NCBI RefSeq assembly: GCF_003018235.1
Contig: NZ_CP027437.1
From: Escherichia coli
GTDB lineage: Bacteria; Pseudomonadota; Gammaproteobacteria; Enterobacterales; Enterobacteriaceae
Reading direction: 5' to 3' (one strand)
DNA length: 64,000 nucleotides
In this document: piece after piece, positions 1-64,000 of the stretch
Layout: the number at the start of each line of letters is the position of its first letter
How positions within the stretch are numbered: position 1 is the stretch's first letter
Made by a program: the position numbers and the translations under genes
Notes under the pieces: generated by a model
Told to the model about the DNA's origin: nothing
What the model saw: only the letters and a program-made list of their open reading frames with translations
Database searches by the model: none

Positions 1-250
1 CTCCCGTATTTTCGTTGGGTATTCATAATAATCCATTATTTTGTGTGTAATAAATGTACGCCCGCGAGGGTGCGAGTTATGGGGTTAAAAGAAAAATGTG
101 AGTATCACCCGCGAAAGCGAGGGCGAAAGAAAAAGAGAATTAACAACCTGAGCGAATGCTCAGAACCGGTTAATGGTGAATGGAAGAGTTTGGGGCGGCG
201 AAAAGATACACCGAATGAGTGGATAAAACAACCGTTTGTAAAATGAGCAA

Positions 251-280
251 ATAAAAAGGGAGCCGCAGCTCCCTTTGACA
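251..280 (-). terminator. Rho-independent terminator downstream of emrB (GC hairpin gggagc/gctccc followed by T-run on minus strand)
   Basis: Inverted repeat plus U-tract read directly; sits just 3' of emrB stop. Confidence 0.6.
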
Positions 281-283
281 ACC

Positions 284-1822
284 TTAGTGCGCACCACCTC
301 CGCCGCCACCTGCGCCAAATGGCGGTTTAGCAAACCACACCAGCCCCAGCAAGACGAGGAATATCCCGGCTGACATCCAGAAGATCTCATTGGCGGAAAT
401 AATCAGCCCCTGATTGGTGATCTGCTGGGCAATCCAGCCTGATGCCTGCTGTTGCGTCATTCCCAGTCCTTCCAGTTGACTGTACATCGCCTGGGCATTC
501 GGGTTGAACGGGTTTACCGACTCGGTTAACTGTGCGTGGTGCATCGACTCGCGGTTGGTCCACATGGTGGTGGTGATGGATGTGCCGATAGACCCCGCCA
601 GCGTTCGCGTAAAGTTGGAGAGGCTCGATGCCGCCGCCAGTCGTTCCGGTGGCAAACCAGACAGCGTAATGGTGGTCAGTGGCATAAAGAAGCAGGCCAC
701 CGCAAACCCCTGGATAAACTGCGGCCAGGCCGACGCGCCAAAATCCATACCTGGTTCAAAGGTATAGGCACGCCAGTAGAAGCAGACGGCATACATAATA
801 AAGCTGAAGGTTACCAGCCGCCGCATATCCAGTTTATGCGCGAACCGGCCGATAATCGGCGACAGGATCACCGGAATAATTCCTACCGGCGCAGAGGCCA
901 GACCTGCCCACGTTGCCGTGTAACCGTAGACCTCCTGCAACAACTGCGGCAGCAGAACAATAGCGCCGAAGTAGAGCATATACGCGAGGCTGATACACAA
1001 GCAGCCGATGGTGAAGTTGCGCGACTTAAACAACGACAGATCGACTATCGGGTTATCGTCGGTCAGCTCCCAGACAATCAGGAAGCAGATAGCCACCACT
1101 GCCACCACGGTAAGGATGATAATTTCCTGTGATGAGAACCAGTCCAGCTCTTTACCGCGGTCGAGCATAATCTGCAGGCTACCGATACCAATAACCAGCA
1201 GTGCCAGCCCCACGGCATCAATCCGCCGCCGTTCGGTGCGGGTTTCACGTCCGCGCAGGGTTTGCAGTGTCATCAACACCACCGCCACGCCAATCGGTAC
1301 GTTGATGAAGAATATCCAGCCCCAGTGGTAATTGTCACTGATATACCCGCCGAGGATCGGGCCGCAAATTGGCGCGACAATCACCGTCATCGACCACAAC
1401 GCCAGCGCGATCGAGCGTTTGGCTGGCGGGTAGTTATTCAGCAATAGACTTTGCGAAAGCGGGATCAACGGCCCGGCGACAATCCCCTGAATCACGCGGA
1501 AGAAGATCAGCATATTCAGGCTGCTGGAGACACCACACGCCCACGACGCAATAGCAAAGGCGATGGTGGACCAGAGGAACAGTTTCACTTCCCCGACGCG
1601 CTTTGCCAGCCAGCCGGTAAGCGGGATCGAGATGGCATTCGCCACCCCGAAAGAAGTGATTACCCACGTTCCCTGGCTGAGCGATGAGCCCAGATTCCCG
1701 GCGATAGTGGGGATCGCCACGTTAGCAATGGTGGAGTCCAGCACCTGCATGAATGTCGCCAGTGACAGCGCAATCGTCATAATGACCAGTTGCGCGCCTT
1801 CCAGCGGTTTTTGCTGTTGCAT
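284..1822 (-). CDS. emrB: Multidrug efflux MFS transporter EmrB (14-TMS)
   Basis: ORF 284..1831; translation recognised as EmrB; start trimmed to MQQQKPLEG; synteny with emrA/mprA. Confidence 0.93.
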   Translation of the reverse strand: MQQQKPLEGAQLVIMTIALSLATFMQVLDSTIANVAIPTIAGNLGSSLSQGTWVITSFGVANAISIPLTGWLAKRVGEVKLFLWSTIAFAIASWACGVSSSLNMLIFFRVIQGIVAGPLIPLSQSLLLNNYPPAKRSIALALWSMTVIVAPICGPILGGYISDNYHWGWIFFINVPIGVAVVLMTLQTLRGRETRTERRRIDAVGLALLVIGIGSLQIMLDRGKELDWFSSQEIIILTVVAVVAICFLIVWELTDDNPIVDLSLFKSRNFTIGCLCISLAYMLYFGAIVLLPQLLQEVYGYTATWAGLASAPVGIIPVILSPIIGRFAHKLDMRRLVTFSFIMYAVCFYWRAYTFEPGMDFGASAWPQFIQGFAVACFFMPLTTITLSGLPPERLAAASSLSNFTRTLAGSIGTSITTTMWTNRESMHHAQLTESVNPFNPNAQAMYSQLEGLGMTQQQASGWIAQQITNQGLIISANEIFWMSAGIFLVLLGLVWFAKPPFGAGGGGGGAH

Positions 1823-1838
1823 AACACGCACCTCTGGA

Positions 1839-3011
1839 TTAACCAGCGTTAGCTTTTACGATATCGTCGATCAGTTTATTGACAGGTGCCAGGCTGATTT
1901 CACGCGCGGTGCTTACCGCTACCGGTGTGGAACGTACTTTATTTGCCAGTACCTGACCGTCACGGTTAGTGGTATTGACGCTCACCAGCGAGGATAAACC
2001 GATACGCAGCGGGTATTGCTCCAGCTGTTTTTGGTCCAGTTCGATACGAACAGGCAGACGCTGAACGACTTTGATCCAGTTACCAGTCGCATTTTGCGCC
2101 GGAAGCAGTGAGAACGCGCTACCTGTCCCCATATCCAGACCAACCACTTTACCGGTGTATTTCACATCATCGCCGTAAATATCGGTGGTGATGGTGACCG
2201 GCTGACCGATGCGCATATTGGCAATCTGCGTCTCTTTAAAGTTGGCATCCACCCACATATTGGTGGCTGGAACGACCGCCATCAGCGGCGTCGTTGGGCT
2301 AATTTGCGCACCCGGTTGCACGGCACGACGGGAAACATAACCGGTCATCGGACTGACAATACGGGTACGCTCCAGCGCCAGCCAGGCGTTACGTACTTCG
2401 GTGGCAGCCTGTTGCACGGCAGGCTGATCTTCCAGTTTAGTCCCCAGAATCATCGCCTGATTGGCATTGTATTGTTGAATCGCGACGTCCAGTTGCGCCT
2501 GGGCACTGGTAACGGCGTCGCGGGCGTGTTGCAGCTCTTCGCGACCAATCAGGTTGGCATTGCCCAGCGGCACACGGCGGTTGTAGTCGCTTTGTGCTTT
2601 CGCGAGGGCGATTTTTTGCACCTCAATATTCGCCTGCAACTGTTTGCTGTTAATCATCAGCTGGTGGGTTTGGCGAACGCTGGAAGCCAGTGCAGTTTTG
2701 GCTTTTTCAAACGCCTGGCGAGCATCTGTCGGGTCGAGAGTGACCAGCACATCGCCTTCTTTTACAAAATCGGTGTTATCGGCCCAGACTTTCGTCACGC
2801 TGCCAGACACCTGAGACATAATTTGAATCTGATTCCCTGCCACGTATGCGTCATCAGTTTCTTCGAAATGACGCAGTACTAAAAACCAATAAATCCCTAT
2901 CGCTACGGCAATAATTATAAAGAGCAAGGTGAGAAGGAGGAGCAGACGCTTACGTTTGCCGCTCTTCTTTACCGGTTGCTGCGGGGTTTGAGTCTCCGCA
3001 TTTGCGCTCAT
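1839..3011 (-). CDS. emrA: Multidrug efflux membrane fusion protein EmrA
   Basis: ORF 1839..3023; EmrA-like sequence, start trimmed to MSANAETQ; adjacent to emrB. Confidence 0.93.
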   Translation of the reverse strand: MSANAETQTPQQPVKKSGKRKRLLLLLTLLFIIIAVAIGIYWFLVLRHFEETDDAYVAGNQIQIMSQVSGSVTKVWADNTDFVKEGDVLVTLDPTDARQAFEKAKTALASSVRQTHQLMINSKQLQANIEVQKIALAKAQSDYNRRVPLGNANLIGREELQHARDAVTSAQAQLDVAIQQYNANQAMILGTKLEDQPAVQQAATEVRNAWLALERTRIVSPMTGYVSRRAVQPGAQISPTTPLMAVVPATNMWVDANFKETQIANMRIGQPVTITTDIYGDDVKYTGKVVGLDMGTGSAFSLLPAQNATGNWIKVVQRLPVRIELDQKQLEQYPLRIGLSSLVSVNTTNRDGQVLANKVRSTPVAVSTAREISLAPVNKLIDDIVKANAG

Positions 3012-3137
3012 ATTGTTCTCCACGATCTTCTTAACTCATCGGCTGAGCCGACCTGCTTGCCAAAAAGGCCAGCATGTTGCGATGCTGGCCAGTCATTTTT
3101 TCTTTTATAAATCTGGATTTTTGAGCGAGATGACGCG

Positions 3138-3668
3138 TTAGCTCATCGCTTCGAGAACCACACCGTCTTGTTCCATCTGGTCGAGACGGGAGAGCAATTT
3201 GCGGGTGATTTGCTCGAGCTGATCTTTTTCTGTTGTGCTGAGCGCGGACCAGAGTTGATGCAGGCAGTTATGCTGCGGTGGTAAAACCTCGCGCAAAAAC
3301 TCGTGACCTTTTTCCGTTAATTGCAGATGCAGGCAGCGGCGATCGTTATCGCTTTCACGACGTTCAATCCAACCGCGTTTTTCCAGTTCATCGGCAATAC
3401 GCGTCGCGTTGGTACGGGATGATCCAAGAGCACAACTCAATTCAGAAGGCTGAATACTGTGGTTTTCCTGAGACTCCAGCGTAATCAACGCCATAAACAA
3501 CGTCTCGTTAATCCCCTGAGCCTTCAGCATTTTATTGCGGTTCTCCAGCAGCTTGCTTTGCATGTGCATGCAAAGACGGGTCAGAAGGATCTCCTGATAA
3601 GGAAAATCTTCGTGGCGGCTGGCGCGAAATTTTAGCATTTGTTCAATGGGCGTAAACGAACTATCCAT
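3138..3668 (-). CDS. mprA: MarR-family repressor MprA/EmrR
   Basis: 176-aa ORF, MarR-type wHTH, directly upstream of emrAB. Confidence 0.92.
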
Positions 3669-3758
3669 TTGGGTATGACCTCATTAATTTCAGCCGATAT
3701 AGTAACGACAGTGACAAATAAAGTAAATGTATTGTTTTAGAAAAATGATTCTTGTGGG

Positions 3759-4094
3759 TTATATAATCGCCATCACTTTCCAGGCGAGCCCGTAGGCCAG
3801 CGCACTAAGCAGTGTTGGGATGATAATGCTGCGTGTTTTATAGAAACTGGCACCCAGTACCGCGAAGCCGACCAGCGTGGGCACGAAACGGCGTGTATCG
3901 TGCATCACTTCTGGTGCGGTAGAGACAACCAGCAGAGCGCATATCGAGGCGATGCCAATGGTGTCGAGCAATATGCCTATCGCGCCACGTTTGGTTGGGC
4001 GGGCATTACCCACACGCAGGCGCAGCGGCAAATAGCGGAAGCAATAATTCGCCGCGCCAACCAGTAACCCAAGCAGCAGAACCTCATAGCTCAT
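3759..4094 (-). CDS. ygaH: Branched-chain amino acid (L-valine) exporter small subunit YgaH
   Basis: 111-aa hydrophobic ORF overlapping ygaZ stop; K-12 synteny. Confidence 0.85.
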
Positions 4095-4821
4095 CGGGCG
4101 CTCCTTGCCAGAATGCCTGGATTAACGCAGTGAGGCAGCCACAGACAATGCCTGCCAGAATGGCGACGGGAATAGAAAATAGCGTTACGCCTGCAAGGGC
4201 ACCAACTAACGCTGCGGTAACGCAAAGAGATTGTTTGCGCTGGAAAGAGGCGAGCAGGAAACTCATAAAGAGTGCCGGAAGCATAAAACCTAATGCTGCT
4301 TCAACGGCGGGATATCCTTGCAGCAAGCCGCTGCCGGAGAATGCCCCTATTACCGTACCAAATACCCACGATGACCATGAACTGAAGGCAATGCCGATCA
4401 TCCAGTTCTCGCTCCAGCGGCGATTATTGCGTACCAGTTTTGCGGTTGCGGCGGCAAAAACCTCATCCGTCAGGCCAAATGCCCACAGGGCGGTTTTCGA
4501 TTTTTGCAGACGCTGAATAATACGGCTACGCAGTGACGGGCCATACAAAACATGGCGAACATCCATTGCCATGACGGTCAGTGCAGCAACCCACAAACTA
4601 CTCCCGGCTGCCAGCATCGCGGTAATGACGAACTGGCTCGCGCCTGCATAAATGATGCAGGAGAAAAAGACGCTTTCGAGAGGAGAGAATCCCAGACGGG
4701 TCGCATTCAGACCGAACGCAAAGGCCACCGGAATATAACTAATAACAATCGGTAAACTGTCTTTGCATCCTTCCATGAAGGTCGCCGAACCAGGAGCAGG
4801 CTGTGGAGTAGGGCTTTCCAT
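4084..4821 (-). CDS. ygaZ: Branched-chain amino acid (L-valine) exporter large subunit YgaZ (AzlC family)
   Basis: 245-aa membrane ORF; synteny. Confidence 0.88.
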
Positions 4822-4944
4822 AGAGTGTACGCTTAACGATTGTTAATATTATAAATAGACTGAATGAATATCTTAACCTTATCAGACTGATGGGCTTCTT
4901 AACACCCTTATAAGTGTAAAGCCACGAAAACGGTTGCTGATTGC

Positions 4945-6129
4945 TTAATTTGCAGCTTCCTGACGATGAAAACCTCGCCACCAGACCAGTAAGTTAACCA
5001 GGGCAATCGTCGCGCCAGCCAGACAAACGCCAGCCCAACCGCCATGTTGCCAGGCTGAGGCTGAAATTAGCGAACCGGCGGCACCGCCAATAAAGTAGCT
5101 GGTCATGTAACCTGCGGTCAGGCGATTACGCGCATCAGGGTGTATTCGATAAATTACCGTCTGGTTAGTGATATGCACGCCCTGCACGGTGAGATCCAGC
5201 ACCAGGATGCCGATAATCAAGGCCAGTACGGAAGTGTGGCCAAACCAGATCGCCAGCCATGAAAGTAATAGCAGCAGCAGACCGAAAGTAGTGGTGTGGT
5301 GCGATTTACCCTTATCGGCAAAACCGCCCGCCGGACGAGCACCCAACGCTCCGGCAGCTCCCGCAAGTCCAAACAGACCAATTACACCATCGCTGTAGTT
5401 AAAAGGTGGAGCGGCAAGCAAAAAGGCCATTGAGGTCCAGAGAATGCTGAAGTTGGCAAAGGTGAGGCAGCCCAGCAACGCACGGGTGCGCAGGATCTTA
5501 TCGCTGATAAACATGCTGAAAACGGAACCCAACAACTGTGGGTAGTTGAGGTGGGTTTCTGATTTCATTTGTGGCAGACCACGCCATAATGCCAGCGCCA
5601 TCAGTGCCATTAACACCGAGGCAACCCAAAAGACGGTGCGCCAGCCGCCGAGGTTTGCCAGCAACCCGGCAACGGTTCGTGCCAGCAAGATCCCCAACAG
5701 CAGCCCGCTCATAATGGTGCCGACCACTTTGCCGCGTTTGTCTGGTGAAGCCAGCGTCGCTGCCAGCGGAACCAGAATTTGTGCCACGACCGAGAATAAA
5801 CCGGTCAATGCCGTACCGAGGATCATCATCGCCAGTGACTGACTGCTGGCAGTGATTAACATACCGCCCGCTGCCAGTAAGGTCATCGAGACAATCAGGC
5901 GGCGGCGTTCAAACATATCACCGAGGGGAACAAGAAACAGCAGACCTGCGGCATAGCCCAACTGCGCGGCGGTAACAATAAAGCCCGCCGAACTGGCGGA
6001 AAGGGAAAAGTTACGCGCGATGGTGTCGAGTAATGGCTGGGCGTAATAGTTACTGGCTACCGCCAGACCGGTGGCGATAGACATCAGCACGATCAGCGCC
6101 GGGCTAAGCTCATGATTAGGTTTAGTCAT
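4945..6129 (-). CDS. ygaY: MFS transporter YgaY, intact 394-aa ORF here (split pseudogene ygaX/ygaY in K-12 as I recall)
   Basis: Uninterrupted 12-TMS-like ORF; position between ygaZ and proX. Confidence 0.8.
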   Translation of the reverse strand: MTKPNHELSPALIVLMSIATGLAVASNYYAQPLLDTIARNFSLSASSAGFIVTAAQLGYAAGLLFLVPLGDMFERRRLIVSMTLLAAGGMLITASSQSLAMMILGTALTGLFSVVAQILVPLAATLASPDKRGKVVGTIMSGLLLGILLARTVAGLLANLGGWRTVFWVASVLMALMALALWRGLPQMKSETHLNYPQLLGSVFSMFISDKILRTRALLGCLTFANFSILWTSMAFLLAAPPFNYSDGVIGLFGLAGAAGALGARPAGGFADKGKSHHTTTFGLLLLLLSWLAIWFGHTSVLALIIGILVLDLTVQGVHITNQTVIYRIHPDARNRLTAGYMTSYFIGGAAGSLISASAWQHGGWAGVCLAGATIALVNLLVWWRGFHRQEAAN

Positions 6130-6580
6130 TATTTTTGTTCATCAAGTGATGATTAAGCTGGAAATCAATAATAGCGGATGTTGATGAATATGGGATGAAG
6201 ATAGATTGTTAAAATGTGCGGGTAATGGGGAGAGGGTATTTGAAGGTGAAATATGCCACTAAGGCAAATGTTACGTTCACTTCCAGACTATAGCTACTTT
6301 GTCACTATTTTGCTGGTGAACGTGCCAGGGTGGCTCAGTCGCCACCACCCTGGCGACCCAGGCTTTTGGCACAAAATCGCCGCTACGCGGTACATTCGAC
6401 TTATTTCTTACGGCTATCGGGTACGGGCGCGAGGTAACATCCCTGTAAGACGCGCCCTCGCCGCGCATCCCTGCGCGTCGCCCCGGCCTTCAGAAAACGT
6501 CTCATCGATTTTCAGCCGGATTAAAACCATCGCTGCAATTGTTTTACTCACATGAGCATTATCTGCGCGGTTATCAATAT

Positions 6581-7573
6581 TTACTTCTGCGCTGCCAGCG
6601 CCTCATTCACCCAGCCATCGAACTGCTGCTGGTGGGCTTTGATCCAGCCATCAACGTGGCCCTGAATATCGCCTTCTGAGGCTTTGCCGTCATGCATAAT
6701 GGCGTTCTGGGCGTTAATATCTGCCACTGGTAACTGCATAATGGCAAACAGTTTCGCTGCTGCCGGGTTTTTCTCGGCCCAGGCTTTGTTGGCAACGATA
6801 TGCATGGTACTGACCGGGAAGCCGTAATTCGCGCCATTCGGCAGTTTGGTATCGGCATTTTTATCGCCCGGCAGTGCGGAGAACGGCACCTGCAACCAGA
6901 CCACATCTTTCCCCGGTTTCAGTTCGTTACTCACCCAGTACGGCGTCCAGGTGTAGTAAAACACCGGCTTACCCTCTTTGTAACGACTGATGGTGTCAGC
7001 CATCATCGCTGCGTAGTTCCCCTGATTATGCGTCACGGTATTGGTCAGTCCATACGCGGCAAGCTGGTGGTTGATCGCACCTTCGCAGCCCCAGCCAGGG
7101 TTACAGCCAGTCAAATCCGCTTTACCGTCGCCGTTGGTATCGAACAGTTTGGCGATCTTCGGATCTTTCAGTTGCGCGATGTTGGTGATTTTGTACTGGT
7201 CGGCAGTTTTCTTATCGATCAGGTAACCCTGTGCCGCGCCGTTAACAAATACTCCTTCACGATAAAATTTCTTATCGCCACCGGCAGCTTCGTACATGTT
7301 GTCATGCAGTGGCGTCCAGTTCACTGCGGTGAAGGTTGCATCGCCGGAAGCAAGCGAGGTGTAGCCAACGTTGTAATCCACTTCGCTGGGTTTATTGACG
7401 GTATAACCTAATTTCTCCAGCGCGCGGCTGACCAGCAGCGTCTGGAAAGTTTCTTCGGTGATGGTGCTCTGAACCGGATTAACAGTAATGCCTTTGCCCG
7501 GCAGGTCGGCAGCAAAAGTTTGTGTAGAGATAAGCGTGGCAAACGCTGTCGCAAAAAGTACGCTATGTCGCAT
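6581..7573 (-). CDS. proX: Glycine betaine/proline ABC transporter periplasmic binding protein ProX
   Basis: ORF 6581..7615; start trimmed to [11 protein letters not shown] signal peptide; proU operon synteny. Confidence 0.93.
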
Positions 7574-7630
7574 TGTTATTCCTTTTTTTGGCAGGGTGAT
7601 AATGCCCGGCGTCACCGGGCAAGTGCAGAG

Positions 7631-8695
7631 TTACTTAATGAATGGGCGGGTCAGCAGACCGACAGGGCCAGTGGTGTACCAGCGACGGTTGCCGCGACTG
7701 CGTGAGTCGCGCCCAACGGCCTGCGTCAGGCGGTCGAGGATAATGGCGAGGATCACAATCCCGACGCCGCCAACGGTGGCAAGCCCCATATCCAGACGAC
7801 CGATACCGCGAAGCACCATCTGACCCAGCCCGCCGACGGCAATCATCGAGGCGATGACCACCATAGAAAGGGCCAGCATCAGCGTCTGGTTAACGCCCGC
7901 CATAATGGTCGGCATCGCCAGCGGTAACTGAACTTTGAACAGCATCTGGCGCGGGCTGGCACCGAATGAGCGCGAGGCTTCAATCAGATCCGCCGGAACC
8001 TGGTTAATTCCCAGAATCGTCAGACGGATAATCGGCGGCAGAGCAAAGATGATCGTCACCACCACGCCCGGCACGTTACCGATACCAAACAGCATGACGA
8101 TTGGCACCAGGTAGACAAACGCTGGCGTGGTCTGCATGGCATCAAGCAGTGGACGAATAATTTTCGCCGCTCGCGGACTTCTCGCCAGCCAGATCCCCAA
8201 CGGCAAACCTATGACGATACAGAACAGCAGGGCGGTTAACACCAGCGCCAGGGTAACCATGGCCTGCGACCAGGCACCGATTGCGCCGATGGCAATCAGC
8301 GAAACCAGAGTCGCCACGCCCATTCCGACACCGGAAATTTGCCAGGCGATGAGAGCGAAAACGATAATCGCCACCGGAGCGGGCATACCCAGCAGCAATT
8401 GCTGGAAACCGTTGAGGATGTAATCAACCGGAACGCGCACGCCCTGGAAGACGGGACGGAAATGGGTAACGACCCAGTCGATCCCTTCAGTGACCCAACT
8501 GTCGAGCGGGATCAGCGTTTTATGGAACGGATCGAGAATATTAAAATGCTCGACGTTTGGCGCTGGCGTACTGGTCAGCCAGTCAGCACCACCGCCGTCA
8601 GTCGGTGCAGTCGCCGGTGTACCCCAGGCGTCTGCGGATTGTGCAGCACTGTCCGCCGCTGGCGTGGTATCCCACGGATTATTTTGATCAGCCAT
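7631..8695 (-). CDS. proW: Glycine betaine/proline ABC transporter permease ProW
   Basis: 354-aa permease ORF overlapping proV stop. Confidence 0.93.
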
Positions 8696-9890
8696 TATTT
8701 ACCCCCTCACGATCTAAAGCGCGCAGCAGCATTCCTTTCGAAATGATGCCGACATACTGTTGGTCCTCGTCGACCACGGGCACCGCACAGGGTGCCTGTC
8801 CGACATGAGAGAGCAACTCGCTAAGAGGCGTTTGTGCATCGACCGCTAACGGCGCATCAATCAGCGCCGCATCAAGACCTTGCTGCTGCGTTAACGCGGC
8901 TTTAAGCGAATCGATAGACACAGCGCCGACAAACTTATTACCGCGTTCGATGACGTAGCCATATTCGCGATCTTCATCCTGCAATAATTTCAGTGCCGAA
9001 CGCGGGCCGAAGCCGGGGGTTTTACGAATTAAGCCGTTCGGTGTACGACGGGCAATATCTTTCGCACTGAACACCTGGCTAATATCGACGCCACGGAAGA
9101 AGGTACGGACATAATCATTCGCCGGATTATTAAGAATTTCATCCGGTGTACCAACCTGCACCACTTCACCATTTTGCATAATGGCAATTCGGTCACCAAT
9201 ACGCATAGCTTCATCGAGATCGTGGGAAATAAAGACAATGGTGCGCTGATGTTTCGCCTGTAATTTTACCAGCTCATCCTGCATCTCGGTGCGAATTAAT
9301 GGATCGAGCGCCGAGAAGGCTTCGTCCATTAATAATATATCCGGATTAATCGCTAACGCGCGGGCTAATCCCACACGTTGACGCATCCCGCCAGAGAGTT
9401 CATCCGGGTAGCTGTGGGCATAATTTTCCAGCCCGACCTGACGCAGTGCATCAAGGGCTTTTTCCCGGCGTTCTTCGGCATTAATTCCGGCCAATTCCAT
9501 ACCGAACGCAGTATTGTCCAGCACGGTCATATGCGGCATTAAGGCAAAGGACTGGAAGACCATCGCAATCTTTTTTCTGCGCACCTCACGGAGTTCGGCG
9601 TCGGATATTTTGGCAATATCCACACCATCAATCAGCACTTGCCCGCGGGTGGGTTCAATCAGGCGATTGAGAAGGCGTACCATTGTGGATTTACCCGAAC
9701 CGGATAATCCCATGATGACAAATATCTCGCCTTCTTCAATGGCCAGACTGGCGTCTTTTACGCCAAGCGATAGCCCAGTTTTTTCCAGAATTTGTTCTTT
9801 TGAAAGTCCTTGTTCGATATATTTGAAAGCTCGCTGTGGATGCTCACCAAATATTTTATAAAGATTTTTAATTTCTAATTTAATTGCCAT
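8688..9890 (-). CDS. proV: Glycine betaine/proline ABC transporter ATPase ProV (ABC + CBS domains)
   Basis: 400-aa ORF with Walker [10 protein letters not shown] and LSGGMRQR signature. Confidence 0.94.
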
Positions 9891-10246
9891 GCAATAGAAA
9901 GATTCCTGTTATTTGTTTATGTCGATACATTACCCAATGGAAATAGTCACTTTTTTCTACCCTAACATACTGAGAATCTGAGGCAACCCCTGATGGCAAA
10001 TGTGGCATGAATATTGATGTAAGCAAATCGCCGGAATTTCCCGTGATATAAGGGCTGAGAGCAAATCGAGAAAAGTTGATATTTTTTGTCAAAGATAGCA
10101 AAAAAACGCCTGAATATTGTGGTTTCAGGCGAATAATGCAACAGAGTATCAGTGTAGATCACCACAAATTATTTGCGTGATATAAAGCTATTTGGCGGGA
10201 ATTATTTCCCTGCAGCGGGTAGTGATATTTTTTGAAAATAACCCCC

Positions 10247-11215
<969 letters not shown>

Positions 11216-13360
11216 TTAAAGTGCACAGGAGACGCAGCCTTCAATTTCAGTGCCTTCCAGCGCCATCTGACGCAGGCGGATGTAGTAGAGCGTTTTGATA
11301 CCCTTGCGCCAGGCGTAAATCTGCGCTTTGTTGATATCGCGAGTGGTGGCGGTATCGGGGAAAAACAGCGTCAGCGACAGCCCCTGATCGACATGGCGAG
11401 TCGCTTCCGCGTAGGTGTCGATGATCTTTTCTGCGCCGATTTCGTAAGCGTCCTGATACAGCGCCAGATTTTCGTTAGTCATAAACGGGGCAGGGTAGTA
11501 AACGCGTCCTGTTTTGCCCTCTTTGCGTATCTCTACTTTCGCCACAATCGGATGAATACTCGACGTAGCATGGTTGATATAAGAGATAGAACCGGTTGGC
11601 GGCACCGCCTGAAGATTCTGGTTGTAAATGCCGTAGCGCATCACGTCGTCGCGCAGCTGCGCCCACATCTCACGGGTAGGTAACGTAATACCGCTACGGG
11701 TAAACAGTTCGCCAACTTTCGCCGTTTTCGGCTGCCAGTTCCCTTGCAGATATTGGCTAAAATATTCACCACTGGCATAACGTGACTGTTTGAACCCGGC
11801 GAAGGTTTCACCGCGTTCGCGCGCCAGCAACATCGAGGTACGCAGTGCGTGCCAGGTGATGGTATAGAAATAGAGATTGGTGAAATCGAGTGCTTCCGGC
11901 GATCCATAAGCGATGCCTTCTCGCGCCAGATAACCGTGTAAATTCATCTGCCCCAGTCCGATGGCGTGCGAGGCGGCATTTCCGGCTTCGATGGACGGCA
12001 CGCTGCGGATATGACTCATATCTGATACTGCCGTTAAACCGCGCACGGCAGTCTCTACCGTGTGGGCAAAGTCGGGGGAATCCATGGTGTGGGCAATATT
12101 CAACGAACCTAAATTGCAGGAAATATCATGGCCTGTGCGGGCATAGTCGAGATTCTCGTCATACTCTGAGGCGCTGTTAACCTGCAAAATTTCTGAGCAG
12201 AGATTGCTCATATTTATGCGCCCGGCGATAGGGTTAGCACGGTTAACCGTGTCTTCATACATGATGTAGGGATAGCCGGACTCAAACTGGATTTCTGCCA
12301 GTCGCTGGAAGAAATCACGGGCGTTGATGTATTTTTTGCGGATGCGTTCATCGGCTACCAGTTCGGCATAGTGTTCGCTGATGGCGATATCGGCAAATGG
12401 CTTGCCATAAACCCGCTCAACGTCATAGGGCGAAAACAGCGCCATCTGCGCATTCTCTTTTGCCAGATGGAAAGTGATATCCGGGATCACCACGCCCAGC
12501 GACAGTGTTTTAATGCGGATTTTTTCGTCGGCATTTTCCCGCTTTGTATCGAGAAAACGCAGAATATCGGGATGATGAGCATGTAAATAGACTGCGCCAG
12601 CACCCTGACGCGCGCCGAGTTGGTTGGCATAGGAAAATGCGTCTTCCAGCATTTTCATCACCGGAATCACGCCAGATGATTGATTTTCAATACGTTTAAT
12701 TGGCGCGCCCGCTTCCCGCAGATTCGACAGCAAAAATGCCACGCCGCCGCCGCGTTTCGACAGTTGCAGTGCGGAATTTACTGCCCGGCCAATCGACTCC
12801 ATATTGTCTTCAATACGCAGCAGAAAACAGGAAACCAGTTCGCCGCGCTGCTGCTTACCGCAGTTGAGGAATGTCGGCGTGGCTGGCTGAAAGCGTCCTG
12901 ACAGCATCTCATCAGTGAGCTGCGTCGCCAGTGTTTCATCGCCTTGTGCCAGCGTCAGCGCCACCATCGTGACGCGATCGGCAAAATCTTCCAGATAACG
13001 CTTACCGTCGAATGTTTTCAGCGTATAGCTGGTGTAAAACTTCCATGCCCCGAGGAATGTCTGGAAACGAAAACCGCTGGTGTGTGCGTGGGCAAACAGC
13101 GTAATGACAAAGTCGCGAGAGTACCGATTAAGAACGCTTTCATCATAGTAACCTTCGTTGACCAGCCAGTTCAGGCGCTGCTGTTGGCTACTGAAGGTCA
13201 CACTGTTCGGACGCACATGCGTCGCAATAAAGGCGTCAACGGCCTGGCGGTCTTTATCGAACTGAATGCGACCTGCACTATCGTAAAGGTTAAGCATCGC
13301 ATTCAGCGCGTGATAATCCATCGTTTCCTGCGTCAGGCGTTCTACGGTTGTCGTTGCCAA
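11216..13360 (-). CDS. nrdE: Class Ib ribonucleotide reductase alpha subunit NrdE
   Basis: 714-aa ORF with C-terminal redox cysteines (CVSCAL). Confidence 0.94.
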
Positions 13361-13743
13361 AATTCGGTTACTCCTTTACGAACGTTTTCGATATCGCTTT
13401 GCGTACCCATGAGTTCAAAGCGGTACAGCCACGGCACGCCGCATTTCCGGGCTATCACATCTCCGGCGCGGCCATACGCCTCACCAAAGTTGCGATTACC
13501 CGAAGCAATAACGCCGCGCAGCAACACCCGGTTGTGCTCGTCGTTTAAAAAGCGAATGACCTGTCGTGGCACTGCGCCAGCCGTACCGCCGCCGCCGTAA
13601 GAGGGCACGATCAGGATGTAAGGCTCGTCTACCTGAATCCGTTCCCGCTCATTGAGCGGGATGCGCACCGCGGGCAGTCCTAAACGTTCGATAAAACGCT
13701 GCGTATTTTCGGAGCTACTGGAAAAGTAGACGAGCTGGCTCAT
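13342..13743 (-). CDS. nrdI: Flavodoxin-like NrdI
   Basis: 133-aa [20 protein letters not shown]; overlaps nrdE start. Confidence 0.9.
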
Positions 13744-13985
13744 GCACTGGCCGCGTGTGGTGCTGGATGCAGACGGTTGATCATGTCCGGGCGGAAGCCA
13801 GACCAGCTAAGATCGCCTGCAATCACAACCGGCAACTGACGAAAGCCCTGAGCACGCAGCGCTTCTGCCGCTTCAGGAACGCGATCGACATTAATCATTT
13901 CAAAATCAAAGCCCCGGTTTTCCATCGCCCGTTTGGTGGCGTGGCACTGAACGCAATCGTTACGAGTGTAAATAGTAATGCGCAT
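13740..13985 (-). CDS. nrdH: Glutaredoxin-like NrdH
   Basis: 81-aa ORF with CVQC redox motif; overlaps nrdI. Confidence 0.92.
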
Positions 13986-14177
13986 GATTCGTATTTCCGT
14001 TTAAAATGAAGATACGGCGCGATGATACGCGTCGGGTTGTCTCTCTGTTGATACAGAGATACTAGATGTAGTTGAAAAAAGATTCAACCACACAATATAT
14101 AGCAAATAGTGGTCGAAATTACCCTGGGTATGAGCGTGACGGGGTAGGGGGATTTTTGTGATTCACCAGGCAAAAAG

Positions 14178-14206
14178 AAACCCCGAAGCCAGGCTTCGGG
14201 GTCAAA
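14178..14206 (-). terminator. Rho-independent terminator downstream of ygaM (9-bp stem ccccgaagc/gcttcgggg, T-run on minus strand)
   Basis: Perfect inverted repeat read in sequence. Confidence 0.55.
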
Positions 14207-14232
14207 GACGCGTATTTATTATCATTTTTGCA

Positions 14233-14562
14233 CTACGATTTGCGCATGCTTAACAGTGCGCCGATAAAAATACCTACCGCAGCTGCTGTACCCACGCTAC
14301 ACCAGGGTCTTTCACGAACAAAAGAATCCGCGCAGCCAACGGCATCGCGTGCGGCTTGCTGGACGCGAGTACGACCATGCATTCGCGCCCTGGTTTCTTT
14401 CAGTAGAGCCTGCGCTTTACTGCGTGCGGCTTCAGCTTCCCCTTTAGCGTCGCTGCCCCAGGACTTCAATACAGATTCGAGGCTATCAGCTAATTGATTG
14501 ACATCATTCTGGATATCCTGCACGCCATCATCAACGTCGTTGCGGTTCGGTCGGTTAAACAT
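14233..14562 (-). CDS. ygaM: Ribosome-associated tail-anchored membrane protein YgaM (ElaB/YqjD family)
   Basis: ORF 14233..14574, start trimmed to MFNRPNRND; C-terminal TM helix. Confidence 0.88.
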   Translation of the reverse strand: MFNRPNRNDVDDGVQDIQNDVNQLADSLESVLKSWGSDAKGEAEAARSKAQALLKETRARMHGRTRVQQAARDAVGCADSFVRERPWCSVGTAAAVGIFIGALLSMRKS

Positions 14563-14713
14563 ATGATCCCCCATTAGAATTCGATGTAATTTTCAGTGTA
14601 GACCATAATTTTCTTAACTGAGGTTCATCGCGGCTTTATGGACTTTTCTGAAAGCGTTGTGAATGCGCAATCAGGTAAGGTAGGCCCGCGGTTGATAATA
14701 ACGAGGATCAAAT

Positions 14714-15058
14714 ATGTATTTACGACCAGACGAGGTGGCGCGCGTACTTGAAAAAGTCGGTTTTACTGTCGATGTGGTAACCCAGAAAGCTTATGGTTAC
14801 CGCCGTGGGGAAAATTATGTCTATGTTAATCGCGAAGCGCGAATGGGACGTACCGCCCTGGTGATTCATCCAACATTAAAAGAACGTAGTTCAACACTGG
14901 CTGAACCCGCTTCCGATATTAAAACTTGCGATCATTATCAACAATTTCCGCTCTATTTAGCAGGCGAGCGACACGAGCATTACGGTATCCCGCATGGCTT
15001 TAGTTCGCGTGTTGCGCTTGAACGTTATTTGAATGGTTTATTTGGCGAAGCCAGTTAA
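14714..15058 (+). CDS. ygaC: Uncharacterised protein YgaC (DUF2002)
   Basis: 114-aa ORF; synteny. Confidence 0.85.
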
Positions 15059-15060
15059 AG

Positions 15061-15083
15061 ACGCGACTGGCGATGCCAGTCGC
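15061..15083. terminator. Bidirectional hairpin between convergent ygaC and alaE (cgcgactgg...ccagtcgcg)
   Basis: 9-bp inverted repeat read in sequence. Confidence 0.5.
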
Positions 15084-15094
15084 GAAAAGAAGGG

Positions 15095-15544
15095 TCAGGC
15101 TTTTACCTGCTGGTAACGGCTGACTTTAAACAGTCGGCGGCAATAATCGAGGAAGTAGCCATAAACCGCCCCCATCAACATCGAAACAACGATGTTTGAA
15201 CTGACCGCCGCCATAATCTGATGCCAGTCTGCGCCCACCACTAACAAGATCGCCACATACACCGGTGACTGGAACGTCACATAAGCCATGATATCCGCCA
15301 GATTTTTTATCCAGCCCGACGGGCTAACTTTGCGTGCTGCGCGCATAAACAGATCTCGGTACATACCGTATGGCCATGCAATTAAGATGTTCACCGGAAT
15401 CGCTACCAATCTGGAATAAAAAGACTGTTCGAAGCTCATTCCGGAGAGGAAAACTTCAATACACATGTTCACGACAGAACAGTAAACAACCATCGCGAAC
15501 GTATCTGCAACTGCATGACGCAAGCGTGACTGCGGTGAGAACAT
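15095..15544 (-). CDS. alaE: L-alanine exporter AlaE
   Basis: ORF 15095..15655 trimmed to [12 protein letters not shown] start (149 aa); membrane protein. Confidence 0.85.
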
Positions 15545-16211
15545 GCTAATGCTCCTTAATAAAAGCGTAATGGGATATGAATGGAGATGAAAGCAGTGGA
15601 TCTCATTGCCATCTGCATTTTCGCATAGCGTATATCGCTGGCTATTACTAATCAATTAGTGAAAAATTTTTATTTAAACTGTTTTTGTAGATAAAATATT
15701 CCGTAACGGCGCGTTTTTTGTACATTGTGGATTTTTACATGCCGATATGGTTTATTTTCAATTAAATCAATTAGATATGATCCTGCCTTTAATTACACTA
15801 ATGAAAGTTTGGGGGTGAGGTAACGCTATAAGCGTAGAGAATTCGGTGTATGTCGTGACCGGGTCATTTTCAGCATTTTTTATGCCAGAAAATGTACATT
15901 GACAGCAGAAAGCACCAGTGAGGGGTGTTTTCATTTATTCGGTTAAATTGCATTTTTATTCACTTTGGTTTTGTCAGGCTTGCGGAATTAGCGAGCAGAG
16001 AGCGCCGCTCTGTTCACCAATAACCGAAATTACTCATCAAAATGGCTAATATATAATCTTGAAATTATTCTGAGAGTTTCAGAAAATAACAGCTGAAATA
16101 ATCTCGTGCAGGACTGTAAATAGATTAAATTTTGTGGAAATATAATAAGTGATCGCTTACACTACGCGACGAAATACTTTTTTGTTTTGGCGTTAAAAGG
16201 TTTTCTTTATT

Positions 16212-16616
16212 ATGTCCGTAATGTTACAAAGTTTAAATAACATTCGCACTCTCCGTGCGATGGCTCGCGAATTCTCCATTGACGTTCTTGAAGAAATGCT
16301 CGAAAAATTCAGGGTTGTCACTAAAGAAAGACGTGAAGAAGAAGAACAGCAGCAGCGTGAACTGGCAGAGCGCCAGGAAAAAATTAGCACCTGGCTGGAG
16401 CTGATGAAAGCTGATGGAATTAACCCGGAAGAGTTATTGGGTAATAGCTCTGCTGCTGCACCACGCGCTGCTAAAAAACGCCAGCCGCGTCCGGCGAAAT
16501 ATAAATTCACCGATGTTAACGGTGAAACTAAAACCTGGACCGGTCAGGGCCGTACACCGAAGCCAATCGCTCAGGCGCTGGCAGAAGGTAAATCTCTCGA
16601 CGATTTCCTGATCTAA
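16212..16616 (+). CDS. stpA: H-NS paralogue StpA (nucleoid protein / RNA chaperone)
   Basis: 134-aa [24 protein letters not shown]; long AT-rich upstream region typical of H-NS-regulated promoter. Confidence 0.94.
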
Positions 16617-16662
16617 TTACTGAGGCCGGATGCCGCCGCTATGGCGCGTCCGGCGTCGCTTC

Positions 16663-17187
16663 TCAAGCTCGTTGGTTCCACGGCATCTTACCTAACAACC
16701 TTGCCATACCACAAAAACCGCTAATTCCTGCAAACAGTAACCCGGCACCAACAAAGCCGCTTAATAAGAAGAAACCGCTATTTACGGTATAGCCCAGTAT
16801 AACTCCGATTAATATTAAACCACCCGCAGCGATCTGCACCTGGCGCATTAACGGCAAGGGTTGAGATTTATTTACCGCTACTGGTAATCCTGCTTTTTTC
16901 CAGCCATCAATCCCATCTTCGAGTAAAAAGATTTCTGCGGGGGCGGCAATCGCTGCTAATTTATCGGCGTTATTACTGGTGCGTTTACCTGCCTGGCAGT
17001 GGAATATAATTTGCTCGTGACGTAATTTAGGCGGAAGACCTGACTGTTCCAGCACGGATAATGGAGCCAGATCTGCTTCAGGAATATGCTCACGAAGATA
17101 TTCATCAGCGTCACGAATATCGATTAACTTTGCGCCGCGTGCGATTAATTCTTGTGCATCATGCGGCGAAATGGTTGTCAAAGCCAT
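16663..17187 (-). CDS. ygaP: Membrane-anchored rhodanese (thiosulfate sulfurtransferase) YgaP
   Basis: 174-aa ORF with rhodanese Cys motif (FHCQAGKR) and C-terminal TM segments. Confidence 0.9.
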
Positions 17188-17196
17188 AGTGACTCC

Positions 17197-17496
17197 TTAC
17201 GGACAATAGACATTTTTCAGGGTGGCGATAATGGCATTTACCGCCTCATTTTTAATGGAATATAGAATGCGTTGGGCATCCCGTTGGCTGTCGATAAGCC
17301 CTTCGTCCCGCATACGAGCGAGATGCTGTGATGTTGCAGAGGCACTCAGTCCGGTAATGCGCGTCAGCTCTCCCGCGCTCGTGCCGGGGGAACCGCTAAG
17401 CATGCACAGAATCAGCAACCGTTTAGGGTGGCTCATTGCTTTCAATAAGGCCGCTGCCTGTTCGGCACTGGCCTGTAATTGCGCGAGTTCAGTCAT
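17197..17496 (-). CDS. ygaV: ArsR/SmtB-family transcriptional regulator YgaV
   Basis: 99-aa wHTH ORF directly upstream of ygaP. Confidence 0.9.
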   Translation of the reverse strand: MTELAQLQASAEQAAALLKAMSHPKRLLILCMLSGSPGTSAGELTRITGLSASATSQHLARMRDEGLIDSQRDAQRILYSIKNEAVNAIIATLKNVYCP

Positions 17497-17678
17497 AGTT
17501 ATTTAAGTGTTTTCTAAATTAAGTAAACTCTAAACTAAAAATGCAACATATACCAGCATCAGCAGCGTAAATGAGAGTAAAAGCGTAAGCTGAAACTGGC
17601 AGGCTCCGCTAAAATTACTACGCTTAAGAGATAAAATCTCTTTTTAAACAATGAGTAATTTTCTTATAGGGAGTACAT

Positions 17679-17837
17679 ATGGGTTTCTGGAGAATCGTCA
17701 TCACCATCATTCTGCCGCCGCTCGGCGTGCTGCTCGGTAAAGGGTTCGGTTGGGCGTTCATTATTAATATTCTGCTGACACTGCTTGGGTATATCCCCGG
17801 TTTGATTCACGCTTTCTGGGTGCAAACCCGCGATTAA
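17679..17837 (+). CDS. yqaE: Small membrane protein YqaE (Pmp3/UPF0057 family, 52 aa)
   Basis: Below the ORF-track size cutoff; ATG with upstream GGGAG; MGFWRIVITIILPPLGVLLGKG translation. Confidence 0.8.
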   Translation: MGFWRIVITIILPPLGVLLGKGFGWAFIINILLTLLGYIPGLIHAFWVQTRD

Positions 17838-17920
17838 ACCTGTCCTCACCCCCGCGGCGTTAACGCGCCGCGTTCCTCTGCTACACTTTCTGAGTGTTTC
17901 CGTTAACGAATGAGGTAGCT

Positions 17921-18370
17921 ATGGGTCTGTTCAATTTTGTGAAAGATGCCGGAGAAAAACTCTGGGACGCGGTTACAGGTCAGCACGATAAAGACGATCA
18001 GGCGAAGAAGGTGCAGGAGCATCTGAACAAAACCGGTATACCTGATGCCGATAAAGTGAACATTCAAATCGCCGACGGCAAAGCGACGGTCACGGGTGAT
18101 GGCCTGAGTCAGGAGGCGAAGGAGAAAATCCTTGTTGCGGTGGGGAATATTTCCGGTATTGCCAGTGTCGATGATCAGGTGAAAACGGCGACACCAGCCG
18201 CTGCCAGCCAGTTTTATACCGTTAAGTCTGGCGACACTCTGAGTGCCATTTCCAAACAGGTCTACGGTAACGCCAATCTGTACAATAAAATCTTCGAAGC
18301 GAATAAACCGATGCTCAAAAGCCCGGATAAAATTTACCCGGGGCAAGTGTTGCGTATTCCTGAAGAGTAG
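17921..18370 (+). CDS. kbp: Potassium-binding protein Kbp/YgaU (BON + LysM domains)
   Basis: ORF 17894..18370 trimmed to [16 protein letters not shown]-terminal LysM ([18 protein letters not shown]). Confidence 0.9.
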
Positions 18371-19033
18371 TTAATTGCCAGCCATCGCCTGCTGGATAAT
18401 GGGAATTGGCGTCAGTAAATGCTGGCGCATTAACTCACTGGCGCGCGCGGTATCTCGCGCCAGTACCGCCGCAGTCAGGGTCTGGTGCTGATCGTGTTTA
18501 TCCTCCAGCATCTCCACCGAAAGCACTGTTCGCCGCAGCCAGATAAATCGATAGCGCGCCGCCAGATCAAACAACCGTTCACGCATTTGCAGCAAATAGT
18601 GAGAACCACAGCCCGCCACAATTGCAGTATGAAACGCCTGATGACGCAGATCCCACTCATCAAGCATTTTCTCACTGGCGTCACAGGCCTCAAGCTTACT
18701 GAGCAGATGCGCTTTTGCGAGAACGTCTGCCTCCCATTCATCGCCACCGCGGGCAATCGCCAGACTGACCAGCATCGCTTCCATATTGGCGCGGGCGTCG
18801 AAAATATCGAGCAGCTCCTGCTCTGACATAGACGCCACCCGATACCCTTTTTGATTCACCACCGTGACCAGCCGTTCCGCCACCAGTTGCGAAAGAGCTT
18901 CCCGTAACGGCCCAACGCCAAGTGCATAACGCGATGTAAGCAAACTCATCCGTAATTTTTCATCCGGTTGAAAATTACCGCGAATAATATCGTTCTTCAG
19001 CCAGCGATAGCCATCCAGAGACGTAATGGTCAT
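18371..19033 (-). CDS. csiR: GntR-family repressor CsiR (YgaE)
   Basis: ORF 18371..19051, start trimmed to MTITSLDGYRW; synteny with gabDTP. Confidence 0.9.
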   Translation of the reverse strand: MTITSLDGYRWLKNDIIRGNFQPDEKLRMSLLTSRYALGVGPLREALSQLVAERLVTVVNQKGYRVASMSEQELLDIFDARANMEAMLVSLAIARGGDEWEADVLAKAHLLSKLEACDASEKMLDEWDLRHQAFHTAIVAGCGSHYLLQMRERLFDLAARYRFIWLRRTVLSVEMLEDKHDQHQTLTAAVLARDTARASELMRQHLLTPIPIIQQAMAGN

Positions 19034-19053
19034 GGTGTGACTCCTGATCATTA

Positions 19054-20454
19054 TCAGCGCGTATTATGAACGGGTGTTTTTTGCCACAATACCAGCTTTT
19101 TCCAGCGAGCCATAATTGGCACGGTACAGATAATCCCTATCGCTAATAAGCCGGTGGAGATCACTTCTAACTGTTGCGCCGGGCGGAATAGCATCACTAC
19201 CAACACAAAGGTAATAAAGCCGATGACCAGCCAGGTGAGCCACGGATAAAGCCACATCCGCAGGCGAATTTCGCTTCCTTCTGCTCGCAGAATTTTGCGC
19301 ATCCGCAATTGTGAAACGGCGATGACTAAATAAACCAGCAGGGCGATAGCGCCGGAGCTGTCGATCAGAAATTTAAACACTTTCGCAGGCGCGTAATAAT
19401 TCACCACCACCGTTAAAAATGCCGCACCGGTGGAGAGTAATACCGCCACATACGGGGTTTTACTGCGGTTGATTTTACCCATTACCGCGGGAGCATCACC
19501 GCGACGGCTTAAGGAGTAGAGCATTCTGGAAGCGGTATACAGCGCCGAGTTCAGGCAACTGGTTACGGAAAGTAATATCACGCAGTCCATGATTAATTTC
19601 GCATGGGGAATATTGAGCAACTCCAGAACCGAGCGATAAGATCCAACGGCTTTCAGCCCCGGCATATTCCACGGTATTAATGCCACAACGACAAAAATAG
19701 AACACAAATAGAAAATAGAGATACGCCAGATAACCGAGTTGGTGGCGCGGACAATATGTTTTTCCGGCGTGTCGGATTCCGCGGCGGCAATGGTGACAAT
19801 TTCTGCGCCCATAAACGAGAACATAGTGATCAACATCGCGCTTAATACCGCACCGAAGCCGTTGGGCATAAAGCCGCCGCTATCCCACAATCTTGAGATC
19901 CCGCTCACTTCGGCATAAGGGTAAAAACCGCTAATTGCGACTGCACCAAGGAAAATAAAGGCCAGGATAGCGATGACTTTGCACAGCGCCAGCCAGAACT
20001 CAAATTCGCCGTAGTTTTTAACGCTTAATAAATTACTGCCAGTTAAGGCGAGGGTAATGACGAGGGAAAATAACCAGATGGGAATGCCTGGAACCCACGA
20101 GTGCAGGATCATGGCGGCGATGTTGGCTTCCAGCGGGATAACCAGTACCCAAAACCACCAGTACAGCCAGCCGATGGTATAACCCGCCCAGCGGCCAATT
20201 GCCTTGTCGGCATAGGTGGAAAACGAACCGGTATCGGGCGTGGCAACCGCCATTTCCGCCAACATCCGCATAATCATAACCACCAGTAATCCGGCGAACA
20301 GATAGGCCAGTAATACCGCCGGGCCCGCTTCGGCGATGGCGACGCTGGAACCGACAAACAGACTTGCGCCGATAACACCGGCAATAGACAACATGGTGAC
20401 GTGGCGTGACTTCAGCCCGCCGCCTAACTCATGTGGTTGCGATGATTGCCCCAT
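19054..20454 (-). CDS. gabP: GABA permease GabP (APC family)
   Basis: ORF 19054..20517, start trimmed to MGQSSQPHELGGG. Confidence 0.92.
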   Translation of the reverse strand: MGQSSQPHELGGGLKSRHVTMLSIAGVIGASLFVGSSVAIAEAGPAVLLAYLFAGLLVVMIMRMLAEMAVATPDTGSFSTYADKAIGRWAGYTIGWLYWWFWVLVIPLEANIAAMILHSWVPGIPIWLFSLVITLALTGSNLLSVKNYGEFEFWLALCKVIAILAFIFLGAVAISGFYPYAEVSGISRLWDSGGFMPNGFGAVLSAMLITMFSFMGAEIVTIAAAESDTPEKHIVRATNSVIWRISIFYLCSIFVVVALIPWNMPGLKAVGSYRSVLELLNIPHAKLIMDCVILLSVTSCLNSALYTASRMLYSLSRRGDAPAVMGKINRSKTPYVAVLLSTGAAFLTVVVNYYAPAKVFKFLIDSSGAIALLVYLVIAVSQLRMRKILRAEGSEIRLRMWLYPWLTWLVIGFITFVLVVMLFRPAQQLEVISTGLLAIGIICTVPIMARWKKLVLWQKTPVHNTR

Positions 20455-20544
20455 CCTGAATCCTCTCGAAAGTGTGTCACTTGGGAGAGCGCCCCGACAT
20501 TTCCCGCGTCGGGTCACGCGTGTAATTGTTATTGGTTCTTTTTA

Positions 20545-20685
20545 CCGGAGAGCGGCTCCGCCTTATCCGGCCGACATAGATTTATTCCTGTTCACGTACA
20601 GATTGTCGGATGCAGCGTAAACGCTTTATCCGACCTGGATTCGCGTAGGCCGGACAAGACGCGCAGCGTCGCCTCCGGCATGGGT
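20545..20685. repeat. REP/BIME palindromic elements in the gabT-gabP intergenic region
   Basis: Typical REP cores (gccttatccggcc, gtaggccggacaag, gccggatgcagcgtaaacgc-like) read in sequence. Confidence 0.75.
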
Positions 20686-20691
20686 ACGGAT

Positions 20692-21972
20692 CTACTGCTT
20701 CGCCTCTGCAAAACACTGGCTGATGATCTCCAGACCCTGACGGATCTGAGCGTCTTCAATGGTGAGCGGTACAAGGATGCGCAGCACGTTGTAATACGGG
20801 CCGCAGGAGAGAAGAATCAAGCCCTTATCGCGAGCACGCGCCACGATCTCGGCGGTGAGTTTTGCGTCTGGTTTGCTGTGATCGCCATCTTCAAACAGCT
20901 CGATGGCAATCATCGCTCCCAGCCCGCGTACGTCGCCGATCTCAGTATGTTTTTCGGCTATCGCCAGCAATCCGTCTTTCAGTTTCTGCCCCAGATCGTT
21001 GGCTTTTTGCAGCAGATTTTCCTGCTCAAACACCTTCAACACTTCCAGCGCAGCCACGCAGGCAATCGGGTTACCCGCATAGGTGCCGCCCAGACCGCCT
21101 GGAGCGACGGCATCCATCACTTCCGCGCGCCCGGTGACGCCCGCCAGCGGGAAGCCGCCTGCGATCGATTTCGCAAAGGTGGTAAGATCCGGCGCAACGC
21201 CCATCTGCTCCATCGCAAACAGCGTGCCGGTACGCCCCGCGCCGCTCTGCACTTCATCGGCAATCAGCATGATCCCGTGCTCGTCACACAACGCGCGTAA
21301 ACGCTGCATAAAGGCTGGCGTCGCGGCGTAGAAACCGCCTTCGCCCTGAACCGGCTCAATCACGATGGCGGCGATATCTTCCGGCGCAGCGTCATTTTTA
21401 AAGATCCGGTGGATGCTGGCGATAGCGTCATCTTCACTGATGCCGTGCAGCGGGCAAGGATAAAGCGCGCGATAAACGTGCCCAGGCATCAGTCCCATGC
21501 CCGCAGAGTACGGATTCACCTTGCCGGTCAGCGCCAACGTGTAGTGCGTACGCCCGTGATACGCGCCGCTAAAGGCGATGGTCCCGCTGCGTTTGGTGGC
21601 GGCGCGGGCGATTTTCACCGCGTTTTCCACCGCTTCGGAACCTGTGGTGACCAGCAGCGTTTTCTTGGCAAAATCGCCCGGCACCTTCTGATTCATAATC
21701 TCGCACAGCTCCAGATACGGCTCGTAGGCCAGCACCTGGAAGCAGGTGTGCGACAGTTTTTTCAACTGCGCTTCCACTGCCGCAACCACTTTCGGATGCA
21801 GGTGCCCGGTATTGAGCACCGCAATCCCGCCCGCGAAATCAAGATACTCACGGCCTTCAACGTCCCACACCCGGCAGTTTTCCGCGCGGTCAGCGAAAAT
21901 CGGGTGAATTTGCCCAACGCCACGAGGAACTGCCTGACTACGGCGCTGCATTAACTCTTTATTGCTGCTCAT
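20692..21972 (-). CDS. gabT: 4-aminobutyrate aminotransferase GabT (PLP-dependent)
   Basis: 426-aa class III aminotransferase ORF. Confidence 0.94.
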   Translation of the reverse strand: MSSNKELMQRRSQAVPRGVGQIHPIFADRAENCRVWDVEGREYLDFAGGIAVLNTGHLHPKVVAAVEAQLKKLSHTCFQVLAYEPYLELCEIMNQKVPGDFAKKTLLVTTGSEAVENAVKIARAATKRSGTIAFSGAYHGRTHYTLALTGKVNPYSAGMGLMPGHVYRALYPCPLHGISEDDAIASIHRIFKNDAAPEDIAAIVIEPVQGEGGFYAATPAFMQRLRALCDEHGIMLIADEVQSGAGRTGTLFAMEQMGVAPDLTTFAKSIAGGFPLAGVTGRAEVMDAVAPGGLGGTYAGNPIACVAALEVLKVFEQENLLQKANDLGQKLKDGLLAIAEKHTEIGDVRGLGAMIAIELFEDGDHSKPDAKLTAEIVARARDKGLILLSCGPYYNVLRILVPLTIEDAQIRQGLEIISQCFAEAKQ

Positions 21973-21985
21973 TCGCGTTCTCCAG

Positions 21986-23434
21986 TTAAAGACCGATGCA
22001 CATATATTTGATTTCTAAGTAATCTTCGATGCCATACTTCGAACCTTCACGACCCAGACCCGAGGCTTTAATGCCGCCAAACGGGGCCACTTCATTGGAA
22101 ATAATGCCAGTATTAATGCCGACGATGCCGTACTCCAGCGCCTCGCCCACGCGGAAGACGCGGCTTAAATCACGGGCGTAGAAATAGGCGGCAAGGCCAA
22201 ACTCGGTGTCATTGGCTTGCGCAATCACATCGGCTTCATCTTTAAAGCGGAACAGCGGGGCGAGGGGGCCGAACGTCTCTTCTTTCGACACTTTGGCGTT
22301 GGCCGGAACGTCCACCAGAATGGTCGGCTGGAAGAAGTTGCCGCCGCGTTCGTGTGCTTTACCACCGCAAACCACGCGCGCACCTTTCTCCAGCGCATCG
22401 GCAATATGCTCTTCCACTTTTGCTACCGCTTTTTCATCGATCAGCGGCCCGATGGTGACGCCATTCTCCAGCCCGTCGCCGATGTGCAGTTTGCTCACCG
22501 CCTGCTGTAATTTTTCGGCAAAGCGGTCATACACGCCGTCCTGCACGTATAAACGGTTGGCGCAGACGCAGGTTTGCCCGGCGTTGCGGAATTTCGAGGC
22601 CAGTGCGCCTTCCACGGCTTTGTCGAGGTCGGCATCGTCAAAGACGATAAACGGCGCGTTGCCGCCCAGCTCCAGCGACACTTTCTTGATGTCTTTCGCG
22701 CACTGTTCCATTAACTGGCGGCCAATTTCGGTCGAGCCGGTAAACGACAGCTTGCGCACCAGCGGATTGCTGGTCAGTTCGTTACCGACCGCGCCCGCCG
22801 AACCGGTGACCACGTTAAATACGCCAGCCGGAACGCCTGCGCGAATCGCCAGTTCCGCCAGCGCCAGCGCAGAGAACGGCGTCTGACTGGCGGGCTTCAG
22901 CACCATGGTGCAGCCTGCCGCCAGCGCCGGACCGGCTTTGCGGGTAATCATCGCCGCCGGGAAGTTCCACGGCGTGATGGCGGCGGTAACGCCAATCGGC
23001 TGTTTGATAACAATAAGGCGTTTGTCGGCCTGATGACCGGGAATGGTATCGCCATAAATACGTTTGCCTTCTTCGGCAAACCACTCAATAAAAGAGGCTG
23101 CGTAGCTGATTTCGCCTTTCGCTTCGGCCAGCGGTTTGCCCTGTTCTAGGGTCATCAGGCGCGCTAAATCGTCCTGATGCTCCATCATCAAATTGAACCA
23201 GTTGCGCAGAATGGTGGCGCGTTCTTTGGCGGTGAGCGCACGCCAGGCGGGCAGAGCGCGGTTGGCGGCGTCGATAGCGGCGCGGGTTTCATCAGCGCCC
23301 ATTTTGGGTACGCTACCCAGCTTGTCGCCGTTCGCCGGATTGGTGACGTCGATGACCTCGCCATTGTTGGCGTCCAGCCATTCCCCGTTAATCAACGCCT
23401 GCTGGCGGAATAAGTTACTGTCGTTAAGTTTCAT
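21986..23434 (-). CDS. gabD: Succinate-semialdehyde dehydrogenase GabD (NADP+)
   Basis: 482-aa aldehyde dehydrogenase ORF. Confidence 0.94.
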   Translation of the reverse strand: MKLNDSNLFRQQALINGEWLDANNGEVIDVTNPANGDKLGSVPKMGADETRAAIDAANRALPAWRALTAKERATILRNWFNLMMEHQDDLARLMTLEQGKPLAEAKGEISYAASFIEWFAEEGKRIYGDTIPGHQADKRLIVIKQPIGVTAAITPWNFPAAMITRKAGPALAAGCTMVLKPASQTPFSALALAELAIRAGVPAGVFNVVTGSAGAVGNELTSNPLVRKLSFTGSTEIGRQLMEQCAKDIKKVSLELGGNAPFIVFDDADLDKAVEGALASKFRNAGQTCVCANRLYVQDGVYDRFAEKLQQAVSKLHIGDGLENGVTIGPLIDEKAVAKVEEHIADALEKGARVVCGGKAHERGGNFFQPTILVDVPANAKVSKEETFGPLAPLFRFKDEADVIAQANDTEFGLAAYFYARDLSRVFRVGEALEYGIVGINTGIISNEVAPFGGIKASGLGREGSKYGIEDYLEIKYMCIGL

Positions 23435-23456
23435 TGTTACGTCCTGTTTTCAAAGG

Positions 23457-24725
23457 TTATTGATTAAATGCGGCGTGTAAGGCATCCACACTACGTGCCG
23501 CTCGCAGCGTGCGTCCGGGGTTACTCTGGCTTGCCAACAGCGTTTGTACCTTGCTGACAATATGCGCACCAATAGGAATTGCTGATGTCGCTGCCGGGGA
23601 GGGCGCATTGCAGGTGTGGATCGTGCGCGGGGTGGTGACAAACAGAAAATCGTCAATCAGCTTGCCGTCCGGCGATACCGCCTGCGCCCGCACACCGGCG
23701 GGCCAGGGCTGGAGATCGCTTAACGAAAGCCGGGGACAATATTTTTGCACCAGCCGCAGATAGCCGCTTTTGCACAGCGAGTTTTTCATCTCGCCCAATC
23801 CTGAGCGTAGATGGTTTTGCAGCACCCGGCGAATCCCCGACGAGCCTAAAATCTCCAGCGTGTCACTAAACGAGAAATCGCGCTTGCGATAGCCTTCGCG
23901 TTTAAAAGCCAGCACCGCGTTTGGCCCGACGGTCACGCTGCCATCGATCATGCGGGTGAGATGCACGCCCAAAAATGGCATCGCGGGGTCGGGAATGGGG
24001 TAAATCAGGTGGTTAACAATCTGGTTATGCTCCGGCGCAAGGCGGAAATACTCGCCACGGAACGGGCAGATAATAAAGCCCGGTTCGAGGCCGAGCATTT
24101 TCACCAGCCGGTCAGCCATCAGCCCGGAACAGCTAATCAGCGTCGATGCTTCATATTCACCGCCCTGACGGGTACGTATCACCACGCCGTTTTTATGCTC
24201 ACTGAGGGCGCTGACTTCGGCGTTATAAATAATCTCGCCGCCTCTGGCCTGGAAGATTTTTGCCATCGCCGCCGTCACTTCGCGATAGCTGACAATGCCG
24301 CTGGACGGCACAAAAATGCCGCCGAGCCCGGTGATATTCGGTTCGCGCTCGCGCAGTTCCTCGGCGTTTAACCACTCGCGCTCGATCCCGTTCGCCGCCG
24401 TGCGTTCCCACAACGCGCGCATCCGTTCCATTTCAAGTTCAGAGGTGGCGACCAGCATCTTGCCGCAGTTGTCATAGCGAATGCCGTTTTGATCGCAAAA
24501 GGCTTTGGTGGCGCGGTTTCCCGCCAGGCAAAACTGTGCCTTCAGGCTACCGGGCGTGTAATAGACCCCGGCATGGATCACGCCGCTGTTGTGGCCCGTC
24601 TGATGAAAGGCCGGGCCGGACTCTTTTTCCAGCAACGCAATGCGGGCATCCGGATAAACATCAATCAGTTGCATGGCGGTCGACATGCCGATGATGCCGC
24701 CGCCAATAATCACAAAATCATACAT
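23457..24725 (-). CDS. lhgO: L-2-hydroxyglutarate oxidase/dehydrogenase LhgO (YgaF), FAD-dependent
   Basis: ORF 23457..24791, start trimmed to MYDFVIIGGGIIG Rossmann motif. Confidence 0.9.
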   Translation of the reverse strand: MYDFVIIGGGIIGMSTAMQLIDVYPDARIALLEKESGPAFHQTGHNSGVIHAGVYYTPGSLKAQFCLAGNRATKAFCDQNGIRYDNCGKMLVATSELEMERMRALWERTAANGIEREWLNAEELREREPNITGLGGIFVPSSGIVSYREVTAAMAKIFQARGGEIIYNAEVSALSEHKNGVVIRTRQGGEYEASTLISCSGLMADRLVKMLGLEPGFIICPFRGEYFRLAPEHNQIVNHLIYPIPDPAMPFLGVHLTRMIDGSVTVGPNAVLAFKREGYRKRDFSFSDTLEILGSSGIRRVLQNHLRSGLGEMKNSLCKSGYLRLVQKYCPRLSLSDLQPWPAGVRAQAVSPDGKLIDDFLFVTTPRTIHTCNAPSPAATSAIPIGAHIVSKVQTLLASQSNPGRTLRAARSVDALHAAFNQ

Positions 24726-24744
24726 CCGCTCAATTCCTTTGCGC

Positions 24745-25836
<1,092 letters not shown>

Positions 25837-26057
25837 TTATTGTGATCAAAAGCAACAAATTGGTAACATTTAATGTGGGGTATTAAGGCAAAGTGAGACA
25901 GGAAATGAATAACTAAAGCAACAGGTTAGGGGGAGCTACCATCAGAGAACAGATTATCTGGTCGATAAAAAACAGTAAATGGCTTCACTGCAAAATGACC
26001 GTTAGTAAACTAAACATATTATCTGCCCCGTTTTAGCGGGGCAGATATAACATTAAA

Positions 26058-37332: not shown

Positions 37333-37815
37333 TTAACGGTGGGCGTTTTTCATGATACGCGCTTTATCCACCTGCCATTCGCGCTCTTTGATATCTGAAC
37401 GTTTATCGTGCTGTTTCTTACCTTTGGCGACGCCGATTTTCACTTTGCACCAGGCATTTTTCCAGTACAGGGAGAGCGCCACTACGGTATAGCCTTCTCG
37501 ATTGACGCGACCGTACAATGAGTCCAGTTCGCGCTGGTTGAGAAGTAACTTGCGGGTACGGGTAGGATCGCACACCACATGCGTGGAGGCCACAGCCATT
37601 GGCGTGATGTTAGCGCCAAACAGAAATGCTTCTCCATCACGTAGAAGGACGTAGCTGTCGCTGATATTGGCTTTTCCTGCGCGCAGGGATTTAACCTCCC
37701 AGCCTTGCAGGGCAAGTCCCGCTTCGAACTCTTCTTCGATAAAGTATTCGTGACGGGCGCGCTTGTTAAGCGCGATGGTCGCTGAACCAGGTTTATGTGC
37801 TTTTTTCTTCGTCAT
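37333..37815 (-). CDS. smpB: SsrA-binding protein SmpB
   Basis: 160-aa ORF immediately upstream of ssrA. Confidence 0.94.
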
Positions 37816-37946
37816 AAGCGTCGTGAATCATCGGTAATCTGAAATCGAAAACACCCCATATCAATCCTGCGGGGGACAAGGCTCTATCTTAGCATGAACC
37901 CGATGTTACCCAGCGCCGGGATAGCGTTTTTTTTACAGCAGGATAA

Positions 37947-38423
37947 ATGATATTATTTGTTGGATTTTTGTTGATGGAAATTGTTATGCCTCAGATTAGC
38001 CGGACCGCACTGGTACCCTACAGCGCGGAGCAAATGTATCAGTTAGTGAATGACGTTCAGTCTTATCCTCAGTTTTTGCCGGGTTGTACCGGAAGTCGGA
38101 TTCTGGAGTCCACTCCTGGGCAGATGACTGCGGCGGTAGATGTCTCTAAGGCTGGGATTAGCAAAACGTTTACTACCCGCAACCAGTTGACCAGTAACCA
38201 AAGTATTCTTATGAATCTGGTGGATGGGCCGTTCAAGAAATTGATCGGTGGCTGGAAGTTTACGCCGCTGAGTCAGGAGGCGTGCCGTATCGAGTTTCAT
38301 CTCGACTTTGAGTTTACCAATAAGTTGATTGAACTCGCCTTTGGTCGCGTGTTTAAAGAGCTGGCGGCTAATATGGTCCAGGCTTTTACGGTTCGTGCGA
38401 AAGAGGTTTACAGTGCCAGGTAA
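37947..38423 (+). CDS. ratA: Ribosome association toxin RatA (YfjG; SRPBCC/polyketide cyclase fold)
   Basis: 158-aa ORF; synteny smpB-ratA-ratB. Confidence 0.88.
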
Positions 38424-38703
38424 AATTGCCGTTGAGGTGGCTTATGCGCTACCTGAGAAGCAGTACCTGCAGCGTGTGACGCTGCAGGAGGGTGCGACGG
38501 TTGAAGAAGCTATTCGCGCCAGTGGCTTGCTGGAATTGCGTACCGATATCGATTTAACTAAAAACAAAGTCGGCATTTATAGCCGTCCGGCAAAACTGAG
38601 CGATAGTGTGCATGATGGCGATCGGGTGGAGATTTATCGCCCTCTCATTGCCGATCCGAAAGAGCTGCGCAGGCAACGAGCAGAAAAATCAGCGAATAAA
38701 TAA
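38413..38703 (+). CDS. ratB: RatB (YfjF, UPF0125)
   Basis: GTG-initiated 96-aa ORF overlapping ratA stop ([18 protein letters not shown]). Confidence 0.8.
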
Positions 38704-38709
38704 CAGACA

Positions 38710-38745
38710 GAAAAAAGGTGCTCATTGAGCACCTTTTTTAACGTC
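38710..38745. terminator. Rho-independent terminator after ratB (aaggtgctca ttg agcacctt + T-run), convergent with bamE
   Basis: Inverted repeat plus T-run read in sequence. Confidence 0.65.
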
Positions 38746-38764
38746 TTTGAGAGCAACTTTATTA

Positions 38765-39106
38765 TTAGTTACCACTCAGCGCAGGTTTGTTATCAATGTT
38801 GGTCAACACACCGCTACTGTTAAAGGTCAGCGTCAGTGTTTGCTGCGTTACACCTTCATGACCTGGTTGCTGGCGGAAGACATAGAACCAGGTATTCGTA
38901 CCAAATGGATCGGACATCAACGGTGTACCCAATGCGTACGCAACTTGTTGTTGCGTCATGCCAACGCGTATTTTGGATACGTCGTTAGCGGTCAGATAAT
39001 TCCCCTGGTTGATATCAGGACGGTAAACCACTCGCTCCAGAGTGGAACAGCCTGCGGTCAACATCAATAGTACTGCTGCTGCAGCAGTCAGCGTTTTACA
39101 GCGCAT
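38765..39106 (-). CDS. bamE: Outer membrane protein assembly factor BamE (SmpA/OmlA lipoprotein)
   Basis: 113-aa ORF with lipobox LTAGC. Confidence 0.93.
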
Positions 39107-39254
39107 AGTGATTTGATTCCTTTTCGGGCCCGAGCAGTACGTGGCTCATCTGTAATATGCCGATGATAATAGACCTTTCATCACTTTAAAACCTTTTGCT
39201 TTCCGGTCTTACGGCGTTTTGCTGTTTACTCTGACCGTGAAGCAGGAAAAAAGT

Positions 39255-40916
39255 TTACGCCGCAAGCAGTTCTTTCGCATTCGCCAGTGTGTTACGTGTG
39301 ACTTCACTGCCACCAAGCAGGCGCGCCAGCTCTTGTAACCGCGCTTTTTTATCCAGGGATTGCATATGCGTTTCTGTCATCGCACCATCGGTTTCTTTGC
39401 TGACAAAATAGTGTTGATGACCACATCCCGCGACTTGTGGCAGGTGGGTAACACACATCACCTGAGTTGATTCGCCAAGTTGACGCAGCAGTTTGCCAAC
39501 AACTGCCGCTGTTGGGCCGCTAATCCCTACATCCACTTCATCAAAAATCAGTGCCGGGGTTTCCATTTTACGCGCCGTGATGACCTGAATTGCCAGTGCG
39601 ATGCGGGACAATTCACCACCGGATGCGACTTTGGCAATAGGCTGCATTGGCTGACCTGGGTTGGTGGTTACCCGAAATTCAATACGATCAGCGCCGTCAG
39701 CGCCCAGGTGATGCTCGTCAAATTTAACATCAATCGTAAACTGCCCATGTGGCATAGAGAGTGCATGCATACTGTCGGTGATCAGCTGTGCAAGTTCTTC
39801 TGCATAGTGCTGGCGTTGCTGGTGTAACGCGCGCGCCGTTTCCAGTGCCTGCTGATGATGTTTCGTTACCGCCAGCGCGAGCGTTTCTTGTGAGTCGGCC
39901 TGATCGTCCAGTTGCTGCTGTTCTTCCAGTAGCGACTGGTAATACTGTGGCAATGCCTCAGGGCTGACGTGATGTTTACGTGCCAGCGAAATCTGTTTTG
40001 AGATGCGCTGTTCAAGTTCAAACAGTCGGTTGGGATCGAGATCCAGACGATCGCAGTAGTGGCGTAGTTCGTCGCTGGCTTCAGCAATCTGGATGGTAGC
40101 TTCTTCCAGCATATCAAGTACGCCGGACAGTTTGCTGTCCATGCCAATCAATTCGCTCACCAGTTGTTTAGCCGTGTAAAGCTGACTTTGCAGGTTTGCG
40201 TCTTCACCGTCGGCCATTACTGCCAATGCATTCTGGCTGGTAGTCAGCAATTGACCGCTGTTCGCCAGACGTTTGTACTCTTCGTCGATTTGCTCAAACT
40301 CTCCGGGCTGCGGATTAAATTCGTTAAGTTCTTTTAATTGGTATTGCAGCAGTTCTGCACGGGCGGCGCGTTCCTGACTTAACTGTTGATGATGCGCGAG
40401 GTCACGGCAGCTTTGATGCCACAACTGATAACGTGCGGTCATTTCCTGGAGTAGAGAGGTTTCATTGGCATAGCCATCAAGCAGGAATTTTTGGTGCTCG
40501 GGTTTGGTGAGTAACTGATGGGCGTGCTGACCATGGATCTGAATCAGCAACTGGCCCAGTTCGCGAAGTTGTGACAGAGGAACAGCTGTACCGTTGATAA
40601 AACCTCGTGAGCGACCATCGCTACTGATTACGCGACGAAGCAAACATTCATGACCGTCTTCAAGCTGGTTTTCTTCCAGCCAGCGCAGGGCCGCTGGCGT
40701 ATCTTTCAGAGAAAAACGGGCGCACAGGTCGGCACGAGCAGCGCCGGTACGCACCATGTCGGCTTCAGCGCGACCACCGAGACAAAGGCCGAGGGCATCT
40801 ATTGCAATAGATTTACCCGCGCCGGTCTCGCCAGTTATTACGGTCATGCCGCTATGAAAATCAATCTCAAGCTCACGAACGATAGCAAAGTTGCTGATGG
40901 TCAGTTGTGCCAACAT
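39255..40916 (-). CDS. recN: DNA repair protein RecN (SMC-like ATPase)
   Basis: 553-aa ORF; Walker A GETGAGKS, coiled coil. Confidence 0.94.
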
Positions 40917-41001
40917 AGTTGTTTTCCTGTATGAAAAACCATTACTGTTATTATGTACAGTATAAACTGGTTTTATATACAGTAAAGAGGCTGGCGTAAA
41001 A

Positions 41002-41880
41002 TTAGAATAATTTTTTTGACCAGCCGAGCTTGGTGCTTAATGTATTGAAATAACTGTAATCTTTCGGATGAATCAGATTCAGATGGTAATCACAGCGACG
41101 AATCAGGACATCTTCGCCCTCCTGAATCGGCAGTGCTATCTGGCTGTCGCAACTGATTTCCAGGTCGTTACGGCGATGCGAAAAACGCAGACGGATCGTG
41201 CTGCTGCTGTTTATAACCAGTGGTCGTGCTGACAACGTATGCGGGAACATGGGCACCAGGGTAATCGCATCCAGAGAGGGTGTCAGGATCGGACCTCCCG
41301 CTGAGAGGGAATAAGCGGTGGAGCCTGTTGGCGTCGAAATAATCAGTCCATCAGAACGCTGAGAAAACGCAAAGATCTCGTCGATATACACTTCGAACTC
41401 AATCATATGCGCCACTTTGCCAGGGTGAAGTACCACTTCGTTAATCGCCGTGCTGATGCGTTTCTGGCAATCTTGCTGACAGACTTGCGCTTCCAGCAAA
41501 AAACGTTTTTCACTGATGTAGTGGCCTTCCAGTACATCGGCTAATTGTTGCTGGGCGTTATCGGGGTCAAGGTCAGTCAGGAAACCCAGGTTGCCACGGT
41601 TGATGCCGATGACTTTAATATCGTAGCGCGCGAGCGTGCGCGCCGCGCCCAACATATTACCGTCGCCACCAACGACTACTGCGAGATCAGCCAGTTGCCC
41701 AATCTCCGCGAGTGTGCCGGTTTTCACATTCTTCAGTTGCAGTTCGTGAGCGATTTGCTGCTCGACGATAACCTCGTAACCTTTTGTGCACAGCCAGCGG
41801 TAGAGCATTTCATGTGTTGTCAGTGCAGTGGGGTGCCGTGGGTGTCCCACAATGCCAATACACTTGAAATGATTATTCAT
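41002..41880 (-). CDS. nadK: NAD kinase NadK
   Basis: 292-aa ORF with GGDG motif. Confidence 0.94.
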
Positions 41881-41969
41881 TTTTCCGAGGTCCTTGTTGC
41901 GAAGATTGATGACAATGTGAGTGCTTCCCTTGAAACCCTGAAACTGATCCCCATAATAAGCGAAGTTAG

Positions 41970-42596
<627 letters not shown>

Positions 42597-42614
42597 TTTC
42601 TGTTTTCGTAATAA

Positions 42615-42650
42615 TTCACGGCCCTGCATGCGAATGCAGGGCCGTTTTCG
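42615..42650. terminator. Bidirectional rho-independent terminator between grpE and yfjD (cggccctgcat gcga atgcagggccg + T-run)
   Basis: 11-bp perfect inverted repeat read in sequence. Confidence 0.7.
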
Positions 42651-43913
42651 TTACTCCGCCACACTCTCGCGCAGCGGTTTCACAGGAAAAACTTTTACCT
42701 GTTTAATCATATTGTCCTGTACGTCGAGAATGTCGATGTCGTACTCGCCAATACGTACACGGGTGCCCGCGACCGGGATCTCTTCCAGTGCCTCAAGAAT
42801 GACGCCATTAACAGTGCGGGCATCATCTTCCGGTAGATGCCAGTTAAAGGCTTTGTTGATTTCTCGCACGTTGGCGGTGCCATCGATAATCACCGAACCG
42901 TCGTTTTGCGGCGTGACCTCTTCGGCAAGTGTTGGCGACATCGAGGTAGTGAAATCGCCGACAATCTCTTCCAGAATATCTTCAACCGTCACCAGCCCCT
43001 GAATGTCTCCATATTCGTTGACGACCAGGCCGACTTTCTTTTTGTTGCGCTGAAACTTGACCAGCTGTGTGCTGAGCGGCGTACCTTCCGGTACAAAATA
43101 GATCTCGTCCGCGGCGCGCAGCATGGTTTCTTTGGTGAACTCTTTTTTCTCCGACATCAACCGCCAGGCTTCACGTACTCGCAGCATACTGATGGCGTCG
43201 TCCAGCGAATCACGGTAGAGCACGATGCGCCCGTGAGGTGAGTGGGAGAGTTGGCGCAGAATCGATTTCCAGTCATCGTTGATATCAATACCGATAATTT
43301 CACTGCGCGGCACCATGATGTCATCAACGGTCATCTTTTCCAGATCGAGCACCGACAGCAGCATATCCTGATTGCGACGGGAAATTTGTGAGCGTGATTC
43401 GTGCACGATAGTGCGCAACTCTTCTTTGCTCAAAGAGCCGCTAACCACGATATCGGTTTTGATACCCATCATGCGCATCAGCATACGGGTGATAGCATTC
43501 AGCAACCAGACCAGCGGCATCATCAAAATTTGCAGCGGAGCCAGCAGAAAACTACTCGGATAAGCGACTTTTTCCGGGTACAGCGCGGCAATGGTTTTCG
43601 GCAATACCTCAGCAAAAACCAGTACGACAAAAGTCAGCACACCAGTCGCAATTGCCACGCCCGCATCGCCGTACAAACGCATCCCAACAATAGTGCCGAG
43701 CGCGGAGGCAAGAATATTGACCAGGTTATTGCCGATTAACACCAGGCTTATCAGGCGGTCTGGCTTACGCAGCAATTTTTCGACGCGTTTGGCCGAGCGA
43801 TTACCCTGTTTCGCCATATGTCGCAGACGATAGCGGTTGAGGGTCATCATTCCGGTTTCGGACCCGGAAAAATAGGCTGAAATGACCACCATGATGATCA
43901 GAATAATGATCAA
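42651..43913 (-). CDS. yfjD: Inner membrane protein YfjD (DUF21-CBS-CorC/HlyC family); true start may lie upstream
   Basis: 420-aa ORF with CBS pair and CorC_HlyC C-terminal domain. Confidence 0.88.
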   Translation of the reverse strand: MIIILIIMVVISAYFSGSETGMMTLNRYRLRHMAKQGNRSAKRVEKLLRKPDRLISLVLIGNNLVNILASALGTIVGMRLYGDAGVAIATGVLTFVVLVFAEVLPKTIAALYPEKVAYPSSFLLAPLQILMMPLVWLLNAITRMLMRMMGIKTDIVVSGSLSKEELRTIVHESRSQISRRNQDMLLSVLDLEKMTVDDIMVPRSEIIGIDINDDWKSILRQLSHSPHGRIVLYRDSLDDAISMLRVREAWRLMSEKKEFTKETMLRAADEIYFVPEGTPLSTQLVKFQRNKKKVGLVVNEYGDIQGLVTVEDILEEIVGDFTTSMSPTLAEEVTPQNDGSVIIDGTANVREINKAFNWHLPEDDARTVNGVILEALEEIPVAGTRVRIGEYDIDILDVQDNMIKQVKVFPVKPLRESVAE

Positions 43914-43957
43914 CGTAGTAGTAGAAATGTGTTCCAGGGGAAACTCCTTTTCTGGGT

Positions 43958-44749
43958 TTAGCTGATTAACTGCTGGACAATTCGGCTGCCGAAGTAGGCT
44001 AGTGTCAGAATGACTGCACCTGCAACGTTAAACCAGACGACGCGGCGTCCACGCCATCCTTCATGATAATGTCCCCACAGCAGCACAATATAGACAAACC
44101 ACGCCACGATAGAGAGCACTGCCTTGTCGATATTTTCCATGCTAAATAAGTTGTGCATGTAGAACAGGCCAGTGCAAAGCGTGAGCGTTAGCAGCACCAC
44201 GCCAATCTGCGTGATGTGGAACATTTTACGCTCGATACTCATCAATGGCGGCATTTCCTGGTTAAACGCCAGCTTCTTGTTCTTCAGTTGGTAATCAATC
44301 CACGCCAGTTGCAGCGCGTACAGGGCGGCGATAATCAGCGTGGCATAGGAAAAGAGCGATAAGCCAATGTGCACCAGCATCCCAGGCGTAGCTTCCAGAT
44401 GGGTGATGTATTCATTGGGCATGAAGGTTGCCAGCGCCAGGTTGATAAGCGCAAAGGCATAGACAATGGGTAGCAGCAACCAGCCACGATTGCGAGAAGC
44501 CACAATGGTCATTACCGTACAGATCATCAAACTGACCAATGAACCAACGTTCAGCAGGCTGAGGTTTTGTCCGCTATCACCGTCGGGCAGGATGCGGGCT
44601 TCCAGAGCGATTGCGTGGCAGACCAGCGCAATGACCGCAGAAATAATAGCCATGCGCCGCCAGCCGCCGTTTTTTTGCAGCAGACCGGGAACAATCAGCG
44701 CAAGACTGACGGAGTAGGCGACAAGCGCGAGCAGAGCAAAAACGGGCAT
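43958..44749 (-). CDS. ypjD: Inner membrane protein YpjD (cytochrome c assembly family)
   Basis: ORF 43958..44824, start trimmed to MPVFALLALVAYS (263 aa). Confidence 0.85.
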   Translation of the reverse strand: MPVFALLALVAYSVSLALIVPGLLQKNGGWRRMAIISAVIALVCHAIALEARILPDGDSGQNLSLLNVGSLVSLMICTVMTIVASRNRGWLLLPIVYAFALINLALATFMPNEYITHLEATPGMLVHIGLSLFSYATLIIAALYALQLAWIDYQLKNKKLAFNQEMPPLMSIERKMFHITQIGVVLLTLTLCTGLFYMHNLFSMENIDKAVLSIVAWFVYIVLLWGHYHEGWRGRRVVWFNVAGAVILTLAYFGSRIVQQLIS

Positions 44750-44915
44750 AGTAATGTCGACAGTTTGAGCAATAAGAAAGAGAAGCAGTATAGCGTTAGG
44801 TGAACGCTGCTCCAACCGTTGCATAACAACAAAGACGCCTTCATGTTATACTGCGGCAAAATACTGATGATGTGTCGCGATTGCGGCCAACCGTTTCCAC
44901 CCCAGGCGAGAGACA

Positions 44916-46277
44916 ATGTTTGATAATTTAACCGATCGTTTGTCGCGCACGCTGCGCAATATCAGTGGCCGTGGACGCCTCACTGAAGACAACGTAAAAG
45001 ATACGCTGCGCGAAGTGCGCATGGCGCTGCTGGAGGCGGACGTCGCTCTGCCGGTAGTGCGTGAGTTTATCAATCGCGTAAAAGAGAAAGCGGTTGGTCA
45101 TGAAGTTAATAAGAGCCTGACGCCGGGGCAGGAGTTCGTCAAAATCGTCCGTAACGAACTGGTTGCGGCGATGGGCGAAGAGAACCAGACCCTGAATCTG
45201 GCTGCGCAACCGCCTGCGGTCGTGCTGATGGCAGGCCTGCAAGGTGCCGGTAAAACAACCAGCGTTGGTAAACTCGGTAAATTCCTGCGCGAGAAGCACA
45301 AGAAGAAAGTGCTGGTGGTTTCTGCTGACGTCTATCGCCCGGCGGCAATCAAACAGCTTGAGACGCTGGCAGAGCAGGTGGGCGTTGATTTCTTCCCTTC
45401 TGATGTTGGTCAGAAGCCGGTTGATATTGTTAACGCGGCGCTGAAAGAAGCCAAACTGAAATTCTACGACGTGCTGCTGGTGGATACCGCTGGTCGTCTG
45501 CACGTTGACGAAGCGATGATGGACGAGATCAAACAAGTCCATGCGTCGATTAACCCGGTTGAAACCCTGTTTGTGGTTGACGCCATGACCGGTCAGGATG
45601 CGGCCAATACGGCAAAAGCATTCAATGAAGCGTTACCGCTTACCGGCGTAGTGTTGACCAAAGTGGACGGCGATGCCCGCGGCGGTGCGGCGCTCTCTAT
45701 TCGTCACATCACTGGCAAACCGATCAAGTTCCTCGGTGTTGGCGAGAAAACTGAGGCGCTGGAGCCGTTCCATCCGGACCGCATCGCGTCGCGTATTCTC
45801 GGTATGGGCGACGTACTGTCACTGATCGAAGATATCGAAAGCAAAGTTGACCGCGCGCAGGCAGAGAAATTAGCCAGCAAGTTGAAAAAAGGCGACGGCT
45901 TCGATCTCAACGACTTCCTTGAGCAACTGCGCCAGATGAAAAATATGGGCGGCATGGCCAGCCTGATGGGCAAACTGCCGGGCATGGGGCAGATCCCGGA
46001 TAACGTCAAGTCGCAGATGGACGATAAAGTGCTGGTGCGTATGGAAGCCATCATCAACTCGATGACGATGAAAGAGCGCGCTAAGCCAGAAATCATCAAA
46101 GGTTCACGTAAGCGTCGTATCGCTGCCGGTTGCGGTATGCAGGTGCAGGACGTTAACCGCCTTCTGAAACAGTTCGACGACATGCAGCGCATGATGAAGA
46201 AAATGAAGAAGGGCGGAATGGCGAAGATGATGAGAAGCATGAAGGGTATGATGCCGCCGGGATTTCCTGGTCGCTAA
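44916..46277 (+). CDS. ffh: Signal recognition particle protein Ffh
   Basis: 453-aa ORF; GTPase G-domain and Met-rich M-domain. Confidence 0.95.
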   Translation: MFDNLTDRLSRTLRNISGRGRLTEDNVKDTLREVRMALLEADVALPVVREFINRVKEKAVGHEVNKSLTPGQEFVKIVRNELVAAMGEENQTLNLAAQPPAVVLMAGLQGAGKTTSVGKLGKFLREKHKKKVLVVSADVYRPAAIKQLETLAEQVGVDFFPSDVGQKPVDIVNAALKEAKLKFYDVLLVDTAGRLHVDEAMMDEIKQVHASINPVETLFVVDAMTGQDAANTAKAFNEALPLTGVVLTKVDGDARGGAALSIRHITGKPIKFLGVGEKTEALEPFHPDRIASRILGMGDVLSLIEDIESKVDRAQAEKLASKLKKGDGFDLNDFLEQLRQMKNMGGMASLMGKLPGMGQIPDNVKSQMDDKVLVRMEAIINSMTMKERAKPEIIKGSRKRRIAAGCGMQVQDVNRLLKQFDDMQRMMKKMKKGGMAKMMRSMKGMMPPGFPGR

Positions 46278-46335
46278 ATGACCTTATGCGACAGAGTTAT
46301 TAACTGCTGATTGCATTTTCTCCAGAAATCAGTAA

Positions 46336-46662
<327 letters not shown>

Positions 46663-46680
46663 TCTGTCACGGTGGTCATG

Positions 46681-47229
46681 ATGAGCAAACAACTCACCGC
46701 GCAAGCACCTGTTGATCCCATCGTTTTGGGAAAAATGGGTTCGTCTTACGGTATTCGTGGGTGGCTCAGAGTGTTTTCTTCCACCGAAGACGCCGAAAGC
46801 ATTTTTGACTATCAGCCCTGGTTTATCCAGAAGGCGGGTCAGTGGCAGCAAGTCCAACTGGAAAGCTGGAAGCACCACAATCAGGACATGATCATCAAGC
46901 TGAAAGGCGTTGACGATCGTGATGCGGCGAACCTGCTGACGAATTGTGAAATTGTCGTAGATTCATCGCAGCTGCCTCAGCTTGAAGAGGGTGACTACTA
47001 CTGGAAAGACCTGATGGGCTGCCAGGTAGTAACCACTGAAGGCTACGATCTCGGTAAAGTCGTTGATATGATGGAAACCGGATCTAATGACGTTCTCGTC
47101 ATTAAGGCAAACCTGAAAGATGCGTTTGGTATCAAGGAACGTCTCGTACCGTTCCTCGATGGGCAGGTTATCAAGAAAGTCGATCTCACTACTCGTTCAA
47201 TTGAAGTAGATTGGGATCCTGGTTTTTAA
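46681..47229 (+). CDS. rimM: 16S rRNA processing protein RimM
   Basis: ORF 46672..47229 trimmed to [10 protein letters not shown]. Confidence 0.93.
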
Positions 47230-47259
47230 ACCACCGGATAAACGGTAAAAGACGGCGCT

Positions 47260-48027
47260 ATGTGGATTGGCATAATTAGCCTGTTTCCTGAAATGTTCCG
47301 CGCAATTACCGATTACGGGGTAACTGGCCGGGCAGTTAAAAATGGCCTGCTGAGCATCCAGAGCTGGAGTCCTCGCGACTTCACGCATGACCGGCACCGT
47401 ACCGTGGACGATCGTCCTTACGGCGGCGGACCGGGGATGTTAATGATGGTGCAACCCTTGCGGGACGCCATTCATGCAGCAAAAGCCGCGGCGGGTGAAG
47501 GCGCAAAGGTGATTTATCTGTCACCACAGGGACGCAAGCTTGATCAAGCGGGCGTCAGCGAACTGGCAACGAATCAAAAATTGATTCTGGTGTGCGGTCG
47601 CTACGAAGGTATAGATGAGCGCGTGATCCAAACCGAAATTGACGAAGAATGGTCAATCGGCGATTACGTTCTCAGTGGTGGTGAGTTACCAGCAATGACG
47701 CTGATTGACTCCGTTTCCCGGTTTATTCCGGGAGTACTGGGACATGAAGCTTCGGCAACGGAAGATTCCTTTGCTGAAGGATTGCTGGATTGCCCGCACT
47801 ATACGCGGCCTGAGGTGTTAGAAGGAATGGAAGTTCCGCCAGTGTTACTGTCGGGCAACCATGCCGAGATACGTCGCTGGCGTTTGAAACAGTCGCTGGG
47901 CCGTACCTGGCTTAGAAGACCTGAACTTCTGGAAAACCTGGCTCTGACTGAAGAGCAAGCAAGGTTGCTGGCGGAGTTCAAAAAGGAACACGCACAACAG
48001 CAACATAAACATGATGGGATGGCGTAA
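47260..48027 (+). CDS. trmD: tRNA (guanine37-N1)-methyltransferase TrmD
   Basis: 255-aa [16 protein letters not shown]. Confidence 0.95.
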
Positions 48028-48065
48028 GCCCCCGAGATATCAGTTTACCCAGGATAAGAGATTAA

Positions 48066-48416
<351 letters not shown>

Positions 48417-48439
48417 GATTTCGCTTAAGCGACATCCTG

Positions 48440-48475
48440 TTAAGAAGGGCTGGCCAATTGGCTGGCCCTTTTTTA
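48440..48475. terminator. Rho-independent terminator after rplS (agggctggccaattggctggccct + T-run)
   Basis: Inverted repeat plus T-run read in sequence. Confidence 0.7.
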
Positions 48476-48490
48476 TCTGTTTGCTCGTGT

Positions 48491-48973
48491 TTAAGGGGTA
48501 GTAATCACCACTGCGACGCGGCGGTTCTCGGCGCGGCCCTGGGCGGTCTTGTTACTGGCTATGGGATATTTTTTTCCTAACCCCTGTGTGGTGAGATTGC
48601 TGCGCGGAATTTGTCCACCCATAGCCCATGCATCGGCCACGACATTCGCCCGTTTCAATGATAAGCCTTCGTTGTAACTGTCTTCACCATAGTTATCGGT
48701 GTGTCCATCCATACGGGCATGTGTTAGCCCTGTCGAGGCCAATTTGGCTGCCATGGTTTGGATCTGTTGCTGGCTTTCCGGGAGCAATTTGTAGTCATTT
48801 TTTGCGAACAGAATGGCATCTGATAAGCCCAGCGACCAGTCGCCGGCGGATTCAGTAAATCCATAAGATTGCATAGCGGCAACTTGCTCAGGAGTAAACT
48901 TTCCCTGAGGGGACTGGCAGCCAGTCAGTATTAGCGAGGTGAAAATCAGGGGTACTACCAGGTGCTTTATCAT
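48491..48973 (-). CDS. yfiB: OmpA-like outer membrane lipoprotein YfiB
   Basis: 160-aa ORF with lipobox LTGC and OmpA-C domain. Confidence 0.92.
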   Translation of the reverse strand: MIKHLVVPLIFTSLILTGCQSPQGKFTPEQVAAMQSYGFTESAGDWSLGLSDAILFAKNDYKLLPESQQQIQTMAAKLASTGLTHARMDGHTDNYGEDSYNEGLSLKRANVVADAWAMGGQIPRSNLTTQGLGKKYPIASNKTAQGRAENRRVAVVITTP

Positions 48974-48988
48974 ATCGATATATCCTTG

Positions 48989-50215
48989 TTATCTCACCAG
49001 CTTTTCGGCACGCTGGTGTTTGGCCTGATACATATTGTGATCGGCCAGCTCTTGTAATTTTTCCGCAGAGGCATGCTCAATGGTCATCGCGTAACCAATG
49101 CTTAATGTCATGGTGGTCTGATGACCATTATGAAGATCAAACGGGCGATTAAAGATTTGTGTCAGTGCTGAGCAAATCCGCTGAACTTCGGATTCCGACT
49201 GTACACCAAAGAGGACCATCGCAAATTCATCGCCGCCTATGCGGTATGCTTTATGTTGCAGCCCGCCAAATTCAGCTAACCGTTTTGCTACCTCAATCAA
49301 GACACGATCGCCCGTCGCATGACCCCAGGTATCATTGATATATTTGAAATTATCGCCATCAAGAAATAGTAACGCCGACGTTTTTCGGGCGTCGGAACTG
49401 CTCATCAACGTGTTGATGCCGCTACGAAACGCTGCGCGGTTAGCCAGCCCGGTTAATGGGTCATGTAGCGCGGTACGTAGAAGCTGCGCATTTTTGGCCT
49501 GTAAACGAAGCTGCCACTCTTCCATTTCATCCAGCAGACTGTTGAAGTCGAGTGCGAAGCGGTGAAATTCTGCAATGCGTTCTTCCGAAACTCGTCGGGA
49601 AAAATTGCGGTTGGAACGTACGTCATGCACGACATCGGTGATATTTTTCAATGCTTCCACCAGGCCATTGTGCAAATGGCGGGTGAGGGTAATTGCGATG
49701 CCTGATGCCAGCAGAATACAACCGGTCAGTACAGCGAGCGAAAACCAGATAAAATGGCTGATTGAACTGTCGCGAGCGGTTAAGCGTACTTCGCCAATGG
49801 TTTCACCATTGTGACGAATCGGCTGAATGATGGGGGCAGGGAAGAGCCAGTGGCTTATGAAATTGCTTAAAGTATCGCCTGGATCCTTACGGGTGTAATG
49901 CCAGGATGCCAGAATATTTTGCTGCTTATCACGTACTTCTGCAGTTGAAAATTGCCCTTGCTGGCCCAGCGCTGCCAGTGTTTCAGTTGCTGCAGGGCCA
50001 TCGGCAAAAACGACAGCTGCTTCCAGACTGTAAGTCATTGTTGCTGCTGTCAGTGCCAGGTTTTTTTGCGCGTACTGTTTCAGGGTCAGCACCGAGGTCA
50101 CGGAAAGCAGCAACCAGATCAGCATCATAGTGATAAATATGCTGGTCATACTGATGTTGCGTAATGCTCTTTTAAACGTGGGGCGCTTATTAAGAGAATT
50201 ATCGTTATCCATCAT
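48989..50215 (-). CDS. dgcN: Diguanylate cyclase DgcN (YfiN; HAMP-GGDEF)
   Basis: 408-aa ORF with GGDEF active site (RIGGDEF). Confidence 0.93.
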
Positions 50216-50723
50216 TTTTCTTCCGTGCGAGCATCAAGACATCCGGGTTGACCTTTACACCGCTACGCGATAAGGCATCCAGGTTTACGGCAAATCTGAC
50301 GTCATTATTGTGGATGATCAGACAAAAGGCGCTACCAATAATGCACTCGGTATTTTGTTCGGCAATTAATAATAACGCCTTTGACGGATATTGTTCGGTT
50401 AATTCCATCTGGAATGTCGGTGACTCGTTGCCAAAATAAAAACCATTGCAGCCTGAAATCATCGCCTCTTGTTGAGTGTGAATGATGACAGGCAGATAAG
50501 GCAAAGATGTCGCGGCATTCTCTTGTAGGGCGGTACTAAAACGTGAAGATGAAAAGATACATAACTTTGGTGGCCCTGATAGCGCAGGCCAGCGGGTGTA
50601 ACTGACAATACCGGAAACCATCATACGCACGTTTTTCGCAACGTCAGAAGGCTCCTGAGCGAGTATTGGTGCTCCCGTCAGCAGGAGAATCAGAAGTAAG
50701 AACAGTCGGTGAGAAAAACGCAT
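50205..50723 (-). CDS. yfiR: Periplasmic repressor of DgcN, YfiR
   Basis: 172-aa secreted ORF overlapping dgcN start. Confidence 0.9.
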
Positions 50724-50872
50724 TCAGGGATCCTCACCATCTTCGCTCGAAATGCATCGATATTTTTTCAGAATGCTCATTAAAATATCATTCTTTCATG
50801 CGGTCGTCATCAATGTGAGAAATAAAACACAATGAGTAAAATCTCATGCTTAATTTATTTGCGGGGGTTTAA

Positions 50873-51256
50873 TTAATTTAATCGTATTGTGCTGGCATTT
50901 TCATCAGCCCCTTTTTGCCATACTTCATGCAGTTGACTGGCATTTTCAACATTGTTGCAGCTGGCAGGAAAGCTTTTACCGGAAAGGCCCCGGGCATAAG
51001 TAAAATCGGTCTGGCAAGTTTTCTTTTGTCCTTCGGCATATCCTTTAAGGTATAGACCGCGATCCGCCTGTGAATCGCTAAATGCATCGTCATCTTTTAT
51101 GGTGCTGCCCGATATCGCATCTTCCATACCGACATCATACCAGTCGGTGCTGGTCAAGGTTGGCGCGTGAGTATAAGGATCAATCTGACATCCGCTAACC
51201 AGTAAAGCCAACAAGGGGGCGATAAACTTTTTCATCATTTCTTTCTCCTTTTTCAA
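50873..51256 (-). CDS. yfiL: Lipoprotein YfiL (start probably a few codons inside the ORF)
   Basis: 127-aa ORF with lipobox LVSGC. Confidence 0.85.
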   Translation of the reverse strand: MKKEKEMMKKFIAPLLALLVSGCQIDPYTHAPTLTSTDWYDVGMEDAISGSTIKDDDAFSDSQADRGLYLKGYAEGQKKTCQTDFTYARGLSGKSFPASCNNVENASQLHEVWQKGADENASTIRLN

Positions 51257-51283
51257 AGCATAGCTGATTGTTTTTAAAGGAGG

Positions 51284-51352
51284 TGTAAATTTATTTGTAC
51301 GAAATAAACATCAAAAGCGCGAGTAAATTGTTCATGTAAAGAAAAATGTACG
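51284..51352 (+). promoter_or_regulatory. aroF promoter region with TyrR-box-like sites (TGTAAA-N6-TGTACG twice)
   Basis: Two near-consensus TyrR boxes read upstream of aroF; aroF is a known TyrR target. Confidence 0.6.
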
Positions 51353-51446
51353 AAATATGGATTGAAAACTTTACTTTATGTGTTATCGTTACGTCATCCT
51401 CGCTGAGGATCAACTATCGCAAACGAGCATAAACAGGATCGCCATC

Positions 51447-52517
51447 ATGCAAAAAGACGCGCTGAATAACGTACATATTACCGACGAACAGGTTTTAATG
51501 ACTCCGGAACAACTGAAGGCCGCTTTTCCATTGAGCCTGCAACAAGAAGCCCAGATTGCTGACTCGCGTAAAACCATTTCAGATATTATCGCCGGGCGCG
51601 ATCCTCGTCTGTTGGTAGTATGTGGTCCTTGTTCCATTCATGATCCGGAAACTGCTCTGGAATATGCTCGTCGATTTAAAGCCCTTGCCGCAGAGGTCAG
51701 CGATAGCCTCTATCTGGTAATGCGCGTCTATTTTGAAAAACCCCGTACCACTGTCGGCTGGAAAGGGTTAATTAACGATCCCCATATGGATGGCTCTTTT
51801 GATGTAGAAGCCGGGCTGCAGATCGCGCGTAAATTGCTGCTTGAGCTGGTGAATATGGGACTGCCACTGGCGACGGAAGCGTTAGATCCGAATAGCCCGC
51901 AATACCTGGGCGATCTGTTTAGCTGGTCAGCCATTGGTGCTCGTACAACGGAATCGCAAACTCACCGTGAAATGGCCTCCGGGCTTTCCATGCCGGTTGG
52001 TTTTAAAAACGGCACCGACGGCAGTCTGGCAACAGCAATTAACGCTATGCGCGCCGCCGCCCAGCCGCACCGTTTTGTTGGCATTAACCAGGCAGGGCAG
52101 GTGGCGTTGCTACAAACTCAGGGGAATCCGGATGGGCATGTGATCCTGCGCGGTGGTAAAGCGCCGAACTATAGCCCTGCGGATGTTGCGCAATGTGAAA
52201 AAGAGATGGAACAGGCGGGACTGCGCCCGTCTCTGATGGTAGATTGCAGCCACGGTAATTCCAATAAAGATTATCGCCGTCAGCCTGCGGTGGCAGAATC
52301 CGTGGTTGCTCAAATCAAAGATGGCAATCGCTCAATTATTGGTCTGATGATCGAAAGTAATATCCACGAGGGCAATCAGTCTTCCGAGCAACCGCGCAGT
52401 GAAATGAAATACGGTGTATCCGTAACCGATGCCTGCATTAGTTGGGAAATGACCGATGCCTTGCTGCGTGAAATTCATCAGGATCTGAACGGGCAGCTGA
52501 CGGCTCGCGTGGCTTAA
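51447..52517 (+). CDS. aroF: DAHP synthase, Tyr-sensitive (AroF)
   Basis: ORF 51378..52517 trimmed to [15 protein letters not shown] (356 aa). Confidence 0.94.
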
Positions 52518-52527
52518 GAGGTTTATT

Positions 52528-53649
52528 ATGGTTGCTGAATTGACCGCATTACGCGATCAAATTGATGAAGTCGATAAAGCGCTGCTGAATTTATTAGCGA
52601 AGCGTCTGGAACTGGTTGCTGAAGTGGGAGAGGTGAAAAGCCGCTTTGGACTGCCTATTTATGTTCCGGAGCGAGAGGCATCTATGCTGGCCTCGCGTCG
52701 TGCAGAGGCGGAAGCTCTGGGTGTACCGCCAGATCTGATTGAGGATGTTTTGCGTCGGGTGATGCGTGAATCTTACTCCAGTGAAAACGACAAAGGATTT
52801 AAAACGCTTTGTCCGTCACTGCGTCCGGTGGTTATCGTCGGTGGTGGCGGTCAGATGGGACGTCTGTTCGAGAAGATGCTGGCACTCTCGGGTTATCAGG
52901 TGCGGATTCTGGAGCAACATGACTGGGATCGAGCGGCTGATATTGTTGCCGATGCCGGAATGGTGATTGTTAGTGTGCCCATCCACGTTACTGAACAAGT
53001 TATTGGCAAATTACCGCCTTTACCGAAAGATTGTATTCTGGTTGATCTGGCATCGGTGAAAAATGGACCATTACAGGCCATGCTGGCGGCGCATGATGGT
53101 CCGGTGCTGGGGTTACACCCGATGTTCGGCCCGGACAGCGGTAGCCTGGCAAAGCAAGTTGTGGTCTGGTGTGATGGACGTAAGCCGGAAGCATACCAAT
53201 GGTTTCTGGAGCAAATTCAGGTCTGGGGCGCTCGGCTGCATCGTATTAGCGCCGTCGAGCACGATCAGAATATGGCGTTTATTCAGGCTCTGCGCCACTT
53301 TGCTACTTTTGCTTATGGGCTGCACCTGGCAGAAGAAAATGTTCAGCTTGAGCAACTTCTGGCACTTTCTTCGCCGATTTACCGCCTTGAGCTGGCGATG
53401 GTCGGGCGACTGTTTGCTCAGGATCCGCAGCTTTATGCCGACATCATTATGTCGTCAGAGCGTAATCTGGCGTTGATCAAACGTTATTATAAGCGTTTCG
53501 GCGAGGCGATTGAGTTGCTGGAGCAGGGCGATAAGCAGGCGTTTATTGACAGTTTCCGCAAGGTGGAGCACTGGTTCGGCGATTACGCACAGCGTTTTCA
53601 GAGTGAAAGCCGCGTGTTATTGCGTCAGGCGAATGACAGTCGCCAGTAA
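52528..53649 (+). CDS. tyrA: Chorismate mutase / prephenate dehydrogenase TyrA
   Basis: 373-aa bifunctional T-protein ORF. Confidence 0.95.
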
Positions 53650-53654
53650 TAATC

Positions 53655-53690
53655 CAGTGCCGGGTGGCGTGTTTCACCCGGCACGATTTC
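53655..53690. terminator. Bidirectional terminator between convergent tyrA and pheA (gtgccgggtg...cacccggcac)
   Basis: 10-bp inverted repeat read in sequence. Confidence 0.7.
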
Positions 53691-53691
53691 A

Positions 53692-54852
53692 TTATGCCGG
53701 ATCGACTGGTACCACATTCTCGCTTGGGTAACAGCCCAGGACTTTCATCGAGCGAGTGATTTCACCTAGCTCTTTCAACGCCTGTTGCATTTCCGCTGAT
53801 TCCAGATTGGCCTGAATATCCAGATAAAACATCTCTTCCCACGGGTTTCCGTGAATCGGGCGTGATTCCAGACGGGTCATAATCAGATTGTGGTTGCGCA
53901 GTACCAGCAACGCTTCAACCAGCGCACCAGCTTGTTGGCCGGTCGCCATTAACAACGTCGTTTTCGCCGGAACCTGGTCAGAAACGTTAATGGCTTTACG
54001 TGCCAACACCACAAATCGGGTGAAGTTTTGTCGCTGATTCGCTTCAATACGCTCCAGTACCTGCAAACCGTACAAAGTGCCGCCAGCTTCGCTTCCCAAC
54101 GCAGCAATATGCGGTGATTTTGCCTGTGCAACCTTTTCCATTGCCGCAGACGTACTTTCGGTATATTCAATCTTCCAGTGTGGATAACGATTAAGGAATT
54201 TGCTGCATTGCTGGAATGGCTGCGGATGGCTGTAGACCGTATTAATGGTGGATAAATCAGTAGTGCCGGAGACCAACAAACAATGGTCGATAGTTAACGT
54301 CATCTCGCCAACAATCGACAAACTGGTATGTTGCAGCAGATCGTAAACGTCGTTTATGGCACCGGAGCTGGTATTTTCAATCGGTACGACGGCATAGTCG
54401 GCCTGGCCGGTTTCCACCTGATTAAAAATATCGGCAAATTTGGCGCAGCCACTTTCAATGAATTGCTCAAAGTGACGGGCAGCGTACTGACGAGCGGCAA
54501 GATGTGAATAGGAGCCTTTGGGGCCGAGAAAAGCAATGCGGGCAGAGTGTGGATTAATTTTATTGAGATGTTGCTGGAGCAAAGCCTGCTGAGTTAATAC
54601 GGAATCTTCAATGATGAGCTGGAACAGGCGAGTAATGTAATGGGCGTCCAGATGGTGCGCTTTACCGAGCGTAATTAATCTTTCCAGTAAATCGCGTTCA
54701 CGATCAATATCACGTACCGGGCGATGCGAGAGCAGTTTGGCTTTTCCCACCTCGACGGCCAGTTCGCGCCGCTCTGCGAGTAATGCTAATAATTTTTCAT
54801 CCAGCGCGCTGATTTTCTCTCGCAGCGCCAGTAACGGGTTTTCCGATGTCAT
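53692..54852 (-). CDS. pheA: Chorismate mutase / prephenate dehydratase PheA
   Basis: 386-aa bifunctional P-protein ORF. Confidence 0.95.
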
Positions 54853-54869
54853 AGTGTTGCCTTTTTGTT

Positions 54870-54905
54870 ATCAATAAAAAAGGCCCCCCGATTTGGGAGG
54901 CCTTA
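54870..54905 (-). terminator. pheA attenuator terminator hairpin (ggcctcccaaatcggggggcc + U-run on minus strand)
   Basis: GC hairpin plus T-run between pheL and pheA. Confidence 0.75.
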
Positions 54906-54950
54906 TTGTTCGTCTTCGCATTCTGTTTCACACGACGAAACGCCTCCCAT

Positions 54951-54998
54951 TCAGGGGAAGGTAAAAAAGAATGCGAAGAAAAACGGTGTGTGTTTCAT
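54951..54998 (-). CDS. pheL: pheA leader peptide PheL (15 aa, 7 Phe codons): MKHTPFFFAFFFTFP
   Basis: Small ORF read by hand on minus strand; placed relative to overlapping track ORF 54865..55080. Confidence 0.9.
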   Translation of the reverse strand: MKHTPFFFAFFFTFP

Positions 54999-55004
54999 GT
55001 TTGT

Positions 55005-55050
55005 TTCCTTAAGTGACTTCAGTACAGTACCCGTACTGTTTTCACGCTGT
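55005..55050 (-). promoter_or_regulatory. pheL-pheA promoter (-35 TTGACA ... -10 region)
   Basis: ttgacagcgtgaaaacagtacgggtactgtactgaagtcac read on minus strand upstream of pheL. Confidence 0.6.
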
Positions 55051-55163
55051 CAACAAAAAACGCGCCCGAAGGTGCTTTAATGAGGAGTGCCGCTTCTTTA
55101 TGTCTGTGAATTATCAACAACTTACGGGGAAACATAACCGCAAGAAGCGACAAGAAATTACAA

Positions 55164-56153
55164 CTATATGGACAGATTATGGACGCTTTCAGCCAGTGGA
55201 TTAAAGCTTATAGCATCCTGTAAAAAATCCGGTGCAAAATGCGCATATGTCATTGTTTGCTGGATAGTTGAATGTCCAAGAATCCGTTGAAGTGTTACTA
55301 TATTTCCTCCATTCATCATAAAGTGTGTTGCAAACGTATGCCGCATAACATGAGTTGCCTGTCCTTTGGGCAGATCTGGTTTTACTTCCTTTAGTGCTCG
55401 TCGAAAGTTTGTGTAATTAACATTAAACAATGCACCAGATTGTTTTATCTTGATGAGCTTTATAACTTCTTCGGATATAGGTATGGCGCGGGGTTTATTG
55501 GTTTTTGTCTGATTAAACATAACTCTGTTTCCCACAATATTTTCTCCCCGTAGTTTTGTTGCCTCTCCCCACCTTGCTCCTGTCGAAAGACACAGAATCG
55601 CTATTCGTTTGTTATCTCCAGTAAGATGATTGAGCAAGCGATCAATCTCTTCGTTTGATAAAAACGACATATCTGATGGTACAATCCTCAACTTCCTCAG
55701 ACCATGTAGCGGATTTGCATGGTGGAATTCTTCAGCATTAATCAGCACTGAAAACATGGCTGAAAGTACGCAGAGATCCCTGTTTACCGTGTTGGGTGTC
55801 AGTCCTGCACTGAGTTTGTTTGCACGATAACTCAGAAGGAACTTTCTGGTTACACCGTTGGCTCTGGGATCTCCCATTTCTCTGATCACTTTATTCAGCC
55901 TTTGCAGGTATGTCTCACCATAAGGCTGATTTTGCCCGTCGAGCATCCACCACATTTCGGCAAGTTCGGAAAGATGGCGTTTGTCTGCGGGTTTTTCCAG
56001 CCATGGTTTGTTATGCATGTTCTGAAGAACATATTTTTCATAATCCTGCGCTTTCGACTTCAGGGTGAAAATTTTTCGAATCCGCTTCCCTTCCGCACCC
56101 TGAGGTCTGACATCAACCTGATAACGTCCGTCTTTGAGCTGCTTAATCGACAT
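55164..56153 (-). CDS. int: Tyrosine recombinase, phage P2 Int family
   Basis: ORF 55164..56168; N-terminus MSIKQLKDGRYQVDVRP and C-terminal catalytic region ...HVMRHTFATHFMMNGGNIVTLQRILGHSTIQQTMTYAHF recognised as P2-like Int. Confidence 0.9.
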   Translation of the reverse strand: MSIKQLKDGRYQVDVRPQGAEGKRIRKIFTLKSKAQDYEKYVLQNMHNKPWLEKPADKRHLSELAEMWWMLDGQNQPYGETYLQRLNKVIREMGDPRANGVTRKFLLSYRANKLSAGLTPNTVNRDLCVLSAMFSVLINAEEFHHANPLHGLRKLRIVPSDMSFLSNEEIDRLLNHLTGDNKRIAILCLSTGARWGEATKLRGENIVGNRVMFNQTKTNKPRAIPISEEVIKLIKIKQSGALFNVNYTNFRRALKEVKPDLPKGQATHVMRHTFATHFMMNGGNIVTLQRILGHSTIQQTMTYAHFAPDFLQDAISFNPLAESVHNLSI

Positions 56154-56243
56154 GATTAGCACCTCCAACGGTATTTTGTTGCTTTAATACATTTCTGTAC
56201 CTTGTAATGTATTCAATATGCAGGCCAAACCAGCATCCTGGTG

Positions 56244-56567
56244 TTATTGGTGTGATTTTGAGTTTGTTGTAGTTGAATCCTGAGCGGCCTCCGATTCTCC
56301 AGAGCCATCAAGAGAGAGAGCCGGGGCGATCTGCCCGGCCTGAGGGAAGGTTTTGCCGTGCAGGAGCCACATTGTGTATTTTTCGAACAGTGAGCACTGT
56401 AATACACGGAGGGCGATATCTGCCCGGGCAGGTTGATGTCCTGTTTCATAACTCTTAACAGAACCAAGAGCTATACCTGTTATCTCGCTAAACTTTTGCT
56501 GGGTTATTTTTTCAGCACGTCTGATCGCTCGTAGTTTTTGAGCAAAATCCATTGACAAGGTATTCAT
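56244..56567 (-). CDS. Immunity repressor, P2 C-like (HTH)
   Basis: ORF 56244..56651 trimmed to MNTLSMDF with AAGGA RBS; C-terminal YTMWLLHGKTFPQAGQIAPAL resembles P2 C. Confidence 0.75.
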   Translation of the reverse strand: MNTLSMDFAQKLRAIRRAEKITQQKFSEITGIALGSVKSYETGHQPARADIALRVLQCSLFEKYTMWLLHGKTFPQAGQIAPALSLDGSGESEAAQDSTTTNSKSHQ

Positions 56568-56668
56568 ATAACGACTATCCTTCTTTTGGTTGTTGATTAA
56601 CGACGTTTGCAATAGCTGACTATAGTCGACAGTAGCCAGCAAACGCACCAACGATGGAGGATAACAAA

Positions 56669-57127
56669 ATGCAGGAAACTATTGCAGAGGGGGGGATATT
56701 CAACGCTGGTGGGGATGACACGCAGTTACAGGAAAAGGAAGTCAGAAATAAATTATCACTGAGACTTGATGGACCTGTAGCGGATTTAGTTTTTCTGGAT
56801 AAAGGAGCAGCATACGTTGGGCTGACCAGGAAAGCGCTTGCAACAGCTTTACGTAGAGGCGAAATGCCTGGACATAAGAAAAGAAAAAATCCTGAAGATG
56901 AAACATCGCGTGGAGTGTGGATTTTTAACGTCAAGGCATGGAATGAACTTGCTGATATTTTGCCTGAAATTGAGCCACCAGAATGGCATCACTGGAAAGA
57001 TTACTGGTTATACAACCGAAACACTCGGAAATTTCAAAAGATTGATAAACAAGATTGTACACAGATTAATGGTAAACGTGTTTACAGGCCGCGTCAGAGC
57101 AGACTGGAAAAAGCACGTCAGTCATGA
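56669..57127 (+). CDS. Cox-like excisionase/transcriptional regulator (divergent from repressor)
   Basis: ORF 56654..57127; internal ATG with GGAGGA RBS; HTH-like segment AYVGLTRKALATALRRGEMP; position equivalent to P2 cox. Confidence 0.55.
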   Translation: MQETIAEGGIFNAGGDDTQLQEKEVRNKLSLRLDGPVADLVFLDKGAAYVGLTRKALATALRRGEMPGHKKRKNPEDETSRGVWIFNVKAWNELADILPEIEPPEWHHWKDYWLYNRNTRKFQKIDKQDCTQINGKRVYRPRQSRLEKARQS

Positions 57128-57290
57128 AACGGTATTTATTAGTAAGCAACAAGAAAGTGAATTAAACTCATCGGCAATAACTCGTTATTAAATTGTCATA
57201 CTGTCTGAAACTATTTCCTTCTATTACTGATGTGTGAGGCACGGAAAGGGAATTCCGTTTTTTTAGTGGTGCGATGAGAAAATAACAGAG

Positions 57291-57485
57291 GTGTCAGAAA
57301 TGGAAAAAGAAAAACTGAGACATTTTCGTAAAGAATTAAAAGCTTCTCAGCGTGTAATGACTTTGGCTATTAAGCGATTAGAGGAAGGACGTTATAAGTC
57401 TGCAGTGGAACTCATGCGTGCAGAAGCAGCGGATATATTTAAACTGGCAGATGAATTAAGTGATGTAACAGAACAACAATCCTGA
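57291..57485 (+). CDS. Hypothetical small coiled-coil protein (64 aa)
   Basis: ORF with AGAGG RBS; charged helical composition. Confidence 0.45.
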   Translation: MSEMEKEKLRHFRKELKASQRVMTLAIKRLEEGRYKSAVELMRAEAADIFKLADELSDVTEQQS

Positions 57486-58281
57486 ACACAGGAAAGTTAT
57501 GGGCTTGTGTGATTCAGAAAGTGTGAGGTTACGTGCAAAATGGCCAGACATGTAAAAAAGAACTTGAATGCAGTGTCGGCATGGTGGTATTTTTCATCTG
57601 CTGCCACAGTGCTGGCAGTCGGGAATACCACCCCGTATGTGTCAACGGCGACATCAGACGCCGCAAGCGTCTTTTTTGTTGTCGTAACCTTATACGCCAT
57701 GAAGCTCCATTTTATGGTGCGGTGTTATCCATTAAGAGCCGTTGCAAGCGCCTCTACCGGAAGGGGCTGGATAACATCCACCACCATGTCAATGGTAGCT
57801 CAGGCGGGGCCGACTTCGGTCGGGCCGGTTTCCGTTGGCACCGGTAGTGGTATCCCCGTCTGGGCTATCGCCAGTGAGCATACCACCTCCTGCGATAGCA
57901 GTATGTTATGTCAACGGAGGCTGCCTGAATGGCTACAATCCCAACCCAAAAGCGCCCAAAATCCGCGCTCCCCCAGCTCAGCAGTGACTGTCGTCGCCGG
58001 ATACACCGTGTGCAGATGGTTACGCTCCATTATTACATTCAGTGTCTCGCTGATAATCCGTGTTCAGTTGATTTTTGTTTTCCGTACTTATTGTCTTACA
58101 TCCACGATGATATTAAGGCTATAGATAATGAGTTAATTTCTCTTGGCCTGTTTGAACAGGCGATGGGAAAGAAAAAACGACGATAGTTTTCATCGTTATT
58201 AATTAACGTTGTCAGGAAGTATTAAACACACCGCTCACGCGGCGGGAATCTTACATCTTAAATATCTGACGAGGTGGAAAC

Positions 58282-58437
58282 ATGAAGCTGTTTTCATTAC
58301 GTAAAAATAAAAAAACGGAAAAAAAGAAACGCACTTATCCGGCAAATAATAACGTCCGTCTGTTACGTTATTACCAGAAATTACAGGAATTAAGTTGTGA
58401 ACCGGATAAAAAGTTCAGCCTGGATGTGTGGATGTAA
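58282..58437 (+). CDS. Hypothetical Lys-rich small protein (51 aa), below ORF-track cutoff
   Basis: ATG preceded by GAGGTGG; stop immediately before exonuclease gene start. Confidence 0.4.
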   Translation: MKLFSLRKNKKTEKKKRTYPANNNVRLLRYYQKLQELSCEPDKKFSLDVWM

Positions 58438-58448
58438 TGGGGGAATAA

Positions 58449-59024
58449 ATGAACGATCTGATGATTGATACTGAAACAACAGGAACATCCCATCATTCAG
58501 GGATTATTTCCTTTGCCGCAGCATTTTTTAATCCAGATACCGGAGATAAAGGTGACCACATTTATCTTCGCCTGGACTGGGTGAGTGCGACACGTAATGG
58601 CGCAGTGATTGATCCGGAGACATTCTGTTTCTGGTTAGAGCAATCGACAGAAGTAAGAATGGAAGCCGTCAGGAAAGACGAAAGTATTTCTGAACGTGAC
58701 GCCACATATGCGCTGATTAATTTTATTGAGCAGCGTGCTGATATCAGACGGGTGCGTGTCTGGGCGAAGTCACCCACGTTTGACTGCTCACTTCTTCGTG
58801 ACATGTGTGATCGGAGTATTGGGTCAAATACCAGCGTAGAAATGTTGTGGCCGTTCTGGAATGAGAGAGATGTCAGGACTGTTGAAGGGCTTGCCGCGCA
58901 TCTTGGCATTCCGTTGCCTTACTCCAGAAAGGAAGTCACTCATCATGCTCTTAATGACGTTATGGGGCAGATAAAAAATGTGGCTACCGTATTTGCAGCA
59001 CTGCGTGGCGTGATGGAGGTGTGA
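58449..59024 (+). CDS. DEDDh-family 3'-5' exonuclease (DnaQ-like fold)
   Basis: Exo I motif IDTETTG, Exo II-like FDCSLL, Exo III HHALNDV in the 191-aa translation. Confidence 0.7.
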   Translation: MNDLMIDTETTGTSHHSGIISFAAAFFNPDTGDKGDHIYLRLDWVSATRNGAVIDPETFCFWLEQSTEVRMEAVRKDESISERDATYALINFIEQRADIRRVRVWAKSPTFDCSLLRDMCDRSIGSNTSVEMLWPFWNERDVRTVEGLAAHLGIPLPYSRKEVTHHALNDVMGQIKNVATVFAALRGVMEV

Positions 59025-59025
59025 T

Positions 59026-59244
59026 GTGAATAAAGCACAACGTAATGCTGCAGCGGCAGCGAATCGTCACAGGGTCTCGCCGGAACAGGTGCTCATCTGG
59101 TGTGAGCAACTGAAACGCATTGTGGACACAGCAAACCAGAATACGCGGCACAACGAAAAGAGCAGGGCGCTTGAGCCGATTATTGCGTGGATTGAGCAGC
59201 AGAAGAAACAGGCAATGGAAGAAATCAGAAAACGGGGTGAATGA
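59026..59244 (+). CDS. Hypothetical protein (72 aa), translationally coupled
   Basis: GTG start one nt after exonuclease stop; stop overlaps next start (ATGA). Confidence 0.45.
   Translation: MNKAQRNAAAAANRHRVSPEQVLIWCEQLKRIVDTANQNTRHNEKSRALEPIIAWIEQQKKQAMEEIRKRGE

Positions 59245-64000: not shown

Follow-up and report, generated by a model that had tools for sequence, protein, structure and literature searches.

A probable diverged TRIP1/RRS-family element between proX and ygaY in Escherichia coli

What is the structured segment that separates proX from ygaY in some Escherichia coli genomes, and what could it do there? We addressed this in a 64,000-nucleotide stretch of DNA, hereafter the window. 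A first-pass annotation had placed the segment upstream of proX and downstream of ygaY, and had proposed two possibilities for it, a repeat element and an RNA structure. Both directions are to be reversed, because every gene here is read from the minus strand, which puts the segment downstream of proX and upstream of ygaY. The layout of the locus is as follows.

4945..6129, minus strand: ygaY, an intact 394-aa MFS transporter gene (ORF list, Pfam, RefSeq homologue)
6130..6221, minus strand: AT-rich stretch upstream of ygaY, 33% GC, common to essentially all E. coli
6222..6580, no strand assigned: strain-variable 359-bp segment, in place of the K-12 REP pair (MG1655 alignment)
6250..6548, minus strand: very probable diverged TRIP1/RRS-family element (BLAST, multiple alignments, element ends, published family identity); helices at 6274-6536, flanked by further conserved sequence (with ATATG at ~6250-6254); the minus strand of the window is the G-rich one
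6581..7573, minus strand: proX (ORF list and RefSeq annotation of the homologous locus)

The neighbouring gene had been described as a complete 394-aa ygaY that is split in K-12, and both statements hold. The ORF is present in the ORF list, its product scores 142 bits against Pfam MFS_1 (cut-off 33.4), and a homologue of identical gene length, WP_000165699.1 ("MFS transporter"), is annotated in a near-identical RefSeq genome. In K-12, ygaY is an annotated pseudogene; alignment to the window gene shows 7 bp missing (gene nt 255-261) and the frame shifted as a result. The ygaY promoter presumably lies within 6130..6221. This part of the spacer (query positions 1-91/92) is matched at 95–97% identity in 5418 of 5426 genomes and also aligns to K-12.

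The rest of the spacer varies between strains. The proX-ygaY spacer measures 451 bp in the window vs 191 bp in K-12 MG1655, in which a REP pair (BIME) of ~100 bp follows proX and is replaced here by 6222-6580. This segment, over at least 80% of its length, was found in 547 of 5426 complete E. coli genomes (~10%; 543–547 for the allele), mostly at 99% identity or higher, and at 100% in strain CFSAN018748 (NZ_CP028192.1); among the 515 genomes at that identity level, variation is too small to judge selection on the window copy itself. The GC-richness ascribed to it is only moderate: 54% GC for 6265-6545 and 48% for the spacer as a whole.

The suggestion of a repeat element was borne out. Paralogues of the segment occur at other places in 5425 of 5426 E. 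coli genomes, with a median of 3 places per genome, and they lead to a published family; a Klebsiella genome has roughly 11 copies. The name TRIP1 stands for repeats in E. coli intergenic regions (Rudd 1999), of which TRIP1a-e, at aqpZ-ybjE, putP-ycdN, yohI-yohG, alx-sstT and copA-ybaP, are described by Li et al. (2024; PMC10888264). Pham et al. (2024; PMC11194060) equate TRIP1 with the RRS (Replication Risk Sequences; Pham et al. 2023, PMC10287960; 2024, PMC11194060), which correspond to the TRIP1a and TRIP1c copies. When 6222-6580 was searched by BLAST, TRIP1a at aqpZ-lysO (locus L006, 2501-2656) matched at 82% over 157 nt (E=1.5e-38), and copies at asmA-yegH matched with E values of about 1e-57 to 1e-63. 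The window copy has a global identity of 65.6% to TRIP1a, is 75–77% identical to its asmA-yegH sister copy, and is the most diverged of the E. coli TRIP1 members found. Taken together, it is very likely that 6250-6548 is a diverged paralogue of this Enterobacteriaceae family.

The similarities to TRIP1 extend beyond homology across the core. The branched multi-helix fold matches, by description, the "double-Y" of Li et al.; the length is 266–273 bp in TRIP1a-e and ~290 bp for the window element; both are intergenic, 38–96 bp after a stop codon in TRIP1a-e and 33–45 bp in the window copy (the proX stop codon is at 6581-6583); and in both, presence or absence varies between strains. In contrast, GC content is 62–65% in TRIP1 vs 54% (6265-6545) in the window copy, next to a spacer of 33%, and the proX-ygaY locus lies outside the five described loci. 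Neither proX or ygaY nor asmA or yegH is mentioned by Li et al. (PMC10888264), and TRIP1a covers only 59–72% of the element in BLAST, which is under the 80% coverage filter of their 2024 survey. The proX-ygaY and asmA-yegH copies form a separate TRIP1 subfamily that is unlisted in the TRIP1/RRS papers. What is new is thus the proX-ygaY copy, previously uncatalogued; the family itself is already known. Neither proX nor ygaY occurs at any of 21 loci from other genomes, BLAST found no further copy of the element within the 64-kb window, and no phage matches were obtained. Of the 27 "plasmid" matches, all typed as non-mobilizable, many are very large records, several of them chromosome-sized (0.5–5.4 Mb), and these probably represent whole chromosomes or pieces of them under a wrong label; others measure 74–320 kb.

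The alternative suggestion, an RNA structure, also found support, as far as a conserved secondary structure with compensatory changes is concerned. The parts of the fold are listed below.

6274..6322, minus strand: helix H13, formed by 6274-6280 and 6316-6322 around an inner hairpin that varies
6323..6355, minus strand: hairpin H11/H12, the inverted repeat of the first-pass annotation, with perfect 10-bp arms
6372..6513, minus strand: long-range closed domain (RNAalifold consensus and pair counts), with helices H1 (6372-6379/6506-6513), H2 (6394-6400/6499-6505), H3 (6404-6408/6492-6496) and H4/H5 (6412-6421/6482-6488), and side hairpin H9 (6380-6390)
6425..6457, minus strand: hairpin 2, loop region UUACAGGGAUGUUAC (minus strand), GGA opposite plus-strand TCC 6440-6442
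6459..6480, minus strand: hairpin 1, loop CAGGGAUG (minus strand), GGA opposite plus-strand TCC 6468-6470
6514..6536, minus strand: tentative terminal hairpin CAGC...GCTG, recognised by eye and absent from the RNAalifold consensus

In the consensus fold, 24 of 67 pairs are changed on both sides (RNAalifold, pair counts), compared with 0–5 pairs in slid controls, and none of 500 shuffles reaches 24. Overall, 98.7% of alignment cells are paired. The window copy retains 64 of the 67 pairs, and the Klebsiella and C. freundii copies retain 60–64 with further compensatory changes. The inverted repeat described as a perfect 9-bp pair is indeed perfect (100% complementary, 11-nt loop), with arms of 10 bp instead of 9 (GCCAGGGTGG at 6324-6333 and CCACCCTGGC at 6345-6354); when 6130-6580 was shuffled 500 times with dinucleotides preserved, a perfect stem of at least 10 bp with a loop of 3–20 nt arose only twice. 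The same hairpin covaries, reading GCAGGGGGCGG/CCGCCCCCTGC in copies of the RRS type and GTTAAGGGAGC/GCTCCCTTAAC in those of Citrobacter. H13 has double changes in 3 of 7 pairs, its arms being CGTTCAC/GTGAACG in the window vs GCGCTCC/GGAGCGC in TRIP1a-type copies. The further GC palindromes that had been reported correspond to hairpins 6425-6457 and 6459-6480. In hairpin 1, compensatory changes affect 5 of 9 pairs and the loop CA-N-GGAUG is constant in Escherichia, Citrobacter and Klebsiella. Across Escherichia and some Citrobacter, the 33-nt sequence of hairpin 2 shows essentially no variation; its stem covaries in Klebsiella and C. freundii, with the GGA retained. Conservation extends ~25 nt beyond the helices. 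On the C-rich strand, the copies share a TATGT-like hexamer ~20 nt beyond H13; no -35 region is conserved with it, and it could be the mere end of the element.

As an RNA, the window element has a predicted minimum free energy of -108.9 kcal/mol (z = -3.2), and its G-rich strand as ssDNA reaches -63.4 kcal/mol (z = -5.2). G.U pairs occupy 38 cells in 14 pairs and A.C pairs 8 cells in 5 pairs, an excess of G.U/G.T that favours the G-rich strand as the folded one. At the family level, conservation concerns the multi-helix folding of one strand, probably the G-rich one, and two of the hairpin loops display an invariant GGA.

More ordinary explanations for such a segment fit poorly. K-12 carries REPs in this very spacer and the element comes just after a stop codon, which would suit a REP/BIME of the ordinary kind, an element of the ERIC type, or simply an intrinsic terminator belonging to proX or ygaY. 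It resembles REP/BIME elements as structured, GC-rich, extragenic repeats at gene 3' ends, the K-12 allele of the spacer being itself a REP pair, but it is ~8 times the length of a REP, folds into a multi-branched structure vs a single imperfect palindrome, and occurs in few copies per genome vs hundreds. It is the K-12 allele, not that of the window, that carries REPs. The palindromes had been judged not to be classic REP cores, and this agrees with the Rfam model naRNA4, which is REP-derived and does match REPs at other loci: it gave no match in 4800-6800 at E<=10. A REP consensus pattern, probably too strict, matched neither in the element nor in the whole 64-kb window, and the naRNA4 result is the better of these two negatives. 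There was also no match to one ERIC2 primer sequence. A consensus scan of 6100-6650 returned no promoter and no minus-strand terminator, so that no minus-strand terminator-like site falls inside the element, which argues against its being a terminator only. With ~290 bp, 13 helices and homology to TRIP1, the element has very little chance of belonging to any of these classes. A remnant of an IS621/IS110 bridge RNA was also considered and rejected: one paralogue adjoins an IS621 transposase in one genome, but the IS sits in a neighbouring REP and does not include the element. As to the RSA repeats, BEE95 is cited as another name for them.

Coding potential is still less credible. The segment could encode a small protein, from ORF 6253-6555 (plus strand, 100 aa) or ORF 6277-6468 (minus strand, 63 aa); both are present in the ORF list, and an "Uncharacterised protein" is annotated across the homologous element in a K. 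aerogenes record. However, the differences between paralogues are indels of 1–2 nt and, in the stems, paired substitutions that compensate each other, as is typical of a nucleic acid that folds rather than of a reading frame, and RefSeq has no CDS at the segment in E. coli. We give this reading practically no weight.

The RRS have been characterised experimentally. They are reported as conditionally essential elements that program post-replication gaps, an activity ascribed to a G-quadruplex (G4); when their G-rich strand is the lagging-strand template, DNA polymerases are blocked and ssDNA gaps of up to 2 kb arise (PMC10287960; PMC11194060). The G4 motif is GGGGGTGCAGGGGGCGGCGG on the G-rich strand, and the RRS are paired inverted copies ~650 kb either side of dif that flank the Ter macrodomain (PMC11194060); in K-12 they are at 0.915 and 2.229 Mb (PMC10888264). 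When an RRS is inverted, the RecA/SSB ssDNA peak is absent (Pham et al., PMC10287960; PMC11194060). The corresponding stretch of the window is the following.

6342..6359, minus strand: stretch homologous to the RRS G4 motif, GGGTCGCCAGGGTGGTGG in the window vs GGGGGTGCAGGGGGCGGCGG in RRS (alignment)

The G4Hunter maximum in the window element is 1.08, located away from this site. At the site itself, scores are 1.8–2.8 in RRS-type copies and 0.96 in a near-identical stretch of the asmA-yegH copy L011. The window copy retains a weaker G-tract pattern, G3-N6-G3-N-GG-N-GG, and a two-tetrad G4 or a purely hairpin-based polymerase block is conceivable. Across subfamilies, the G4 motif varies while the fold and the GGA loops are kept. 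Replication orientation differs as well. The proVWX operon is on the plus strand of K-12 at 2.80 Mb and on the minus strand of the window; the G-rich strand of the window is therefore the K-12 plus strand at 2.808 Mb, that is, the leading-strand template of the left replichore, assuming collinearity with K-12. The GC skew of the window (+0.044) agrees in sign with this assignment, and the same reasoning puts the G-rich strand of the RRS at lysO on the lagging-strand template, as published (PMC11194060). With dif near 1.57 Mb, as derived from the RRS coordinates and the published distance, the window locus is ~1.2 Mb away.

A working RRS-like element at a third site, folding when unwound, stalling polymerases, and producing gaps or topological relief, nevertheless has points in its favour. 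The window copy is homologous to the characterised RRS and shares their fold, wobble-favoured G-rich strand and high predicted ssDNA stability (64/67 pairs intact; -63.4 kcal/mol, z = -5.2). Moreover, RRS are active wherever placed, some species have extra RRS, and the C-rich strand of RRS blocks Pol II in vitro too (PMC11194060). On the other hand, the exact motif GGGGGTGCAGGGGGCGGCGG is absent and G4Hunter does not exceed 1.08; leading-strand synthesis has the G-rich strand as its template, an orientation opposite to that of RRS, and inverted RRS give no RecA/SSB peak; the position is asymmetric about dif, ~1.2 Mb away instead of 650 kb; and the allele is found in ~10% of genomes, whereas the RRS are universal, so that it must be dispensable. 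We regard a working element as improbable: lacking the RRS G4 motif, with its G-rich strand on the leading-strand template and ~1.2 Mb from dif, the window copy most likely triggers no ssDNA gaps.

What the whole family keeps are the GGA loops, two of which are present in the window copy (opposite 6440-6442 and 6468-6470) and conserved across genera. The SELEX consensus for CsrA binding is RUACARGGAUGU, its GGA being displayed by a hairpin loop. On the minus strand, the loops UUACAGGGAUGU and GCAGGGAUGC come close to this consensus and also present their GGA in a hairpin loop. Copies from Escherichia, Klebsiella and C. freundii share the loop motif CA-N-GGA-Y-G on stems that covary. An Rfam scan gave a further lead in the TwoAYGGAY RNA motif (RF01731; Weinberg 2010), for which Gardner and Eldai (2015; PMC4333381) proposed CsrA binding. 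The window matches it at 6382-6510 on the minus strand, overlapping the long-range closed domain, with 28.2 bits (E=0.1), which is sub-threshold, the gathering score being 43. Other Escherichia copies score 29.1–31.5 bits, matches being obtained in the window and at four further loci, with a core-only match on a sixth; none is listed for three other scanned copies, L002 (E. coli), L020 (E. whittamii) and L012 (Citrobacter). The matched copies share its architecture, a closing stem followed by a hairpin, 1 nt and a second hairpin, with GGA loops (A[U/G]GGAU), consistently on the same strand. The differences are as clear: scores of 28–31.5 bits are below 43; both window hairpins have AGGGAU, not AYGGAY, most other copies having AUGGAU in the first hairpin and either AGGGAU or ACGGAC in the second; diverged members are unmatched; and the TRIP1/RRS element has an extra domain, H11-H13, missing from the model. 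Membership of this Rfam family was therefore rejected, given the sub-threshold scores and the unmatched diverged copies, and resemblance is all that is claimed.

By analogy, the TRIP1/RRS family including the window copy may be a structured RNA, the two GGA loops of the G-rich-strand transcript binding a CsrA dimer. At this locus, the proVWX 3' UTR or an RNA processed from it would be a putative CsrA-binding or titrating element, as proposed for TwoAYGGAY. Besides the loops and the same-strand TwoAYGGAY-like matches in Escherichia copies, the excess of G.U over A.C on the G-rich strand, the conservation of fold and loops across subfamilies where the G4 motif is not conserved, and the G-rich strand being sense directly after proX all speak for it. 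Yet the scans revealed no self-contained promoter or terminator, and conservation ends ~25 nt beyond the helices. The orientation relative to neighbouring genes differs among loci and strains, so that for many copies the transcript would come from the opposite strand. There are 2–3 GGA sites only, vs many in the sponges CsrB and CsrC, and the GGA of hairpin 2 is partly paired in RNAalifold (helix H8, invariant). The Klebsiella and C. freundii copies are without a TwoAYGGAY match, and G.T wobbles are tolerated in folded ssDNA also. CsrA is unmentioned in the TRIP1 (Li et al.) and RRS (Pham et al.) papers. We thus consider CsrA binding doubtful, though worth weighing. Rather less likely still is the broader view that the selected feature of the whole TRIP1/RRS family is this TwoAYGGAY-like G-rich-strand fold with invariant GGA loops, and not the G4, recognised by a protein as RNA or ssDNA and most plausibly a CsrA ligand.

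Our preferred reading combines the family identity, the folded G-rich strand and a local effect, and we estimate the probability of the whole at roughly 55%. For the window copy itself, in which no gap trigger is expected, its most probable immediate effect follows from the G-rich strand being sense, 33–45 nt after the proX stop codon: transcripts reading through from proVWX would carry it at their 3' end as a cluster of very stable stem-loops. The consequence for these transcripts would be akin to that expected of the REP pair it replaces. The copy may also take part in homologous recombination with TRIP1 copies elsewhere, and it is perhaps largely a passenger. We hold this local part to be an even call. 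At aqpZ the C-rich strand is sense after the gene in K-12 and the G-rich strand in O145 and E69, and with the orientation to the upstream gene varying in this way, the family as a whole is unlikely to act through 3' UTRs. It should also be noted that invariant GGA loops and 64 of 67 pairs kept are unexpected for a decaying passenger and unexplained by a plain stem-loop role.

Several consequences follow. The presence of a TRIP1/RRS-family element accounts for a 260-bp length polymorphism beside the proU operon, and the ORFs 6253-6555 (plus) and 6277-6468 (minus) that overlap the element can be marked as spurious in annotation. Published TRIP1 surveys overlook the diverged subfamily at proX-ygaY and asmA-yegH. 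If the family were indeed selected for its GGA-loop fold, the G4-less proX-ygaY copy, sense behind the osmotically induced proVWX, would couple proU expression to CsrA availability, and the published RRS phenotypes would call for re-reading. Finally, with the family fold and GGA loops kept, the G4 motif gone, the opposite replication orientation and another distance from dif, the window copy is a natural control for which feature of the RRS, the G4, the hairpins or the loops, causes gaps.

The window region carries the gene order mprA-ygaH-ygaZ-ygaY-proX-proW-proV, on the minus strand throughout. By transcription, the structured segment between ygaY and proX therefore lies 3' of proX and 5' of ygaY, the reverse of the order given by the first-pass annotation. 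Two features at this locus are concerned:

4945-6129, minus strand: ygaY, an intact ORF of 394 aa (Pfam MFS_1, 142 bits)
6324-6333 and 6345-6354: perfect 10-bp inverted repeat, GCCAGGGTGG and CCACCCTGGC, the arms of helix H12 of the consensus fold

The earlier description of ygaY as a complete MFS transporter gene that is broken in K-12 holds: MG1655 ygaY is annotated as a pseudogene, and alignment with the window gene shows a 7-bp gap in K-12 ygaY (gene positions 255-261) that puts the K-12 copy out of frame. The inverted repeat is also present, with arms of 10 bp rather than the 9 bp first noted; when the spacer was dinucleotide-shuffled 500 times, a perfect stem of such length arose twice.

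The proX-ygaY spacer measures 451 bp in the window versus 191 bp in MG1655, and only the 92 bp adjoining ygaY (6130-6221) are common to essentially all E. coli. Where the window has segment 6222-6580, the alignment places a REP pair of ~100 bp in K-12. Of 5426 complete genomes, 543-547 contain at least 80% of the length of this segment, usually at an identity of at least 99%; the allele with the element is dispensable. Moreover, most genomes have a second place matching part of the segment at ~83% identity, and sensitive BLAST revealed 1-10 related places (median 3) in 5425 of the 5426 genomes, as expected from the repeat element that had been proposed. Related places include the asmA-yegH spacer (full-length copy in ST131, truncated in K-12) and the aqpZ-lysO spacer.

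The copy in the aqpZ-ybjE(lysO) spacer corresponds to TRIP1a (Rudd 1999), and five TRIP1 loci, TRIP1a-TRIP1e, have been catalogued (146-273 bp, 62-65% GC), with a predicted 'double-Y' RNA fold and variable copy number and orientation (Li et al. 2024, PMC10888264). TRIP1a and TRIP1c are the 222-bp Replication Risk Sequences (RRS) (Pham et al., PMC11194060). The window copy is securely a diverged member of this TRIP1/RRS family. BLAST against TRIP1a covered 59-72% of it, so that it would not pass the 80% coverage cut-off applied by Li et al., and neither that paper nor the one by Pham et al. mentions proX, ygaY, asmA, yegH or CsrA. The proX-ygaY spacer is an uncatalogued locus, and its element adds a new, diverged copy to a known repeat family. 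The MG1655 yegH-asmA copy (L005 5502-5657), of ~156 bp and 75% identity to the window copy, stops inside the element; this fourth, truncated K-12 copy is outside the listed K-12 set TRIP1a-c.

A scan with the 33-nt hairpin-2 sequence (6425-6457), with one genome searched per species, gave 21 loci in E. coli, E. albertii, E. whittamii, cryptic Escherichia clades, two Citrobacter species and one metagenome-assembled genome. BLAST of plasmid-filed records added Klebsiella pneumoniae, K. aerogenes and C. freundii, with up to 11 places in a single one of these records, from K. pneumoniae and as large as a chromosome (5.37 Mb). Three subfamilies are seen in the alignment: A, TRIP1a-type (RRS-type); B, the asmA-yegH copies and the window copy; and C, from Citrobacter sp. 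The window copy shares 75-77% identity with the asmA-yegH copies and 63-66% with subfamily A. E. albertii and E. whittamii carry the asmA-yegH copy, and no proX-ygaY copy was found outside E. coli among the 21 loci fetched from other genomes.

Klebsiella copies at three unrelated loci (L031, L033, L034) have conserved flanks in common, ~100 nt each side, beyond the Escherichia element; on the G-rich strand, the 5' flank holds a REP-like palindrome and ...cctgcctttaatttattcacc..., and the 3' flank ...aaacgttttt...gttgcaaaccga... The same insertion of ~75-100 nt is found just after helix H9, at the same position, in two copies from different genera (L013 ~1130-1230, Citrobacter sp. R56; L019 ~8600-8700, E. 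whittamii asmA-yegH). It contains on the C-rich strand a CCCC-TTCG-GGGG hairpin with a C(UUCG)G-type tetraloop, and may represent an additional arm that only some copies carry.

At asmA-yegH, a segment of ~378 bp with the TRIP1-like element is inverted, with respect to the two genes, between ST131 (L001 2955-3235) and 2017-02-2CC (L002 2952-3232). In the latter, two REPs in inverted orientation lie on either side of it and could have brought about the flip. In the same 2017-02-2CC spacer, the IS110-family element IS621 (L002 3231-4540) sits in the REP directly beside the TRIP1-like element, with the junction ...cttatcaggcct|tgtattatccc... The left part of IS621, non-coding and situated between this REP and the gene for the transposase, is what we take to be its bridge-RNA region. 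A bridge-RNA remnant, considered because the transposase adjoins one paralogue, was rejected: the IS lies inside the neighbouring REP and the element outside the IS. JUMPstart RNA matches (RF01707, 54-57 bits) 5' of wza in the colanic acid region (L001 5332-5370, L002 812-850, L005 3423-3461, L009 4875-4913) are expected and have no relation to the TRIP1-like element.

The structure that had been suggested as the other possibility is conserved. RNAalifold on 18 copies gave a consensus of 13 helices with 98.7% of cells paired. Both sides had changed in 24 of 67 pairs, versus 0-5 when partners were slid by 1-3 columns, and none of 500 shuffles reached the observed pairing and covariation values. 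Helix H12 itself covaries, reading GCCAGGGTGG/CCACCCTGGC in B, GCAGGGGGCGG/CCGCCCCCTGC in A and GTTAAGGGAGC/GCTCCCTTAAC in C. Of the 67 pairs, 64 are retained in the window copy and 60-64 in Klebsiella and C. freundii copies; hairpin 2, invariant within Escherichia, shows extra compensatory changes in these latter copies. On the G-rich strand (window minus), G.U wobbles (38 cells, 14 pairs) exceed A.C (8 cells, 5 pairs), the wobbles of the other strand, which modestly favours the G-rich strand as the folding strand. The same strand carries the RRS G4.

In every genus, the loops of two adjacent hairpins on the G-rich strand read CA-N-GGA-Y-G, and those of the window copy are close to the CsrA SELEX consensus. 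Over the junction of these hairpins, Rfam TwoAYGGAY matches the same strand at 28-31.5 bits, a consistent, sub-threshold score (gathering score 43), and no such match was found in the more diverged copies scanned; we regard the similarity as no more than a resemblance. CsrA binding has been proposed for TwoAYGGAY (PMC4333381).

The two RRS lie 650 kb each side of dif and, at any placement, give rise to gaps as long as 2 kb that are bound by RecA/SSB, the gap peak being absent when the RRS is inverted (Pham et al., PMC10287960/PMC11194060). Their lagging-strand template is the G4-forming strand, GGGGGTGCAGGGGGCGGCGG, which blocks Pol I, II and IV (Pham et al., PMC11194060). The window copy differs from these RRS: the G4 site reads GGGTCGCCAGGGTGGTGG; the G4Hunter maximum is 1.08, at another site, versus 1.8-2.8 at the G4 site of RRS-type copies; the locus lies at a distance of ~1.2 Mb from dif; and the leading strand is templated by the G-rich strand, as judged from K-12 synteny and GC skew, reasoning that recovers the published lagging-strand orientation of RRS-lysO. 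In O145:H28 RM12581 (L008 2501-2689) and E69 (L017 3877-4157), RRS-lysO/TRIP1a itself is turned round with respect to aqpZ and lysO, compared with the K-12-like reference (L006 2413-2678), and the flanking spacer sequence also differs. This natural inversion makes the G4 strand the template of the leading strand; Pham et al. observed no gaps in that orientation.

The best reading is that the window copy triggers no gaps, and a working RRS-like role at the proX-ygaY site appears improbable. Somewhat less doubtful, yet still unlikely, is the main rival, an RNA-level role with CsrA, raised because the GGA loops are invariant and the whole family conserves the fold, not the G4. Any general transcript-linked role is made less likely by the orientation relative to neighbouring genes, which differs among loci and strains, and by the lack of a self-contained promoter: a consensus scan of 6100-6650 predicted neither a promoter nor a minus-strand intrinsic terminator in the element. 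That the element is a REP/BIME, a terminator alone or a coding sequence is ruled out or almost ruled out. ORFs over the element (6253-6555, plus strand, 100 aa; 6277-6468, minus strand, 63 aa) are almost certainly spurious; an 'Uncharacterised protein' is annotated over the homologous repeat in a K. aerogenes record (L033 2195-2776).

On the best reading, the immediate effect of the element, which begins 33-45 nt after the proX stop codon with the G-rich strand as sense, would be to form a stable 3'-end structure on proVWX read-through transcripts, replacing the K-12 REP pair; it might also serve as a recombination substrate. Being G4-less and in opposite orientation, the window copy is a natural comparator for the RRS mechanism, and it gives a testable hint that recognition of the GGA loops matters.

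Follow-up and report, generated by a model that had tools for sequence, protein, structure and literature searches.

The E. coli K-12 protein RatA (YfjG, b2619), which is PasT of UPEC, has been described in two ways. In the original description it is a toxin: overexpression of the full-length ORF led to growth arrest and to more free ribosomal subunits, an effect which was later reproduced (PMC11988751). In contrast, Fino et al. (2020, PMC7424257) observed no growth inhibition at any level of pasT/ratA expression and found no link between PasT and PasI. In their study pasT deletion mutants had respiratory defects which could be complemented with pasT alone or with human coq10, and they concluded that PasT is a bacterial Coq10 homologue. 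Fasnacht et al. (2025, PMC11988751) found that overexpression of the annotated ratA ORF yields two proteins of which only the Met1-initiated form is toxic; a specific association of this full-length form (RatAfl) with the 50S subunit was not seen. The native promoter gave rise to the Met14-initiated form only. The -10 box of the sigma-70 promoter is located inside the annotated ORF, transcription starts downstream of Met1, and ratA mRNA is reduced or lost with the M1S mutation as well as with silent mutations of the -10 box. These authors could not fully exclude that another promoter, located upstream of Met1, is active under other conditions. A recent preprint reports that RatA binds Q8, interacts with UbiG and UbiF and is located in the cytosol and at the membrane, and proposes the name UbiM (Fasnacht et al. 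2026, bioRxiv 10.64898/2026.05.04.722385).

The second described system is YfiBNR. The periplasmic protein YfiR represses the membrane diguanylate cyclase YfiN (DgcN), which is freed either under reductive stress, when YfiR misfolds, or when YfiB sequesters YfiR. Freed YfiN raises the c-di-GMP level, which results in less motility and more biofilm; in addition, cell division is blocked at mid-cell, and GTP depletion arrests growth (PMC4992967, PMC10127611).

Both systems are encoded in the window, i. e. the whole stretch of 64,000 nucleotides that was analysed (Escherichia coli, assembly GCF_003018235.1, contig NZ_CP027437.1). It is part of the chromosome, in reversed orientation with respect to the K-12 map. 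An earlier note on this DNA had described ratAB and the yfi genes as complete, and as known rather than novel modules, and on both points it was right. All five ORFs are full length, without frameshifts or internal stops. The alignment to K-12 MG1655, which served as the frameshift check, revealed none in the ratAB and yfi coding sequences. The ratAB region (37816..38764) aligned with K-12 over 949 nt without gaps and with 10 mismatches, all at third codon positions. Five of these synonymous differences are in ratA and five in ratB; the proteins are 100% identical to b2619 and b2618 (YfjF), and for RatA this holds for the annotated ORF of 158 aa as well as for the real product of 145 aa. ratA also agrees with K-12 in its promoter and 5' region, its neighbours smpB, ratB and bamE and its START domain, and ratB agrees in its GTG start and its 11-nt overlap with ratA. 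The three yfi genes have the lengths and the start and stop codons of their K-12 counterparts and contain no internal stops. Within the yfi region (2456 nt) there is a single length difference, of 1 nt; it must fall between genes, as none of the three coding sequences has changed in length. YfiR is identical to the K-12 protein, with a single nucleotide difference in its gene. YfiB carries two substitutions (A7V and V10I), both in the signal peptide, and DgcN carries ten (at 116, 272, 273, 309, 320, 326, 336, 337, 346 and 357); both variants also occur elsewhere in E. coli.

Searches against Pfam and NCBIfam gave the same picture: all five proteins match Pfam models over their full length and NCBIfam equivalogs above the curated cut-offs. 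Of 5426 complete E. coli genomes, 5425 contain the ratAB region (best identity 99.8%), and the yfi region was also found in 5425. It is thus very probable that ratA-ratB and yfiR-dgcN-yfiB are two unrelated conserved operons of the E. coli core genome, both intact. This high confidence is a joint one and includes RatA as a Coq10-type protein made from 37986 and the YfiBNR mechanism. Ubiquinone binding, the repression mechanism and the phenotypes are taken from the literature; our own data concern gene integrity, domains, motifs, start-codon evidence and gene order. Both loci consist of ordinary, already known core genes, and the sole addition made here is comparative support for the published re-annotation of ratA.

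Table 1. Coordinates of the features of the ratAB and yfi loci and of their flanking genes in the window.
Feature	Position	Strand	Description
ssrA tmRNA	36756..37118	-	usual flanking gene
smpB	37333..37815	-	usual flanking gene
ratA, long ORF	37947..38423	+	158 aa; coordinates agree with the ORF listing
ratA 'N-terminal extension'	37947..37985	+	13 codons in the K-12 annotation; non-coding, with -10 element and 5' untranslated region
putative extended -10 element	37948..37956	+	TGaTATTAT (TGATATTAT in the window); its TG is that of the annotated ATG
Shine-Dalgarno-like GGAA	37976..37979	+	6 nt before the real ratA ATG at 37986
ratA/pasT (proposed name ubiM)	37986..38423	+	145-aa START/SRPBCC ubiquinone-binding protein, homologue of mitochondrial Coq10
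Shine-Dalgarno GAGG of ratB	38403..38406	+	inside the 3' end of ratA, 6 nt before GTG 38413
ratB/yfjF/pasI	38413..38703	+	96 aa, annotated GTG start at 38413; inside ORF 38329..38703
hairpin	38711..38739		between convergent ratB and bamE; flanked by A-run and T-run; 13-bp stem AAAAAAGGTGCTC/GAGCACCTTTTTT
bamE	38765..39106	-	usual flanking gene, convergent with ratB
yfiB	48491..48973	-	outer-membrane OmpA-like lipoprotein, 160 aa, 483 nt
dgcN/yfiN	48989..50215	-	inner-membrane diguanylate cyclase, 408 aa, 1227 nt
yfiR	50205..50723	-	periplasmic repressor of DgcN, 172 aa, 519 nt

The surroundings of both loci are the usual ones. Besides the flanking genes listed in Table 1, the window contains recN, and also rplS and trmD upstream of yfiB, and yfiL and aroF beyond yfiR. 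The gene order around ratAB, with smpB divergent from ratA and bamE convergent with ratB, is kept in 78-80 of 80 Enterobacteriaceae species. The hairpin between ratB and bamE is probably a bidirectional intrinsic terminator, as judged by its match to the consensus.

The yfi genes show every defining feature of a YfiBNR c-di-GMP signaling module, as which the earlier note had identified them. They are located on the same strand in one operon in the order yfiR-yfiN-yfiB (50723 to 48491), with an overlap of 11 nt between yfiR and dgcN and a spacing of 15 nt between dgcN and yfiB. YfiR matches the YfiR/HmsC-like family (DUF4154; PF13689, E=4.9e-31) and the NCBIfam model for the regulatory sequestration protein YfiR (NF053586, 168 bits with a cut-off of 85), and has a hydrophobic N-terminal signal sequence and four cysteines (55, 92, 127, 134). 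In DgcN two hydrophobic segments (20-46 and 150-179) flank the periplasmic CHASE8 domain (PF17152, residues 45-146, E=7.2e-34) and are followed by a GGDEF domain (PF00990, residues 249-403, E=2.3e-42, model 1-159 of 161) with an intact motif at 327-331; the protein scores 502 bits with NF007423 (cut-off 325). Pfam reported no HAMP domain in DgcN at E<=0.001. Nor was an RxxD inhibitory site found in it; the protein reads GLQH where K-12 has GLRH, the position which Hwang and Harshey rebuilt to restore feedback inhibition. YfiB has a lipobox (LTGC, with Cys19) and an OmpA domain (PF00691, E=1.2e-17), and matches the model for the outer membrane lipoprotein YfiB (NF053585, 231 bits with a cut-off of 128).

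Operon order, the signal peptide and four cysteines of YfiR, the two membrane segments of DgcN with CHASE8 and a GGDEF domain lacking the inhibitory site, and the lipobox and OmpA domain of YfiB are all shared with YfiBNR of K-12 and of Pseudomonas aeruginosa (TpbB/YfiN). By analogy, YfiR would hold DgcN off until reductive stress or the outer-membrane lipoprotein YfiB removes it, whereupon cyclic-di-GMP would be made. This intact signaling system, universal in E. coli, is of relevance for biofilm formation, cell-division arrest and antibiotic tolerance.

For ratA the picture is different from the one given in the earlier note, which had listed a ribosome-association toxin with its partner. 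This label is outdated. In our searches RatA contains a full-length START/Polyketide_cyc domain of the Coq10/SRPBCC family (PF03364, E=1.3e-38, model 1-126 of 126; also PF10604, E=4e-11), and residues 7-143 align with the structural relative PDB 1T17 (E=1.7e-19). RatA is the bacterial counterpart of Coq10, with ubiquinone binding known from the literature on the identical K-12 protein and a shuttle model which is partly based on the preprint. According to this literature, the toxicity arises artificially when the mis-annotated ORF of 158 aa is overexpressed.

The name has outlived the gene model. The NCBIfam model for RatA (NF007999) aligns with its positions 1-144 to residues 14-157 of the long ORF, and the PGAP gene call in strain PCN033 has 438 nt and starts at Met14, despite which RefSeq/PGAP and NCBIfam still call it "type II toxin-antitoxin system toxin RatA". 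Standard annotation pipelines, which the earlier note had suggested as a check, would therefore repeat the error. This calls for caution with automated scans: a toxin screen relying on database names would count ratAB as a type II toxin-antitoxin system, since the name persists in the K-12 reference as well as in PGAP and NCBIfam.

The start codon was examined in the orthologous locus from 80 species-representative Enterobacteriaceae genomes, in which RatA is 87-99% identical to that of the window. Upstream of the Met14 ATG, 64 distinct 60-nt sequences from 79 species were available. The 13-codon extension contains an in-frame stop in 20 of these 64, and in 3 more the upstream ATG is out of frame owing to a 1-nt indel. 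In total the extension is thus interrupted or out of frame in 23/64; in the remaining 41/64 it is open, with an ATG at -13. Downstream of Met14 no stop was found in any locus. The same boundary is visible in the column entropies. Over the first 120 nt after Met14 they are 0.21, 0.06 and 1.14 bits for the three codon positions, which is the classic signature of coding sequence, and over the 36 nt upstream of Met14 they are 1.03, 1.22 and 1.00 bits, without 3-base periodicity. A GGAA or GGAAA is kept in most of the orthologous upstream sequences. The real start of ratA is 37986, giving a protein of 145 aa. The start at 37947 that had been assumed before is the annotated one of K-12; as a translation start it lies 39 bases too early. 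The 158-aa form is technically encodable in Escherichia and in the 41 sequences with an open extension.

Why is the ATG at 37947 conserved at all? All 64 distinct sequences contain a TG-N-TA-N-N-AT motif at a distance of 37-39 nt before the Met14 ATG. That a -10 box lies inside the annotated ORF is published; that this motif is an extended -10 element is our own inference. If so, the ATG would be conserved because its TG belongs to the promoter element and not because it is the start of a protein, and the overlap would explain the published drop in ratA mRNA with M1S. The sigma-70 promoter of ratA would then have an extended -10 inside the old ORF; translation therefore starts from the ATG at 37986. 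A simple sigma-70 scan, which needs a recognisable -35 hexamer, found no promoter on the + strand upstream of ratA. The ratA promoter reads as one of the extended -10 type, with a T-run at the -35 position, and its assignment is based on published primer-extension and mutation data and on conservation. This run of 8 T (37927..37934) just upstream of the -10 is conserved across genera while the surrounding bases vary (it was noted in the window and in loci L035, L037, L043, L059, L067, L071, L072, L075, L076, L079 and L084); it may act as a weak -35 or as a UP-like element.

Two further elements of the smpB-ratA intergenic region were considered. A terminator-like hairpin at 37912..37928 (+) was rejected: its stem has only 5 bp, no co-directional gene is located upstream, 3 such sites compare with 1.5 expected by chance, and the conserved part is the T-run. 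A block at 37886..37898 (TATCTTAGCA in the window) is conserved, with similar sequences in most of the 80 species. Its reverse complement holds TAAGAT, which may be the -10 of a divergent smpB promoter.

RatB is a member of the RnfH family of ubiquitin-fold proteins (PF03658 Ub-RnfH, E=3.2e-35, model 1-83 of 83; NF002490, 154 bits with a cut-off of 75). Its structural relatives are PDB 2HJ1 (E=7e-28) and 8AHX_H, the RnfH of the Rnf complex (E=1e-13). In contrast to the latter, ratB adjoins ratA and is not part of an rnf/rsx operon. It follows ratA with the same 11-nt overlap in 80/80 species loci and starts with GTG in 77 of them; the other three have GCG at this position. The overlap and the Shine-Dalgarno sequence inside ratA are consistent with translational coupling of the two genes, in line with the preprint, where deleting ratA had a strong polar effect on ratB (bioRxiv 10.64898/2026.05.04.722385).

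As the partner of a toxin RatB does not qualify. Mutants lacking ratB are viable, and ratA suffices to complement all phenotypes (PMC7424257, PMC11988751, bioRxiv 10.64898/2026.05.04.722385); in the original toxin study neither a RatA-RatB complex nor neutralisation was seen. RatB is probably an accessory factor and not an antitoxin. One may speculate that it is dedicated to the ubiquinone shuttle RatA/UbiM, e. g. by docking RatA onto a redox complex of the membrane such as Rsx/Rnf, of which RnfH is a subunit in the solved structure. The evidence for this idea is the fixed 11-nt overlap in all 80 loci and the RnfH homology; we consider it conceivable and still rather unlikely. If true, it would be an undescribed link between quinone delivery and Rnf-type complexes.

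Could ratAB nevertheless be a genuine type II toxin-antitoxin system, in which the 158-aa RatA made from 37947 blocks 70S association via the 50S subunit and is neutralised by RatB? The database names still say so, the 158-aa ORF is open in the window, and the effects of its overexpression described above are reproducible. Like the canonical systems MazEF and RelBE, ratAB is an operon of two small overlapping ORFs, and the long ratA ORF is toxic when overexpressed. In addition, one study, cited in the preprint, found that co-overexpressing pasI relieved the toxic effect of full-length PasT, so some functional interaction of RatA and RatB is imaginable. Yet the native locus does not make the toxic form, since the native promoter yields the Met14 form only and transcription starts downstream of Met1, and RatAfl does not specifically associate with the 50S subunit (PMC11988751). 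Expression of pasT was not toxic in the hands of Fino et al. (PMC7424257). The segment on which the toxicity depends lacks the conservation of a coding sequence: among the 64 distinct orthologous sequences it is broken or out of frame in more than a third and has no coding periodicity. Moreover, the putative toxin precedes its partner, unlike in MazEF and RelBE, the partner gene can be deleted, and no toxin-antitoxin complex has been found. Instead of the patchy distribution of mobile modules with the antitoxin first, ratA is followed by ratB in a core-genome locus with constant neighbours, which is atypical of such modules. The toxin-antitoxin reading is thus largely refuted, and we consider it extremely improbable. 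Both the experimental literature and our comparison favor ratA as a respiratory housekeeping gene with a mis-annotated start.

A similar question, namely whether a module can look intact and still be non-functional in this strain, arises for yfiBNR, as the dgcN allele is divergent. Relative to its K-12 counterpart it has changed at 41 nt (3.3%) and 10 aa, with a cluster at residues 272-357 of the GGDEF domain which includes R320Q and, beside the GGDEF motif, L326I; its best database match is 99.2%. For the yfi region as a whole, matches of >=99% identity are limited to 2 of 5426 genomes. A catalytically dead DgcN is conceivable on this basis. However, the GGDEF motif is intact, the Pfam match covers nearly the whole domain model, and position 320 belongs to an inhibitory site which is already degenerate in K-12. 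The unrelated strains GF60 and AF39 carry the same protein allele with a single-residue difference, which indicates a maintained natural allele; of decay and foreign import, the two processes considered for dgcN, decay was rejected on these grounds. We therefore judge the loss of function of a module very improbable, and an intact DgcN with natural allelic variation remains our reading. Against three other strains the differences are grouped in separate blocks, a pattern which suggests a recombination mosaic, and the divergence of dgcN looks like ordinary allelic mosaicism.

Some observations were made elsewhere in the window. The autotransporter adhesin gene ypjA/ehaD (32028..36595, +), which adjoins ssrA, is a pseudogene if strain PCN033 is taken as the reference. 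At about 32464-32470 one of seven consecutive G is missing, so that the reading frame is shifted from around codon 146 onwards, and at 36473..36475 a CAG has become the nonsense codon TAG, 40 codons ahead of the regular stop. The missing G may be an artefact of sequencing. Unlike in K-12, the CP4-57 prophage is absent beside ssrA; the segment 28870..37118 is collinear with strain PCN033 and contains, in this order, a tRNA, a YpjC-family gene, a recombinase remnant, ypjA and ssrA. The tRNA (28870..28945) is Met-CAT according to ARAGORN and is annotated as tRNA-Ile in PCN033.

At the other end of the window, the collinear stretch shared with K-12 stops immediately downstream of the pheL leader (Rfam Phe_leader, 54874..54999) and does not extend to raiA. 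The last 9 kb (55078..64000) are the integrase-proximal end of a prophage, with a tyrosine integrase ORF (55164..56168, -) and genes for a Cox-family protein, a 3'-5' exonuclease, a RecE-family protein and a DUF1627 protein. At least 80% of this segment is present in only 2 of 5426 complete E. coli genomes. The O158:H23 strain CFIAFB20140388 has this segment at the same site, where it continues into P2-like replication genes.

Follow-up and report, generated by a model that had tools for sequence, protein, structure and literature searches.

The raiA terminator of Escherichia coli is a recurrent attachment site of diverged P2-family integrases

Results

The junction between int and pheL

The window analysed here is a stretch of 64,000 nucleotides from the Escherichia coli contig NZ_CP027437.1. 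It carries pheA and its leader next to an integrase gene, a repressor gene and a cox-family gene. The features in and around the junction are as follows.

53692–54852, minus strand: pheA, an open reading frame in the window.
54874–54999, minus strand: Phe leader (pheL coding sequence and attenuator), host DNA (Rfam RF01859 Phe_leader, 132.2 bits).
54951–54998, minus strand: pheL coding sequence MKHTPFFFAFFFTFP, read from the sequence; 97% identity with K-12, the Phe leader being left unchanged by the insertion.
55053–55048, minus strand: TTGACA hexamer, host DNA, identical to positions 4545–4550 of the K-12 reference locus (L001).
55055–55066, minus strand: host half of the hybrid site, GGCGC (55066–55062), G and T6 (55060–55055); right stem arm and U-tract of the raiA/RaiZ terminator.
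55065–55072, minus strand: crossover (overlap) region CCTTCGGG, the sole stretch in which strand exchange is possible.
55073–55080, minus strand: phage half of the core, arm TTAAAGCA, from alignment to K-12 and the junctions of relatives.
55088–55152, strand not assigned: 11-nt inverted repeat TGCCGCTTCTT / AAGAAGCGACA, 91% complementary, with 43 nt between the arms; flanks the IHF-like site.
55112–55124, plus strand: TATCAACAACTTA, predicted IHF site in the spacer that separates the core from the arm repeats; agrees with the consensus WATCAANNNNTTR at every position.
55167–55185, minus strand: arm-repeat pair CGTCCATA and TGTCCATA, predicted P2-type Int arm-binding sites by consensus match.
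55164–56153, minus strand: int, P2-family heterobivalent tyrosine integrase of 329 amino acids (structure 5c6k, Pfam, PHROG 1).
56244–56567, minus strand: P2 C-type immunity repressor, helix-turn-helix, 107 amino acids, upstream of int (PHROG 147, E=1e-27; annotation of relatives).
56669–57127, plus strand: cox-family gene, divergent from C (PHROG 23196, E=8e-56; Pfam Phage_Cox / Cox family DNA-binding protein in relatives).

Homology to K-12 covers window positions 50598–55072 at 97.1% identity and ends inside the loop of a minus-strand hairpin. The hairpin reads GCACC (55075–55071), TTCG (55070–55067) and GGCGC (55066–55062), followed by G (55061) and six T (55060–55055). Set side by side, the window reads ..CATTAAA GCACC TTCG GGCGC GTTTTTTGTTGACA and K-12 reads ..GAGTAG-N26-GCGCC TTCG GGCGC GTTTTTTGTTGACA. 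The pheL promoter and the terminator-like hairpin named in the original prediction are thus present, every described element lying where it had been placed. The prediction had also located the core of an integrase-proximal att junction between the promoter and int; the core falls at the low end of that stretch, at approximately 55054–55080, and 55081–55166 is phage arm DNA reaching to the int stop codon (55164–55166). The crossover lies 12–19 bp upstream of the TTGACA hexamer at 55053–55048, which we take to be the −35 box of the pheL-pheA promoter.

In K-12 MG1655 the gene order is raiA, RaiZ, pheL and pheA, and 103 bp separate the stop codon of raiA from the start of pheL, as the assumed adjacency of the two genes demands. 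RaiZ is an sRNA that spans the 3' end of raiA and whose own 3' end, in the K-12 annotation, is the terminator U-tract (coordinates were taken from the RefSeq annotation; Rfam gave no RaiZ match in K-12 at the gathering threshold). Window positions 55055–55066 are identical to positions 4532–4543 of the reference locus, 4543 being the annotated 3' end of RaiZ. The insertion point is therefore 30–37 nt past the raiA stop codon, within the raiA/RaiZ intrinsic terminator, and leaves the raiA coding sequence untouched. Alignment to element-free K-12, the check proposed with the prediction, identifies attB as this terminator hairpin. The junctions of the relatives described below show the direct repeat to be imperfect, with two base differences between the phage and host cores. 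The prediction had offered raiA itself or the raiA-pheL intergenic region as the integration site: the latter holds, in the terminator loop, and the former does not.

The phage base A at 55073, in place of the host G, leaves an A.C mismatch in the hybrid hairpin. A simple terminator scan did not call this hairpin, which is explained by the mismatch and is no argument against the observation. ARAGORN found no tRNA or tmRNA in 54000–57000.

Reciprocal junctions in related prophages

Five of 5426 complete E. coli genomes carry this int beside pheL, and three of them (CFIAFB20140388, SCU-111 and ES5) were inspected. Each contains a prophage of ~45–49 kb between pheL and an intact raiA (WP_000178456.1). 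Relative to the window, their early regions are 85.5–99.5% identical and their junctions 95.7–99.6% identical. The two ends of these prophages are reciprocal: GCGCCTTCGGGTGC is found towards raiA and GCACCTTCGGGCGC towards int. At the junction beside raiA, all three genomes have CCAAC GCGCC TTCG GGTGC and then phage DNA; at the one beside int, phage DNA passes into TTAAA GCACC TTCG GGCGC GTTTTTT. The host DNA on the raiA side comprises the full coding sequence, the stop codon and 29 nt of 3' UTR up to the crossover.

These relatives bear directly on the fate of raiA. The original prediction held that the 3' end of the integrase gene had replaced raiA. The absence stands: BLAST found no match to K-12 raiA anywhere in the 64-kb window, and no intact copy, the finding named as a refutation, lies between pheL and int. 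The replacement does not stand, as raiA is intact 45–49 kb away in the three relatives. It is displaced, not replaced or lost, and in the present genome the other end of the element is beyond base 64000. The far junction and the raiA of this genome lie in that same DNA, and reciprocity is seen in the relatives only.

Two symmetric positions distinguish the phage core from the host core, A versus G on the left and T versus C on the right, and each junction has one phage-type and one host-type base. This confines the exchange to CCTTCGGG, the 8 bp at 55065–55072. In the window these are flanked, on the minus strand, by C at 55064 (host type) and A at 55073 (phage type). An overlap of 6–8 bp is typical of tyrosine recombinases, with which a width of 8 bp is compatible. 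The common core GCRCCTTCGGGYGCGTT is present in the K-12 attB and in both junctions of the three relatives, the window itself showing the int-side junction only.

Given the reciprocal junctions, we infer that the attP core would read TTAAAGCACC-TTCG-GGTGC(G/T)TTAA. Its differences from attB are mutually compensatory, placing an A-T pair where the host has G-C, and in the ES5 sub-lineage the core is a perfect 10-bp inverted repeat around TTCG. The same junction pattern occurs in two sub-lineages whose early regions are 85.5% identical (~96% at the junction). The compensatory pair, together with the persistence of the pattern across sub-lineages, argues against later mutation of the junctions.

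No free phage or circular attP was found in INPHARED, IMG/VR or JGI metagenomes. A set of 50,697 phage records was searched by megablast, first with int and its adjoining arm and then with both sibling int types described below; IMG/VR and the JGI metagenomes were searched with exact patterns. Relatives of Int in IMG/VR are prophage predictions trimmed a few bases past the int stop, and hence contain no att DNA. An intact attP would be expected to contain the junction TTAAAGCACCTTCGGGTGC, CATTAAAGCACCTTCGGGTGCGTTAAAA, and excision would be expected to restore attB as GCGCCTTCGGGCGC.

Integrase, arm sites and switch genes

The protein encoded by int matches the P2 integrase structure 5c6k (E=4e-99) and two Pfam domains, Int_N (PF24624, E=2.6e-29) and Phage_integrase (PF00589, E=2.7e-18). 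The catalytic motifs of tyrosine recombinases (Arg / His-x-x-Arg / His / Tyr) are present, and the motifs of the catalytic region shared with P2 (LSTGARWGEA, H..RH.FATHF, LGH and YAHF) are conserved. By tblastn, Int is 55–56% identical to P2-group integrases over 98% of the protein and 72% identical to the 705R2/P88-like Int. A divergent switch of C repressor and cox adjoins int; the cox product is presumed to be the excision directionality factor and switch regulator.

The arm repeats CGTCCATA and TGTCCATA are spaced 11 bp apart within the last int codons, abutting the stop codon, and are the sole such pair in the 64-kb window. They match the published P2-type arm-site consensus tgTGGaCa (PMC3448106). 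All three complete relatives have a further pair, TGTCCATAAAACGTCCAT, in the arm next to raiA, ~50 bp from the core. This gives at least two direct repeats to either side of the core, those by int seen in the window and those of the far arm in the relatives. Of 24 related loci from other Enterobacterales, 22 have an equivalent pair after int.

The candidate IHF site TATCAACAACTTA is at most suggestive: the consensus matches six times in the 64-kb window against 3.4 expected, a weak enrichment, and one of the six falls in the 86-bp spacer.

A recurrent attachment site

With a K-12 query centred on the terminator, attB proved uninterrupted in 5273 of the 5425 complete E. coli genomes, and in the other 152 (2.8%) it was split. 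Junction-specific queries assigned 123 of the split sites to Int WP_000974887.1, 22 to Int WP_000023380.1 and five to the window type. The five occurrences of this int might suggest a rarely used site, a reading ruled out by the other P2-like prophages at the same core. Many matches that had seemed element-free, aligning 8–9 bp beyond the K-12 breakpoint, are such prophages.

The exact Int is present in 156 collection blocks; in all eight of the contexts listed it adjoins pheL-pheA-tyrA-aroF with an identical junction, and the same is true of all five complete genomes. Three further integrase lineages share the int-side junction GCACCTTCGGGCGC beside pheL, two in E. coli and one in another host. 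In this last, fourth lineage the Int is 65% identical and precedes a Phe leader and pheA-tyrA-aroF; the host DNA has 47% GC and a pheA 71% identical to that of E. coli. These values, with the WGS accession series, suggest Yersinia as the host. The raiA terminator is thus a recurrent attachment site of diverged P2-family integrases and is not peculiar to this element. In the literature searched we found no description of an attachment site between raiA and pheL.

The two sibling E. coli integrases share only 57–58% identity with each other and with the window Int. Their prophages use the same attB, have the same int-side junction (..AACGCACCTTCGGGCGCGTTTTTTGTTGACA, that is, ..AAC GCACC TTCG GGCGC GTTTTTTGTTGACA) and leave raiA intact at the far end. 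WP_000974887.1 prophages carry TM2, Hok/Gef and Ogr genes at the raiA-proximal end, as does the window type. Both siblings are ordinary P2-like myoviruses, of ~37 kb (WP_000974887.1) and ~29 kb (WP_000023380.1). They also differ from the window type in the right arm of attP. In the siblings this arm equals the host sequence (GGCGCGTTTT..), so that integration restores the raiA terminator together with its U-tract, whereas the window-type attP has GGTGCGTTAAAA, which gives a G.U pair and removes the U-tract.

Comparison with known integration systems

A close parallel is the Int/attP/Cox/IHF system of P2 (Peduoviridae). Its integrase is homologous over the core-binding and catalytic domains, the direct arm repeats are of the same type, and the gene order of ogr, att, int, C and divergent cox is the same. 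The target is intergenic and not a tRNA gene, in keeping with the tendency of P2-type integrases stated in PMC3448106. The core sequence and attB differ, P2 and W-phi occupying other K-12 coordinates, and the genome body of the window-phage lineage is lambdoid (Q antiterminator, lambda-like head and tail genes), not P2-like. The relatives carry Q, lysis, terminase and portal genes, a fusion of ClpP-like prohead protease and capsid, tape measure, J and Lom; their only P2-like modules are int-C-cox, a replication endonuclease and ogr. Assignment of the whole phage to the Peduoviridae was rejected: the P2 late genes (N, O, P/M, tail sheath and tube) are absent from the complete relatives, which have lambdoid genes instead. 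The test rests on the relatives; the late region of the present genome lies outside the window.

Among phage records, the closest Int (72% identical) belongs to vB_EcoM-705R2 and P88-like phages, with which an E. albertii prophage can be grouped. These share the phage core arm TTAAAGCR (TTAAAGCG) and the arm-repeat pair, and integrate upstream of dmsA in the serS terminator, likewise a GC-rich intrinsic terminator (GCGCC-TGCG-GGCGC plus T-run) ~25–40 nt past the stop codon. The core is AAAAAGCGCC-TGCG-GGCGC-T7, and the overlap CCTGCGGG differs from CCTTCGGG in one loop base; the locus, serS-dmsA, is a different one.

Tyrosine integrases that likewise have arm sites and a dyad-symmetric core include the P2-like enzymes of the 186 type and others directed to tRNA and tmRNA genes. 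The arm repeat of the 186 type is tgccGCCActt (PMC3448106); the repeats in the window are of the P2 type instead. Membership of the tRNA/tmRNA-targeting type was likewise rejected, ARAGORN having found neither gene at the junction, where the target is the terminator of a protein gene and an sRNA.

Alternative origins of the junction

One could suppose that the phage had entered the raiA coding sequence at its 3' end, leaving raiA truncated or with an end supplied by the phage. Some phages do enter the 3' ends of genes and rebuild them, and raiA is missing from the window. Against this, K-12 homology on the pheL side reaches to within 30 nt downstream of the raiA stop, and relatives with the identical junction keep the full raiA, its stop codon, 29 nt of 3' UTR and the standard product WP_000178456.1. 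Nor is there a crossover in the coding sequence with the frame restored by the phage, the crossover lying 30–37 nt past the stop and the RaiA of the lysogens being unchanged. The probability of integration in the coding sequence is close to negligible. For the relatives it is already refuted; for the present genome, the main reading predicts an intact raiA stop codon followed by TCCTTTATATTGAGTGTATCGCCAACGCGCC.

It is also very improbable that the junction is the scar of a deletion or rearrangement. The prophage would then have entered another locus, a subsequent deletion would have taken out raiA and brought int up against the pheL promoter, and no attL would exist here. Only one end of the element is visible in the window, and IS elements and pseudogenes occur inside the prophage of the relatives, as such a history would allow. 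However, the junction is identical to the base in every genome carrying this Int, four integrase lineages break at one position with GCACC always on the phage side, and the spacing of the arm sites and the candidate IHF site is canonical. A deletion that arose independently would not yield such a recurrent junction with a common breakpoint and canonical spacing. More substantial is the possibility, which we regard as real but doubtful, that the junction is a true attL belonging to a decayed and immobile remnant, its att anatomy a fossil. The RefSeq records of relatives annotate J and RecE as pseudogenes, one lineage has IS200 and IS66 insertions, and the phage records searched contain no sequenced free phage with this int. 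Set against these points, none of int, C and cox is truncated, Int retains the motifs that surround the catalytic residues in P2 Int, and the 156 blocks with the exact Int represent varied E. coli backgrounds. This spread suggests either recent mobility or a widely inherited insertion.

Discussion

We conclude that 55054–55185 is very probably the integrase-proximal att junction (attL in the lambda convention) of a prophage with a P2-family tyrosine integrase. The conclusion draws on the anatomy of the junction, the reciprocal junctions of the relatives, the family of the integrase and the constancy of the site. It is an ordinary P2-family att junction at a recurrent and apparently undescribed attB.

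On this reading, attB is the raiA/RaiZ intrinsic terminator hairpin, GCGCC-TTCG-GGCGC plus U-tract, directly upstream of the pheL-pheA promoter, and a look-alike core carried by the phage recombined with it within the common 8 bp CCTTCGGG. At the int-side junction the left stem arm, GCACC, comes from the phage, and the right stem arm with the U-tract from the host; the raiA-side junction is the reciprocal. The 86 bp that lead from the core to the stop codon of int are the phage arm, with a predicted IHF-consensus bend site, and the adjoining P2-type arm repeats would serve the N-terminal domain of the integrase, a layout as expected of an intasome. The neighbouring C/cox switch would provide the excision factor. 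In this scheme, binding by IHF and Int, the exact positions of cleavage and the present capacity for excision are what we infer. The relatives carry pseudogenes (tail protein J, RecE), and the element may on that account no longer excise or form particles.

For annotation, it is useful that the prophage boundary in the window is fixed to the base. The other boundary is predicted ~45 kb further on, as raiA followed by CCAACGCGCCTTCGGGTGCGTTAAAA. The junction there would take the form CCAACGCGCCTTCGGGTGC and then phage DNA, that is, raiA followed by ..GTATCGCCAACGCGCCTTCGGGTGCGTTAAAATTAGC.. and the TGTCCATAAAACGTCCAT arm pair.

A terminator divided between two junctions may have consequences for the transcripts that end in it. 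In RNA folding, the K-12 hairpin has an energy of −14.4 kcal/mol and the int-side hybrid, with its A.C mismatch and the U-tract kept, −7.2 kcal/mol. The raiA-side hybrid of the window-type phage forms a stem with one G.U pair at −12.7 kcal/mol, and its U-tract is replaced by GUUAAAAUUAGC. A simple scan found no terminator directly after raiA on that strand in the window-type raiA-side junction; a phage hairpin followed by UUUCUUU lies ~130 nt beyond the junction. RaiZ is made from the raiA 3' end and is bound by ProQ mainly via 3' stem-loops including the terminator (PMC5391140), and for this reason RaiZ may be altered in a window-type lysogen.

It is conceivable, if unlikely, that attP mimics the raiA/RaiZ terminator, with a compensatory A-U for G-C and no U-tract, and that integration, by swapping the halves, alters the 3' ends of both RaiZ and int. 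Were this so, the raiA mRNA and the ProQ-dependent RaiZ would keep a slightly weaker stem and lose the 3' U-tail, and raiA/RaiZ transcription would read through ~130 nt into the phage arm, as far as the phage-borne hairpin. The changed 3' end of RaiZ would affect its ProQ binding or stability, and possibly the control of hupA. The C-int transcript would gain the host U-tract behind a mismatched stem, so that the 3' end of int would differ between phage and prophage; this would amount to a sib-like, state-dependent control, with possible read-through into pheL-pheA. As the siblings rebuild the terminator exactly, the effect would be a lineage-specific lysogenic conversion at the level of RNA.

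The possible effect on RaiZ, which would concern the junction outside the window, is the only part of wider biological interest. At least three E. coli integrase lineages, which share only 57–58% identity, use the site, as does a fourth lineage from another genus. Sister integrases at near-identical terminators constitute a compact natural system for the study of target choice, or target switching, in the P2 family.

Modular composition of the prophage

Comparison of window positions 55076-64000 with three complete E. coli relatives carrying the same prophage (L002, L005 and L006) shows the element to be a chimera of P2-like and lambdoid modules. The P2-like modules are int-C-cox and a replication endonuclease resembling P2 A; the lambdoid middle comprises a Q antiterminator, tRNAs, a lysis cassette, lambda-like head and tail genes, J and Lom; and ogr/Delta, Hok/Gef and TM2 genes occupy the far end. 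L136, a true P2-like prophage occupying this site, has the TM2, Hok and Ogr end in common with the element.

Two features of the window prophage were located as follows.

57788-57875, + strand: C4 antisense RNA (Rfam RF01695, 74 bits)
59241-61283, + strand: 680-aa ORF carrying an Exonuc_VIII domain of the RecE family

C4, an immunity RNA of the P1/P7 type, sits within a P2-type early region. At the equivalent place the SCU-111 relative has two copies of C4 together with isrK and a c4-a1b1 target element, adjoining an ash-family gene (L004 6085-6531). The RecE-family ORF is open in the window, whereas annotation of the RefSeq relatives lists its counterpart as an incomplete pseudogene.

Integration locus and integrase relatives

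The att arm, the phage DNA between the crossover core and the int stop codon, contains an inverted repeat.

55088-55098 and 55142-55152: 11-nt inverted repeat, TGCCGCTTCTT / AAGAAGCGACA, 91% complementary

The repeat flanks the IHF-like site on both sides, and could be a protein-binding dyad or else a structural element of the int 3' UTR.

The host segment retained beside the prophage differs from K-12 by two SNPs. That at 54987 (pheL codon 4) gives the product MKHTPFFF.. rather than MKHIPFFF.., a common variant (WP_001386991.1). The other, at 55022, is a G/A polymorphism a short way upstream of the leader (TACTGAAG versus TACTAAAG) that is also polymorphic among lysogens.

When PDB was searched with the window integrase (55164-56153), its catalytic domain (residues 245-322) was matched by the 401-residue chain 9i5v_14 (E=1.3e-8), labelled 'Ribosome-associated translation inhibitor RaiA'. 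The label is probably a naming quirk of the PDB entry, and its agreement with the raiA insertion site is likely a coincidence without meaning.

In 705R2/P88-like phages and in E. albertii, the sister integrase (72% identity) has as its target the terminator of serS, which lies upstream of dmsA (L003 2560-2620, L007 and L040 276-330); a single base sets this core apart from that of raiA, the loop being TGCG at serS and TTCG at raiA. Among more distant P2-family int loci, many have a GC hairpin and T-run approximately 100-150 bp after int, and others are located at the 5' end of a putative pflA.

Follow-up and report, generated by a model that had tools for sequence, protein, structure and literature searches.

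The C4/CI antisense-RNA module was first described in the satellite phage P4. The P4 immunity region is arranged in the order PLE - seqA - cI RNA - seqC - kil/eta - epsilon, with kil (65 aa, MATTLTPSHPEF...) directly following seqC and epsilon following kil. An RNA of the same Rfam family as the C4 RNA reported here is found in the immI region of phages P1 and P7 (c4 RNA - icd - ant). In P1 immI the a'/b' loops of the RNA have two targets, a1/b1 upstream and, further down, a2/b2, which lies across the ribosome site of the first gene; an anti-repressor is controlled in this way. Both systems follow the same pairing logic, which reads a'b'-a1b1-a2b2 in P1/P7 and seqB-seqA-seqC in P4. A related arrangement, isrK - orf45 - anrP, is known from Gifsy-1 of Salmonella, where an isrK-family leader with a partially read-through terminator is followed by a nucleotide-conserved region (orf45/STnc1160) and by an anti-repressor gene that needs RNA pairing for its translation; the IsrK sRNA activates anrP translation (PMC4825925). 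Finally, P88 and other Xuanwuvirus phages (Peduoviridae) harbor a cassette upstream of gene A that unites isrK, C4 and a 'derepression protein' in a P2-like early operon.

Our analysis concerns a window of 64,000 nucleotides (the whole stretch of DNA that was analysed) from Escherichia coli (assembly GCF_003018235.1, contig NZ_CP027437.1). A segment of 0.8 kb in this window very probably represents a P4-type RNA immunity cassette within the early operon of a P2-like (P88/Xuanwuvirus-like) prophage. Membership in a known RNA family, two RNA structures, the co-varying complementarity of loops and targets, the coding status of an epsilon-like gene and a conserved open frame are all direct observations that support this reading. 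The cassette type is a well-known phage regulatory module, i.e. an expected kind of element that involves no new mechanism. An earlier note, made from the letters of the window, had located the segment between a 64-aa ORF and a lysine-rich micro-ORF (51 aa) and had described it as richer in GC than its flanks, closed on the minus strand and equipped with local hairpins. All of this agrees with our data: GC content is 0.53-0.61 over 57600-57999 versus 0.36-0.38 in the flanks, the longest minus-strand ORFs do not exceed 67 aa, and the hairpin given as an example is present (Table 1). The note had also seen no convincing ORF. Positions 57490-57928 are indeed without a protein-like frame, but the statement does not hold in the final third, where a gene of 85 codons had been missed.

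Table 1. Features of the cassette and its flanks, with positions in the 64,000-nt window.
Feature	Position	Strand	Remarks
64-aa ORF	57291-57485		flank of the segment
Eta-like ORF, 194 codons	57540-58124	+	spans leader, C4 RNA and targets; overlaps the epsilon-like gene in another frame
Putative internal sigma-70 promoter	57564-57593	+	TTGAAT (57564-57569), 18-nt spacer, TATTTT (57588-57593); read from sequence
Leader RNA, isrK / P4 seqA type	57600-57677	+	Rfam isrK (RF01394), just below gathering threshold
Leader hairpin 1	57600-57619		
Leader hairpin 2	57620-57635		loop shows b1 (ATACCAC, 57625-57631)
a1 target	57640-57648		TGTCAACGG
Leader intrinsic terminator	57656-57677		stem 57656-57672, then T-run to 57677
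Spacer/precursor, 110 nt	57678-57787	+	between leader terminator and C4 RNA
C4/CI-family antisense RNA	57788-57875	+	Rfam RF01695, full length
First inner stem-loop of C4 RNA	57810-57823		CCGAC-TTCG-GTCGG
Loop a'	57829-57840		12-nt loop of second hairpin
Junction b'	57846-57853		single-stranded
Downstream target (P4 seqC / P1 a2b2)	57880-57920	+	b2 ATACCAC 57880-57886; a2 TGTCAACGGAGG 57909-57920
Epsilon-like 'derepression protein' gene, 85 aa	57929-58186	+	GGAGG ribosome site; Pfam PF25738
Two hairpins after the epsilon-like stop	58176-58197 and 58229-58244		consensus scan and fold z-score -2.2
51-aa Lys-rich ORF	58282-58437		flank of the segment

In a BLAST comparison, positions 57788-57947 share 76.5% identity with the cI/'ash' region of satellite phage P4. 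The alignment is collinear, running from a promoter-like element through leader, RNA and downstream target to the first translated gene, and the P4 immunity region itself yields the same Rfam series (isrK with 60.8 bits, c4-a1b1, and C4 with 74.9 bits). The likeness to P4 extends to the order of all parts and to an identical promoter spacing: a leader resembling isrK with two targets and a terminator, a C4-family RNA with an almost identical outer stem, a second target over GGAGG, an ORF of ~195-200 codons whose start precedes the internal promoter, and, downstream, a gene of the epsilon family. In RefSeq this region carries either no annotation or the name 'ash family protein' or 'Icd-like protein (pseudo)'.

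The setting of the cassette is conserved as well. A near-identical E. coli locus (99.1% identity) and eight further prophages from E. coli and Salmonella, nine in all, located beside pheL/pheA or elsewhere, share one gene order: integrase, HTH C repressor, Cox-family protein, small ORFs, the cassette, the 51-aa ORF, a 3'-5' exonuclease, a RecE-like gene and, later, a P2 gpA-type replication endonuclease. This identifies the host element as a P2-like prophage of the P88/Xuanwuvirus type; the prophage studied here adjoins pheL, and a RecE-like gene near the cassette is annotated as a pseudogene. P4 is a satellite, whereas the present cassette resides in a P2-like phage, a potential helper.

The C4 RNA was identified over all model positions (1-87 of 87) in an Rfam scan, with 74.2 bits against a gathering threshold of 45 and E ~1e-13. 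It consists of an outer stem of 17 bp, the CCGAC-UUCG-GUCGG hairpin, a second hairpin whose 12-nt loop is a', and the single-stranded junction b', and it ends in ...GCCA at its 3' side. Across 11 sequences, all 27 pairs of this structure are maintained (100% of cells paired), 11 of them with changes on both sides; none of 500 shuffles matched this, and controls in which the structure was slid along the sequence dropped to 31-48% paired. The folding z-score is -4.4. Together with the Rfam E-value this places the C4 structure far beyond chance. Of the traits expected for a mature RNA that RNase P cuts from its precursor at the 5' end and that acts in trans as immunity factor, the sequence shows the tRNA-like outer stem and the ...GCCA end.

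Upstream of the C4 RNA lies a leader that scored 49.0 bits (E 1e-8) with the Rfam isrK model, one bit below the gathering threshold of 50; the same scan gave no match of the leader to c4-a1b1 (RF03163). Since the P4 leader also matches the isrK model, this family is the counterpart of the seqA-carrying leader of P4, as is likewise stated in PMC10111431. Two hairpins, the second of which exposes b1 in its loop, are followed by a1 and by an intrinsic terminator that was called by the consensus scan. The leader folds with a z-score of -3.0. Its three helices are paired in 96.6% of cells over 12 sequences, with nine pairs changed on both sides and none of 500 shuffles matching. Covariation, which the earlier note had proposed to look for across homologous elements, is thus found in both RNAs, with compensatory changes among the relatives. 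The spacer that connects leader and C4 RNA shows no significant structure of its own (z -1.8) and differs among relatives in sequence and length, the latter always by multiples of three.

Transcription of the leader would start near G57600, the position at which the Rfam isrK model also begins. The putative promoter in front of it matches the TTGCCT-18-TATAGT element upstream of the P4 leader in spacing and position, and equivalent hexamers occur in every related cassette; it would be the equivalent of P4 PLE. A strict consensus scan for promoters did not call the element at 57564-57593.

Evidence for antisense pairing of the C4 RNA with its targets comes from their sequences. Downstream of the RNA, a duplex of 12 bp can be formed with the a' loop and one of 7 bp with b', and the a2 part includes the GGAGG Shine-Dalgarno sequence (57916-57920) of the epsilon-like gene, 8 nt before its ATG at 57929. 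In all 11 cassettes a' and b' are complementary to sites at fixed positions, with leader offsets of 25 and 40 and downstream offsets of 4 and ~33, and the C4 loops co-vary with both sets of targets. Among these cassettes there are ~5 classes of a' targets and ~5 classes of b' targets, and the classes have been reassorted: two cassettes (L006 and L007) have b' in common and differ in a', and four (ES5, L005, L006 and L008) share a' and combine it with three different b'. Predicted duplex energies follow the same pattern. In the leader, cognate pairs average -21.7 kcal/mol versus -12.5 for non-cognate pairs, downstream the means are -24.1 versus -14.4 kcal/mol, and for almost every C4 RNA the cognate target ranks first. 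Such diversification of loops and targets in step is what selection for distinct immunity groups leaves behind.

The first gene behind the downstream target encodes a protein of 85 aa that matches Pfam Derepression (PF25738, the P4 epsilon family) over residues 15-82 with E 4.1e-8. In BLASTP it shares 35% identity with P4 epsilon over the C-terminal 34 aa (E 6e-6). All 15 homologous clusters of the protein contain PF25738 (15/15), and a C-terminal motif, SYIHDDIxAIDNELISLGLF, is conserved. NCBIfam gave no match for any of the small ORFs. Against seven homologues, dN/dS ranges from 0.26 to 0.6; judged by this substitution pattern, the 85-aa ORF is a real gene under purifying selection. The first ~78 nt of the gene are rich in C and poor in G, with C/G ratios of 2.1-3.2 in all relatives (1.9 in P4 kil), and this C-rich start would fit a Rho-utilisation (rut-like) tract like P4 timm. 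The identity of the epsilon-like protein does not track that of the C repressor of its own phage: it is 85% where C is 37% identical (L012) and 57-71% where C is unrelated (~19%, L006). Epsilon of P4 characteristically binds and inactivates a C repressor of the P2 type; for the present protein these identities argue neither for nor against such an action on its own C, and they do not point to its actual target.

Several differences set the cassette apart from the known systems. Compared with P4, the epsilon-like gene takes the place of kil, with which it shares only the first few codons, and no kil is present. The eta-like frame stops within the epsilon-like gene, in a different reading frame, and does not end in frame as Kil as it does in P4. 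Loop and target sequences also differ from those of P4, so the immunity specificity is a different one, and the resemblance to P4 epsilon is confined to the C-terminal third. Compared with P1 and P7, the regulated protein is of the epsilon type and not Icd/Ant, and the cassette has two traits of P4, namely the leader terminator and the eta-like ORF. Gifsy-1 differs by its anti-repressor, which belongs to another family, and by a leader sRNA that was shown to activate in trans. The P88-type cassette, finally, is a short form with a 35-nt spacer and other loop specificities, and its 76-aa epsilon type is 25% identical to that of the window. The prophage lineage to which the window belongs also carries such a P88-type cassette as a second one, located outside the window.

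How the cassette works can be proposed by analogy with P4, P1 and Gifsy-1, from which we infer promoter activity, RNA processing, termination, and the activity and target of the anti-repressor. In the lysogen, C would repress the early promoter, and the internal promoter (~57564-57593) would start a transcript of leader and precursor near 57600. This untranslated leader would present b1, a1 and the intrinsic terminator, and transcripts that read through would carry the C4 RNA, which, as in P1 and P4, may be cut out and accumulate. The a' and b' elements, whose complementarity to their targets is shown above, would pair with a2 and b2 and thereby cover the GGAGG of the epsilon-like gene, and would also pair with a1 and b1; the presumed effect is a block of translation. 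Since such a block would leave the C-rich gene start naked, transcription should stop as well, both at the leader terminator and, in a Rho-dependent manner as at P4 timm, in the C-rich tract. As a result the anti-repressor and the genes beyond it would be off in the lysogen, and elements with the same targets would be shut down in trans. The leader may in addition compete in trans for the C4 RNA, comparable to the activation of anrP translation by the IsrK sRNA in Gifsy-1.

The last point leads to an alternative. The cassette could serve mainly to switch induction on, after the manner of IsrK in Gifsy-1: the short terminated leader with b1/a1 would accumulate under some condition, titrate or displace the C4 element and so permit translation of the anti-repressor and induction of the prophage. 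The assignment of the leader to the isrK family, slightly below the gathering threshold, is compatible with this, as is the mitomycin inducibility of P88, a relative with such a cassette. A further parallel is that IsrK acts via 'orf45', which is conserved in nucleotides but not in its protein sequence and gives rise to a processed short RNA (PMC4825925). The genetics of P4 and P1, however, as summarised in PMC10111431, show that the net effect of the RNA is repression. We consider an induction switch possible but unlikely, and it would be a variant of the same module, not an exclusive alternative to the RNA immunity cassette.

One might also think of an inert relic that became caught in the prophage, either a piece of a P4-like satellite or a decayed gene. 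In its entirety the cassette is rare, being present in seven of the 5426 complete E. coli genomes; its epsilon type had no tblastn match in deposited phage genomes; and the pseudogene annotation of the nearby RecE-like gene could be taken as a sign of decay. However, the cassette occupies the same place in prophages of E. coli and Salmonella whose integrases differ and whose three C repressors are unrelated or diverged. The purifying selection on the epsilon-like gene speaks against decay, and the diversification in step of the loops and both target sets directly contradicts it. A relic is thus highly improbable. The earlier note had offered a structured ncRNA, an origin or regulatory region, or a decayed gene as possible explanations. 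The first has been borne out by the C4 RNA, and a regulatory region likewise; the idea of a decayed gene fails on sequence conservation, compensatory changes and the occurrence in prophages of both species.

The frame of 194 codons that runs through the segment deserves particular attention. Its in-frame ATG lies 60 nt upstream of the internal transcription start (66 nt in one relative), and in four Salmonella-type relatives the ATG follows the stop of the preceding ORF by only 4-5 nt. The frame has zero stops in nine of nine long cassettes and is also open in P4; the other frames carry 1-8 stops. All length differences of the spacer are multiples of three and preserve the frame, and in dinucleotide shuffles its openness has P = 0.003-0.03 per element. 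Taken together, openness, multiple-of-three indels, ATG position and shuffle probabilities point to selection for an open frame. Its overlap with the epsilon-like gene lies within chance expectation (P 0.10-0.16), and for this reason no selected overlapping gene is claimed.

At the protein level the picture is a different one. Substitutions are spread evenly over the three codon positions (e.g. 14/15/13) and dN/dS is ~0.8-2; there is therefore no selection on the protein sequence. The periodicity check that the earlier note had recommended for this frame consequently speaks against a protein-level constraint, and its impression of random translation was right as to the amino acids and missed that the frame is kept open in all relatives. 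By the same evidence it is extremely unlikely that the segment is simply protein-coding and the 194-aa frame a functional 'Ash family' or repressor protein. Such a reading could draw on a weak match to Phage_ASH (Pfam PF10554, E 4e-4), on a match to PHROG 6928 'transcriptional repressor' (E 4e-18), on the names 'ash family protein' and 'Icd-like protein' that PGAP gives to relatives, and on the openness of the frame in all of them. Yet both families trace back to the legacy P4 cI/ash ORF of 137 aa, which lies on top of the CI RNA, the only conserved 'residues' overlie RNA stems, and P4 immunity is exerted by RNA, as summarised in PMC10111431. A Phage_ASH protein under selection as a protein is ruled out by dN/dS ~1 and the missing codon-position bias, and the protein reading is thereby largely refuted.

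The 194-codon frame is eta-like and is probably best understood as mattering through the act of translation and not through its product. In P4 the corresponding frame starts at three adjacent ATGs, which gives 197-199 aa and agrees with the published Eta. According to the account of Forti et al. 1999 in PMC10111431, eta contains a constitutive promoter, is translated only from the upstream promoter, and by its translation prevents termination. Transferred to the RNA immunity cassette described here, this would mean that upon infection or induction the transcripts from the early promoter include the ATG at 57540 and that ribosomes translate through the whole cassette. Eta-like translation should then melt the RNA structures and suppress termination, so that the early operon would be read through to the exonuclease, RecE-like and replication genes.

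A retron msr/msd, an iteron replication origin or some other class of structured RNA, which a GC-rich, structured segment with no obvious protein might suggest, is of negligible probability: the neighbours include no reverse transcriptase gene, as the earlier note had correctly remarked, the Rfam scan found no retron RNA family and returned only C4 and isrK, and the repeat search of the segment revealed neither the iterons that the note had thought of nor tandem repeats, only chance two-copy matches and the complementarities between C4 and its targets. The segment is a structured regulatory RNA cassette with a small gene, and not a decayed gene, an origin or a retron.

The cassette is a known kind of element, and a new, mostly unannotated or mis-annotated example of it in an unreported type of host element. 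In the literature searched, no description of C4/epsilon cassettes in P2-like phages turned up, and according to a published P4 census delta alone among the P4-specific genes has clear homologues there. The same census uses PF10554 as 'epsilon' marker. This family is built on the legacy ORF over the RNA, and in general the names 'ash' and 'Icd-like' arise from translating a conserved RNA gene. Our results indicate that a lineage of P2-like phages, too, has conserved within its early operon the RNA-controlled anti-repressor module known from P4, P1 and Gifsy-1. This gives a concrete, testable handle on helper-satellite and phage-phage cross-immunity. More speculatively, and in our view doubtful at present, helper-type phages of the P88/Xuanwuvirus lineage might possess their own P4-type RNA-immunity/epsilon cassettes, the closest relatives having two orthogonal ones in each genome, with a' and b' reassorted independently of C. 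Such cassettes would form a second, RNA-based immunity layer ('immI') in Peduoviridae with possible cross-talk to satellites. If so, cross-talk with P4-like satellites could go either way, with the prophage C4 RNA silencing an incoming satellite whose seqA/seqC match it, or the CI RNA of a satellite silencing the anti-repressor of the helper, and the cassettes would join delta as P4-type genes in P2-like phages.

Sequences resembling C4 are very common: of 5426 complete E. coli genomes, 2120 have a match, on chromosomes as well as plasmids. The exact loops of the window were sought in IMG/VR, where a 36-mer (a' plus b') and a 23-mer (a') had no exact match, and a 25-mer around b' led to one further P2-like prophage of the same class, not to a satellite.

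Two minor observations concern the borders of the cassette. A terminator-like hairpin is present after cox (57241-57258) and raises the question of how much early transcription reaches the cassette. At the other end, the hairpins that follow the stop of the epsilon-like gene (58176-58244) may serve as terminators or stabilisers.

In these prophages the RNA-based and the protein-based immunity modules assort independently, since the P4-type cassette co-occurs with several types of C repressor and integrase. Together with its epsilon-like gene the cassette was found alongside at least three types of C, among them two repressors with 19% (locus L006) and 37% (locus L012) identity to the C protein of the window, and with two types of integrase.

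Cassettes also occur twice within one prophage. Compared with the window, the E. coli SCU-111 prophage (L004) carries an insertion of about 358 bp, which is a second complete promoter-leader-C4-target unit (cassette b) of other specificity. The insertion point lies behind codon 20 of the epsilon-like gene, so that the intact gene of L004 now has cassette b upstream, while the ORF after the first cassette (a) is a truncated fusion that carries the name "ash family protein". This arrangement looks as if cassettes had been stacked by recombination at a conserved junction, GGAGGCTGCC..ATGGCTACAA.

A second cassette of a short form is present in the same prophage lineage (L001), with the replication endonuclease gene A directly downstream, and this type is common to phage P88 and other Xuanwuvirus. 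It scores 68 bits for isrK and 80 bits for C4, has a 35-nt spacer and encodes a 76-aa "derepression protein"; its a'/b' loops differ from those of the window cassette. As in the window cassette, one frame runs without stops from end to end (209 codons). In the P88 annotation a minus-strand "hypothetical protein" CDS (5033-5221) has been placed on top of the RNA.

Several family names match window positions 57540-58124, namely PF10554, PHROG 6928 and the NCBI names "ash family" and "Icd-like". All of them originate in a translated conserved RNA gene (the legacy P4 cI/ash ORF). A published census of P4 satellites used PF10554 as its epsilon marker and has therefore in effect followed the CI RNA/eta region, and not the epsilon protein itself, which is PF25738.

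Just 3' of the C4 RNA, GCGATAGC (window 57892-57899) is complementary to GCTATCGC (57864-57871), which lies in the outer stem of C4, on its 3' strand. All long cassettes, including that of P4, keep GCGATAGC, and this complementarity could allow the precursor to pair differently before it is processed.

Positions of the cassettes, repressor genes and neighboring features
Feature	Locus	Position	Strand	Remark
Phe leader (pheL/pheA attenuator)	window	54874-54999	-	Rfam, 132 bits
Prophage integrase gene	window	55164-56168	-	
Intrinsic-terminator-like hairpin	window	57241-57265	+	ACGGAAAGGGAATTCCGT, then T7
RecE/exonuclease VIII-like ORF	window	59241-61283	+	680 aa
Short-form second cassette	L001	16571-17055		about 1 kb past the end of the window
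Short-form second cassette	L012	3-209		
Short-form second cassette	L011 (phage P88, NC_026014)	4979-5512		
Other type of C repressor, cassette prophage	L006	616-972		
Other type of C repressor, cassette prophage	L012	9852-10166		
Double cassette	L004	3114-4154		E. coli SCU-111

Within the early operon, the terminator-like hairpin sits between a cox-family gene and the 64-aa ORF. The profile match of the RecE-like ORF is limited to the N-terminal ~420 of 877 positions; PGAP marks its counterpart in a 99%-identical prophage as an incomplete pseudogene, and the gene comprises 708-800 aa in the Salmonella relatives. The integrase gene is separated from the Phe leader by ~165 bp, so the prophage is inserted directly next to the regulatory region of pheA. 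In the host DNA of the window there are also a tmRNA (ssrA; 36756-37118, minus strand, 295 bits) and a tRNA gene (28870-28942, plus strand), both unrelated to the cassette.

Follow-up and report, generated by a model that had tools for sequence, protein, structure and literature searches.

The closest described relatives of the locus analysed here are single polypeptides of 785–823 aa from E. coli lambdoid prophages, labelled 'exonuclease' or '3'-5' exoribonuclease domain-containing protein', in which the N-terminal region of RecE (RecE-N) is fused to a DEDDh domain, as in TRITO_27 of phage Tritos, URC10031 of vB_EcoS-640R1 and PHROG family 2082. No function is known for the N-terminal domain of RecE, yet it boosts linear-linear recombination (2023 review, PMC11611040). 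A survey of lambdoid Rec modules reports DnaQ-like 3'-5' nucleases in or near these modules and names as 'RecE-2' a set of RecE relatives that have no nuclease domain and whose role is unknown; in the portion of the survey available to us the two are treated as separate items, and in lambdoid phages (Genome Res 2025, PMC12315714). In addition, a plasmid-borne E. coli homologue of T4 DexA, EcD ('HREX'), protects against T4 (Kang et al., PMC12153337), and Rv2179c, the founding member of the PF16473 family, is described as an exoribonuclease (Pfam family description).

The window, as we call the whole 64,000-nucleotide stretch of Escherichia coli DNA that was analysed, carries a RecE-type scaffold with a zinc ribbon and a DEDDh domain together in one early operon, with the genes arranged for coupled translation (Table 1). 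Read from the sequence, the exonuclease gene and the adjacent 680-aa gene are the two halves of the common fused protein, here split. The components of this cassette are already known and named in databases. The split, reordered arrangement with a 72-aa partner in a P2-type context was not found described in the literature, nor did we find in the available portion of the lambdoid survey (PMC12315714) any account of the exonuclease/RecE-N pairing, of orf72 as a partner or of a P2-type setting.

Table 1. Features of the cassette and its surroundings, in window coordinates.
Coordinates	Strand	Feature	Remarks
53692-54999		pheA and pheL leader of E. coli	
55164-56168	minus	Tyrosine integrase	Prophage begins directly past pheA/pheL
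56244-56651	minus	C/cI-type repressor	
56654-57127	plus	Cox-family protein	Followed by a plus-strand early operon running off the window
57540-58124		Icd/Ash-like ORF	Between Cox and the cassette
57788-57875	plus	C4-type antisense RNA, Rfam RF01695	74 bits; inside the Icd/Ash-like ORF
57929-58186		P4-epsilon-like derepression ORF	Downstream of the C4 RNA
58228-58263	plus	Conserved non-coding block with hairpin ACACCGCTCACGCGGCGGG	Just upstream of the leader ORF
58282-58437	plus	orf51, lysine-rich leader ORF, 51 aa	Motif NNxVRxxRYYQKL
58449-59024	plus	DEDDh 3'-5' exonuclease (predicted), 191 aa	DexA/Rv2179c family (PF16473); by profile, motifs and model
59026-59244	plus	orf72, 72 aa	GTG start; conserved motifs (T/S)PEQ and N(T/S)RHN(E/Q)K
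59241-61283	plus	Nuclease-less RecE-family scaffold, 680 aa	PF06630

The exonuclease cassette and its prophage setting

The interval 58282–59244 contains exactly three closely packed plus-strand ORFs, namely orf51, the exonuclease gene and orf72. The orf51 stop codon is separated from the exonuclease ATG by 11 nt containing a Shine-Dalgarno-like GGGGGA run, the orf72 GTG lies 1 nt past the exonuclease stop, and the stop of orf72 overlaps the ATG of the 680-aa gene in the sequence ATGA. In three prophages compared at dS of 0.4–1.0, dN/dS is 0.11–0.14 for the exonuclease, 0.08–0.17 for orf51 and 0.07–0.17 for orf72. Because orf51 and orf72 are intact and under purifying selection in the three prophages, they are genes and not chance ORFs, and the coupled micro-ORFs that the initial annotation had placed on either side of the exonuclease are real. 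PGAP also calls all three as genes in strain CFIAFB20140388, where a 99.5%-identical prophage is visible in its entirety. That prophage has a P2-type part, comprising int/C/cox and a gpA-type replication endonuclease, and a lambdoid part, comprising the Q antiterminator, lysis genes, terminase, portal, and a ClpP-capsid fusion.

The 191-aa protein is assigned by profile, motifs and model to the DexA/Rv2179c family of the DEDDh superfamily. Exo I is the DTETTG of residues 7–12 (within MIDTETTG, providing D7 and E9), Exo II is the FDCSLL of residues 111–116 (D112), and Exo III is the HHALNDV of residues 165–171, in which H165 and D170 have the H-x4-D spacing of the 'h' subtype. Across 44 relatives of the exonuclease there is no variation at D7, D112, H165 or D170, and E9 is conserved in at least 90%. 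The Rv2179c-like 3'-5' exoribonuclease domain of Pfam, PF16473, matches residues 2–181 from end to end (model positions 1–176 of 177, E 1.3e-40), and phrog_255, 'exonuclease', matches the protein at 7e-42. The AF2 model has a pLDDT of 92.9 and a pTM of 0.89, and its top solved structure in a Foldseek search is T4 DexA (8KEL/8KEN; TM 0.79–0.81, E 1e-13), with RNase T and Orn (oligoribonucleases) ranking next. DexA is the nearest solved protein by sequence as well (phmmer, E 9e-8). The initial reading of this gene as a DEDDh exonuclease with intact catalytic motifs was thus borne out, and the protein is predicted to have Mg2+-dependent 3'-5' exonuclease activity, with DNA as its putative substrate. 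An epsilon-like role in replication proofreading, which had also been suggested, was not upheld: the DnaQ/epsilon-type profile PF00929 gives no significant match to the exonuclease (E 0.65, over 28 residues only), and neither does the exonuclease of phage 186.

The hairpin in the conserved non-coding block ahead of orf51 is invariant at 18 of 19 bases in seven loci, the single difference being a C-to-A change in the loop in L117, and the coding flanks at these loci are only about 50% identical. It registered only as a weak terminator-like hairpin of the minus strand. The block may serve as a regulatory element of the cassette. One to three copies of a C4/IsrK-type RNA precede the exonuclease in the window, and the same is true of six of the seven exonuclease-bearing related loci that were scanned. 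The exception is L121, where no C4 RNA was found; the scan did find one upstream in L120, which lacks the exonuclease. The C4 RNA probably gates early transcription into the cassette, to which it would be linked in this way. The only plus-strand promoter-like sites are those of the C/Cox switch region (56552–56626), and none was found within the cassette. We infer that the cassette is expressed in lytic development only.

The RecE-family neighbour and its fused counterparts

What the initial annotation had called a large unknown gene, immediately downstream, encodes a RecE-family N-terminal scaffold without a nuclease. PF06630 (Exonuc_VIII N-terminal region) matches the 680-aa protein at 9e-35, and positions 4–422 of the 877-position NCBIfam model PRK09709 (RecE) align with it at E 1.2e-161, with a score of 539.8 bits that is below the equivalog cut-off of 1269. 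The PD-(D/E)XK nuclease (PF12684) was not found in the protein, either by Pfam or by local searches with RecE C-termini. The AF2 model predicts three confident ordered domains (about residues 9–110, 125–255, and 275–415), then about 215 mostly disordered, acidic residues (417–632), and finally a C-terminal helix (636–671) ending in HE. Within the acidic linker, residues 516–530 form a zinc ribbon, CxxC-x9-CxxC. Structure searches with the 680-aa protein retrieved no similar solved structure.

When the last 135 residues of the scaffold were compared with the exonuclease HMM, nothing was detected, filters off included, and the idea of a degenerate exonuclease domain in this tail was rejected. 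The tail is common to other nuclease-less RecE-N proteins in P2-type prophage contexts, and since it is conserved with or without an exonuclease, it is not a dedicated docking site. In the three prophages the gene is intact at 677–704 aa with dN/dS of 0.22–0.26. Because it is intact and under purifying selection, the PGAP label of a partial (RecE) pseudogene is wrong, and the matter is of practical importance in that a selected gene is annotated as a broken one.

The same two modules are found fused in other phages. In the 813-aa protein of vB_EcoS-640R1 the scaffold is 49% identical to the 680-aa protein over residues 9–543, zinc ribbon included; in the 823-aa protein of phage Tritos the scaffold alignment is mainly the zinc-ribbon segment (63% over residues 424–543). 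The DEDDh C-termini of both proteins are 36% identical to the window exonuclease and keep all catalytic residues, and both proteins carry the name 'exodeoxyribonuclease VIII'. PHROG families 2082 and 20376 hold scaffold and DEDDh domain within one profile. The PF06630 proteins of E. coli carry this region with PF12684 (true RecE, 890 aa), with PF16473 (785–818 aa), or alone (677–704 aa), and RecE and the RecE-N::DEDDh type stay collinear over the zinc ribbon and the acidic linker, diverging only in the nuclease. The RecE-N family comprises only 158 clusters at 50% identity among 1.8 billion proteins; PD-(D/E)XK is present in 28 of the 60 long cluster representatives at this identity, DEDDh in 12, and neither in the remaining 20.

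At the DNA level, the fused DEDDh region was detected in 4,053 or more of the 5,426 complete E. coli genomes; the split cassette is rare, occurring in 6. In the window the exonuclease and RecE-N are not one polypeptide, as they are in different frames with orf72 between them, and they are separate and intact in all relatives. No function is known for the N-terminal two thirds of RecE, although linear-linear recombineering is improved by it, and the fused gene, found in some three quarters of the complete E. coli genomes, is uncharacterised. The natural split, with its small conserved partner, offers separable parts for testing scaffold binding and nuclease recruitment, and it could show why phages replace the 5'-3' nuclease of this scaffold with one of 3'-5' polarity.

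Linkage across relatives and alternative explanations

The order exonuclease, orf72, RecE-N is kept at every locus whose exonuclease is at least 48% identical to that of the window and whose contig reaches far enough (L003–L008, L117, L012, L015, L119, L121, L125, and L128). Exonuclease identity is 92% in the cpxP-site prophages L003–L008, 88% in ES5 at the pheL site, 55% in L012 (where orf72 is 46% and the scaffold 31% identical), 49% in L015, and 48–49% in L119 and L121; in L011 (56%) the exonuclease and orf72 are visible before the contig ends. The split-cassette loci occupy at least two integration sites, of which one is beside pheL and another adjoins cpxP. The linkage to the 680-aa gene, which had been put forward as a candidate, therefore holds in relatives down to 48–56% exonuclease identity, and the two are also fused in many E. 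coli prophages.

Of the partner set proposed at the outset, the link to the 680-aa protein is supported by synteny and fusions, but the lysine-rich orf51 does not belong to it. orf51 is kept in close relatives and beyond those is recognisable only in L121, and an unrelated ORF of 42–53 aa ('M.FRVNDFWV') is found at its position in the three divergent relatives L015, L119, and L011; orf51 is replaceable and is not a conserved partner. The steady companion of nuclease-less RecE-N is orf72, which is tied to the RecE-N gene and not to the exonuclease. Small ORFs upstream of RecE-N form a single family with orf72 (HMM E 1e-19 to 1e-9), for which relatives were sought with a narrow alignment, one including distant orf72 sequences being too divergent as a query. 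Neither orf72 nor orf51 matches a Pfam, NCBIfam or PHROG family, except for a weak phrog_12885 match at 0.003. Three lineages (L120, L122, and L127) have orf72 and RecE-N without an exonuclease, from which it follows that the scaffold does not need the exonuclease, that the invariant pair is orf72 and the scaffold, and that the exonuclease is a frequent add-on.

We propose that the cassette encodes a split RecE-N/DEDDh enzyme, in which a DexA-like exonuclease, the scaffold and orf72 would together trim the 3' ends of linear DNA in trans during lytic growth, and we consider the chances of this proposal to be about even. The exonuclease would be the trans-acting nuclease partner of the adjacent non-catalytic 680-aa scaffold, and the two proteins with orf72 would make up the split counterpart of the single-chain RecE-N::DEDDh protein, which in most E. 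coli lambdoid prophages occupies the place of recET or exo-bet. The four ORFs are arranged for translational coupling, and the early lytic promoter would drive their transcription, with the C4-RNA/Icd/antirepressor module lying upstream of them, so that the complex would act during lytic growth. The linear DNA to be trimmed may consist of phage replication or recombination intermediates, or of host DNA.

A 3'-5' polarity is opposite to the requirement of annealing-based recombination, and this counts against the split enzyme. Also counted against it are the orf72/RecE-N lineages that have no exonuclease, the mostly stand-alone occurrence of the family, the conservation of the scaffold tail with or without an exonuclease, the description of Rv2179c as an exoribonuclease, and the fact that no annealing protein is encoded. 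No family match to a single-strand annealing protein (RecT-like) was obtained among the nine cassette and downstream ORFs up to 63400, and no annealing protein is annotated in the complete, near-identical prophage of CFIAFB20140388.

Stand-alone relatives suggest a different reading, in which the exonuclease is an autonomous accessory gene, its proximity to RecE-N reflects modular phage mosaicism, and orf72 and RecE-N have a separate function. It would then act as DexA and its stand-alone relatives in lambdoid early-left operons do, in nucleotide scavenging from host DNA or in general 3'-end trimming. On 76 of the 80 best viral contigs the relative is a stand-alone ORF of some 190 aa without RecE-N in its vicinity, the 22 loci in species-representative genomes are all stand-alone as well, and one scan of the species-representative contigs returned relatives of 25–36% identity only, none of them with RecE-N or orf72. 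The relative in phage PhiR47_1 sits among Ea22/EaE-type accessory genes, the three lineages above have orf72 and RecE-N without an exonuclease, and DexA acts without such a scaffold (PMC12153337). We nevertheless consider an autonomous gene rather unlikely, in view of the fusion of the same two domains in 12 of 60 RecE-N clusters and in most complete E. coli genomes, and of an order and tight spacing that are constant in the clade of at least 48% identity, at two integration sites and over a large divergence.

The homology to DexA, in sequence and in fold, and the protection conferred by plasmid-borne EcD would also fit an HREX-type nuclease for superinfection exclusion or defence, which would degrade incoming 5hmC T-even DNA and so protect the lysogen; P2-group prophages do have exclusion genes, such as tin and old. 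A defence role had been raised in the initial annotation as well, but it is improbable here. The gene is in a repressed early lytic operon, behind the C4-RNA gate and with no promoter-like site of its own, its neighbours are DNA-transaction and regulatory genes with none for defence, and the PADLOC search for defence systems yields nothing beyond a generic Cas-associated DEDDh match at 4e-7. Moreover, S81 and D84 of the window exonuclease align with the DexA tetramer residues S87 and D90, as judged from the phmmer alignment only, whereas the protective EcD has Ala for D90 (PMC12153337).

Because Rv2179c is described as an exoribonuclease, the substrate could alternatively be RNA. An enzyme for RNA or small nucleotides, similar to Rv2179c, RNase T or Orn, might process phage or host RNA such as C4 precursors, or counter host defence by breaking down nucleotide immune signals. 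The name of the Pfam family, the second-best structural matches to RNase T and oligoribonucleases, and the C4/IsrK-type RNA that precedes the exonuclease in the window and at six of seven scanned loci bearing it are all consistent with such a substrate. We give such an enzyme only a small chance, however: among solved proteins DexA, which acts on DNA, is the nearest by sequence and by structure, the domain occurs in fusions with the scaffold of an exonuclease of DNA recombination, where it is interchangeable with PD-(D/E)XK DNA nucleases, and the C4 RNA is present in L120 where the exonuclease is not.

With regard to the split RecE-N/DEDDh enzyme, one lambdoid nuclease-less RecE-N adjoins Gam, RecT and a separate YqaJ exonuclease, so that the scaffold does work with nucleases in trans and is part of recombination modules. 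The proposal might be extended to the RecE N-terminus as a general nuclease-docking or DNA-end scaffold that would accept unrelated folds of opposite polarities, fused or in trans, with orf72 as an obligate adaptor, giving a three-subunit 3'-5' end-processing machine with a role distinct from that of RecET. This extension is speculative and we hold it to be unlikely; if it is true, the role of the machine could be, for example, removing 3' tails and blocking host RecA/RecBCD on rolling-circle phage DNA.

Comparison with known systems

The exonuclease of phage 186 (orf82-type; NP_052286, 'DNA polymerase exonuclease subunit') is a DEDDh protein of similar size (194 aa) and is non-essential; its early-operon gene has the Cox/Apl gene on one side and replication gene A on the other. 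It belongs to a different DEDDh family, as BLASTP aligns it with the window exonuclease at E 0.033 and over Exo I only, the PADLOC DEDDh model matches it at 5.8e-29 as against 4e-7, and unlike the window exonuclease it has no RecE-N neighbour. The P2 early operon (orf78–83) has no exonuclease gene. The possibility, named in the initial annotation, that this is the standard orf81/orf82-type gene of P2-like early operons is rejected on these grounds.

T4 DexA and the window exonuclease have a common DEDDh catalytic set, and both are phage-encoded 3'-5' exonucleases by family. Their identity is only about 24–27%, and DexA, at 227 aa, contains additional loops and helices. It belongs to a virulent phage and is a stand-alone enzyme, whereas the window gene is part of a prophage cassette.

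Rac RecE (exodeoxyribonuclease VIII) and the 680-aa protein have in common the N-terminal ~420 residues, the zinc-ribbon segment and the acidic linker. Unlike Rac RecE, the 680-aa protein has no C-terminal PD-(D/E)XK 5'-3' nuclease (PF12684) and no recT, and the nuclease encoded beside it has, by family, a polarity opposite to the 5'-3' polarity of RecE.

The fused RecE-N::DEDDh proteins contain the same two modules as the cassette, and their genes, like the cassette, are in an early lytic operon with no adjacent annealing protein. In the cassette, however, the modules are in two genes of reversed order, the exonuclease being first, with a 72-aa gene between them, and the 680-aa scaffold ends in a different 135-aa tail. 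The context differs as well, in that the cassette is in a P2-type early region, whereas that of the fused form is lambdoid.

Possible mosaic make-up of the scaffold gene

The 680-aa scaffold gene, which encodes a nuclease-less RecE-family N-terminal (RecE-N) protein, is labelled by RefSeq/PGAP as an 'incomplete RecE family exodeoxyribonuclease' pseudogene in the window (59241-61283) and in the related loci L001 (24415-25869) and L117 (7237-7986); the gene so labelled is intact, encoding 677-704 aa, and is under purifying selection. Over its first ~545 residues the window scaffold (compared with P0012 and P0135) is 50-52% identical to E. coli lambdoid RecE and to fused-type proteins, in which RecE-N and the DEDDh domain form one polypeptide, and is less close, at 31-38%, to the other split-type scaffolds, which like it are encoded apart from the exonuclease. 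Its tail is nevertheless of the P2-context type, and this combination of an N-terminal part nearest to lambdoid RecE and the fused type with a P2-context tail suggests that recombination has occurred inside the gene. Immediately 3' of the scaffold, a DUF1627 protein follows a winged-helix gene (see table), and because DUF1627 is also found 3' of RecE-N in related loci (L119, L120, L004-L008), the protein may be part of the same module.

The lambdoid nuclease-less RecE-N proteins P0090, P0132, and P0161 have a different tail, hydrophobic and conserved (…IAAxQGLCANP…IPGMAxMIAN…), and P0130 appears to be RecE-N fused to a RecT-like C-terminus. Two viral contigs (L037 3357-4322, L038 3947-4897) encode a stand-alone exonuclease followed directly by an ORF of ~320 aa that has only a zinc-ribbon segment in common with RecE-N (HMM E ~1e-9). 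In P0003, a metagenomic relative of the exonuclease (L011 1508-2083, 56% identity), Lys replaces the catalytic Glu of Exo I (MIDIKT); this variant may be inactive, or the change may be an error of sequencing.

Elements upstream of the exonuclease cassette

Features flanking the exonuclease and scaffold genes
Feature	Position	Strand	Remarks
Ash/Icd-like ORF, 194 aa	57540-58124	+	PF10554, E 4e-4
C4-type antisense RNA (P1 C4 / P4 CI RNA type)	57788-57875	+	Rfam RF01695, 74 bits; gathering score 45
P4-epsilon-like 'derepression' ORF, 85 aa	57929-58186	+
Non-coding block with hairpin ACACCGCTCACGCGGCGGG	58228-58263	+	directly 5' of leader ORF (orf51)
73-aa winged-helix gene, then 282-aa DUF1627 protein (PHROG 630)	61276-62284	+	winged-helix gene overlaps scaffold stop

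The hairpin is invariant at 18 of 19 bases across seven loci, the sole change being C to A in the loop in L117, and the genes flanking the block in these loci share only ~50% identity. The stretch holding the C4 RNA (57486-58282) is without PGAP annotation in the near-identical prophage of strain CFIAFB20140388 (99.5% identity). The RNA is embedded in the Ash/Icd-like ORF, which overlaps the P4-epsilon-like ORF in a different frame, both being conserved; relatives have at this position either the long overlapping form or two genes without overlap. Seven related loci were scanned, and in six of them one to three C4-type copies, often accompanied by IsrK and c4-a1b1 elements, precede the exonuclease cassette or the RecE-N gene.

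Composition of the prophage

The prophage has integrated directly upstream of pheL, and the integration site of a sister prophage adjoins cpxP. In the window (55164-64000) and in L001 (NZ_CP076709) it is a hybrid, with integrase, C repressor, Cox, and gpA replication endonuclease of P2 type and with Q antiterminator, tRNAs, lysis cassette, terminase, portal, and ClpP-capsid fusion of lambdoid type.
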